Assembly: GCA_039096225.1 (NCBI GenBank) | Contig: JBBPEB010000034.1 | Span: forward strand, 806,001 to 870,000 | DNA from: Blastocystis sp. Blastoise | Lineage: Eukaryota > Protista > Bigyra: Opalinata | DNA length: 64,000 nt | Direction of reading: 5' to 3' | Shown here: positions 1-64,000 of the stretch, in pieces | How positions within the stretch are numbered: the first letter of the stretch is position 1 | Layout: every line of letters starts with the position of its first letter | The notes under the pieces: generated by a model | What the model was told of the DNA's origin: nothing | The model's database searches: none | What the model saw: the letters and a program-made list of their open reading frames with translations, nothing else | Position numbers and translations under genes: made by a program

Positions 1-1724
1 ATTATCATTATTATTATCATCATCATCATCATCATCATCATTATCATCATCATTGTCATCATCATTATCATCATCATTGTATAGGAGTTCAGTAACATTT
101 GGAAATACATGAGTTGTCATTATTGTTTTAAATAGATTATCACCAATTTCACAAGCCAATTCTCTAACTATATAGAATTATAATAATAGAAACAATATTA
201 ATATAACTTTATAAAATAATACTCCAGTTAACATCTAATGTAGTTAAAGAATCGAAAACACCTTCTTCTAATAATTTCATACAAATCACAGAATTATTTT
301 GAGAAACAAGATCTAAAATAAATTATTATATTTTAAATATATTTATTTACATTCATTTAAAATGATTTCTGAAATAAACAAATGCGAAGTAAGAAGTAAT
401 AATTGAGATATACCAATTTTAGAAGATACATTATTAATACTATTAAATATATATATATATAAATTCATGACAATTCATTAAAAAAATAGAATTATATACC
501 AAAATGTTTTATTTTTTGTTTTTTCTATATAATAATAATAAAATAAATGAATTTATTGTATATATTTACCATTATATTGAATACTGACTTCATCATTTAA
601 TGTATACTTATCTTCTGTTTTACTTATTTCAACATTTGAATAATCATTTGTATATATAGCTTCATTAACTATATTTTTATATAATTTACGTAACTGGTTG
701 CTTGGTCTAATGCTATTATAGGACTCAATCAATTTATAAGAATAATAAAGTTTATTTAGATCTAAAGAAGAAATCTTATTATATTCATTCATTTCGGATT
801 CAGTATAGGACTCATATTTTTTACGTTTATATTCTCTACATACATCATTATATACTAAGAGAGTATATTCCATCATATATTCATCACTATTTGGATTTAA
901 TAATAGTGCAGTCTCCTTATAATGCGTATTCACTATATAATAGATTTATTAGTATCAATTCTATATATATATATATACCATTTATTGTTATTTCTTTTAA
1001 AGATGGGAATATATCTTTAATACACAATGGACATATATATTCTAATGGAATATTCGAAGAATAATCATCTATATATATATCATTATTATTCATTATATAA
1101 AATTGATTTACATGTAATATTAATATTAGTAATATTCATCATTTTAAAAAGAAGAGAATAATATAACAATTCGTCTTTACGTTTAGGTGTAAATAATCCT
1201 ATATATATATATATATATATATATACCATTAATAATTATTTTTTTCTCTTCTAAATTGAATAACTCCATAGGTATAGTTGAATCGATATAGTTATCATAA
1301 GATCCATTTATATTATAATTATTGTCTTTCAAATATTCATAGAATAATTCTTTAACATGAAATAATAAATCACTTTGAATTTCATTATGAATGGTAACTG
1401 AATATTCATAAAGTGTTTTATATATATCATAACTATCTTTCAAATCTAATGAATCAATATCATTGTTTTTGTCCATCAAAAAATCAATCACTTTATTCAT
1501 AGGAGAAGAAGGTATATCTATATAATAACTACCATCCTCATATTTATCAGAGTGTTCTATAATATCATAAAAGGGTAATTGTTGATATTTCTCAATAAAT
1601 TCTTTAGAAATCCACAATTTTGTCTCATCTTGGAATGTAAATAAATCTAGAACAACAAATAAATATTTCTCAATAATATTTAAATACATTTATCTTCAGT
1701 TAATTGAAAATCACTTGTTGGCAT
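1..1724 (-). CDS. BTB/POZ-like + degenerate LRR-like family protein, copy A (multi-exon, 3' end runs off the window)
   Basis: Spliced model MPTSDFQLTEDK|YLFTFQDETKLWISKEFIEKYQQLPFYDII..DGSYYIDIPSSPMNKVIDFL. The G.Y.ID..P....V.DFL pattern resembles KCTD-type BTB. Colinear exon-by-exon with the copy at 18154-21876. Domain names are by motif resemblance only. Confidence 0.75.
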
Positions 1725-2650
1725 CACTTGAATTCAACTATAATGACAATGTAATCCAATATTAATATATTTTAAAAAGTATTTTCTTATATATACAATA
1801 AATAAATACTTTAGAAAATGCTATACTCTATTATAAATAGAATAAATCATAGATAAAAGAGCAAACAAAACTTGCAACTTTTTAGAAGAATCTTCATGAA
1901 AATAAATAAAAAATGATTAGAGAATTGCTAAAAGACCGCGAATATATTTTGTAAATTTTATTTTGTTGAATATGTCTCTTTAAGCAATATATGAGCATTT
2001 AAAATGTTCTTTTAGATCAATTCATGCAGTATAGATTCATATAAAGAAAAGAAAATATGGATATTATTGAAGTTTTGATTTTTTCATTTGATTTTCTTAT
2101 TATTATACTTTTTCAAACCTTGATTTTATGCTCTAAGAATTCAAAAATAATATATAGATATGTTGAAGTGACTCAAATAATGTTTCTATAATGTGAATGA
2201 AGTCATTTTGAGATTAACTTACGAATTATTCAATAATTTTAATTAATATGATTTATATACATGCTTCTCTAGTTTATTTCATAATTAAGAATTGAAATAT
2301 ACCTTAGTTTAACCACATAAAAGCGTATTTTGTGTTATATTTGATATTAAAATATAATAAAATAGTTTATTGACTATAATAGCAATCCTAATATATAAAT
2401 ATTCATTAAAATGAATTATATATACAATATTGACTGATATAAATAGAAAAAACAATCAAACATGAGTTTTTAAAATTGTGAATTCATTTGAGGGATTCAG
2501 TTTACAACTGAAATTGTTTTAATTATTGTTAAGAATTTTATTATTTTCTATTTTTCATTGATATTCAATATTTAACACGTATTTCTTATTTTAAATACAA
2601 ATATCAGATATCTCTGTTATTAAAATAATTAAATAATGTTTGAAGAAGAG

Positions 2651-5600
2651 ATGCAAAAAACAAATTGTCAAGAAAAACAAAGTATTCTTTCTATTCATAC
2701 ATACTAATCATAAATATATAATTTTTAAAGTATTATTTATATTACAGGATGAATCAACAATCACAATTTCAAATTCTCTTCTACAAAAATATCCTAATTT
2801 TATGTTTTCTTTGGTATCTATGAATACTAATGATTTCATAGAAGAATAAAAATCTTATTACATTGATCTTTTATGTTTATCAAAACATAAAATGATCCCA
2901 TTTATGGAGAATGCAAAAGTTCTTGATATTCTGCCTTTAAAAGATGTAGTTTCAATTCATTCAGATATACATTATTTTTTTGGAGATGAATCCTATGAAG
3001 ATAAGATGAAAATATATACATTTCTTTGGGATTCTTTAAATAATTTTATTGTGAATAATAAATGTGAACTGTATTTTATTTTATAAATATTTATAGAATA
3101 AATAAAAGTGATGAAATGAAAATAATAAGATATCAACTCATTATTCATGGTATATTTATTTCATTTTATTATTATTATATATATGAATGTATAGATATCA
3201 TAACAAATGAGAGAAATCAATTATTTTATCAATATTCTCCATTATTTGATTTCTTTAATATTACAATTGTTACTTTAAAATATATAGTATTAGATTATTA
3301 AAGCCATTAATTATATATATAGTTGATTTCTCTGAAGATATTCCTTATGAATATATATATTCTTCCAATTTACATGAAGTATTCCCAAAACTAGAAACAT
3401 TTCTTATAGAACGTATATTATATATTGTTTTATTTACATATATATTTGAATTTATTTTATATAGCTTCCTATTATTCTCAAAGAAAAGAGATATGTATAC
3501 CTCCTTCTGATCCTTATTATACTGTATTATATAAAGAATATAAACGACAATATTATCAAACTTATTTTCCAAAAGAATATTCTATTTATAGAAAATCAAG
3601 AACAGATAAAGAAAACAATTATATACATAACAATTTAATTCATATATATTCAAAAGAAAAGAAAAAAAAATTTGAATAAGAAAGAAAATGATATTTCTGA
3701 CAAAAATATAGATATAGATAAAGAAATAAATGAAGAAAACAATGAAATAAAACCAGATCTATTTGTTATACTTTCATGCTATTCCCGTGATTATAATACA
3801 TAACAAATGGAGTTCGAGAAGAATAATTTATTATTATATAATAATAAATATATTTCTTATATGAAATTTATTTTTATCCAAGATGGAGGTATATATATAT
3901 ATTATATATATTTATATATATAGAACGAGATATACAACATCTAATTGTCGAGTATATAATCATATTTTATTGTTTTTGTACTCTATACAATTGAATAAAT
4001 TATTTTATTATTAGAATATATTTATAATATATAAATATGAATAGGCTATCGTTTTCTTCGTGTTCAACAATACTCTTCTATTTACTTCATCTTCCAATAA
4101 TGAAGCACACTAAACAACTAGTCACTCTTCGTATGTATATAATAACTAAATATATATATATTAGAGAATCCTAGAGTGAAGATTCAATTCGATATTCCTC
4201 CATTATTAATAACAATTAGAGATGGATTAGTAGATACTATTATTATATTCAACATATTCAATTGTAATATATATAATCTATAATACTTATTATTATTATT
4301 ATATAGTTATTCAACCAGGATCATATCCTGAATATATACAATTATTTAAAGATATTATTACTACTCATGTATTTCCTAATGTAACTACATTAAAAATAAC
4401 ATGTATATATTTAATATATTTCAATATATTATATAAATAATATTTATAGATTATTCCTATGATTTATATATACCTCTTTTACAAGTGATATTGCAATTAA
4501 TAACAAGAAATCATTTTCCAAAGTTGCATATATATGATATCAGTGATATTATTCAAAATGATACTTATATATATAAAGAGAATTATAAATTTGTTCTATT
4601 TTCTGAATCTATAATACAACTAATGGATACTATAATTTATGATAAAGATATATTTTCTGATATCTTAGAGAATGTTGTGGTGTATCCAGAAATATCAGAA
4701 GCTATATTGAATACTAATAATACTAATTATTTTACTATTCAAGGTATACATAAATGGTATTATGAATTATTATTATACTATATATATATAGGTTCATTTT
4801 TTTTAAATGAATATGATGTTGTGTGGAATTAGTTAATGAATTCTAAAGTTATATTCTTTAATAATCTAATTATTGATTGTACATATATATATTATATCAT
4901 TATTATTATTATTTCTATATTCTTTTAGTATATGAGATGAAATATACTAGATTTGATATTTCTCAAATAAATCTAAAAAAGTGTATAGTTAAATCATTTG
5001 TTCTTAGTATATATATATTTGTATATATCTATTTAATATAATAGATGCGAATTCATTTCAGTATAAGATATTAAATAAATTGAGGAATTGCATGAAAGAT
5101 ATAAATTATAATGAGCTTCAAACACTTTTTATTAACTGTATTTGTTTTTTTTTTATTTTCTATTTATTCTATTTATTATTCGAATTAATTATGTAATTTT
5201 TAGTAAATCCAGATGAAGATGAAGAGTATGAATATGATAGTGATTATGATTATGATGAAGATGATAGTCACGATGAAAATGAAAATATTAATGTGAATCA
5301 ATATATTTATGAATATTTCTCATTTTTATCTGTTGGAAACTATAAAAACGTGACTACTTTGTCAATAGGTATGATTATGTATATATCTTTATATCTATAT
5401 ATATAGATGATATAACGTTCTATTCTATTCATGGTTATATAAAAAACAAAATAAAAGTTGAAACCATACAAATGTTATATCATTTCTTCTCCTTGTTCTC
5501 TAATAATCTTACTAGAATAGAATTAACTTGTATATCAATTTAAATATTATATATATACAAATAGATTGTTTCTTTGTATCCTATATATTCAATGATTGCT

Positions 5601-6527
5601 TATCTCTACCTTTACTTGAAAATATCAATTATGTTAAAATATCAATTTGTATGAATTATAATATATATTAGTCAATTATATATATAGTTAATAAAAATGA
5701 ATTTAATGATTTAATGACAAATATATACTCCTTATTTAAGAATAATAAACTGAAAAAACTTCAAACATTGGAAATTAGTTATATTTCTAGTATGTTTAAT
5801 AGTTATATTGATAATATAAATATATATAGAAGATAACGATAGTTTTGATGAATTATTTACATATATTATGTTATTTAAAGAAGACTATAATAAGACTCCT
5901 TCTTGCTTTAAACAGATAATACTTAATATTCAAGGTAAATTTTTTATGTTATTAATATATTTATATATCTTATATTTATTTAATTTTATTATTTATTTGT
6001 AAGTATTAGTTGTATATATCCTTTTATTGTTAAGAATAAATTCTTATTTTTATATAGATTAATTATATTACTATTAGAATCTCAGAATGAATATACTATT
6101 CAAAATATATTGGAATCATTTCCTTCTTTTTCATTTTCTTTTCATAATTCAATTCAATGTATATCTATGAATATAATAATGAAGAGATATAAAGATATAT
6201 ATATTATATATTGTAAATATATATATAATCAATTAGAGATGGAATATACTAAATTCATTGTTCAATTAGATTTATGTATATATATAATTTTATTCCACAT
6301 TATTCATAATATATAGTTATAGTAGATAATCCTTATATAAAGAATATTATAAACTTAATTGCAAAGAATTCTTATCCTTATTTAAGAATACTTTACTTAT
6401 ATAACTCATGTATATATTTATATAGTATATGATGTTTAAATCTATAGATATAGAGTTTGATTATAAATCTATTTTAGAAGATTATAAAAAGAAATATAAT
6501 TCACAACTATCAATTATATATAAATGA
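2651..6527 (+). pseudogene. Divergent BTB-like/LRR-like family member, probably pseudogenised (copy B)
   Basis: MQKTNCQEKQ|ILFILQDESTITISNSLLQKYP..KSYYID and IITTHVFPNVT / FPKLHIYD match copies A and C. In-frame stops at 2847-2849 (TAA), 3801-3803 (TAA) and 4830-4832 (TAG), plus a frame change in the A-run near 3660-3670. Confidence 0.7.
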
Positions 6528-6846
6528 GAAAAATAAAGAATATCTAGATTTTTTTAATTGTTAATAAATAATGTTTTATATATTGTTATGTAATTATGTT
6601 TGTAATATATAATTTGTTACTGTTGTAAATGAAATAATCTATTAAAAGTGATTATTTTTTTAACTATTTTAAAGCCAAACTTATTTATTAATATACATAT
6701 TATTAAAATAAACACTTTTAGATATTTATATAAAAAAAATATACAATAAAAAAATATAATAGTTTATAAAAAATGTTAAAAAGTTAATATATATTTATAT
6801 ATATATATTAAAGAAAATTGATATTTTTATATATAAATAATTGTTC

Positions 6847-8423
6847 TTAAGCTCTTCCCCAGACTTCATAATCTTCTACTGTAAAATCATTTCTAGAATT
6901 AGCATTAGCAGTATTCACAAATAATGAATGTTTTTGAGGAGTATTCACAGTAGTAAATGATTTTGAATTAGTCAATGCATTATTATTATTAGTATGGCAA
7001 TTATCACCTATATATATATCACTGCCACCACCAAATACAGGGCCATAAGAAGAACGACAATATATACCTCTACCTATGCCATTATGTAGATATTGAGTAG
7101 GAGGAATACCATGTTCATTACTTAATGTAAAGAGAAATTCTTTAGAAGGAGATTTTTCACCTATAGAAAAGAATACGAAATAAACATATTTAAATGATAA
7201 TATATACAGTTACTTGTTCTAGATTCCCAACTTTGATCTGTATATCCTCCAAATATATTTATATGATTATTATGACCTATATGTTTAATAAGAGTAACTG
7301 TTTCTCCTTTATTGTCACAATATTTATGGAATTCACTTGCTAAAAAATTATGTTCACTTGCTCTATATATATAATGATATAATAAAATAATAATAACATA
7401 CCTAAATAATAATTTCCATTTCTTTCCTTTACCAAGCCAATTCACTAATGGCTTTGTAAGTTCTTCATCAACAATAGTTGATTGTTTGAACCATCCTGGA
7501 ATCATTGCTTCTTTCGCAGCTTCTCTTCCTTTTTCACCAAATAATTCAATCATCTCTTTCTCAAATACTTCTTTATTAATATCATCAATCTTATCTTCTT
7601 CTATATCTATAGTTCCATTATTCACATATTGAGTAATATATTCAATATATTTGTATTCCTTATTCATATATAAACTATCATCTACAGGATTATAATTAAT
7701 CAATCCATTATCATAATTCTTAACATAAGCATTCCATAATCCATTCTTTACTAAATAATCTTTAATAATATCATTCTTATTGCCATTAATAATCAAAGAA
7801 ACTTCATCTCCTTCTTCATATTTCTTCATCTTTCGATCTCTTCTTTCTCTACAATCTATTAATTCTAAAGGAATCACTAATTCACAAAATTCAAATAAAT
7901 TCAATATTTGTAATTGTTCTTCATAAGAAAAAGAATCAAAATCTACTTTCTTTCCATTCAAATAATCTAATAAATAATAAATAAAAACATCTTTTCCAGG
8001 ATAATCAAGAAAAATAGATCCATCATTCGTTCTTTTTTCTTCATTACGTTGTTCTTCAATAAAAGAACCTTTCAAAGAATCTAAAACAGATGTTGATACT
8101 TGAAATACAGGACCATTATTTGTAAATCGTATCAAATCCATATCATTATCATCATTAGCATCCATGTCCATATTCATATTTTCATAATTATTCTTTTCAC
8201 AAACAGATTTCTTTTCAAATTCATTTCTTTCACCTTCTTTCTCAATACAATCATCTCCAATATGTTTTATAAGTCTATTAATCGACATTCCAGAATGTAT
8301 ACCAAGATTCATTACAACTGAGAAAACATTAACTACATCTTTCATCAATTCTTCATACACATTGATATCCTCCTTCAATCTATTGAATTTATCAATATCA
8401 AATAACACCTTTTCTTTCACCAT
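6847..8423 (-). CDS. BTB-like + TLDc domain protein
   Basis: TLDc motifs WKLLFRASEH..F.ASEFHKYCDNKGETVTLIK..IFGGYT, FLFTL, YGPVFGGGSDIYI and FTVEDYEVW. N-terminal BTB-like segment GPVFQVS..DGSIFLDY..YLLDYLNG. Two introns. Confidence 0.9.
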
Positions 8424-8563
8424 TTTCAACAAATAAAGTAATATATCGAATTAAAAATTTCAAAAAATTTCTCTTTGAAAATTTTGTTTTGAGAGTTGTA
8501 GTTTTTTACAAAAGATTTAGATTTTCGTTTAATAACTTACATTTTCATATTATTATATAACCT

Positions 8564-11500
8564 ATGAACTTGTTGCAACATTGTGAATATGAATCCATGG
8601 TATTAGATTTCCTTTCTGTTGCAAATGAAAAATGGTTTAACCTAGAAATAGTAATTTTGTTATTAAACTATATGTATCTAATCATAAACATAGTTTATGA
8701 ATCAGGAAGCAAAGAAATATTATAATTTGCATACTTCTGGTATAAGATTTGAGAGAGAAATGAGTCAAACTAAAATATGTGATTATTTTATAAATGAAGG
8801 AGATAATTACTACATTTGTAATACATGCAGCATGTCGCCATACCTAGTATTTTGCAAAAAATGTTGAATGAAGCAAATCATGTTGTATATTTTTTTATTC
8901 TTTATGAATAACAAATTAGGGTCATGATTATCATGAAGTATTATGTGAGAATGAAGAATCGTATTGCGATTGTGGTTTATTCAATATAAAATATGATGGA
9001 TATTGCGAGAATCATAAAATAATTCATGACCATTTCTTTTCTTCAGAAATGATGGAACCTATGTATATATAAAAATTTTTATTATTATTATTATTATACT
9101 ACTTTTATTTATTATTAATCTTTAATTAAATATGATTAGATCATTACAATGGTATGAAACCTATTGTCATTTCTGTATATATGCATTATTTTATTATACA
9201 AAAATATCAAATGATAAATACCGCTTTTTAGTATGATAATAATTACATTTATGTATATATATATACAATATAGAAGGCAATATCAATAATGAATTCATTA
9301 ATTTTATTATGTGAATCAGATCTATCTATATATACATATATATGTACCTTCTTCTCTTCTTCTATAGAGAAACATAATTCTCTATTTAATAAGAAAATAG
9401 TCGACATCGATCGTTCGTTCTTGACTCTCATTACTATAAAAGATCAAGCACCTTTCACTTTGTTATTACTTATTAACTGTTTTATTTGTGAAAATAAAAC
9501 ATATCAAGTATAGTCTTCTAAATCAATAATAATCTAATTATATATTATTATATATAGGATATTTGTAGACATTTTTTATGTTTGCTTTTTAAAGATCCAT
9601 CTTTTCTTAATCTGTTTTTTACATTATATCCTTTATTCTTATTGTATTCCAGTATAAACTATTTAAATTTTGATAGTATATATGTATATTATTATATTAT
9701 TACTTTTATAAATTAAGTATATATGTTTCATTATTTATGTATTTATAGATCAAATGAATCTAACAGAATCATTTTATTTAAATCAAAGTTATGGTTTAGT
9801 AATATTATCAAGTTATTTCGATTTTTATGATTTTGATCAATTCAAGAATTATACTTTGTTTTCTGTTATTCATATTGCTGCTCTTCCTGATTTATATACA
9901 TATATAAATGATACAACTAATTATACTCCTCAACAACAGTATTTTAAGCTTATTCAGTATATAATTAATAAAGTTGTGCATGTAGCAGTTAAGAATGCTT
10001 GTATATATATTATATTTAATTATACTGTATATTACATGCTATTACATAGTAATTCAAAATAGCTCAAGAATATTTATTATAAATATTTTGTTACAGTTGT
10101 ATTACTGTAATCACAATGTATTGATGCCCTATATGTATATTGATAAATACACATTAACTATAGAAAAATCAATTCTTGACACTTTTTTATGTATTCATGT
10201 ATGTAAATATAATAAATATAATTAATATAATTAATATATTAAATATATAAAACAATACATAATAAATATAATAAATATAGTCCATCCTATCAGGTGATAC
10301 TGATAATAGAAATAAACTACTTTATACTACCCTCATAGAATGTGGTGGATATTATTCTTTATGTGATACACTTAGAAATCTATTCTATTCTATATATAAT
10401 GATATTAAGGCTTTTATTCGTGTATACTATATTATATATATATATTATTATTATTGTATATAGAAATCAACAAAAGAAGAGTCAATTACATTATTAACAA
10501 ATGTTATTACAATATATAATAAGATATTACTTGGTGATATTCTAAAATGTTATAATCTAAATCAGAATAATGAATATAATATTGTTCATATTTTTATTGT
10601 TATCTTATCCATGATTTTGTATGTTTTTTTAATAATTATTTTTATTATAATTTATAATCTATATTATTATAATAAAAGTAATTATGTTAAAAAGATGATA
10701 CATATATATATATATAGATCTGAGATTTATAGTTGTTTTGGTGTTTGTGAATTACCCTTAGAAATTCATTCTACATTATTCTTTATTTATCATATATCAT
10801 TAAGTCAATTTCTATATATATTTCATTTGATCTCTCTTAATGATGATAATGATGATAAAAATAATTATTTAGATCTATTTGCTAGTTCAATTCAATATCA
10901 TTTTTTAAGTATAGCTGAATATTATGGTATCTTACTTCAAGTATATTATTTATGTACATATTATTTAAATTTTGTTACTTTATTATTATATTTTAATATA
11001 AAAATATCTATAGATTCTTCCATTATATATAAATGAATATGATTCTATGACTTTATTCTTATGGTATATATACAAGGGATATAACTTTTTAGAAAAGAAA
11101 GAAATCTATAAGGATATTAATATGTTATATAATGATATACAAGACTCATATGAGTTATTCTCTGTAGTAGATATACATAATTATATAAATGAAATATGTC
11201 CATTTGTGACATTATATGATATTATACGTTTATTATTATGTATTCAATATGATCCTTGCTATACTCTTGATAATTATGTATATAAATATATATCTATTTT
11301 TCTTTGCTATATTGAATATATATATAGTTCATTTCAAAGAACAAATTATCATCATTATTCTTTAAAAAGCATTCTCCAAATAAAGAAATATCATTAATTG
11401 TGAAAAGAAAATCAGATGCTTCTATAGACATACCAAGTGTACCAGATGTAAACTATATATATATTATATTATACTTATTATATTAATAATATTATAGTAT

Positions 11501-12920
11501 TTGCAATACATAATATATGATTATGTTTTTCAATCTGAAAATGATGATCAAACAAAAATGTATCATTATTTATTTATTTATTATAAACATTGCTTTCTAG
11601 AAGTCATCTGTTGTATGCTATAAAAACAACTGAGAATCAAAATATATATAATATATATCTATTTCAATTATTGTTTTTTAAACATGATTATTACTATGAT
11701 GTATATAGTTTATGTTGTATTATAATATATAATATATAGAATTACTTGAATAATAATCCTGATTTGATATATATTCCTTCTTCATGTTCAAAACTAAAGT
11801 ATATATATATCAATAGTATTATTTACATATTTTATACTATATTTAGGACTTATATTGATTCTCCATTCTATTTAACTTATATAACATATTACATACAAAA
11901 CATAATATCTAATGAAAATGAAGAATCTATAAGAATAATGGAACTTCTGTATCTTCTTTACTTTTATATTAAAAGTATATATATACATCATTATATTTAT
12001 TAAAATATATTATTATTATCATATTATATGTATATAGATTCCCCTATTGATCCAATAGAATTATCTAAAAATACAATAATAAATGATGTATAGATATTTT
12101 TTTATTATTAATTTTATATATATAGTTTTTAAAACATAATATAAGTGAAGGAATCACTATTTATATTCAGCATTTATCAGCTGTCATTCAGCTATTAATT
12201 CAAACTCATAAAAGTTTCAATAAGTATAAAATCATTAATTCTTTTCTATATAGATAGACTAATAGAAGAATATGATACAACTAATGCACAAGTAATATAA
12301 ATATATTATATATATTATATATATAGAATGATTATATAAAATCTGATCTTATCAAACCCAGTTTCAATACAGGTATGTATATATATATAAATATATTTAT
12401 ATATATATATTTAAATATATAGATAATATAATATGTGCTGCATGTATGAAAAGAGGAGGTTTGTTTGTACTTCCAGTATATATAAGTAATCAATGTCAAC
12501 AATGTATATATATATTATTATAATATATAACAAGTATTTATGCATATATATATAGCCGATTCCTATTCATTTCAGTTTATATTAAATAAATTCATGAATA
12601 ATTTATGTAAATATTTATTTTAATATATATCAAACATATATATATAGAAAATATATATATGTTCTTTCTCTAGTTAATGATAATCATTCTCAATATTCCA
12701 GTTCATATTCTATTTATAAGAATTTTTGTCGTTGTATTCATAAAAATCCTTTTCAGAAATGGTTTGATTTTAATGTTCATGTAATTATTATTAAAAATAT
12801 TATTATTGAATAAAATGTTATTCTATGTATATACATATATCTAGAGTTGTAATCATCCTATTCATTATACATGCTTTTCAAATATGAATTCTTCAGAACC
12901 ATACTTTCTTGTATATAAAT

Positions 12921-12951
<31 letters not shown>

Positions 12952-15900
12952 AGAATTGAATAGGAGAAAGCAATTCCATGTTGTAAATGTGGTCAGTTAT
13001 ATACTTTTGTGATACCTATTCTTGATACTAATAGTATATGCATAAATATATAATACTACTATAACATTATTTATAGTGTTTTATCATAATGTTACTAAAG
13101 AAGAAGAAGAAGCTATATATGACAAATACAAGTCTATATATAATGTATTATTATTATTAAATATAATGTTATATGGATATAGAATATTATGAGTTCATCC
13201 TCATATTATGGTTTAACATGCTCAGTATATTATTATTATTATTATACTTAATATATACATATATATATATATAATTACATATTATCTAGAATAACCCGAA
13301 AGATATAGACATAAGTTTTTATGTAGCTATTTTATCATTTTCTGGAATTTATCTTCCAAGAAATAGCAGACTTTACGTATATAATTTATAAATAGTCAAT
13401 ATATATATATGTATAGAAATCGATGATATGTGACTTATTTCCAGAATCTATTCTTTCATCTGAATATTTCTCTCGATGTATATATATATAACTATATATA
13501 TAATATTATATAATTAATAGTTTCATTATTAACAATGAATCAACAATATCAACTTTTATATACTCGAAACTTCATATTTATTCTTCTCAGAATTCTTCTA
13601 CATGTATGATAACATATTCATAATTATTCATTTACTCTTATTTGAATTATAAGTCTTATCATTCTTTTTTATTACATTATTATATAAATATATATAGTCT
13701 GGCTATATTCCATCACATTGTCTTTCTAATAGTACATTTCCTCATTTCCATGCTTATTCTACACAATTATACATTTCGATTAATGGCCTATGTCATGACG
13801 GTACTGAATTGACAGATCCATATGTGTGTCAGCATCCTATTAAACATTTAAATAAAACTTTAGAATATACATTTGATATACATTTACGATTAATTGAGGA
13901 TCTATTAAAATTTTATTATTTATGGAATGATAAAACATTATATAATAGAATGAAAGAGAAAGAGAATATTCAGAGAGATCGAGATATATTATATGTTGAT
14001 GAAAATGAAGTTGCGTTTAAATATATTAATATACCTATAGATGATTATTATAAAGAAGAATATCAACAATATATCCAAGATATGAAGAATAGTAAAGATA
14101 TATATTCAGAATATATAAAAAAAATGTCAACAACTCTTCCTTTTCCTATGTTTAATAAAGAGCATAAACATTCTATTTTTGATTATGATCAATATGGATA
14201 TATATTTGAAAGGTATAGATTTCGATATATAAATATACTTCATTGTAGAAATACAATATTACAACCTTCAATTAACAATAGAATTCGTACTCCTTATGAT
14301 GATTTTAATAATATATTTATACCTAATTTAGAAATTAATACTTGTGAAATTGATCAATATAAATTAGATCATGATATAAAAAATATAGATATTCAATCAA
14401 AGTTAAAAGATACTGAATTTATTTTTATAGAAAACTCTAATAATAATGATTTCTATTTAGATATTTTACAACAAATGATGGAAGATCTTTATTTATATTA
14501 TGAAGATATAATGTGTAACAATAAGCAAAGTAATATACGATATATATATTTACTTATAGCAAGTATATTCTATAATTTACCTCATTATGATGATTCTATT
14601 TATCCAATTGAAATTTCAACTGCATACCCTCGATTATCATTATTATATACAAAACCAATTGGATATCATGAAATTATCAAGTATTGTTATGTGATGGAAG
14701 ATCTATTATTATTTAAACCTTTATTAACTCAAATGACTCAAAATTATATGTCTATTTTTTCAGAAGAATCATTATTATCAATTATTAATAATAATTATAC
14801 AAGTTTCTCTAAACAAGATTCAAATAGTAACAATAACAAACTATTACAATGTATTAATATATCAACTATAATTAAGAAAGACTGTTCTACTTCTATTGAT
14901 ATTACTAGTGATGATTATTATTATTTTATTTATTTCTATTTAATTATTACAATTCATATAGAACTATCAAAATTTACTGTTTTAAATGATCCTAAATATC
15001 AATATAATCCTGATTATCCAATTATTTGGGATCAAAACAAAACAATGAATATACAAAAAACAAATAATACAACTAATAATATAGATGACAATAAAAATGA
15101 AAAAGGAAAAGAATTAAATGAAGTAATAAAAGAAAATGAGATGAATTTTGAATCAGCTTACTCTTATAATAATTTCTTTAATCCTTTAAAAGTTATATTC
15201 CTTCAGTTGACACCAAAAGTATTTTCAGATGCAATAATAAATTATTATAATACTCGAAAATATCCATTTGTTATACAAAATGATTATTCTTCATTTTTAA
15301 ATTTGGTAACTAATTATGTGGAAAATCAAACATTTAGGTTTAAATCATATCATAAGATTCCATTATATTATTCAACTATAGAAATATCTTCAAAAAGTAT
15401 TCTTGAATATTTACAATTGTTCTTTGAAATCTATGATATTGATACTAATGTATTTAATAGTTATAATTTTATAAATCAATTATTAATTCAAAAGTTATCA
15501 TTTAAACAACTTTTATCATCATATACTATTGATCCATGTATATATATATCAATTATAATTACATATTTCTATATATATTTTTTTATACTTTTAATAATAT
15601 TCTTTATAGTATTTGTTGATTATCAGTGTATATTAATTGGTTTACTTGCATCATATTCAGAGACTGGTCCATCTTATATACATGAACTTAATTTATGTTC
15701 AATAGGATCACCTAATTCTGACGCTGTAACTAATAATACTCTTGCAAATGATATCAATTCATTTAAATCTATTAATGGAGAAATTAAAAATTATCTAAAA
15801 AGTAAATTAGAATATATTCATCCATATTTATCAGATCATAATTTAAATCAATTAACACACAGATCAATCATTATTAAACCTAGAAATATAGCTAAGGAAT

Positions 15901-17515
15901 TTATTAGTTATTTATTTTGTCATTTTCCACTTGGAAATAATAATGGTAAGTGATTTTTATTTTTTCTTTCTTACATATATATATAGAAATGACATTTTTA
16001 TTATATAAACATTTCAAAGAGTTATATCCAGTTATGTATAAGAATAATAAATTAATTATTTTACTTCAATTAATGGTACTTATTCTTCATAAAGATTGTT
16101 GTATATATATATCTTATCTACATTATATATATATATATATAGTAAAACATTTATTTCATGAATATCAGACAGCTCTTGAATCTGATATATGTATAGTTTT
16201 AATTATAATTCTTATTATTAATATATAATATACATAGTCAATTTTCAACGTGAATTAGATGGAAATGGTAACATTGATGAAGATATTTTCACATTCTTTT
16301 CAATTGTTAAAGAATGGGAAAGACGTGAAATATATGTATATGAAGAGATTCCTTATGAAGAAGAAATAACGAATATGTTATTAGCAAAAGGAGTATTATA
16401 GATATTTTATAATACTAATAATTATATATATATAGATTACGTATACTGTTCAACAATTATCTGTTCCATTTATGAGATCGTTATGTATATATATATATAT
16501 ATATATATAATACACATCATTCTGTAAAAATATCAAATCTATTTCTCTATATATATTTCTATATATAGATTTATTAAATATTATTCTGTCTCCTTCTTTT
16601 ATTCCTTCTTCTGATATTTCTATTCCTACCTCCTTCTCTTCTTTATATACATCCCTATCTCTATCTTCTTCTCCTTCTATTTTATCTCTATTAAAAAAGG
16701 AACCATGTGATTTTATTACTAAAGAAATATTGGATATCATCAATTTTGATGTATTAAAGTATATATAATTATTTAAAAATATATCTATTTTAAACATTCA
16801 TATTTTTATAGATTATTTGAAATACCTTATTATTTCTTCATATTAGATTTTGATCTGAGTTTCAAACAATGTGAATTCCCACTTTTAAATAAATTAGTAT
16901 GTTTTCTTTATAATACTATACTCTATTTTATATTTATTTATTAGTTTTATTTATCTGAAAAAGAAATAAAAGATCTTTCTAAGAATTGTGTTTGCAATCA
17001 ATGTAATAAAAAGAATAATCAAATGATATGTATGTGTGTTGCTTGTGGACAAACAGTATATTCTATATAATCATTATTTATAAATTTTTATATTATTTTT
17101 ATCATTTTACTAGGTTTGCTATTCATGTCAGCAAAATAGACAATGTATAAAACAATACTTAAATGATGACACTAATTTTTGTCATTGTTGTATTTTCATT
17201 CAACTATATAGTGGAACAATATATTATTTTGGAAGTGAAAAGTGGTATATAATACTTGGAAATCTGTAAGTTGTTATATATATATATTTTTAATTATAAA
17301 ATAATTCTTTCTTTTTTTTATATAATACATTATTTACTATTATTCTTTTTTATAGTTATGATTTAGCACATTCCTTATTATTAGAAGATATAGATATAGA
17401 AAAGAAGAATGAAAAAGAAATAAAAGAATTATCCATTCAAGTAATTACTTTACTTTTAAATAGAAATGATATTAGTCAACAAAATAAATATCTAAATAAG
17501 ATGTATGATCTTTAA
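8564..17515 (+). CDS. UBR1/PRT6-type N-end-rule E3 ubiquitin ligase (UBR box + RING-H2 + C-terminal Cys-rich domain), many exons, with a 1-nt frameshift in the UBR box as assembled
   Basis: UBR box ICDYFINEGDNYYICNTC..VFCKKC../NEANHV|GHDY..YCDCG..YCENH (8775-9015). Split RING CAAC (~12435)..SCNHPIHYTC (~12845)..PCCKCGQLYTFVIPI (~12975). C-terminal CVCNQC..CMCVACGQTVC..CCIFIQ (16985-17205). Stop TAA at 17513-17515. Confidence 0.8.
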
Positions 17516-17747
17516 TGTTTATAATATAAAATATATGTTTTTCTATTTTAATTGTTAATTTAAATTATTATGCTTATCTATATTAAATACATTCATTTTT
17601 ATTGTTTATTATTTTACTAAGTATTTTTATTGTTTTTTTAATAAGCTTTAAATAGAAAAGAATATATTTTCAAAGTCATATGTAATATATAAATAATTTA
17701 ATTATATATATATCTAATATTCAATGGCTAAAAAGTTATATTCTTTT

Positions 17748-17934
17748 CACTACCTTACCAATACTTCGTGACTCTTGTGGTGACTTGTTGTGATAATCTC
17801 TTTAAGTCACTTTAAGTCTGTTTTTTATGACTCAGTATAACAATATATGTTTTTTCATCAAAAACTATCAAAAGTGACACATTTCTTTGTGACAATTGTG
17901 GTGCCGTATAAAAAAGGCCTTATGGAATGCAGTG
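17748..17934. mobile_element. Possible degenerate CACTA/CMC-like miniature element
   Basis: Starts CACTACCTTACCA and ends TGGAATGCAGTG (reverse complement CACTGCATTCCA). Contains several internal GTGAC/GTCAC and TTGTGGTG motifs and is GC-richer than its flanks. No perfect 3-bp target duplication (ttt vs att). Confidence 0.3.
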
Positions 17935-18153
17935 ATTAAAAATATTATAATAATGAGTTTATAATATCACATAAAATACTTTTTATATATATAAAACAAA
18001 TTTTACCTTATTTGTGTTATATTTAGTTACAACATTCTTAAAAAATAAAAAAATCAATTTTATATATATAATTAATAAAAGCATTAAAAATAAAGTAGAT
18101 AAAAAAATTAAAAATAAAGTATATAAAAAATATATATATATACAAAAAAAAAA

Positions 18154-20122
18154 TTAGTTTTCTTTTATGAGTTTATAAGCCACTTTATTTTCTTGAATAA
18201 ATGGCGAATCCTTTAATTGTTGTTTATATATTTCTATTTGTTCATCTGAAATATTACAACCTATATAATATATTATTAATATAAACAACAATATATATAC
18301 AGAAATCAAAAATTAATTCTTTCAACTTAGGAATCTTTCCAATAGTAAGAAAATTGATAAGTTTTGATAATTGTTCTTCATCATAAATATCTATAAAAAT
18401 GAATATAGTATATTACTATTAAAAAAATATATACATATGTTTAAGCTTCTTATGTTTTGAGTTTTATTTTCATTTATACAATCAAACAATGTTTCTATTT
18501 CATATTCACTTATCACCTTATCTTTAGTACAAATAATTGTATTCATTAATGAATTACTATCATATTTACATCGAAAAATTGAAGTATTAGGATTATAAAT
18601 ATAATTAACATCATCAGTCATATCACTTAATCGGATAATAGTTGATGATGGAAAGTTGTTATTATTAATATAGTTACAAATTATTGTAATAAAAGAACTC
18701 CACCATTCTCTATTTTCACATTTATCTATATATACAGATATTATTTAATAAAAATAATTATTAAAAAATGATACGAATATATATAAATATACATGATTTA
18801 TTATATAAAATATTATTATTATTATTATTAATGAATATACAAATATTGATAAATTTTAATTTAGGGAAATTATCTGTGGTATATAGTTTGCAAAAATTAT
18901 CATCTGGTATATCATCAATTCCTAAATTAATATTTATAAAAATATTAGGATGAAATATATATTTAGTGTATTAAAATAGTATATCTATTTTATAAATACT
19001 TAGAATTAATCGAGTTGTATTATGGAAACAACCTTTAGGAATTAATCGATTAATAAAAGCCATAGTACAATCTAATAATAGTTAAAATTAATTAAATAAT
19101 TATTATTAATTAGATAAATAATTACAATCTATATTAACACTAGAAGCCTTAAGAATTATTTTCTCTACTAAATTTTCATATAGAGTTAAATAATCAAATG
19201 ATGAATCTTCTTCAATAGACTCTACTATATATATATGCATATTCAAATGTTTTATAATATAATATACAATTAATCGTTAATTCTTTAATAGTATTAAATT
19301 TATTATCATCAAAGAGAGTTGATATCCATGTTAAATATTCTATACTTATGGCATCATCAACTATAGATAGTATACAAAAAAACACTATATTTAATGAAAG
19401 AAAATACATGAAATCTCTAATTCATTCAAATGTTCTAATGTATCACTCTTTAAGAATCTCTCTAATGAATTTCTTTTATCAACTTCATCATGATCATCAT
19501 CTATAAATGAATACAATTATTATATATCAACAATAAATCTATTATAAAGATCAATAAATACCTATGAATGCTATATCTAGTTTATCAATATTTTGCTTAT
19601 TATTTTCAAAATAATCTATCATTTCGACACATTTAAAATCAGAAGAATAAACTTTATAGAATAGAGTAAATAAAATAATATATGTAAAAAACGAATATTA
19701 AATAAATATTTGATACTAGAAAGATTATCAACGGAAATAAAATTTTTAGTTAATAATTCTTTTAAATAAGGGAAATAATAAGCCAAATCATCTATATAAA
19801 AAGTAAATAAATATAATTAATTATATAATATATATATAATACAAATATCTATATTAATTATATCAATATAAATTGAATGAGTATATATTAAATCATCGAA
19901 AAGAAGAGCTATTTTCTCTTTGTCATTATAATCAATACTGTTAATACGAATAGTATCAATCATAGATATTAAATTAGCAGGAAATAGAGACTTAAAATTT
20001 TCAGTAGCTATATTTAAATAAATAGTTATTTATTAATAAATTAATATACTTATTAAAATTTCATAATTGATTATATGTAATTTTGGGAAACATTCTTTAT
20101 TTATTAAAGATAATTTGAAAGT

Positions 20123-20196
<74 letters not shown>

Positions 20197-21876
20197 TATC
20201 ATCATATATGAGTTCAGTAACATTTGGAAATACATGAGTTGTCATTATTTTGTAAAATAGATTATAATCAATTTCATTAGTCAATTCTCTAACTATATAG
20301 AATTATTATAATAGAAACAATATTAATAATAACTAGAAAATAATACTCCAATTAACATTTAATATAGTTAAAGAATCGAAAACATCTTCTAGAAATGCAT
20401 TAATAATAATTATAGATTCATATTTTGAGTCAATACCTAAAATAGAATATTAAGTATATTATTATATTTATTTACATAAATCAAATGCAATCTTTGAAAA
20501 TGACAAAAGTAAAGGAAGACGTAATAATTGAGATATACCCAATTTCGAAAATATTTTATTTATACTATTTGATATATATATATTTAAATAAATTCATATA
20601 TAAAATAATATAATTATATACCAAAATGTCTTATTATTTGTTTTTTCTATATAATAATATAAATATAAATGAATTTATTGTATATATATATACCATCATA
20701 TTCAATACTGACTTGATCTTTTAATATATATTCACCTGCAGTTTCATTAATTTCTAACTTTGAAATATCATTTGTATATATAGCTTCATTAATCAAATAT
20801 TCATATAATTTAGGTAATTTACTCTTTTGTCTTTTTCCATTATAAGAATTAATAGAATTATGTGAATAATGTGAATTATTAAGATTTAAAGAAGATATCT
20901 TATTATACTCTTTCATATCGGATTCACTGAAATATTCATATTTTTCTGAATCATCTATTTTATAATCATTTTCATTAAATAAACGAATATATTCCATTAT
21001 ATATTCATCACTATTTGGATTTAATAATAGTTCACTTTTCTTATAATGCGTAATTACTATATATATTAATATTATATATATTATTTTACTTATACCAGTA
21101 ATTATTAATGTTTCTAATGACGGGAATATATCTTGAATACATTTTGGACATATATATTCTAATGGAATATTTGAGGAGTAATCATCTATATATATTATTA
21201 TTATTATTATTTATATAATAATATAATATATATATATATATGTATATACATTCAATCTCCACTCTAATAATATTTATCATTTTAAAAAGAAGCGAATAAT
21301 ACAATAATTCATCTCTTCTTTTTGGTGTAAATAATCCTATATATATTATACTATTTATAAACAATAATATACTAATACCTTTTAAACACATTTTTTTTCT
21401 ATTCGAATTAAATAATTCCATAGGTATATATGATTGAGAATCTTTAATATAATAACCATATATATCTAAACTACTTTTTTTCAAGTATTCAATAAATAAC
21501 TCTTTAACATGAAATAGCAAATCACTTTGAATTTCATTATCAATCGTAACTGGGTAATCAACAAATATTTTATATATATCATAACTATCTCGCAGATTTA
21601 AAGAAGAAATATCCATAGTTTCGTCCATTAAAAAAGAAATCACTTTTTCAATGTGAAAAGGAAGCATATCTATATAATAGCTACCATCCTCATATTTTTC
21701 AGAGTGTTTAATGATATCATAAAAGGGTAATTGCTGATATTTCTCAACAAATTCTTTAGAAATCCATAATTTCGTTTCATCTTGAAATGTAAACAAATCT
21801 AGAAAAGTAAATAAATATTTCTTAGTGATATTCAAATACATTTATCATCAGTAAAATGAAATTCGGTGTCTGACAT
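18154..21876 (-). CDS. BTB/POZ-like + degenerate LRR-like family protein, copy C (complete, many exons)
   Basis: MSDTEFHFTDDK|YLFTFQDETKLWISKEFVEKYQQLPFYDII. Repeated LRR-like motifs FPNVTEL, FPKLHII and IPKLKEL. Last exon ends ..VAYKLIKEN-TAA at 18154-18156. Confidence 0.8.
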
Positions 21877-23409
21877 GACTCACTTTCAACTAAAATGATA
21901 AAATAATAATATACTCTTATGCTTAAAAGATACCTTTTATACGAATAATTAATAAATACTTCGAAATATGTTGTAATTAGCAACATATATGATGATTCAT
22001 TGAGATAAGCAAAGCATAAAACTTGCAACTTTTTTTGAATATTTTTCCTGAAAATAAACGAAAAATGAACTATTTTCATAAAAATATCCATGATTCTTTT
22101 TCAGTCATTTTTAATCTTTTTCTATAATTTTTTTCAGAAACAACTCATTATTCATTATTTACATCATATTATTAATTATTTTTGAAAATAAAAATTCAAT
22201 ATATGCTCATATTCAAGTATTGAATGTATATCTACATGACACTATCAAAAAGAGTTCTAATTCTATTCTTTAAATTATCAAAATAGAGTAAATTCTTATC
22301 GGCGATATCAAAATAATATTGTTAGATATAGCAAATATCAAATAGCTACAAATTATTTATTCTGTAACTCAAATTGAGATAGATGATCACACTTTCATCT
22401 TTATCTATTCATTTAAATGTCTTTAAAAGTCAAATTATGAATCTGTGTTTATGAAAAAGATACTACTAGATCTGAATTCTTCTATTCTAAAATGAAATCA
22501 CATTAAAATAATATACTTTCTTCAATAAACTTCTTATGATGTTCAAAATTATTGCTACTTATGTCTATCAAAGTTACAATCATTTTAAGCATTATTCAAG
22601 CATAAATTATTATATTTTAATTGAACTATATGAGAATTAATATTTTTTCTTTATACTTTTATTAAATAAAATATCATTAAGTGTACTTATTATATATTTA
22701 AATATAAATAACATGAAAAAATGAACTAACCATTATTCTTTATATTTTATTTTTATTAAAAATTTTCTATAACAATTCATATTAAAGTATTCTTAATATT
22801 TTACTATATTTTTATTGTTTCCATTTCTTATATATATATATCCATCAAATCTATTGACTATTCTATGATTATCAATATGATTTATAAATAAAACTATATT
22901 CTTCATATTATCATAATAAAAATGAAACTCTTAACTAGTTGAACTATCACTAAATAATTTATTAAGTATTATTCTGTTTGTAATATAATCATATAATCAT
23001 TTTTTTTATCTAGTTGCATATATATATCCATTCCCATATTATTTAATAATATTTTCCTTAATCATTATCATAATAATACATAAGAAAAAAATGTTTTTTT
23101 GACATTAAAAAGTCTCTCATAGTATTTATATATATATTATACATAATCCTAAGTTTCATTATAATAAGTTTTGAATAAACAAGAGAAGCTTTACATAAAA
23201 ATGTTCTAAAAATATTTTACACTGAATATTATCAATGATTAACTTTTTAAAAACAAAACTCACGCATAATATTATTAAATAAATAAATGCAGAAATAAAT
23301 ACTAATACAATAAATATATAATAAAAATATATATAGATAATCAAAAATATATAAACACATAAAAATTTAAAACAAAAAATAAACAATTAAAATTTAATAA
23401 ACATAAGAA

Positions 23410-26400
23410 TTACACAGATTTTAATACTTGAGTATACTCATTAATAAGAATATCATCAAACATATCTTCCATTTTTTGTCGAGTAGCACTACTAGTACCA
23501 TTACTTTGAGAATCTACTAAAAAGTCTTCATCAAATATATAATTATTACCTTCAACTCTTCTACCATCAAAAACATTATTATCAATTTCTTCTCTTAATT
23601 TATTAGCACTTAATAATATTTTATTACTTTTAATAGGCATAAAATGTACTTTAACATTACGTTTAACAATAATATCACATATTTTATGATACTGTTCATT
23701 CAAATCAATTCCATTAAAGGGATATACTAATTTACATTTTGGTAATAAATTATGCATAGGATCTCCACCACACAATAATAATACATGAGTATAACCAGGG
23801 AATTTATCAATTTCTTTTAATGCTTCTATTAAACCACCATTCACGTCTTTACAATTTGAACAACAACCATTACAAAAACCATTTCCTGTTCTTTTTTTAT
23901 TATTTAAAAAGTCATCAGAGAAATCATTTGGTTTACTCATTCCACTTGAAAGAATTGATAATTGATCATCATAATTACTATATTGAACAACTTGATAACG
24001 AATAGAAGCATTATTCTTTCCCAAAATTTCATTACGTCTTTCATCTAATTTCTTTAATACATTGCCAAAGAATTGTTTTGTACTATCATAATACTGATGT
24101 TGATTACCAGATGTGCATATAACAATAGATACAACTAAATTTGTAGGTGATTTTATATCTCTCCTTTCACATTCTTCTGTCTTTATATCTTGATCTGTAA
24201 AAGAAGACATATCTACTTTAGTATAATAATCAGGTATTTGTTCATTACTAAGATCAGCTGCATGAGATTCATTAGTTTCATTCAAATAATCATCAAAACT
24301 AAGTGACCAAATAACTGCATTACTTATCCAACGAGCAGTACCATCACTTGACCAATCACTATATAACTTACTAGCTGCTGTATCTATTACTATTCTACCA
24401 TAATTCTGATATGCATCTTTTATCATTACAGCAGCATGACCATTTTGTTCTCTTGCAAATGTTTTAAAACCACAATTTACTAATTCATCTTCATCAATAT
24501 TTGCTAATGTTACACCTTCAAATATTTTATTTAAACCATAATTAATAGGTAATCTACATTCTTTATTAAACAAATCTTCACCAATAGGAACAAATTGACC
24601 ATAACCTGGATCTTTATCATCATCTACTTTATCTATCTTCTTCTCATAAATCCAACCACGTCCTTCTATCTTCTCTTCAGTATCACATAACTCACTTATA
24701 TGATAAGGACCATCTTCATAATTAAAGAATTTACAAGCTTCAAAATCTAATGGAGAATTCTCTAACATAAACATAATACCACCACCATGAGCATGGAATA
24801 TATGTAAACATTTTATAAAACTATTCAAATAATTAAAATCACCTTGATGCTCTGGATCTCCTAAAACACCATCACCAGGACTACATGTAATAACTACACT
24901 TCTATATTTACCTGATCTTAATCGATCCATAGCATCAAAATAATCATATACTATATCTACTCTAAATCCTTTAACTTTTAATTTAGCTACAGGTCCTTTC
25001 TTTAAATTATCAACAGTAACATCAGGATCAACTTGATTTCCTTCTTCATCTATATTATTAGGTCTAGCAGTATATAAAACAACAAATAATACATTAAATT
25101 GATCAAAAGCACCATCTCTACCTAAATCATCACTTGAATTATCACCATTTTCATCATCATCTACTCCATCACCATTATTATTCTTCTTATTAGAATTCAT
25201 ATTTAAAAACTTAGCACGTCGTTGATATTCACCAAATACATCAATAACCTTCTTTATATCTGCTGGATGGAAAACATCATTGAATTTATTTTTTAATAAA
25301 TTTTCATAATATATAGTATCACACATATAATTACATATAGTATTAGGATTAGTAGTAGGTGTATGCATATTCTCTAAAGCAGTAGGAAGTTGATGTATAT
25401 CACTACACCATATAAAAGAAGGGAAAATATTCTCATAATCTACTATACTATATCCAATACCTATTCCTATAAAAGAAGTTTCACTACTTATAATTACATT
25501 CTTAATTTCTTTACGAGCTATTTCACAAGAAATACCATCAGTAAATACAAATTCCATACTTGAATAAGGACGACTATTACATACAGAAGTAGCTTGCTTT
25601 ATTACTTGATCTATACATGTAGAAGGAGTAGGAGAAGAGAAATGTTGGAATAAAGAAGAAAGAATTGTATATGTCCAGATTTCATAAGATTGTAAACCTG
25701 TTCCAATACAATAACATTTATCTTTTGCTATCCATATATCAACAGCTGATACAGATAATTCACTTAAACATCTTATAAATAATAATATAGTATGAATTGA
25801 ATGACGAATACTTAATATATTAAAAGAAGAACATTTACAATCTATTATTATACTAATAGAATAAGCACGAATCTTACCTCCTGACTTCTTCTTAAATAAT
25901 TTACCATTACCTGTTTTAGTAATTAAGAAATTAATATAATTTCTTAAATGAATTGATGTACCTGTAACAGAAGCAATCCAAGAAGTAGCTTTATTTGGAG
26001 GAAGAACACAATTATTCGTAGAATCATATAATAATTCCTTACTTATAATACTACTCATTTGATTTAATATTAATGTATTTCCTCCATTAGGAACATGTTC
26101 TAAATCTGTTTGAGCAACAGAAGGAAGAATAATAGTTTCTCCTGTTTTTTGGAATAAGCTAACTACATAAGGTATATCATAACATTTGTCAAGTTCTGAT
26201 AAACGAGATATTGTATTATCTTTTGTATCTTCTAGAGGAATAGATAATATAGATAATATATCTATTACTTTAGGTTTTACACTGTTTTTACCTGGATATA
26301 CTACTTCTAATTTATCTATATTTGATTCAAGTAATTCAGATGAATAAAACATATTTAACAATGAGTTAGCAAGAGGTTGAGAACATAAAGAAGCTATCTT

Positions 26401-29400
26401 TGATACATTCATCATATTCTCTTTAAAATTTTTCTTTAATTGATTATTCATTTCATTCAAAAGTACTTCAGGAAGACTTTCATCTTGTATTAAGCCATCA
26501 GATTGTATATGGAATAAAAATAAATGCTGAAGATTTGTTGTAAAGAAACTAGTAATTTCTGGTCGTTCACTTAATAATTGTTCAGAATAACCATCAGATA
26601 ATATAAAGAATGATTGAGTTTTAAGATCTTTGGATGGCTTTTCAAAAGCAAATAAATCTAATGGTGTTGAAGGTATCTTTTCTACTGTTTCTAAATCATA
26701 AATAATAGAAATCTTTTCATATAAATTATCTTTTGTTGGTATTAATTTAAATGCTTGTGAACGACCTCCTGTACAATATAGAGAAGTTGGTATACCTAAA
26801 CAATCACAAATAAGTAATAATAAACAACCTATTGTACTTCGTAATCTAGCTTTATTCACTTTATGACTTACATTCACATCAAATATCAAGTTCACTCGAG
26901 GAATATATTTATTCTCTCTCTTTTCACTCCTACGTATACTATTCACATAATATGATAATATACCTTTATAATTAACCAATATAAAATCTATAAGATTTTG
27001 ATTTCTATTAATAGCTTCTATATTAATTTGTTTCAAACGATCTTCATTTGATGATGTTATTTTAACTAAATCTAATATATTCTTTCGAGACATTACATCT
27101 TTAAATAAATTAGATAAAGACATAGATCTAAACTCTTGTAAAATCTTTTTAATATCATTTCTTTTAATTTCAAATTGTTTACGATCTTCTTCTTGTTTTT
27201 GTTGTTCTTCAGGATTTAAATCAGCATCTATAGAAATCACATGTGTAGCAGCTGACGCTATATTCTTAGCTTGATGTAAGATATCTTCAATATCATTTGG
27301 ATTAATATTACCCCCACTAATCACAGGATTTGAAGACTTTGGTTGTGAATCTGATTTAGAATCTGTTACCTTCTTTTCATATTTAAATTCTTTTGTATAT
27401 CTATTTAAAATATTCTCTATCGAAGAAGATTCATTCATTTGATAAATAGAATCTTTACAATTAAACCATACTAATTTATATGTATTATTAAATACACATA
27501 AACTCTTTTCAGCATAATAATAAATAGTTGAGAAATAAGTATCTTTATGACTTACTATATACTTTAATAAAGTATATATCTTATTTATATCATCACTATG
27601 AGTAGAGTCAAATAAACAATAAGGAGATTGTTGAATAGCATATACATATCGAGCAATATTCTTATCATTGAAATTCTTTAATAATGAACTACAAGTAGAT
27701 TCTAATTGAATACTTTGGGTTATTCTATTATCTTCTGCTTTTGGTTCTTCAAATATATTTATAATACCATTAGAATCAATGTAAAACTCATTATATCGAC
27801 AATTTATATTCATATTATAACGAATTAGATATTTAGTATTAAATACATATCTATTCTCTTTATTTCCTGAACGATAATAAAAAGTCTTACCATTCATAAT
27901 AAACGATATACTTGAACCAGCTACATTAAAGAACTTTGATCCATCTTTATAACATTCACAAGAACAATTCTCTTTTGTATATAAATATGAAATTTGACGT
28001 TCTACTGGAGCAATACAATTAATAACCGTATCTTTATGTTGTTTGCTTCTATTATCTTGATCTATATATTGAACACGTAAGACTAATGTGAACTCAAGTT
28101 TATCTTTTTTATCTATATCATATTCATCAGAAAATTGTATTTTTATTCCAGAAGAAACATTTTCAATAAGAATTAAATCATTATCACATTTACATATATA
28201 TTCATATTTCATAGGATTTAGTATAGGTATTAATAATGTTGGCTTATTATATGAATAAACATAAGTAGGTAAACGTAAAACATTATTATTATTCTCACTA
28301 GCTACAATTATTTGAGGAACAGATTCTAAAGATAATATATTAATACAATTCTCAAATTTTGGACTCTTTGTATATTTTAAGTAGTTCTCAGATCGTTTAT
28401 CAATATTATCTTTATTTACAAATACACGAGAACTTAATAAATGCTTATTTGTAGCATTAATAGTTTCTTCTATTGTTTTAAGTTCTTTTTCTTTTTCAAG
28501 CTTAGTTTTATATTTCGCATCATATTCCTTTACAATATTATTAATACGAATACTTATGTCTCGAAGATTCCTTACATACCTATCATCATTACTTAAATTA
28601 GGTACAGTATATGTATTTAATATATTTATTTCATCTGCATCTGTATAATATAAATCTTCTTTATTATAATGTCTACCTTTATCAGAATTCAAATAAGAAT
28701 AATCATTAGCTTGAGGTTCAGGATCCATAGAATAACAAGGTATTTCTACAGATTTACAATCAGATCTAAAGTAAAAAGGTAATGTACAACAAGAAGAAGT
28801 AAAAGAAATATCATAACGATCATTAATATCATTAGTTGTATCATATTTATAAAGCAGAATAGTATTTTCTTTTCGTTCACTAAAATCAGAATAAGATTGT
28901 TCACGATACAATAATGTTTTTTCAATAACAGGAAATTGTTCAATTCTAAATGATTTAGAAATATTATATAATACATGGCTTTCTTTCATTATATTACATA
29001 AAGAATCTAAGAGATAATTACATAATAATAATTGTTCATCTTCGAAAGAATCATGTCTAAATAAATCAGGAAGACTAACATAACGATATTCAATAGTTAC
29101 ATCATTCTCAATTCTATTTCTATTAATAATAACATTATAAGTAGAGAATGGAAGAGGAATAAATGAAGAATACATAGTCTTCTCTGATGATGGTTTTGAT
29201 TCAATTTTAAGTGAATGAGGTTCAAAAGTAATTGGTGCACGTTCTCCTTGATTATTAACTAATTGAAATTCAATAGAAATATCTCTACAAGTAGAAGGAT
29301 ATGTAATAAAAGCTACTTTAATAAATTGATTAGAAATAGGCTTTTCCTTTAAGAAATAACGAGATGAACGACTATCAATTAATTCTTGAACATTTTCTTG

Positions 29401-32400
29401 TAATTCTTTTGGTATGAAATAGCGTATAGTATTAATAGAATTAATAAATGCATTCCAACTATAATGATATAATTGTGTTACATACCATGATCGTATACTC
29501 TGTTTCTTCAAAATAAATTCTTTATTAATATCATATTTCTTATTAATATCTATTAAAACTAAAGGAATATTACTATCAAATTGATTTACATTTTGATCAT
29601 ATTGAGATTTCAAATCAGCACATTCAACATTCATATTTTGTAATTTTTCATTTATTTTATTATTATCATCATATAAAGTATCTAATTTGCCAGTTTTTTG
29701 TTCTAATTCTTCTATTTTATTAAATATATCATTAATTGAAGTTTTTCCTGAATCAGACATACTTTCAATAGCATCTTTAGCAAAATCTGAATAGGAACTA
29801 CGAACAAGAATTTCAATTAATAATGTAGACACAGGTGTATAGAATGCAGGGAATAATAATTGATATTTATCACGAATATTTAATTTAGAATCAATAATAT
29901 ATTGATCAAACGGTTCTATCTTTTTATTAATCATATTCTTTAATATTCCATAATAAATGCGTAAATCATTTGATGGAATTATCATATTATGATGATGATG
30001 ATGATGCAAGAATCGAATATAATTATTTTTATTAATAGTACACTTATCATTTATATCTAATTCACATTGAATACTATAATCTTTTGGTAATGATTTAATA
30101 GAATTAAAACAATCAATATTCAATAAATCATTTTTAGAAGGATCAATATAACTTATTAATTCATATGGATAAGATAATATAAGAACAGGATAATAATTAT
30201 AAAGTTGAACTTGTATACTCATTGTACTAAATAATGTTTTAAATAGTTCTTCAATTGTTGATATATCTGATATTTCTGTATTCGTAATACCATATAAACC
30301 ATAATGGCAACAATTCAATAATGCAATACGTAATTGTTCAACCTTGACTTCTTTATGAATATATAAATCCTTTGTATGAATTATTTCTAATAATTGTGGA
30401 GATAAAATAATATATTGTGCATAACCACAATATATATTCATAAAGAAATTAATAATTATTTTAATATCTTTAATGCAATCAGTAATAAATAATATATTCT
30501 TAGCAATATCTTCAATCTTCATATTTATATAAGGTAATATTTCAGGTGTATTCATAAGAATAGGAACAGGATTCAATTTCGCTCGATTTATATCAACCAT
30601 AAAATGACTTAATCGTATATATTCCTTATAATAATTCATTGTAATTCTCTTATAGTCTACAGGTATATCTATTGATTTCTCAGTATTCATTAATAAATCT
30701 CTTTTCTTTTCTAAATCAGGATCATCTTTTGAAATAGATTGTTTAATTGATTCTTGCATACTTTTTGGTACACTATTAATAACATCATCAAGTAAAGAAT
30801 CACCTGTATCCATATATGAATTTTTTATCCTACGAATCTCTTCAAATTTATTGTGAACTTTTTCTATTTCTTCATCTAATTCTTTAAATATAGGTAAATA
30901 TTTTTTAATCTCATTTTGTTGAATAAAAAGATTATTATTAACTCGAAGAGAGACCTCGAATCGTTTACTTGCTGTTGAATTATCTTTAGTAACCTCTTGA
31001 TAATAACCATCTAATTCTTCACATTTATTCTTTATATCAAATAATTCTTTTAAAAATAAATCTATATTCTCATCAGCAACTTCTTCAAGCTTTAAATCTA
31101 AAGCTTCTAAAACATTATGAAATTCTTGAAAAGATATTGTAGAAAGAAAACTATCATATTTACCAGTAACATAAGCAAAATAAAAACGATCAATCTCATT
31201 AGATATTTCAAAATAATCAAATGGATTAGAAGAAGAAAAATATGTATTTATGGTTTTATTAATAGGTATAGACATAATTGGCTCATAATATTTATCACTA
31301 AATCTTAACCATCTTAATAAAAATTTATATTCTTCTGCATGTGCAGATAAAATAAAAGGATCAAAACCAAATTTATTATATACATGATTATATATATAAT
31401 TAAGTGGATAATATAATATACTACGTATCCATAATCGTAAAGAATTCTTTATTATTTGTATATCTTCATTTGAAAAGATATGAATATTTTGTTTAAGACA
31501 TTCTACAATCAATGGACCAAATTTCTTTTCATTCTCAGGAGTATAACTATTTTGAATCATATTAATAAAGTCATTTTTAAATTCATTATCCATTTCTATA
31601 TTCTTAAGTTGTCTATCTCTTGGATTATATTGTAAAGAATTTGAAAATTCAATTGCGCTAATAGCTTCAATAGATTCATCTGAATTTAATATACGAATTA
31701 ATTTTCTTGTTGATAATCCTTTTATTTCACTATTATTATTATCTATACTTTTAGGAATATAATTACCAATTGGTTTATTAAAATTATTATCTAAATCACA
31801 TAATTCACATATATTTTTATATGTAGATAATGATTCTGCATATAATAATATACATCTACTTTGAAGAGGTGCAGGTATAGATACAATGGAATTTGATGAT
31901 AAGGTTAATATAATACGGAAATCAGGATGTATATATTTAACACATTCATTATTACTATCAGAATCTTTAGAATTTGATTTAACTTTATATAATAAAGGAT
32001 TTATTATATTTTCAATAACATTTAATGTAGGTTGTTCTTCTAAAAGTGAATTCAAACGTTCTAAAATATCTCCTGAAGCAAATTGAATACCATCAATATT
32101 AATCCAATAACCTTTTTCCATAGCTGTTAATAAAGGTCCTTCTCGGAATACTAAAGTACTATTCTTATTATTATCTGAGATATTATTATTATTATTATTA
32201 TTATCAATATCAATAGTATTGTCTTCTTCTTCTTCTAGATTACTACGCTCCATTCTACCAATAAGAATCGATGAATCACTTTCATTATTAAGAGGAACAA
32301 TAAGTAATTTCTTACCCATTATTTTAGCCATATTTGTAAGTACATGTGTTTTTCCTGAAGGAGATGGACCATAAATTAATATACCTCGTTTACTATAATA

Positions 32401-35400
32401 AGCAATAGATAATTGAGATAATAATCTCATTTCTGAATTTGTTAATAAAAGAGATGGAAATCTATCAATACATTCTATAGAAGTAATAAATGTACTTTCT
32501 AATTGTAAATAGCTTTTATTATTTTTTTTATCTTCATAAATAGAATGTTGAATAATATCTGATAAATTTAAACCAAGTGATTTCTCAAGAGATTCACGAT
32601 CTTCAGGTAAATATTTACATATAATAGAAATCCATAAAGCTTCTTCTATAAAAATAGGATTCTTACTAATCTCTACTGATTGATATATCATTGATTTAGC
32701 CTTTAATATATCACGAAATGAAAAATTGATACGTGTTTCCTTACTTTTATTAATCGCATTAGAAACTAATGAATTTATATGTGACTTTAAATATTCTTTA
32801 TAACTAACAATATCAGTATTACTATTTTTAGATATTTTTTTATCATCATTATATTTATTTAAATATTCATTGGTATATATATCTTTAATACATTTATTAA
32901 AAATCTTATTACTTAATCTTGTTAGTTCATGAGATTCAAAGTCTAGATTACGGAAATAAAAACTCTTATCAATAATAGATTTTGGTAAAATACAACGACT
33001 ATTCGATATAACAGCAGGATTCTCACAAATAATTATTAATAATCGTGGTAATTCAATTTCTATATCTCCTGGAATATGAAAACTACCTCTTTTACTAGCT
33101 TGTGTAATTAAAGTAGATATAGTATCTAATAATTCAGGAGAAGCAACATTTAATTCATCTAATAATAATCCTATTGTATATTCACCTTTATATAATCTAT
33201 ATTTCTTATTATTCTTATATTTATCAATAATATTTGAATTATCAGGATCGAATATATAATAGCCTTTATCATCTTTAGTTTTACATTTATCTTTACCTTT
33301 TAATAAGAAACTTAATTTACTATCTTTAAATTTAACACTTCCTTCACTAACATTAGGAGATATAGAACCAAATACATTTCCAATATCTATATTTCGAGAA
33401 AAATTTTGGCGAATATAAGGAATATTTAACTCTTCAAATATACGAATAGCTAAATCAGATTTACCAATACCTGGTGCTCCTTCTAATATTATTGAACAAT
33501 AATCAGTTTTCAATTCTTTATTATCAATTATCTTTTTAATGTCTTGAGTATTTTCTGTTTCAAGTGAATTTGTATTAGAACTAGAATTAGAATTCGATTT
33601 ATTACTCTCTTTAGAACATACTATCTCTTTTACTAATAATAATGAAATAATCATATGTATTGTTGTAATAGATAAACATAAATAATTGTTACTATCAATA
33701 TCACGTATTCCCTCTATTTTCTGTTTAAATCTTTCATGATTAGAATCCTCTTTAAATATTTTGTTAGTCAAACCTAATAATTTATTCTCATCATTATAGT
33801 CTATTGTTTGAGGATAAGTGAATAATTCCTTCATATCATCACTACATTGACATGTTTTCAATAATTCACATCTTTCCTTTTCTGTACCTGAAATATATTT
33901 TAAATAAAAATAAGCATCTATTTCATTAAAAAAAAGATGAGAAACAGCATTAAATTTATTTTTGAATATTAAAGATTCTTTTTCTAATAATTTATTATTA
34001 TTATTATTATCATTATGAGATAAATTATAATCAGAACAAGGTAAATAAATAAAATAATTATGAAGATCTATTCCACCAAAATTATCTTTTTCAATAGTAG
34101 CAACAAATCGACAATTCTGAAGATTTACTTGATATCCTCTATCAGATTCATGTAATAAGAAAGAATAGCCACTTAAATAACTATCAAATAAAGAATTTAA
34201 TCGAGGAATAACATTATCATTCAATAATTCAAAATGATTTAATAATAAAGCTTTCTCTTTAAATATACCTAAAGTAATTTGACCAGGTTTAAAAATCATA
34301 CTTGTATCTGGTTTTTCTGATAAACATCGTTCAATATCGTTAATCCAGTCTTTTAATGCTTTATATTTATCATCTCCTGAATGAATATTAATATTTAATT
34401 TTGTAATTTCTGCTTTTATTCTTTCATATAATGATTGAATATCTTTCTTACTATAAATAGTAGATAATCCAATTAAATAATCACATTCTAAAGATCTTGA
34501 TAATTCAATAGTATCCATATTATTCTTTAGTATATCAATAAATTGATCTTTTGATTCAGATCCACCAATAAGAATAGGAGGAATTGTACTTAAACTTTGA
34601 AGAATATAATAACGAAATAAAGTATCATAACACCATTGACAAGTAGATAAATTAATTCTATCAGGAATATCTACTTCAAAAATAGAATTTGTTAATTTAT
34701 TTTGTTTTGTTACTTGACCAATTTCATAATTTACAAATTTCATAATTTTCTTTTTCATATCTTCAATTTCAATATCTGGAGGTTTATAATCATCATTATG
34801 TGTTTTTAAACAATGAGTAGCAATAGCAATTAAAAATATAGAATTCATATGTAGAAAAGAAGAAGGTTGATATAAACATACAATACCAGCCATATATTCA
34901 TTAGATTGATCAAAAGAGACATTACGACAATAACGTTGATAGATTTCATAATATATTAACAACTGTTGAATGGAAATAGATTCATAACGATATAATCGAC
35001 ATAAAAGAGGATGATGAAGAATTAATTCTATTTCTGATTGTGTATATAAATCTACATATACTCTTTGAATATAAGAAGGTAAATCATGATGAATCTTATT
35101 TTGTTGATAAGATTTAAATACATATATTAATCTGAAATTACTAGAAATAGGATATTCTTTACCTAAATAAACAACAGATGTTGCTAAAGGATCAATAAAT
35201 TGTTGAATAGATTCAATTAATTCTTCAGATAAATAATGAGCATTCTCTAATATTAATATAGTTCCTTCTTTTTTTTCTAAAGCTTCTAATAAAGGTCCTT
35301 GTTTAAATCTTGCACCTTGAGAAGCTGATTCTTTTGAAGAACTTGAAGAAAATGTATAACTACCTATTAATTGACTTATATCTGTATCTGGAGTTAAGAA

Positions 35401-38400
35401 AATTGTTTTATGATGTTCTATTAATCCAGTATTCTTTAGTACATTCAAAAGAAGATGTGTTTTACCTGTAGATTTCAATCCAATTAAACTAGTTGTTCTA
35501 TGTTCACAAATAGAACTAAATAATTCATTATATTTATCACAACGAGTAGAAGGAACATAATTATCTAATATTGATAAATGTTTACCTTTTGAAGTACAAT
35601 AATCTTTAATTAATTGTTCTTTCTGTTCAAATGATAATTCACACATTTCATATATGAAATCTAAGCTAATATAATATTTCTTCTTATCAAAAAATTTAGA
35701 TTGAGAATCGATGAATTGTTTCATATTTATATATAAATTCTTTTCATTTTCATCATTTATATTCTCAATTACACTTGTAGAAATATTATTAAAATAATCT
35801 TTTGGCTCTTTATATAAAGTAGAACACTTTTCATTAAGCATATCATCACTAATACATAAATGTATAAATCGATTGTTAAGAGCAGGAGAGAAATGATTAA
35901 GATCATTAACAGAACAAGTAGCAATAATACGGAATAATGGATCTACAATAAGATCTCCATTACATTGTCGTTCATCAAAACGAACACTACTAGGCTCAAT
36001 CTTATCATTACTATCATTTAATACATGATATTCTACTTCTAATAAATTATTTAATCTTTCAAAAGAATTAGAATTCATTAATCCTATATTTTGTATAACA
36101 CATATATCACCTTCATCAGCAGCTTTTAATAATTCTGAATCTACCCATTGAGGTATATATTCGTGGCTATTAATATCTTCTTCTAATTTAGAAGAACCAA
36201 TTAAATTTCCAGCTGTAATACCTTTAGAACAATATAAAGTTCTATATACACTAGAATAACGTAATTTAATATCATTATTATTGTTATTGATTTCACCATA
36301 TATTTGTTGACGATGATATAAGAATGCATATACATATTTACGAGCAACATATTCATCAGAGGCACATACTATTACATGACTACCACTATTTAAAGCAATA
36401 TCTAATTGTTTACCTATATATTGGAATACAATAGGATCTAAAGGTTCACCAGGATAATCTAAGCCTCTTTTAGCATCACTGAATCCATCTGAATTCTTTG
36501 ATCTTGTAGATTGATCTTGTTGAAGAAGTTGTTCCATTAATTGTTTACGATTAAATCCTTGTGTATAATGAGTATTATATACTATTGGCCATATATCATT
36601 ATAATCAATTCTTAATTTCATCATAGAAATAGCTCTATTAGCATCTCGAATTGTATAATACTTATTAATAATTCGTTTTCCAGTATCAAGAACAGCTTCA
36701 TTATGTATTTGTAATAATTGACTTTCAAATTCATCATTTCCAATATTCTTTTTCTCAATAAATTGTTGAATTTCTTTTGGAGATATAGGAGGAAATACTT
36801 CTTCATTTAATACTCTGAAATAACCACGAATATCTGTATTTAAACTATCTCTTTTATATTCAGATCCAGCAGGATTTTGTGTAGCTATAATACGGAAATA
36901 AGGATTCATTTCTCTTATTTCATATTGTTCCATATTATCAATAAAGATTTGTTTAGAATCTAAGAAAGATAAGATTGATTGAACAATAGATTGAGGAGCT
37001 AAAGACAATTCATCTAATAATAATATACCACCATAAATAAATGCTTCTGTAAAAGCACCAGATTTAAATACAAGAACATGATGTTTATTATTTGTTTGTA
37101 AAGTAATTTCACCAATTAAATCTTCAGGAGAAGAAGTTTGAGAGAAATTATAACGAATGACACGAATACCACTTCTTTTACTTACATATTCTACACTATA
37201 AGTTTTACCACAAGATGTAGGTCCTTCAATTAATAATGGAATATTATGTTGAATAGCTTGTTCAATATGAGAAACACGTTGTTCAGATTCAGGAGTTGAA
37301 ATAAATGTATTCTTTCGACTCATAAGATTAATAGATCGATAAGGATGTATAGTATAAGAGTGATCTTTTATAATATAATTTAATGTATTTTCTATGGAAT
37401 GAACAATCACATAATCAGCAGTAATTCTTAATAGACCTATTTCTTCTATAAATACACTTAATCCTTTATAATGAGGTTCTTTCTTTTCATTTTCATCACT
37501 AGTATAATGAATAGGATCGTTAGGACGAATACAGAAGAAATTAATAGTTTGATTATCTAGATAATTCATATCTAATTCTATATTTTTAAGTAAAGGAAGA
37601 TAGAAATAAACTTCATTTTCAGTTGATTGATAACTAAAATTAATATAATCACCAAGAGATAATGTATCTAATCCATTATATAAAGAACAAGGAAGAGATA
37701 GAATAGAAGTACATTTATCATTATTTTGAGTTGATGGTTTCTCATGTAATGTATGTAATATAAGGTTATTAGGAGTAATAAGTGCAGGAGATTGAGTATT
37801 TAAATCAAAAGCAAGATAGCAAGGTGCATAAGGGGTATATCCATAAGGAGAAGGATGATTTTCTTTAGTAGAGAAATACGAAGAAGGATCTGCAAGAGTA
37901 TGAGGTATAGTATTATCTATATATATATAGATATATAGTAAGTAATAATTTGAATAATGAAATTTATATTACATTAATTAATTATATATATATACGAAAC
38001 TTATATTCTAGTTTTTCAAAGGATTCAAGATTAGATTCATCATATATTAATTTATTACCATTAAACTATATAGATAATATATAATTATATATATATATTT
38101 ATAGAGAATAAATATACAGAGAAACGTTGTAGTTCTTCAGGAGTAGCATGATTATTAATATATTTTTTATATAAATAAGTAAAGAATTGTAGATATTCTT
38201 GATTTTTCATATCCAGTTCTTCACAATTAATAGAAAAACTCTGTAATGAAATAAGTTTAGTATAGAGTTCAGCAAGACTGAAAAACTCACATAATTCATC
38301 CTTATAACAAGATACTATATATTATATATATATAGGTATATATAGAGATATATATACCTTTTAGACACATTTTAGAAGGAGTAATAACTAAAGTATTATC

Positions 38401-40580
38401 TTTATAGAAACAAGTATATTCAAGACTATTCACAGAACGATCTATATTTTATGTTTATTATATTTATTATATTTATATTTATTATAATTATTATATTTTA
38501 TACCATCAATAATGATTTCTGTGACTGTAGAAAGATAATCCTGTTGAAATAATGAAATATCAGCAAAATGATTCGAAACATCATGAAGATCAACTATATA
38601 TATATATAATGATAATGATAATAATAACAAAATAATTACAGTAGAGACAAATATTGATATTATTCTTTATTAATTCAGAATATTCTTCATCTGATGATAA
38701 ATTCATATTATTCTCAAAAAACTTATCTTCAGAAATACCTATAGAAATATAAATATATATAAATATAACAATAATTGTATTTACTTTACAAATATCTATT
38801 TATTAAATAATAACTTATATATATACTACGTTTAATGATAAACTTTTGTTTACAAAAAACATCAGGAGCCTTTTTTAACTATATATAAATAAAGAATATT
38901 AAATTATTTAGTTATATATATATATACATTAAGAACAGAAATATATAATTCTTTAATTTGATTTTGCCTAATAGAATCAATGTTTTCAGGAGTAAGTTCA
39001 TTATTATTATATAGAACATAAATAGGATCACCATATTGTTTCTATTATTTATATTAATCAAATAAACATTTTATATATATATACTTTTAAGAAATCTATG
39101 AATGTTTTATAATAATAATATTTTGTAAAATTTTCGTATATAGTGATTTTACGAGTATTTAAGTCATTAATATAAATAGTTTTGGGGGACTTTTTCTATA
39201 TATATATATATATAATACTACAAATATATACAGATAAATAATCAGTAATTTGTTGTTTTAAAGAATCAATATTGTTTCTATATATATAGTATAGTATAAT
39301 AAATAGAATTTAATATTATATATATACTTAACATCTTCTTCGAATTTATCTGCTATATATATTATAGTATTACTATTATTGAGAAGAATAAATAAAAAAG
39401 AAAACTTATAAATCAAATAGAAATATATATATATATACAATTAACATGAAAACCAAGATTATTTAAATAAGTATTAAGATTATTATTCTTTATATAATCT
39501 ATAATCTTATTCTTAGAATATTTTTTATTTAATGTTTTTTGAATAGTCTCTTCACTATATTCTTGTAATAATGAATTCATTTCATTTTCTATAGTTTTCA
39601 TATTATTGTTCATACATAATTTAATTAATATTATTTCAAGACTCTCCTGGTTTTTCAAGCATTCTTTAACTATTTCAATTTTAGTATTTTCTTTTTTATC
39701 TGAATTATCCACAGGAGATACTATATATATTAATATATAAACAATAAGTTACTATTTATATATATATATTTACATTGAGAATCTTTAGAAGGATTCTTAT
39801 TTGAAGAAGAAGGAGTAGAATTATTCTATATATACTTATAATAGTATAGACACATTATACATAATAATTATTCTATATATATATTTATAATAGTATAGAC
39901 ACATTATACATAATAATTATAATATATATATACTTATAATAGTATAGACACATTAAACATAATAATTATAATATATATAACACTTTATTATTTTAAAGAA
40001 AATCTTTATATATATATACGTCAAAAAGTAATATAAAGAATTATTGATAATATTTTGGAATATATTTAGAAGCAATGTTATCATAGTAAGCAATTTGTAC
40101 ATTAATAGTATATCCTGTTGAAAGAGATGTATTCTAAAGGAAAACAAAAGATAATAATAATATAAATGAAATACATATCAATTCTATAGATAAATTAATA
40201 TATACATTTGTATCATTTTTATTTGGTTCTGAATTTAATTTCATTGGATAAAAATCTTTCATCTTTGGAAATGTCTCAAGAAAACTTTCTTCAGATATAT
40301 CTAAGACAACACAAACATCATTGTTCATTTGTATTATTTTTTCAACACTAGAATCTTTGTTGATCACTTCTTGGTCTCCTTTATAAAGTGTATAATCAAT
40401 ATTATTGTCTTCATGTTTCCATTCCTATAATAAATATTATTATAATGTATATGAATGAATTACTATGCATCTGTGTAAGAATTCTGTAGCTGTTTCATTA
40501 AAATTTATTTCTCTCAATGCACATTTTCTTTTAATTATCTTATTATCACAAGAGAATCGATATCTCACTTGAGCACTCAT
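23410..40580 (-). CDS. Giant midasin(MDN1/Rea1)-derived AAA+ ATPase: 2 ubiquitin-like domains, 6 AAA modules, 3 VWA-type domains; 16 exons, ~5,350 aa
   Basis: Walker A motifs GPTSCGKT (~37201-37224), GLKSTGKT (~35458-35481), GAPGIGKS (~33457-33480) and GPSPSGKT (~32347-32370). Walker B LLLDE occurs twice. FRIIATQNP-type sensor strands recur six times. Pre-MIDAS motif TGTSIHLRNYINFL..KLFKKK..RAYSISIIID resembles midasin. The frame stays open upstream of the ORF's ATG to the acceptor at 37917-37918, and 15 upstream exons splice in consistent phase back to ATG 40580. Confidence 0.85.
39826..39980. repeat. Three ~50-bp tandem copies (ttataatagtatagacacatta[t/a]acataataattat..) inside an intron of the giant gene
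   Basis: Directly visible triple repeat next to the acceptor at 39826-39827. Confidence 0.85.
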
Positions 40581-41807
40581 TCATATAAATACTGTTTGGA
40601 AAAACTAAATAAGAAATCAGTATTTAAAAAAGAAATATCTAAGACAAACTAAAAGATAATGTCCTTGTCGAGTGTTTTTTTCTAGTTAATTTCAAAAAAA
40701 AAACGTGAAAAAAGTCTTAAGGTTATTATTTTACTATTTATTTCTTTGGAGATGAGTTATAAACATTTAAAATCTGTTTCTATAGAGATAAATCCAATTT
40801 GTTTCCATATTAAACAGAGAAATTACTGGTTATAATAAGTCTTTAATTAATTAACTCGATTTTCTTAGTTAATTAAAAGCTTTTAAATGTTGGATATACA
40901 ATATTTGGTTTCAACAATAATTGATACATATTACAGAGCTATCCAGATTTTAGTTCTTTTATACCAATTGAACAACAAGGAGATGAAGTTTTATATTATT
41001 TAATAGTATTACCATTTTTTTTGTTATACGTATGAATATCTACTTGAACATGAAGAGATATAGCATTTAATAGTTCTTAGATTATTGTCTTTAGAAAAGT
41101 TTTCTTTGATAAAGCAATAAAAAGTGTTCTAATCAATATATATAAAGTGTTCTGAACATTAAAAAATATAATATAATAATTTTTTATCCTAAAAGAATTT
41201 ATTCTACAAATTGATTTCACAAATAACTATAATATTAAGAGTTGCTCAAAATATAATGAAATATAGTGCTTGTCTAACTAACTATGAGCATGTATATACA
41301 AGAATTCAATTGATTTGTGTAATAAAATAGTATAAAAAGAGATATAATAAAAGAGATAGACCGTATTCTGTAGACATATTGAAAATACTATTCAATATAA
41401 GAATATAGAAGAATAAATAGATCATAATTAATTAAATAATAGAATATAAACATATATATAATGTTACAAGAGTGTCTTATCGTTAGTTTTATTTATATAT
41501 ATATATATTATAGAATATATATAATAATAGAACTATATATCCCATCAAAGGTGATAACAACAATATCAACAAGAGTACATTCATTTGTTTTTTTAACTAT
41601 TTCTACTTGTGAACAATTATATATATATATATATTGCTTCTTTAAGAATGTATTCATATAATTTAGGTAACATATTATAGTATGTTCTTTCATTATTAGA
41701 ATGAAAATACTTATATGAATAGTTTTTATTTATTGGATAGAAATTTCATTATAACGATTCATTTCAGGCTTTGTAAAATAATGATAATTTTCTGAATTTT
41801 TTATTTA

Positions 41808-41890
41808 AAAATAATTCGAATAAAAAACAAATAATTTTGTGTGTTTTTAATTCTAAATAATTCGAATACAAAACAAATAATTTTCTTTGT
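41808..41890. repeat. Two-copy direct repeat (aaataattcgaata[a/c]aaaacaaataatttt) at the truncation point of pseudogene D
   Basis: Visible ~30-bp near-identical pair about 47 bp apart. Confidence 0.7.
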
Positions 41891-42830
41891 TTATATATTC
41901 ATTACTATTAGGATTCAATAATATATTCTTCTTTATATAATATGTTCTCACTATATATTTATGTTGACTATATTAAGCAAATATATATTGAATATATTAA
42001 GTAAATATATGTTGATTTTATTAAATATATATATATATACCAAGTATAGCAACTATACTTAATGAAGAGACTATATCTTTAATACATTTTGGACATATAT
42101 ATTCAAATGGAATACGATGAATATCATCTATATATAATAAATAAATCATATAATATAATTAATACAAAAAGCATTAAATATATATAACAGATAATATATT
42201 TATATACATCGAATAGTAACTTTAACAATAATTATTTTTTAAAAAGCAACGACGAATATAGTATCATCTTTTTGTTCTGATGTGTTTTTTATATTCTATT
42301 CACATATATATATGTATATTATTTGCAAATAACAATTAAAATGCTATCTAAATATATATTTTTATCACCAAAAAAAATAATTCCATGGGAATTCCTAATT
42401 TCATCTTTAAGCCAACAACACAAATAAAAAAAAATCATATATATATGTAATAAATCATTCTTGTAAACGAAATAATAAACCATCTTGTTTCATATCGTTC
42501 ATCTCGAATAAATATTCATAAAATATTATATATCTCATAACTATCTTGTAGATTTAAGGAGTTAATATGAATGTTATCATCCATCTATAAAAACACAATT
42601 ATTCATAGAGAATAATGAATATTCATGTTATAGCTTCAATCCACATATTTCTTAGAGTGCTGAGTAATATCATAAAAGGGTGATTCATGATGTCTCTCAA
42701 TGAATTCTATAGAAATCTATAATTTCGTCTCATCTTGTAATGTATACAAATCTAAAAGTACTGAGTGTTTCTCGTTCATATTCAGATGCATTTATAATCA
42801 ATGAAATGAAACTCAGCTATAGAAATCGAG
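41890..42830 (-). pseudogene. Truncated, decayed 5' fragment of the BTB-like/LRR-like family (copy D)
   Basis: Translates LYTLQDETKL*ISIEFIERHHESPFYDITQHSKKYVD*SY.., with DLQDSYEI, IPFEYICPKCIKDI and LNPNSNEY relics. Multiple stops and frameshifts, and the first donor is mutated to GC. Confidence 0.85.
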
Positions 42831-43251
42831 TCTAGTAACCAATAATTATATAAAGATCACAAAGATCATACTACTAAAATGACATCATTCACACCATATA
42901 GTCTTGTATCTTACAAATAATCTAAAATATGCTAGAATCTACATATGAATATAAACAAATATTCATTATTCAACTATATTTCTTTGTTTTGACAATTACA
43001 AAATTTTTTTTAGAGAATGACCTTTAAACCACAAGACTAAATAAATTAAGAAATACATCATACATAAAGAAAAACGAAGACAAAAAAATCCCTTGTTTTT
43101 TTTATAAAACTTCATTTCTTCTCTATTTTCAAACTTGTTTTCATGGGGAAGAAAGATAATGGATTAATTGCGAAATTAATTTTTTTAAAAGTATTCATCT
43201 ATATAAACCTTTTTTATTGATTTTTATTGTGTTTTATCTGATTTTTACTTC

Positions 43252-43811
43252 ATGAGCACACCTAATGATCATTCAGTAAAGGTATTTTTTATTCTTTTTT
43301 ATAAAATTGAAAATGTGTTTTCGTAGGAGTGCTTTCATCGAATTGATCGTCTATTATATGGTTATTCTGAGAAGACAAGTAAGTTAATTGTTATATAATT
43401 ACTAGATTGAATAATGTTTTTTAATAACTACAACATTTCTATTATTTATTCAAAATTTTATTAAATAACATGATATATTTATCATTTAGAAGCATCTATC
43501 AGGATGTCTACTGCAAACCAAAAGAGTATGAACAGTGTCTCTCGTTGCGCGTCTCCATTAACATTCAATCATTCTGATACAAGCACTAATAAAAGTAATT
43601 ATATGATTCTAATTTTAAATATTTTGTTATATTGTGTATAAACCATTATTTATAATCCTTATAGCAGCAAATATTGAGAAGAAAGGTAATGACAATTCTC
43701 CAAAAGTACTTTTACGCCATAAAAGTAGTCTCCGTGTAGCTACTCCACCTGAAGGTATATATATGTTTATATGCTATTATTATTATTAATATTTGTTTAT
43801 TATTATATTTG

Positions 43812-43863
<52 letters not shown>

Positions 43864-43957
43864 TTATTATAGATATTTTCAGTAGTGATACATCAGCATT
43901 TAAAATAGATCTTCAAGAAAAAGATCTTAATTGTATATATGTATTATTATTATTATG

Positions 43958-43995
<38 letters not shown>

Positions 43996-45169
43996 GTAGA
44001 AACCAATTTTGATTTTGTAAATTCATTATTAGATGACGCGTCATTACCGTTACTAGATTATACAGAATACCTTGTTTCTGGGACAAAATATGTATATATA
44101 TATTTATTTATTTATTTATTTATTACTTTATTTCTGTACATATTTTCTAAATATATATTATATATAGTTGTTAACATATATAAAAGATATATGTACGAAT
44201 TATAAAGAACGTGAACATATTATAAAGAATTTAATTATATATAAAGAATATTCACAAGATATACCTTTATATATAAATATGAAAAAACAAGAATATAAAG
44301 AGAAAACAGGAATAGAAATGTCTTCTACTCTTATTGGTCAATATACCTCTTATAATATATATAAAGAAGCTATGGATAATGTTTATACACCAAAAGTATA
44401 TATATATTATTTATCTATTATTTTATTTTAGTATATTCGTTTTTTATATTACATTCTATCCTATATATATATATAGAACACGATAAATAGTGTTCAAAAA
44501 CCCTCAAATTCATTTCAACCTCAATCAACAGAAACTCCACAAATTATTGAAAAATACCAAACACAATTACAAGAGTTAGAAACACAAATAATCACGGTTA
44601 AACAAGATTTTGATCAACAAAATGAAATGGTATATATTATATTTATATTTATTATATTTATTATTTATTATATTTATAATATTTATTATATTTATATTTA
44701 TTATATTTATTATTATTCTATAGATAACAAATATGCGAAAGACGTTAAAGTCGTACAATGGTGAGGATATCGTACAATGTGTAAACCAATTATTACAGGA
44801 CTGTGAGATTCATAAACAACAATGTGCCCTTCAACAAAAACTATTAAATATATTGTATATATATATATGTATATATATATATATTAAATTTATTTAATAT
44901 AGTTATATTTATATTTAATTAGTATAACTATAATAATATATATATATAGGGATTTAGATTCTATTAATATGTCTACAATACAAAAATGTCAAGAAATGAG
45001 CATATTATTAAAAGAACAAACAAGTTATAAACAAAAATATAATGTATATATAATGTTTATATATAATAAAAAAAATATATATATATAGTCATTAATTAAT
45101 AATTTATCCTTTCAACTCAATCAACGATTGGATAAATATCCAAAGAATATTCTAAAAGAAGATGAAGTA

Positions 45170-45222
<53 letters not shown>

Positions 45223-45894
45223 TTATTATTATTATTATATATTTATTATTATTATTATATATTTATTATTATTCTATATAGATATTACAAGATATATATA
45301 ATTTAATTGATATGGAACGACTTATTACAAATAAAAAACAAAATTATAATAATATTAATATAGATATAGCTTTATCAAATTCTAAAGATATTTATCATAA
45401 ATATGAGTTAAATAACCGCGGGGATCTCTTATTTTCCAGTCAATCCAATACTACTTCACCAACATCAACATCTTCTCAAAATATGGATAATAACCGCGGG
45501 GATTCCATTCAAAATCAAATGATTTCTTATACTAGTAATATGTCACCAAAATATATTGAAGAATATATATTATGTTTAAGAATTTTAAGCTTTATTCAGA
45601 AATGTTTTAATATTGATACCATTCAAGACATGTATATTAATAGTATTATTTATTCTATTTATATATTATTCTATTTATATATATTCTATTTATGTATTAT
45701 TTTATATTATAATATTATATATTATTATAATAAATATATATATGAATAGTGTTCCTACTATTTCTTATTTGTCCAATCAATTGAGTCAAAATGATTTAAT
45801 ATTAAAACAAATAAAGAATTATTTTAATATTAACGTTTTATCACCAAATAAAGAAATTTTAAAGAAATTACCGCTATATATATCAAAACAATAA
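43252..45894 (+). CDS. Hypothetical multi-exon protein with probable coiled-coil region
   Basis: MSTPNDHSVK|ECFHRIDRLLYGYSEK.. followed by a series of GT-AG-bounded exons with Q/E/K/L-rich heptad-like segments. No family recognised. Confidence 0.6.
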
Positions 45895-46186
45895 TTATTA
45901 TTATTATAACTTTATAATAAATATTAATATATTATATATATACCTATATTTATATAATATTATATGCTATAATAATGTTTCTCTTGTTTTTTTTTGTCAT
46001 TATTGTTCATTATATATATATATATATTCATATATATAATCATTTCTTCATCTATAATTATCTTTATTTAAATGTCTTTTATTCAACTATACATATAAAT
46101 TAATATATATGTATATAATAAAGCAAGTTATTTTCTTTGTCAACTGCTTTTTATTTTATATTACTATTTATTTATTATTTTATTCT

Positions 46187-46217
<31 letters not shown>

Positions 46218-46619
46218 TTTCATTCTATATTTATTAATATATATAATTATTTTGTTTCATTTTTATTTCAATAACCTCTCTGATTTATTATAGCATTATT
46301 TATTCTATATATATAATGTATTCTTTTAATATTACTTTTTATTTTTAGAATATTATATTTTATAATGTTATAAATAAATATATTCTAATCTTTTAATTTT
46401 TCTTTTTTTCTTTTTTCATTTATTAAAAAGTAATATAAATCCATCTTTTTAATTATTTTGATATTTATTCATTTCTTTTTCTTTATACTATTTCTCATGC
46501 GTTGTGTATTTCCTTTATATATACATGTATATATATTATTTCTTTTTCCTTATATATATATGTTTATTTATATTGTAATTGTTCTATTTTTATTTATATA
46601 TTAACTTTTCTCTCTTGTA

Positions 46620-46623
<4 letters not shown>

Positions 46624-46687
<64 letters not shown>
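46624..46687. repeat. (AT)n microsatellite in the gene-free interval
   Basis: Directly visible uninterrupted AT run. Confidence 0.95.
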
Positions 46688-46690
<3 letters not shown>

Positions 46691-47404
46691 ATCTCAATAA
46701 TAGCTAACTTTATATTATATTCACAAATGTATTTTCTTATTTTCACAAATTATATATTTTTATATTCACATATTATATATTTTTATATTCACAAATTATT
46801 ATTCTAGGATATTATATATATATATATCAATTTTTATATACACACTTTTCTTTTTTGGTTTTTACTATCAATATATTTATATAATTTTTTTATATAATTA
46901 TTTTTCTTCTTTTTTTTCATATTTTTTTTTTATTGACTTTTTTATTCAATTTTTAAAGTCAATGTAGTATATTGTCATAATAGAATCGATTTTTTGTTCT
47001 TATATATATTTTTTATTGTTATATTTATTTTATATTTCTTTTAATTTTTCTTTTATTTATCATTAAATGATATATATATATATATTGTCTTTGCCTGTAC
47101 AATTATCATAATGTATCCTTATTCAATCTTCTTCTATATATATATCTATAATTAATAATTATTTCATTATATTGTTATTCATATATATATAACAATTCTC
47201 CAATAATTGAATTATTTTCAACAATTTTTAGTATTTATTCTTTTTATTATTGTCATCAATCTCTATACTCTATACTCTATAATAATTATTACATATATAT
47301 ACATATTATATTAATAGCAACTATAATATATATATATATATATTTAGTATTCAAGATATTTACATTTATTAAATTAGTATACTCTATTAATAATATTCAT
47401 CATT

Positions 47405-47436
<32 letters not shown>

Positions 47437-48865
47437 ATATATTCAAAGAATTCTATTTTTTTTATTTTCATTTAGATATTTCTATTTTGCATGTATTCAT
47501 TTTTATATACTTTCGTTATTTTTAAAACTATTCTTTGATTCTATATTTATATATAAATGTATATAATAAATGTCATTTCTATTTATATATATATTACTCT
47601 TTTCATTAACATTTTTTTTTCAGTTTCATTTTATTTCTTATAACTTCTCATCTTATATATAAATATTTCTTTGTTGTCTTGACAATTTTTTATATAGTTG
47701 TTTAACAATAAAGATTATTATTATATATACTCTTTCTCTGAATAGGCAAGTTTTTTTTCATATATAAATATAAAAATTATTTCAACACATTATCGTTTAT
47801 TTTATTTTTATAAAGAAAAACAACTTTTTTTTTTATTATTTATTTATTTATATTCATTACAACTTTATACCAAAACTACCTTATTTTTATATGCATTACT
47901 ACTCTACTACCTATTCCTTATAAGATTTACATATATATATATTAATTATTTTACTACATTTCATGTATTCATCTATTTCTTTGTTTAATAATAAAACACG
48001 CTATTAATACAATTATACACTTGATACTTTTAATGAATGATTATTCTTCCTTTTTGATCACCTTAACAACTTTTCTCAATTCGATTTTATTATATACATT
48101 TTTTAAATTTATTTTATACATAAAGAATTCATTTGCTGTTATTATACTAAATCATTCCATTATTTCAATTACTTCATTAAGAAAAGCTTATTCTTTTCTT
48201 ATATATAACTTTCAAATACTTTAAATAGTTACTTTCTTGTGTTCATGTGAAACATTTTATGTATTAGAATACTATATTGATAATCTAAAGAATTCAATCT
48301 AATATTTCATCCATTTTTTTTAATAAAAAAGAACTTACAATATATATTACTAACCGAAAAAGAAAGAAATAAAACAATTATCTTGTTTTTTGTTCATGTC
48401 ATTGTAATAAGCACTTAAAATAAACTTGTATAGTATATTAGACATGTTTTCTGTATATCTCTAGAGTTTTTATTATCATTATAACCTATATAAAAATGTG
48501 ATTGTTCAATTTGTATTGATATTAAAAATATATATTAATAAAAAATTATATACATACCTACAGGATCACAATAAGGTATTTTTTTTTTAATTATAAATAA
48601 AAATATTAATACTGTTCAATTTAAGAATGTAAAAAAATGTTTATTGAAAAAACCGAGAAACTTATTTATATAATTTTTATCTTTCTTCACAAAAATATAT
48701 TTTATTGGGGATCTATAGTTTTAAGATTCTTACAATATACTTCGTTCAATCTACAATGAAAGGGATCAATTAATTATGTCAAATAGCTCAATATGATACT
48801 CAATTGACTTTCATTTCATCTTAGATTGACGTATTACATATTTATTATACTTAAAAAAGCATTGA

Positions 48866-49554
48866 ATGAATAAGACACTACTATTATTATTCCTGTTTCT
48901 CATTGTAAGTTGTAATCAGGTAATGGATTGTGGTGATATTCATACGTTGATGCATTTTAATAATGTAACACTATCTGAAATATATCCTGGAAAAATAACA
49001 ACTCTTCATTCTGGGTCATCTGTCTTAAATGAAGTGATTCAAGGTGGTTCATTATTTTTTGAAGCATTACTCAATGGTGTATATATTTTTTCTATATAGA
49101 GTCTTACTTATCTATATATACTAAAATTTAAATATATTAAAATCCTATTTATATTGATTTTTAAGAAAAAACAACATATATATATAAATCTATTTAGAAA
49201 TCAACAGGAAAGCCAAAAGAGTTAAATCTTTGTGAAGAATCTCATTTTGATTTCTTCTTTAAAACAGGATTTGTACATTCATATGGTCATTTATGTCCTA
49301 CAAATAGTACTTGGACAGATACTATTATTGATATCAAATTACCTTCTTTTATTCCTCCTGTATATATAGTTATTTATATAATATAATATATTCTATATGT
49401 ATAAATTTTTTTGGATAAATATATTATTTAGTTTATGAATAGATTAATATATAATCATATATATATATAATAGGGAAAATATATATTAATAAGTCGAGGT
49501 GTAACACTTGAAGGAAAAGATGCTTTTTGTTTAAAAATGAATTGGGTTTATTAA
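48866..49554 (+). CDS. Secreted ML-domain (MD-2/NPC2-like) lipid-binding protein, 3 exons
   Basis: Signal peptide MNKTLLLLFLFLIVSC, then DCG, LNLCE..LCP, IKLPSFIPP|GKY and terminal AFCLKMNWVY. The Cys spacing and P..IP.G.Y motif are typical of ML domains. Confidence 0.85.
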
Positions 49555-49787
49555 TAATAGTTATGTATATATACTATTTATTCGATTATATATATTTAAA
49601 AAAAAAGATTTATGAATATCATCTAGTGATTAGTTTACATAAAGTATTTGATTAATAAAAAACCAAACAAAACTATTCATAAATAATTACGAATAACAAC
49701 AAATAAATAATATTAATTAAAAAAAAAAAAACAATATATATGTTAACACACATAAAGAAAAAAAATCATAATATATATAAATAGAAA

Positions 49788-51935
<2,148 letters not shown>

Positions 51936-52191
51936 TATTATTTTTGCAACAATAAGTAAATGTTAATAGAAGATAGAAATACCTTTTTAAAAATTGTTGG
52001 TTTTTGGAGATATTCATAAAAATATCATTTATTCAAGTCATTCTTTCAAATTTTCTATGTTTTTATTTATTTTATAACAGTTATTCTTATTTCTTGCTTT
52101 AGAGCCTTTGCTTTTGAAAATTTTTACGTTCACGAACAATTGAATATTTATTATAATAGAATTAACTTGGAATAATCTTGTTCTTTCAAAA

Positions 52192-53096
52192 ATGAATAAT
52201 TCTAATCTTATCAATAATGAAAATGTACCTTCTGAAACAGCATCAAAAAATATGAAAAGTTGTGTAGAAAATAAAAAGATCAAAGGAATTGTTTTTCTAG
52301 ATAAAGAGTATGTTTTTTAAAAATTATTATTATTATTTTCTTTATGTCTTATTAATTTTTTTTATAATATTATAGAGTGAATGTAGAATTCAATAATAAG
52401 GATTGTTCTATGTATCAATTGGCTCGTTCTTGGGTTCAAAATGATATGGATAGAGTATTTTATTAACAGTATTGTTTTCTTATAGTGTTTCATTGTATTT
52501 CATTTGAATCAATTTATGGATTACCATGTGAAGACATATATATTTATATAGAATAAGTATACTACCTATTTTCATCCTTCTGAAGAGACTTCAGGTGATT
52601 TATATATAAATAAAGAAGATGATTTTCATGAATTGTTGAATACTATTAATAAAACAGATAATAATAGTGTATATATATATATTATTTATTGTAAATTGTA
52701 TAAATATATAGTTATTTATTGGAGGCGAATCTATTCCTAATAATATATTACTACAATCAACAGTATATAAATTTGAAATGATTAAACAAATGTATATATA
52801 TATATATATATTTATTATTCATTTTTTTTTTGTGAATATTTGAAAAATTTTATTATTATACTATTTAATATATATATATAGAAAATCAGATTATTTAAAG
52901 AAGAAAAGACAGAATCATTATAAGAAGATGCTAAAAGAACCTTTATTGGCAACTAAGAGTAATCAGAGTAGTTGTAATAATATTATGAATACTATTGCTA
53001 ATGATAATAATGATATTAATGATGATAAAGAGGATAAAGAGGATAATAATAAAGATAATAAAGATGATAATAATAAAGATGATAATCCTAAAAATG

Positions 53097-53138
<42 letters not shown>

Positions 53139-53152
53139 TATCAAAAAATTGA
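52192..53152 (+). CDS. LIN37-like protein (MuvB/DREAM subunit family) with an Asn/Asp-rich tail
   Basis: FLDKE|VNVEFNNKDCSMYQLARSWVQND resembles LIN37 LFDRSVDL..F....LY..CR.W.RN. The later helix LLQSTVYKFEMIKQIKSDYLKKKRQNHY resembles the LIN37 C-terminal helix. Confidence 0.55.
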
Positions 53153-53662
53153 TAATTCTTCACTGAATACAAAAAATATCTTTATATACTATAAACAATA
53201 ATAAAATTACTTCTATACGTATTGAGACTAGCAGTATTATAGATAAACAATGAGTTTATTAATTATACAATATATATTATTATATTTCAACTAATTTCTT
53301 TCATTACAACAACTGATGTTTCTAATAGTGATATTCATTCTTAATATACCATATTATTCATTTATCTCTTTTTATTTATGTAATTCTTCTTTATCTTTAA
53401 TTAATTAATTATTGAATACTTTGTGGCTATAATTTATAAGAATAAAAGTTTGCAAGTCTATATATATATTTCAATTGTTTGTTTCATTATTTCATGTTTG
53501 TAATAACTTATTATTAAGTAAATAGTTGTTTTTAATTTTGTTTTAAGAATAATTTTGAAGATAAAACATAATTGTAAAAAATATTTTAAACAAAAAAAAA
53601 AAGAAAAGAAAAAGAATATAATAAATAACAAACAAATAGAAAACAAAAAAAAAACAATATAA

Positions 53663-55117
53663 TTATGTTACAACAAGTTTACGACTTAAAGAACGTTCAG
53701 TCTAAATAGAATACATATAAATAAAAATATATAATGTATATAATAAATATATATATACATTCTGACAACAAAATGAATCTGACAGAACTCCAATAAAATA
53801 TTTTCCTATACCCAGAAGCATACCATTTATTACTCCCTATAAGAGATTATATATATATATATATATACATTAGTTAATTTTTAATAAAATTTGACAATAA
53901 AAAAAAAGAAATTATAGAGTGAAGAATATATATATATATACATATAATGGAATAACAATATTGCCATAGATATTGAGTTCAGAAGGAAATGTTAATGTTA
54001 ATTGTGTATATTCATTAATAATCATAAATATATTTCTTACTAGGTCAGGTGAGAAAAAAATATAAAACATAAAGAAATGACTATATAAATAAAATAATAA
54101 TAATAAATAAAAAAAATAATAGTTAAAAAATAATAATTATAGCTAAAAAATAACTATAATAAATCAAATAATAATACCTAAAAAATAACTATAATAAATC
54201 AAATAATAAGAGTTAAAAAACAATAATAATAAATATAATACTTACGAATAAATTCTAAATTGAATATGTGGAATTTTTCGATCTCCAGAATACCATAAAG
54301 AAATAAGTGAAAAAAACTATAAAAAATATATATATATATTTATATAAACTTACAATGAATATAATATAAATAAAAAGAATAAAAAAACATACAGTAATAC
54401 ATAAATGTGAGATTATTACAGGAATATAAAAAGAAGAAAGAGCATAAATTGGTGTATTTGATCCAATCCAGTATCTATAGAATAAAGAAGGGAATCATTT
54501 ATCAAAAAAAAAAAAACAGAATAACAATATATACACTAGATTATGATAATTGAACCCTATTCCATAGAGATAATCGAATATTCCAAGATTTATAATCATA
54601 AACAATGGAAAGATAAGCGCTATCCATTTAAAAGGAACATGTTTTGGAGGATATTCACAATTAACGTAAAGCGTATATCTAAAAGTTATAAAATATAAAT
54701 AAGATAATTTCACACAACTTAGTATATAATATAGCATATAAAACAAATAAAATCATAAATAAATACAAAACATAGACATTGTGAATTTCCCAACAACATG
54801 AAGAGAGATAGAAAAATTGAAACGAATAAGCCTATATAAAGTATAATCATAAAAAAACGAGAAATAAATCAATGTAATACAATAATTCGTTGAAATAATT
54901 CATTTTCAAAAGAAAAGTAGATTTTATTAAGTACGCAAATGAGATATAATGTAGTTACAGCAAAATCTGAAAGAAAAGAGTAGATGAAATCGTGTCTTGT
55001 TTTGACTTGTAACTGTCTATTACAAAACCATGTCAGTATCATGAATAAAGAAAACAACCATGACAATATGCCTACGACCCCATAAATCAATAACATACTG
55101 AAATTGATTTCTTCCAT
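53663..55117 (-). CDS. Seven-transmembrane GPCR-like protein (cAMP-receptor/GCR1-like)
   Basis: About seven hydrophobic segments over eight exons. Motifs GILSWLFSLFMILTW, SFLSDF, QFFYLSSCCW and PLY|GVING resemble the Dicty-CAR/GCR1 family. Confidence 0.65.
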
Positions 55118-55238
55118 GTGGTTATCGCAATAATTCAAAAAAACATCAAAAACAACTTTTCTTCTTCGTGTAATATAATGTTTAATGGAATTATTACAAG
55201 TTTAATACTCAACTAGTCATATAAGAATTAATATACAA

Positions 55239-55312
55239 GCTCGCATGGCCCAATTGGATAAGGCATCTGCCTACGGAGCAGGAGATTGTGGGTTCAAGTC
55301 CCGCTGTGAGCT
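55239..55312 (+). tRNA. tRNA-Arg (anticodon ACG)
   Basis: Acceptor stem GCTCGCA/TGTGAGC, D-arm TGGCCCAATTGGATAAGGC, anticodon arm TCTGC-CT-ACG-GA-GCAGG, T-arm GTGGG-TTCAAGT-CCCGC. A T-run (Pol III terminator) follows at 55317-55321. Confidence 0.97.
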
Positions 55313-55572
55313 ATTCTTTTTATTTATAAAATTATTTTTGTAGTAATGAAAATAAAATTTATAAAAGGAGTATTAGATTATTTTTTATTTGGTAACGAAG
55401 AGCATAACAAAATGATTGATTTATTTTTAATAAACATCGTGATGAGCTAGAAACGTAAGTATATATACAGAAAAAAGGAGAAGAGTAAAAAAGAAATAGA
55501 GAAGAATAATGATATACAATAATAATTTCTTTATATATATATAATTGTGTATATAAATAATAATTAGTATAT

Positions 55573-55953
55573 TTATTCAGAGTCTGAAGAATCAGAAGAT
55601 TGTTCTTCTTCAGCAATCTTATTCTTTGCCCATTGAACTAATTCAGCACTATATATATTAATAGTGTTATTATTTAGATGTATTATTAAGAATATATTGT
55701 AGGATAATAAATATATATAATATATATATCTAAATACGTCTTTTCAGGAGTAACACGAACAAATTTATGATCTGTACTGTCACTAACTACACCAAGTTCA
55801 ATTTCATAAGGTTTCTTTGAATCAACATGTAATTGACATAACATATGTGTAACCCATTGTAATACTTCATCACAAGTTTTTTCTGTTAAATTTAATTTAT
55901 CAATTGATGCTTTACAGGCTTGTCTTCCTTTACCAAGGGAATCTGCAAAATGT

Positions 55954-55991
<38 letters not shown>

Positions 55992-56863
55992 ACATTTTTA
56001 ATAAAAAATAAAATTGATAATAACAATATAATGTTAAAAAAAAAATAATAATAATATAAAAATCATATATATATATATACAACAGCTGTTCCTGAAGTAG
56101 AGACAGTATATAATTGATATTGATTTGAACGTATATCATAACCAGCATATAATACCGATATACCTAAGGGTCTTAAGGATCCATAACAAGTAAATTGATG
56201 AGCAAAACTAGCCATCATTTGAGATAAAACCTATTATTTAAAAGAAATAGAAGATTATATATATAATAATAATATATATATAATAATAATAACAAAAAAT
56301 TAATAATAAAATAATAAAAATAAAAATAATAAAAAAAATAATAAAACACAATAATTACTTTAGGAGGAACTTCTTCACCAAATTGAGTTTTAAAGTTTGT
56401 AGCATGTTTTCGGGTCATTTCTACAAAATAACGACCATCTGCAGTATATCCACCAACAACCTAAATAATATAATTAGATATAAAAAAAAAAAACATAAGA
56501 AGAATAATAAAAAATGAAATATAAAAAATAGACATCCAATGAATCATGTAAATTAAAAATTAAAAAATAAATAATAGTATAATAATTTTAAAAAAAACTC
56601 ACATACAGCACCAATATGGTCTGTAACTAAGTGAACATGTCTGTCAGAACCTTCAATAACAAAAGGAGAATTAAGAACCTTTTCAATACCGATAACAACA
56701 CCATCTTTACAATTAATACCTACACAAGTTGAAGCTTCCATAACAGCTTTTGAAGCATATTCAACTTGAAATATTCTACCTTCAGGAGAATATGTGGTAG
56801 TAGACATATCATACTATACAATTAGTATAATTAACATATACAACTTACTCCAGATCCACTCAT
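55573..56863 (-). CDS. PSMA3: 20S proteasome subunit alpha type-3 (alpha7)
   Basis: MSGSG|YDMSTTTYSPEGRIFQVEYASKAV..GINCKDGVVIGIEK, YGSLRPLG, GKGRQA, ELVQWAK and an acidic tail. Confidence 0.93.
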
Positions 56864-57105
56864 TTACTTGATTATATATACGAATAATAAAAATAAAGTA
56901 CTTTAAAAGTAGTTTAATATATTTGGAAAAAAAGAAAAAATAAAAAGAAGATAAAAATTCCCGTGGGAGAAGCTTATATGTTTAGTGATTTCTATCCTTA
57001 TTATATATTTCATAATAAAATAAGGAGGACCTATTTATAGATCTAAATGTATATCATCGTTTTGATACACAAAACAATTTTTTTTAAATTTTTTGTTCTT
57101 TTATA

Positions 57106-58828
57106 ATGGATAGTTCTTCTGAAAGTGTGAAAGAAAGCAAAAAAACTTTTGTATTTCTTTTCTTCTATATATAAATGATGATTTTTATTTCTTTTATATA
57201 TAGAATGCTGATGCTCCTTGCTTTACTCCTTCTACAAAACCTTCAATTAATAAATACAAATATGAGAGATCTATGTACATATATTGTTTTATCAAAAATA
57301 TTCTATTTCCAAATCAATTACTTTTTTATTTGTTTTCATATAGAAGTTATAATAAAGATTTTAAAACTAAGAGACCTCGATCTAAATCTATGCAAGTTGA
57401 ATTTGAACCCAGAGCTAAACCTGTAGTAAATACATATTTTTTATTATTATTTTTATGAGTATTAAAGTTATCATTCTTGTCATAATTATATCTAAAATCA
57501 GATATATAATTTGTAAATAGGTGTATCGTGTTAAAGTTTCTAATTTAAGTCCCAAATCAAATAAAACAGAATTAGCTAATTTTTTTAAATCTAAATTTTC
57601 TGATGTCAAATCAACTGATTTTCAACCTCGATATTCAGAACATGGAAATATGTTTGGGTATATTATTTATTTTTATTTATTTTTTATATACATTTATTAT
57701 TATTTTATAAATTAATTTATGATTCTATATATAGTTTTATTGTATTTGAAAGTGAAGATAGTATGAATCAATGCTTATTATTGGATGGAACACAATTAAA
57801 TAATGATATATTTAAAATAGAGAAATCTATGGATAAAGCTGGTGTTCCTACATCTGTATATTTATATTATTATATTTATTATTAATATATATAGACTACT
57901 ATTATTATAACGAATGTTCCATCAGAAGTTTGTGAAGGAGATATTGTGAATTATGTTGTATATATATTATATTATATATTATATTATATATTATATTATA
58001 TATTATATATTATATATATATAGAATACACATAATACTAAACCTTTATTTATCACTTTATATACTCCAAGAGAAACATATATGTCTCGATCTTTATATAT
58101 GCAATATACTAATATGGAAGAAGCAGGAAAAGTATATTTATATTATTTATTATTTATTATTTATTTATTATTTATTATATTATTTATTATTTATTATTTA
58201 TTATTATATATATTTATTATTATATATCTTTTTTGACTTCTTTGAATAGTTGATTTATAATTATATATATATATATATATAGGCTTATGGTAATTTAGTG
58301 AATACAACCTGGTCTGGAGTGACTGTTAATTTAATATATAAGAAGAGAGATGATAGTAGAGAAACTGGACCTCTTTCTAGTACATATATATATATATATA
58401 TATTAATAAATATTATAATGATATTATTCTATATAGAGACTATATATTTAAATAAAGTAGCTCAAGAAATATGGGAACAATTATATGCATATAAACAGAA
58501 TTATTATAAATTATTACATACTAATGCTCCTCCTGTATTATTATTTCCTTTTAATTTATCTACGTATATATATATAGTCATATTTATATATATATATTTA
58601 TTTATATTTATTAAATTCCATATTATTTTTTATTAACAATAATATATATATACTATATAATAGATTATTAATTATAAATATTACTTTTCTAGTTTTGAGA
58701 AAGCTTGTGTATATACATTTACAGAGAAATTGTCATTATGTCATGCAGTCCAAGGTACTATAGATAAGCATATAATAGTATCTTCAGCACCTCCTAAGTT
58801 ACCAGGACAAGAAGAGAAAACAGAGACT

Positions 58829-58881
<53 letters not shown>

Positions 58882-59409
58882 TAATAATAATAATAATAAT
58901 GGTAGTGTTAGTAATCATAGTACTCCTAGTCCGAAACCAGAAGGTATTAAACCTAGAAAAAATAGTATGATTTCTATTCCTTTATCACCTCTACCTGATG
59001 AAGATGATGTATATATATTTATTATTATATATTATTATTTAAATTCATATTATCATTATTATGTTAATTTTCATATTTATTATTATTATGTTTATATTCA
59101 TAATTATTATTATTAATATATATATTTATATATATAGGATGTTCCTGTTTCAAAACCTACATTGGGACGTGTTACAAATGCTTATAAACCAAATCAACCA
59201 AGAAGATTAAGGTATATATATATATAAAGTAGTTATTATTATTCAATTAATTATATTTATTATATTATAAAATAATAATAATATATATATATAGAGCTCA
59301 TTCTGTGCCTACATTAAATTCAACTACTTCTTATTCTGTATCCAGAGGTCCAAAAGGACAAGAAAAAGGATTTACTAAACAACGTACTGTAAAGTGTCCT
59401 TTAAAGTAA
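57106..59409 (+). CDS. RNA-binding protein: PAM2-like motif, two RRMs, R3H-like domain, SUZ-C-like C-terminus
   Basis: F|NADAPCFTP (PAM2-like). RRM1 VKVSNLS..FG|FIVFESEDS..LDGTQL. RRM2 IIITNVP..MQYTNMEEAGK|AY..L. R3H-like LLFPFNLST|FEKACVYTFTEKLSLCHAVQG..IIVS. C-terminal SRGPKGQEKGF. Confidence 0.75.
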
Positions 59410-60010
59410 AATATATATTCTTTATTTATATTCAATAAATATATATATATATAAACTTCTTTCTTTCTTTTCTAATTCTTTTTTATTATATATATATATT
59501 CTATTTTAAATAATTCTTTTTCATCTTCTTTAATGTTTATTGCTCTATGCTATATGTTTATATATTATACTACATTTATTTTCCTTATTTGTTGTTATTG
59601 TTGTATTTGGTTTATGTATACTAGAATTCCTTATTTATATATCGTTACTTGTTAAAGAATTATTCCTTTTTTACAATTTATTATTCAATATAACGAATGT
59701 TTACATTATTTATTGAACTTTGAATATAATTCCATTTTTTTTTTAGGTAAAACTGAAAGCAAATATATATATATATATATTCAAACAATAAAATAATATT
59801 TAAATTATATAAAATATTAAAAAAAGAATAGATAAAAAATATACTCGTATTATCAATCAATAAAAACAATTGATAAATAGCCAATTTATATGAAATAGTA
59901 TAAAAAATGAAATAATAATAAATATAAAATTTTCAAAATTAATTAAAAATATAAGAAATTATAAAGATTAAAACATTATATATATATATATTGTTTATTT
60001 CGTTCATAAT

Positions 60011-60829
60011 TTACTTTCTCTTTCTTAAATTTTCATCTTCTTTTTTCTCATCCATAGAAATAGTTTTTATTTCTTCTTCTTTTTCTTCTTCTTCTTTTTC
60101 TTCTTCTTTTTCTTTTTCTTCCTTTGGAGAATCCATTTTCTTTTCTTCTTCTTCAATTTGTTTCTTTTGTTGTTCTATTTTCTCTTTATATAATAATAAT
60201 AAAATAATAATGTAATATAATAATATAATAATAATATAATAATAATAATATAATAATAATATAATAATAATAATATAATAATAATATAATAATAATATAA
60301 TAATAATATAATAATAATATAATATAATAACAAAAAAACATATATATATACTTTCTTTAAGCATCATAAGTTTTTCTTCTTTAAGAGATTTATATAATGT
60401 AACAGCAATAGTAAATGTAAATAAAAGACATTGAATACAGCAAATGATTAGAATAGGTACAGACCAAAGAATTGTAACAAATAAACCACTTTCATCAAAA
60501 TAATCTTGAGACGAAAAATGTTGCCAATTCTCATGAGCAAAGTTATTCAAATATTTAGAACCAAAAATAGCTACACTTTCTAAAACTAAAGCACAAAATT
60601 GGAATGTAATATTCTTTTTGAATAAAATAACTAACAGTAACCAAATAGCATAAAAAGAAAATAATATTTTGATATATGTATCGGACCAAGTAACTGAACT
60701 AACGAATACATCACAAAAAGTATGGAATTCATCTTTTAATGAACTGAATTCACTTGTAACGTTGGTAATAAGTGTCTATTCAATCAATAAATTGATATAT
60801 TCATATCTAATACATACAGAAAAATCCAT
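60011..60829 (-). CDS. TMEM18: Transmembrane protein 18 family
   Basis: YLNNFAHENWQHFSSQDYFDESGLFVTILWSVP matches the TMEM18 signature (N..A..NW..FS...YFD..G.F.....S.P). Charged C-terminal tail, 3 exons. Confidence 0.88.
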
Positions 60830-61068
60830 ATTTGTCGAATAAAAGGATAATGAATGATTATAAAAAACAACTACTGATAGTTTTCAGTGATTTTAAATCC
60901 TGAAATTCATTTTCATATTCATTTCTAAACACAATTTTTTTGTTTTTCCCAAGAAAATAAGAAAACTGAATAAATCTGAATTTTGTTGAAAAATGTAGTT
61001 ATTGAATAAAACGATTTTTCTTGTCTATACAAAGATTCTCTTCGATACTATTAGTTCAATTGACAGAT

Positions 61069-61761
61069 ATGTCTGAATATAATATTCCTTATCCTTGGGT
61101 TGAAACACTGAGTAAATCAAAGAATGCATACTATTATTTTAATATAAAAACTAAATTTACTTGTTGGAAAGTCGAAAATCAGAATGGTTGGGGATGGTTT
61201 ATAAAAAAAGATAACAATAAATACTATTTAAATATATCAAATGGTAAATCATATACTGAAAAAGAATATTTAGATGAACTTGAAGGTATTTTTTATTTAT
61301 ATTATGTGTTTTTATTTGTTATATTTTATTTTATTTGTTATATTTTATTTTATTTGTTATATTTTAGTTTATTATGTTATTTTTTTTATATTTTAAATAT
61401 TTTAAATATTTTATTATTTAATAATATATTTTGTTATTATAGTTGAAAAAGTGGCAAGCCATTATAATAAGCGTGAAGATACAAAAGCAATAGAAAGAGA
61501 GCAATCGGATATTTTTCATTTAAGAAATTTAAATAATTGGATTAAATCTTGTGCTATTATTCAATATTTTCCATTACACGGTATGAAAGTAATTGATTTT
61601 GCTTGTGGTAAAGGAGGAGATTTGAAAAAATGGACAGAACAACATATTCATGATTATGTTGGTATTGATATAGCTGCGTCATCTGTAACAGAAGCAATGA
61701 ATCGATATAAAAAAATGAAATTACCTTTTACAGCAAGGTAAATAAATTATACTATTTTATT

Positions 61762-61799
<38 letters not shown>

Positions 61800-62636
61800 A
61801 TATATATATTATATATATAGATTTATGTCAGCTGATTTGGGAAAAGTTGATTTAAATCCAATTTTTAATAATGTATATATATATAATAATAATATAATGT
61901 AGTATATTATATAGGAATTATTTGATTGTGTTAGTTGTCAATTTGCTTTTCATTATTTCTTTCAATCTGAAGTATATATTGAATTATTATTATATTTATA
62001 TTGATTATTATATTTATGTTTGTTTAATACTTGTTATTTGTCGATATATTATAATTATAATGATTATTATTATTTATTTATATATTATTTATCATTATTA
62101 TATATTATTATAGTCTCGTTTAGATACAGCTCTTCACAGTATTAGTGGTTTGTTAGCCGAAGGAGGGATCTTCATCTGCACACTCAGTGACGGGAATAGT
62201 GTTTCACGACTGTTACGAGGATATGGTAAAACAGAAGAAAATAAACGTGTTTGGAAAAATTCAATATGTAAAATTGAAATGAATCTAGATCAATATTCAC
62301 GATTATATAATAATAAAAATGATCCTTACGGAATATCCTATGATTTCACTTTATCTGTATAATATATATATATATTTAATTATTTATTTATTGAGTATTA
62401 AAATAATTATATTAATTATTTAGGGTGTTGTTGAAGAATGTACAGAATATATAACATTCCCCGCGGTTATGGAGCAAAAAGCAAAAGAAAATGATTTAGA
62501 AGTTTTGTATTATAAGAATTGTCAAATATTTGCTGATGAATGTATACGTGATGATAGATATAGATCATTATGTAGAACAATGTATGTATTTAATAATCAA
62601 GGGAAAATCACTGATGATGAATGGGAGTCTTGTCAA

Positions 62637-62680
<44 letters not shown>

Positions 62681-62846
62681 ACATTATCTATTCAATATCT
62701 TTTTATTCATCATATATGTATATATTTTTCTATAGGTATATAATGTGATGATATTAAAGAAGAAAGGTATATTTAAAGGTTATAATAATGATATTCGTGG
62801 AAAACCATCAAATGAAATTAAAGAAACGGATATTCAACATTATTAA
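61069..62846 (+). CDS. RNMT: mRNA cap guanine-N7 methyltransferase (RNMT/Abd1) with N-terminal WW domain(s)
   Basis: VASHYN..REQSDIFHLRNLNNWIKS..VIDFACGKGGDLKKW..YVGIDIA..S...A..RY, FDCVSCQFAFHYFFQSE, YGISYDFTL and ECTEYI. N-terminal IPYPWVETLSKSKNAYYYFNIKTKFTCW. Confidence 0.93.
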
Positions 62847-63238
62847 TATATATATATATATATATGTATTTATATATATGTTGAAAAAACTAAATAATGT
62901 ATAAAATATGTTTTTATATTTATTATTCTTAACGATAAACAATATATACACAAAGTCTAATAATTAAATATATTATTCAAATTATACTACAAATATTATC
63001 GACTAAATGTAAAACATAATTTAATTATTATAAAATCTATTTTAACTATTTTTTATAACTGTATATAACTACTAAACAAGTAAAAAAAATAAATGTTTAT
63101 AGTTCTTAATATATATACAATGAAAGCAAGGACATAATAAAAAAATAGCTATAATGAAATTATCAATATATATATAAATAATAATAAATTAAAACAATTT
63201 ATAATTAATAAAAAATACTATACTATACTATATATATA

Positions 63239-63741
63239 TTAGTTGTTATTATTGTTATCAAAATCGATATATTGAAGAGAAGGTATTAATTGTTGTAATT
63301 CAGACAAATTAAGAATAGATCTGATTTCTTCTGGAACATTATATACTATATATATAATATAAAACATATAAAATATATAAAATATACAAATAAATCGAAT
63401 AATTTGAAGTTTATCAAAATGACAAGGTAATAATAACTTTTTAAATTGATTCATCCAGTCTGAATCAATCTGAAAAATTTGAAGATCTAATACTTTTGTA
63501 TTTTTATATATATTACGCTCAATCTCAACTAAAATATCATTTTTATAAGAACCTTCTATTCCTATATGTTATATATATTATAATAATATATAGAATATCA
63601 AATAATACATAGAATATATAATTTATATATATATATATAGATATATACTACATATAGATATATTATGGCAAGTTGAAGGTAAAGGAGACATTAACGATAA
63701 ACCAACGTGTATCTGACGATAATAACTTGTATACTTTGTAT

Positions 63742-63798
<57 letters not shown>

Positions 63799-64000
63799 AA
63801 AATAATAATAATAATAATAATAATATATCACATAAATATATATATATACTCTCTAATACAATTTGTTGAAGATTTGCCATAGTTAAATCATCAATATATA
63901 ATGGTTTACATAAATTATTTCTAAATTTTAATTTCTTTCCACCTATATATATATAAATATAATAATAAGTAATAATAATTAATAATAATAAATGTAAATA
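63239..64000 (-). CDS. 3' end of a hypothetical LRR-like protein (partial)
   Basis: Exons giving NLQQIVLE, NTKVLDLQ, HFDKLQIIRF and IPSLQYIDF. Stop TAA at 63239-63241. Confidence 0.55.

Follow-up and report, generated by a model that had tools for sequence, protein, structure and literature searches.

The minus-strand gene at positions 23410 to 40580 of the 64,000-nucleotide stretch analysed here (the window) probably encodes a member of an uncharacterised family of single-chain ATPases with six AAA_5 modules, a sister lineage of midasin that would act as a force-generating remodeller; we put the probability of this reading at about 0.6. The source is the 33-Mb genome (~21% GC) of a tortoise-derived Blastocystis. 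The first-pass annotation had described a giant, non-canonical, midasin-related AAA+/VWA protein in one chain, distinct from the midasin of ribosome biogenesis, and this description is borne out by a separate canonical MDN1 on contig C34. The predicted domain order is a variable N-terminus, AAA1 to AAA6, a linker and four C-terminal domains: a MIDAS-like VWA (D1), a midasin/NorD-type VWA (D2), a GATase1-like domain (D3) and a VWA_4/Ku-like VWA (D4). The predicted product has roughly 5,300 residues and is probably soluble, and no hydrophobic segment resembling a transmembrane helix was found in the protein sequence.

The list of open reading frames contains a stop-free minus-strand frame of 4,719 codons (23410-37569), which stays open upstream of its ATG to approximately 37916-37968; with this extension the open frame of the giant exon is 4,852 aa. 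The start ATG of the predicted gene was placed at 40580 by tblastn searches in which two annotated paralogue models, P0001 and P0002, served as queries, and the block of small exons at the 5' end encodes a variable N-terminal region of ~500-640 residues with putative ubiquitin-like segments. A guided GT-AG model of this block comprises 10 exons (Table 1).

Table 1. Features of the predicted gene and its product, in coordinates of the window.
Feature	Coordinates	Strand	Evidence and motifs
5' small-exon block, ~11-13 exons	37917-40580	-	tblastn with paralogue proteins P0001 and P0002
Modelled 5' exons 1-5	40464-40580, 40146-40424, 39774-39825, 39446-39720, 39085-39195	-	Guided GT-AG model
Modelled 5' exons 6-10	38928-39041, 38815-38878, 38640-38783, 38504-38593, 38126-38314	-	Guided GT-AG model
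Two extra 5' exons	~38359-38442, ~37994-38065	-	tblastn alone; missed by the GT-AG model
Giant terminal exon	23410-37916	-	4,719-codon ORF from ATG 37569; stop codon 23410-23412
AAA1	36430-37389	-	Pfam AAA_5 at residues 111-244; Walker motifs
AAA1 Walker A GPTSCGKT	37201-37224	-	
AAA1 Walker B LLLDE	37003-37023	-	
AAA2, degenerate, no P-loop	35590-36429	-	Invariant FSPALxNRF motif retained
AAA3	34690-35589	-	Walker A STGKT 35458-35478; Walker B ILEN 35242-35259
AAA4, degenerate, no P-loop	33610-34689 (residues 961-1320)	-	Profile-profile comparison only
AAA5	32500-33609	-	Walker A GAPGIGKS 33457-33480; Walker B LLLDE 33148-33168
AAA6	31390-32499	-	Walker A SPSGKT 32347-32370; altered Walker B NIDG 32089-32106
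Linker, ~1,450-1,460 residues	27010-31389	-	Between AAA6 and D1; His6 run 29989-30006
D1, VWA	26329-27000	-	Model m84f30caa6fd0, closest to MDN1 MIDAS domain 8ql1_A
D2, midasin/NorD-type VWA	25366-26025	-	Structure and hhalign; conserved N-terminal extension PNKAT..GT...FKKK
D3, GATase1-like (ThuA/GIFT/OST48-type)	24280-25101	-	Model mc124cf8f427d, pLDDT 87.4, pTM 0.87
D4, C-terminal VWA-like	23413-24144	-	Structure model; cysteine cluster CNGCCSNC 23851-23874

Six tandem AAA modules of the dynein/MoxR type, as first proposed, were recovered: five stretches matched Pfam AAA_5 (E 1.9e-47), and AAA4 was recognised by profile-profile comparison (~95% probability against its sister modules, 89% against midasin AAA6). 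The nucleotide sites likewise follow the annotated pattern exactly, being complete in AAA1 and AAA5, limited to Walker A in AAA3 (whose Walker B is down to one acidic residue) and AAA6, and dead in AAA2 and AAA4. The Walker motifs of AAA1 are kept in all paralogues, and the pattern as a whole is conserved in 12 family members with identities down to ~27% and is therefore not due to chance. AAA1 and AAA5 are predicted to be the hydrolytic modules.

Midasin is the best match outside the family in both PDB and database searches. Among solved structures the ring matches midasin 6or5 with E 5.6e-60 and CbbQ/NorQ with ~1e-8, and weak ring matches extend to CbbQ, NorQ, CobS, GvpN and BchD. By match score the family lies nearer to midasin than to the MoxR-type ATPases of bacteria, the tree having been built without dynein, VWA8 and MoxR sequences. 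Two module types alternate between odd and even positions, as in midasin; collinearity with midasin AAA1-6 is lost, the best module matches being A1-M3, A2-M4, A3-M1, A4-M6 (weak), A5-M5 and A6-M5/M6 (tied). While the kinship with midasin proposed in the first-pass annotation stands, the module correspondence is not one-to-one, and for this reason the family is better regarded as a branch of its own within the midasin-type hexa-AAA lineage than as a repurposed midasin paralogue. Judged from its sequences, it appears to belong to the midasin-type single-chain hexa-AAA_5 lineage in the broad sense.

The C-terminal head was examined by structure modelling; a model of the last 1,200 residues was of moderate confidence (mean pLDDT 57.7, domains 50-88). 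D1 aligned with the human MDN1 MIDAS domain over 208 residues (Z 16.7, rmsd 3.4), and hhalign gave it 51% probability against midasin MIDAS. Across the family D1 conserves a DxNx[S/T] site, a PSTPLD loop and an SDGxSEQL motif. The D2 model matched CMG2, TRAP, NorD and Rea1 MIDAS (Z 15-18; 15.6-15.8 for Rea1 MIDAS and NorD, with the NorD VWA at 15.8), and its hhalign match to midasin MIDAS (94.4%, E 8.8e-8) covers the N-terminal extension and the first strand-helix-strand. D4 resembles the Ku vWA domain (8s82_K, Z 12.5), and its equivalent in the T. musculus homologue P0034 matches Pfam VWA_4 (1.5e-12). The three VWA-like motifs originally noted (26866-26895, 25825-25860 and 24106-24135) all lie in domains to which the structure model assigns the VWA fold, and the loss of DxSxS was also read correctly: the sites in this copy are DVNVS, DCKCS and ICTSG, and an intact MIDAS metal site (DxSxS...T...D) is absent from all three. 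At the D2 position, metamonad homologues carry an intact DxSxS. Since DxSxS is missing in all three VWA domains of this copy, metal-mediated ligand capture in the manner of midasin may not apply.

The domain between D2 and D4, annotated as Rossmann-like, is real and has more specifically a GATase1-like fold. Its best structural matches were 8uw8_A (Z 16.1), 1t0b_A (Z 15.9) and 5fms_A (Z 15.3); the three-layer alpha/beta fold aligned over ~200 residues with ThuA, IFT52 GIFT and OST48 (rmsd 3.0-3.4), Foldseek gave E 3.4e-5 against the IFT52 N-domain, and Atlas matches labelled ThuA, ABC_transp_aux and IFT52_GIFT agree with this fold. No sequence-level match to Pfam or PDB families was found for D3. 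A 39-sequence alignment contained no conserved Cys or His with which to form a Cys-His-Glu triad, and D3 is therefore predicted to be non-catalytic; we infer from the sequence that MLEN occupies the nucleophile-elbow position. Other proteins of similar fold (Z 14-16) are GldG GIFT, STM3548/DUF1355 and the site-1 protease C-domain beside ThuA, IFT52 GIFT and OST48. Non-catalytic GATase1-like domains likewise have no Cys nucleophile; D3 differs in its placement between the VWA domains of a giant ATPase. The C-terminal half of D3 also occurs in small proteins fused to ubiquitin or WWE.

The linker matched no Pfam family and no PDB sequence, and neither it nor the N-terminus showed similarity to midasin. 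The reported lack of a long acidic tether was upheld, as D+E reaches a maximum of 23 per 100 residues. Copies that share ~90% identity elsewhere fall to 28-50% in their N-termini. For the two ubiquitin-like domains suggested earlier, the N-terminus of the paralogue P0004 scored 30.1 bits against Pfam ubiquitin as a sum of weak stretches, dropping to 18.4 bits when residues 1-130 were taken by themselves, and a language model gave leads from residues 1-92 of P0002 to Rad60-SLD and ubiquitin, with scores of 0.84-0.89 that stay under the 0.9 mark. The hhalign test of such a domain was negative, and their presence at the N-terminus is plausible, though unproven. An LRR-like stretch found no counterpart in Pfam, and the supposed setting among ubiquitin-system genes was not seen: the long neighbouring ORFs match TLDc, TMEM18 and WW.

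The textbook examples of a six-module AAA ring built from a single chain are dynein and midasin. Midasin resembles the family in carrying six tandem AAA_5 modules of two alternating types on one polypeptide, followed by a long linker and C-terminal VWA/MIDAS-type domains, and its pre-MIDAS extension recurs in D2. The two differ in their active sites, as AAA2-AAA5 are the conserved sites of midasin whereas only AAA1 and AAA5 are complete in the family. Further, midasin has one MIDAS domain in place of three VWA domains and a GATase1-like domain, and the family lacks a D/E-rich tether, is multi-copy, has no intact DxSxS in this copy, and has an N-terminus and linker unrelated in sequence. The MoxR-VWA pairs (NorQ-NorD, CbbQ-CbbO, CobS-CobT, BchI-BchD and GvpN) share with the family an AAA clade and the logic of an AAA ring with a VWA adaptor, and D2 superposes on the NorD VWA. 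In these pairs, subunits of ~270-380 residues form homo-hexamers and a second protein carries the VWA, whereas the family fuses six diverged modules and the VWA domains in one eukaryotic chain. VWA8 and RNF213 are conceptually similar, being single-chain multi-AAA rings with some active sites, with a C-terminal VWA in VWA8. Neither was among the sequence or structure matches of the family, and by description both differ in size, in taxonomic range and in lacking the three-VWA-plus-GATase1 head.

If the family works like midasin and the MoxR/NorQ-VWA pairs, its six modules may fold into a single ring, in which ATP turnover at AAA1 and AAA5 would drive movements of the ring and linker. The head of three VWA domains and D3 would grip a protein ligand, so that the machine could extract a component from a larger assembly or remodel that assembly, and the fast-diverging, possibly ubiquitin-like N-terminal region may set the target or the regulation of each paralogue. 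On this analogy the family is best interpreted as a midasin-style force-generating remodeller. It looks like a further single-chain six-AAA lineage with another active-site pattern and another head, and would offer a natural comparison for ring-linker-MIDAS coupling in midasin-type motors.

The gene had been singled out as a candidate for an undescribed system. No paper describing the family was found in the literature, but this is not a lone gene: the genome holds 15 full-length copies, each with an intact ORF of 4,400-5,500 codons, and at least nine fragments, scattered over 10 contigs and totalling ~250 kb (~0.75% of the genome). Homologues in Blastocystis and Metamonada are also already deposited as 'hypothetical' proteins. 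They occur in human-type Blastocystis (B. hominis), Tritrichomonas, Kipferlia, Chilomastix, Dysnectes and Aduncisulcus, making the family common to trichomonads, their relatives and Blastocystis, which is the most frequent eukaryote in the human gut. Paralogue expansions are present in Tritrichomonas as well, and in the tree the Blastocystis clade adjoins one parabasalid subgroup. Within one gene pair of the tortoise Blastocystis dS ranges from 0.006 to 0.33, a mosaic divergence that indicates gene conversion. Among young copies the NG86 dN/dS is ~1 or higher in many windows, an estimate biased upwards in extremely AT-rich genomes, and such values could reflect relaxed constraint on some copies. 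An expanded, gene-converting family spread patchily among anaerobes prompts the question of which large assembly or invader makes so many motors necessary.

These features would also fit an intracellular conflict or immune-type system, or the cargo of a selfish element, diversifying because it recognises invaders such as viruses or endosymbionts; the AAA ring would then be the effector, and either the variable N-terminus or the VWA head the sensor. The copy number, the gene conversion, the dN/dS values, the divergent N-termini, the Tritrichomonas expansions and a tree compatible with transfer between gut anaerobes are indirect hints in this direction. A weak match to Pfam bpMoxR adds a lead, based on the name of that Pfam family, to the ternary MoxR-vWA systems of bacteria, for which a conflict role is predicted. 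However, the defence role suggested in the first-pass annotation drew nothing specific from PADLOC, whose models gave one generic weak P-loop match (mad8, 20 bits), or from NCBIfam, and no effector-type domain (nuclease, protease, TIR or pore) was found in this copy. The upward bias of NG86, a duplication unit that comprises just the gene and its 3' flank, and the far fewer matches in human-type Blastocystis (one named protein and two metagenome clusters) also count against a conflict system, which we consider possible but unlikely. In its fullest form the idea is quite unlikely: anaerobic gut protists would possess a previously unrecognised, rapidly diversifying machine for intracellular surveillance or conflict, which passed between Parabasalia and Blastocystis and grew to 15 gene-converting copies in the tortoise lineage. 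If true, the family would be the single-chain equivalent, in eukaryotes, of the MoxR-vWA systems of bacteria, its specificity modules being the variable N-terminus and the VWA head.

Values of dN/dS close to 1 in many windows, a number of short fragments and at least one copy with an internal deletion (L015, C26:440 kb) could alternatively mean that most copies are decaying or functionless after recent segmental duplication and that the family has no current role here. Such decay is very unlikely given 15 uninterrupted frames in a genome whose random sequence would run into a stop roughly once per dozen codons, and given Walker patterns and D1-D3 motifs kept between subfamilies 27% identical and into metamonads. 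Constraint among young copies is moreover strongest in D2-D3, where dN/dS against copy L002 is 0.14-0.19.

That the gene is instead the organism's own ribosome-biogenesis midasin (MDN1/Rea1), rendered very divergent by extreme AT bias, agrees with midasin as the best outside match and with a Kipferlia homologue auto-named 'Midasin' in UniRef, but is extremely improbable in view of the copy number, the extra domains, the missing tether, the non-collinear module matches and, above all, the canonical MDN1 encoded elsewhere, which effectively excludes this gene as the midasin orthologue. The search for that gene, proposed at the outset, located it at C34:166070-187250, with ring matches collinear with yeast midasin (63% identity in AAA3) and a C-terminal MIDAS domain 58% identical to that of yeast (E 2.6e-38).

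A search of the source genome for a separate canonical midasin (MDN1) located one on contig C34 (~166-187 kb). Matches in the ring of this gene run collinear with yeast midasin at up to 63% identity (AAA3), and the MIDAS domain at its C-terminus (186186-187248) is 58% identical to that of yeast (E 2.6e-38). Because this canonical, collinear MDN1 is present, the giant ATPase gene under study was ruled out as the ribosome-biogenesis midasin. The solved structures nearest to its ring are midasins (6or5, E 5.6e-60), with CbbQ/NorQ far behind at ~1e-8. In a 6x6 profile-profile matrix, the odd modules of midasin resembled one another, as did the even modules, and this alternation is kept in the family: AAA1, AAA3, and AAA5 best matched midasin modules 3, 1, and 5, while AAA2 and AAA4 best matched modules 4 and 6. 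The module order, however, is not collinear with that of midasin, as shown by the pairing of AAA1 with midasin AAA3; only the AAA5 pair falls on the matrix diagonal, and AAA6 is tied between midasin modules 6 and 5. The gene appears to form a branch of its own within the type of machine that midasin represents. It is a new form within the midasin/MoxR-VWA class, occurring as a multi-copy family with a head of three VWA domains plus a GATase1-like domain. We infer the mechanism of the giant ATPase by analogy.

Coordinates of the gene, the domains of its product, and related loci (G000, source genome; C-numbers, its contigs; coordinates without a contig are positions in the window, which spans C26:806001-870000; residues are numbered on the 4,719-codon ORF)
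Feature	Location	Strand	Remarks
Stop-free ORF, 4,719 codons	23410-37569	minus	single ORF
Small 5' exons	up to ATG at 40580	minus	tblastn with annotated paralogues P0001 (5,355 aa) and P0002 (5,369 aa)
Linker	residues 2061-3520	minus	between ring and C-terminal head
Head domain D1	residues 3524-3747		VWA; model
Head domain D2	residues 3849-4068		VWA; model
Head domain D3	residues 4157-4430		GATase1-like; re-modelled with 39 homologues
Head domain D4	residues 4476-4719		Ku-like vWA; model
Canonical midasin (MDN1) gene	G000:C34:166070-187250	plus	intron-split; first part is DNA piece L016
Shorter relative P0018, 2,746 aa	contig C13		whole C-terminal module; no Pfam AAA
Shorter relative with D1-D2 module	G000:C13:831205-834072		no Pfam AAA
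Shorter relative with D1-D2 module	G000:C16:17411-19039		no Pfam AAA
Shorter relative with D1-D2 module	G000:C22:14854-16473		no Pfam AAA
Shorter relative with D1-D2 module	G000:C21:1115968-1117587		no Pfam AAA
Shorter relative with D1-D2 module	G000:C13:891652-893253		no Pfam AAA

Within the ring, Pfam AAA_5 matched in five stretches (E 1.9e-47). AAA4 is too degenerate for Pfam and was recognized by hhalign at ~95% probability against its sister modules and 89% against midasin AAA6. Motifs checked in the gene showed that the first-pass annotation, which had described complete Walker sites only in AAA1 and AAA5, a P-loop with altered Walker B in AAA3 and AAA6, and a lost P-loop in AAA2 and AAA4, was exact. 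The motifs were then compared in 12 family members from the source genome and human-type Blastocystis, with identity down to ~27%. AAA1 and AAA5 carry GK[ST] plus hhhhDE in all 12, AAA3 and AAA6 keep the P-loop with one or no acidic residue in Walker B, and the P-loop of AAA2 and AAA4 is absent throughout (12/12). AAA2 and AAA6, which follow the two complete sites, each hold an invariant RF/SRC-type motif that is missing from AAA3 and AAA4; its conserved Arg is one candidate for the arginine finger. Poly-Asn runs were observed inside the AAA5 and AAA6 inserts, and the linker includes a His6 run (HHHHHH) at 29989-30006; such low-complexity insertions are typical for this AT-rich genome. The linker itself returned no Pfam match and no significant PDB sequence match, and it lacks a D/E-rich tether, with D+E reaching at most 23 per 100 residues.

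Pfam matched nothing in the C-terminal half of the gene product, and sequence-profile searches of the PDB with the C-terminal 1,200 residues, or with D3 alone, returned nothing significant. Residues 3520-4719 were modelled by AlphaFold2 from an alignment of eight paralogues, yielding four domains at a mean pLDDT of 57.7 (50-88 for the domains). The best superposition of D1 was the MIDAS domain of human MDN1 (8ql1_A: Z 16.7, rmsd 3.4, 208 residues aligned), to which midasin domain type it also aligned over its whole length by hhalign at 51% probability. The motifs DxNx[S/T], PSTPLD, and SDGxSEQL are kept in D1 across the family, and its site is a conserved MIDAS variant rather than a decayed one. 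D2 superposed on CMG2, TRAP, NorD, and the Rea1 MIDAS at Z 15-18, and hhalign further matched it to midasin in the stretch leading up to the first strand (94.4%, E 8.8e-8). The MIDAS position of D2 reads DCKCS in the subfamily of the gene, versus an intact DxSxS in metamonad homologues. D4 resembled the Ku vWA domain (Z 12.5) and contains a CNGCCSNC cluster; its equivalent in a Tritrichomonas musculus homologue is matched by Pfam VWA_4.

The re-modelled D3 reached a pLDDT of 87.4 and a pTM of 0.87. It superposed on the site-1 protease C-domain (Z 16.1), ThuA (15.9), the IFT52 GIFT domain (15.3), OST48 (15.0), and STM3548 (14.9), and Foldseek and Atlas agree on the fold. The model places D3 in the non-catalytic group of GATase1-like folds. 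No Cys or His is conserved in D3, and for this reason we infer that it may act as a binding platform. The C-terminal half of D3 also occurs in proteins of 350-560 aa from metagenomes and Physarum polycephalum (P0136, P0150, P0111, and P0156), where it is fused with either a ubiquitin at the N-terminus or a WWE domain. There are hints that in other eukaryotes this domain type may work with ubiquitin or ADP-ribose signalling.

The N-terminal region is little conserved between subfamilies and is short in human-type Blastocystis homologues. Two ubiquitin-like domains and an LRR-like stretch had been proposed here. Pfam gave no LRR match, and for paralogues P0001 and P0002 it matched nothing at the N-terminus. 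In a further paralogue, P0004, Pfam ubiquitin scored 30.1 bits only when summed across the first 700 residues, with residues 1-130 alone at 18.4 bits. Language-model look-alikes of P0002 residues 1-92 were nearly all beta-grasp families, at scores of 0.84-0.89 against a mark of 0.9. The putative Ubl segments did not match ubiquitin alignments by hhalign, the alignments being very shallow, and a complex prediction of P0002 residues 1-92 with the D1/D2 of P0002 and Mg scored 0.11 (mark 0.34), a value that weighs in neither direction on binding. The indication of ubiquitin-like domains is thus weak. No TM-like hydrophobic segment was found in the sequence of the giant protein.

The 5' exons were modelled from paralogue annotations, and the joined coding sequence was used just for choosing GT-AG boundaries. 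The guided GT-AG model recovered 11 exons and missed two visible by tblastn, so the 5' block was put at ~11-13 exons. The frame of the giant exon stays open upstream of 37569 to ~37916, for an open frame of 4,852 aa.

Six-frame searches of the source genome (33.3 Mb, 34 contigs, GC ~20%) recovered 15 full-length copies on ten contigs, with open frames of 4,429-5,515 codons, together with a single truncated copy and nine or more shorter relatives or fragments. The genome of the Russian-tortoise Blastocystis isolate Rus-B comprises 33.3 Mb in 33 scaffolds at 23.1% GC, and the paper describing it makes no mention of midasin, AAA, or VWA proteins (PMC12129017). The gene forms a young subfamily with copies on C25, C30, C16, and C8 (two on C8) that are 81-96% identical; the remaining subfamilies are 27-45% identical. 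Along one young pair, dS ranged from 0.006 to 0.33, and this spread therefore indicates gene conversion among the young copies. NG86 dN/dS, an overestimate in AT-rich genomes, was 0.14-0.19 in D2-D3 against the copy on DNA piece L002, and 0.3-0.75 there against two other copies. Most of the remaining windows gave 0.5-1.7, and two windows of low dS gave 2.7 and 4.6. The N-terminal exons can fall to 28-50% identity between copies that are ~90% identical elsewhere.

The duplicated unit extends from ~80 bp upstream of the ATG, where homology to a C8 paralogue (L005) ends, to at least 860 bp past the stop. The 860-bp 3' flank (22548-23410) is ~95% identical to its counterparts at the C30 and C16 paralogues, and the duplications therefore take in a long 3' flank. 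A copy from the subfamily of the gene, with an internal deletion, lies ~390 kb away on the same contig (L015, G000:C26:439400-449399). Its identity is 96% across the final 1,260 codons and the 3' flank, after which the match jumps to the equivalents of 30718-31096 (80% identity) and 40194-40365 (69%). With an open frame of just 1,417 aa, this copy is probably a pseudogene remnant. The shorter relatives may be truncated copies or family members that lack AAA modules; several lie within ~20 kb of a contig start.

The gene had also been placed among ubiquitin-system genes. None were seen, the neighbouring long ORFs in the window encoding TLDc, TMEM18, and WW domains. PADLOC and NCBIfam searches gave generic AAA matches only. 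The domain architecture first observed was confirmed overall and its interpretation as a repurposed midasin paralogue was partly right, while the proposed role of the family in defence is only hinted at.

Searched as a profile, the C-terminal 1,200 residues retrieved 995 representatives at E<=1e-3 among 1.84 billion proteins. Named giant homologues came from T. musculus and T. foetus (several each, some with a kinase domain), Kipferlia, Chilomastix, Dysnectes, and Aduncisulcus, and further homologues from B. hominis ST7 and many metagenome fragments; all are labelled 'hypothetical' or 'AAA+ ATPase domain-containing'. In a quick, unrooted ML tree of D2-D3 with long branches, all Blastocystis sequences formed one clade (SH-aLRT 100), within which human-type sequences nested next to the P0004 subfamily. 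The sister group of this clade was a single pair of T. musculus sequences (95), away from the other parabasalid group, a topology compatible both with old paralogy followed by losses and with transfer between anaerobes. In some parabasalid members of 6,000-6,200 aa, such as P0186 and P0212 (from T. musculus and a metagenome), a protein kinase domain accompanies the AAA ring and the head of VWA and GATase1-like domains. The source genome also encodes a cytoplasmic-type dynein heavy chain (L017, G000:C17:505527-511865; DHC_N1, DHC_N2, AAA_6, AAA_5, AAA_lid) in this flagellum-less organism.
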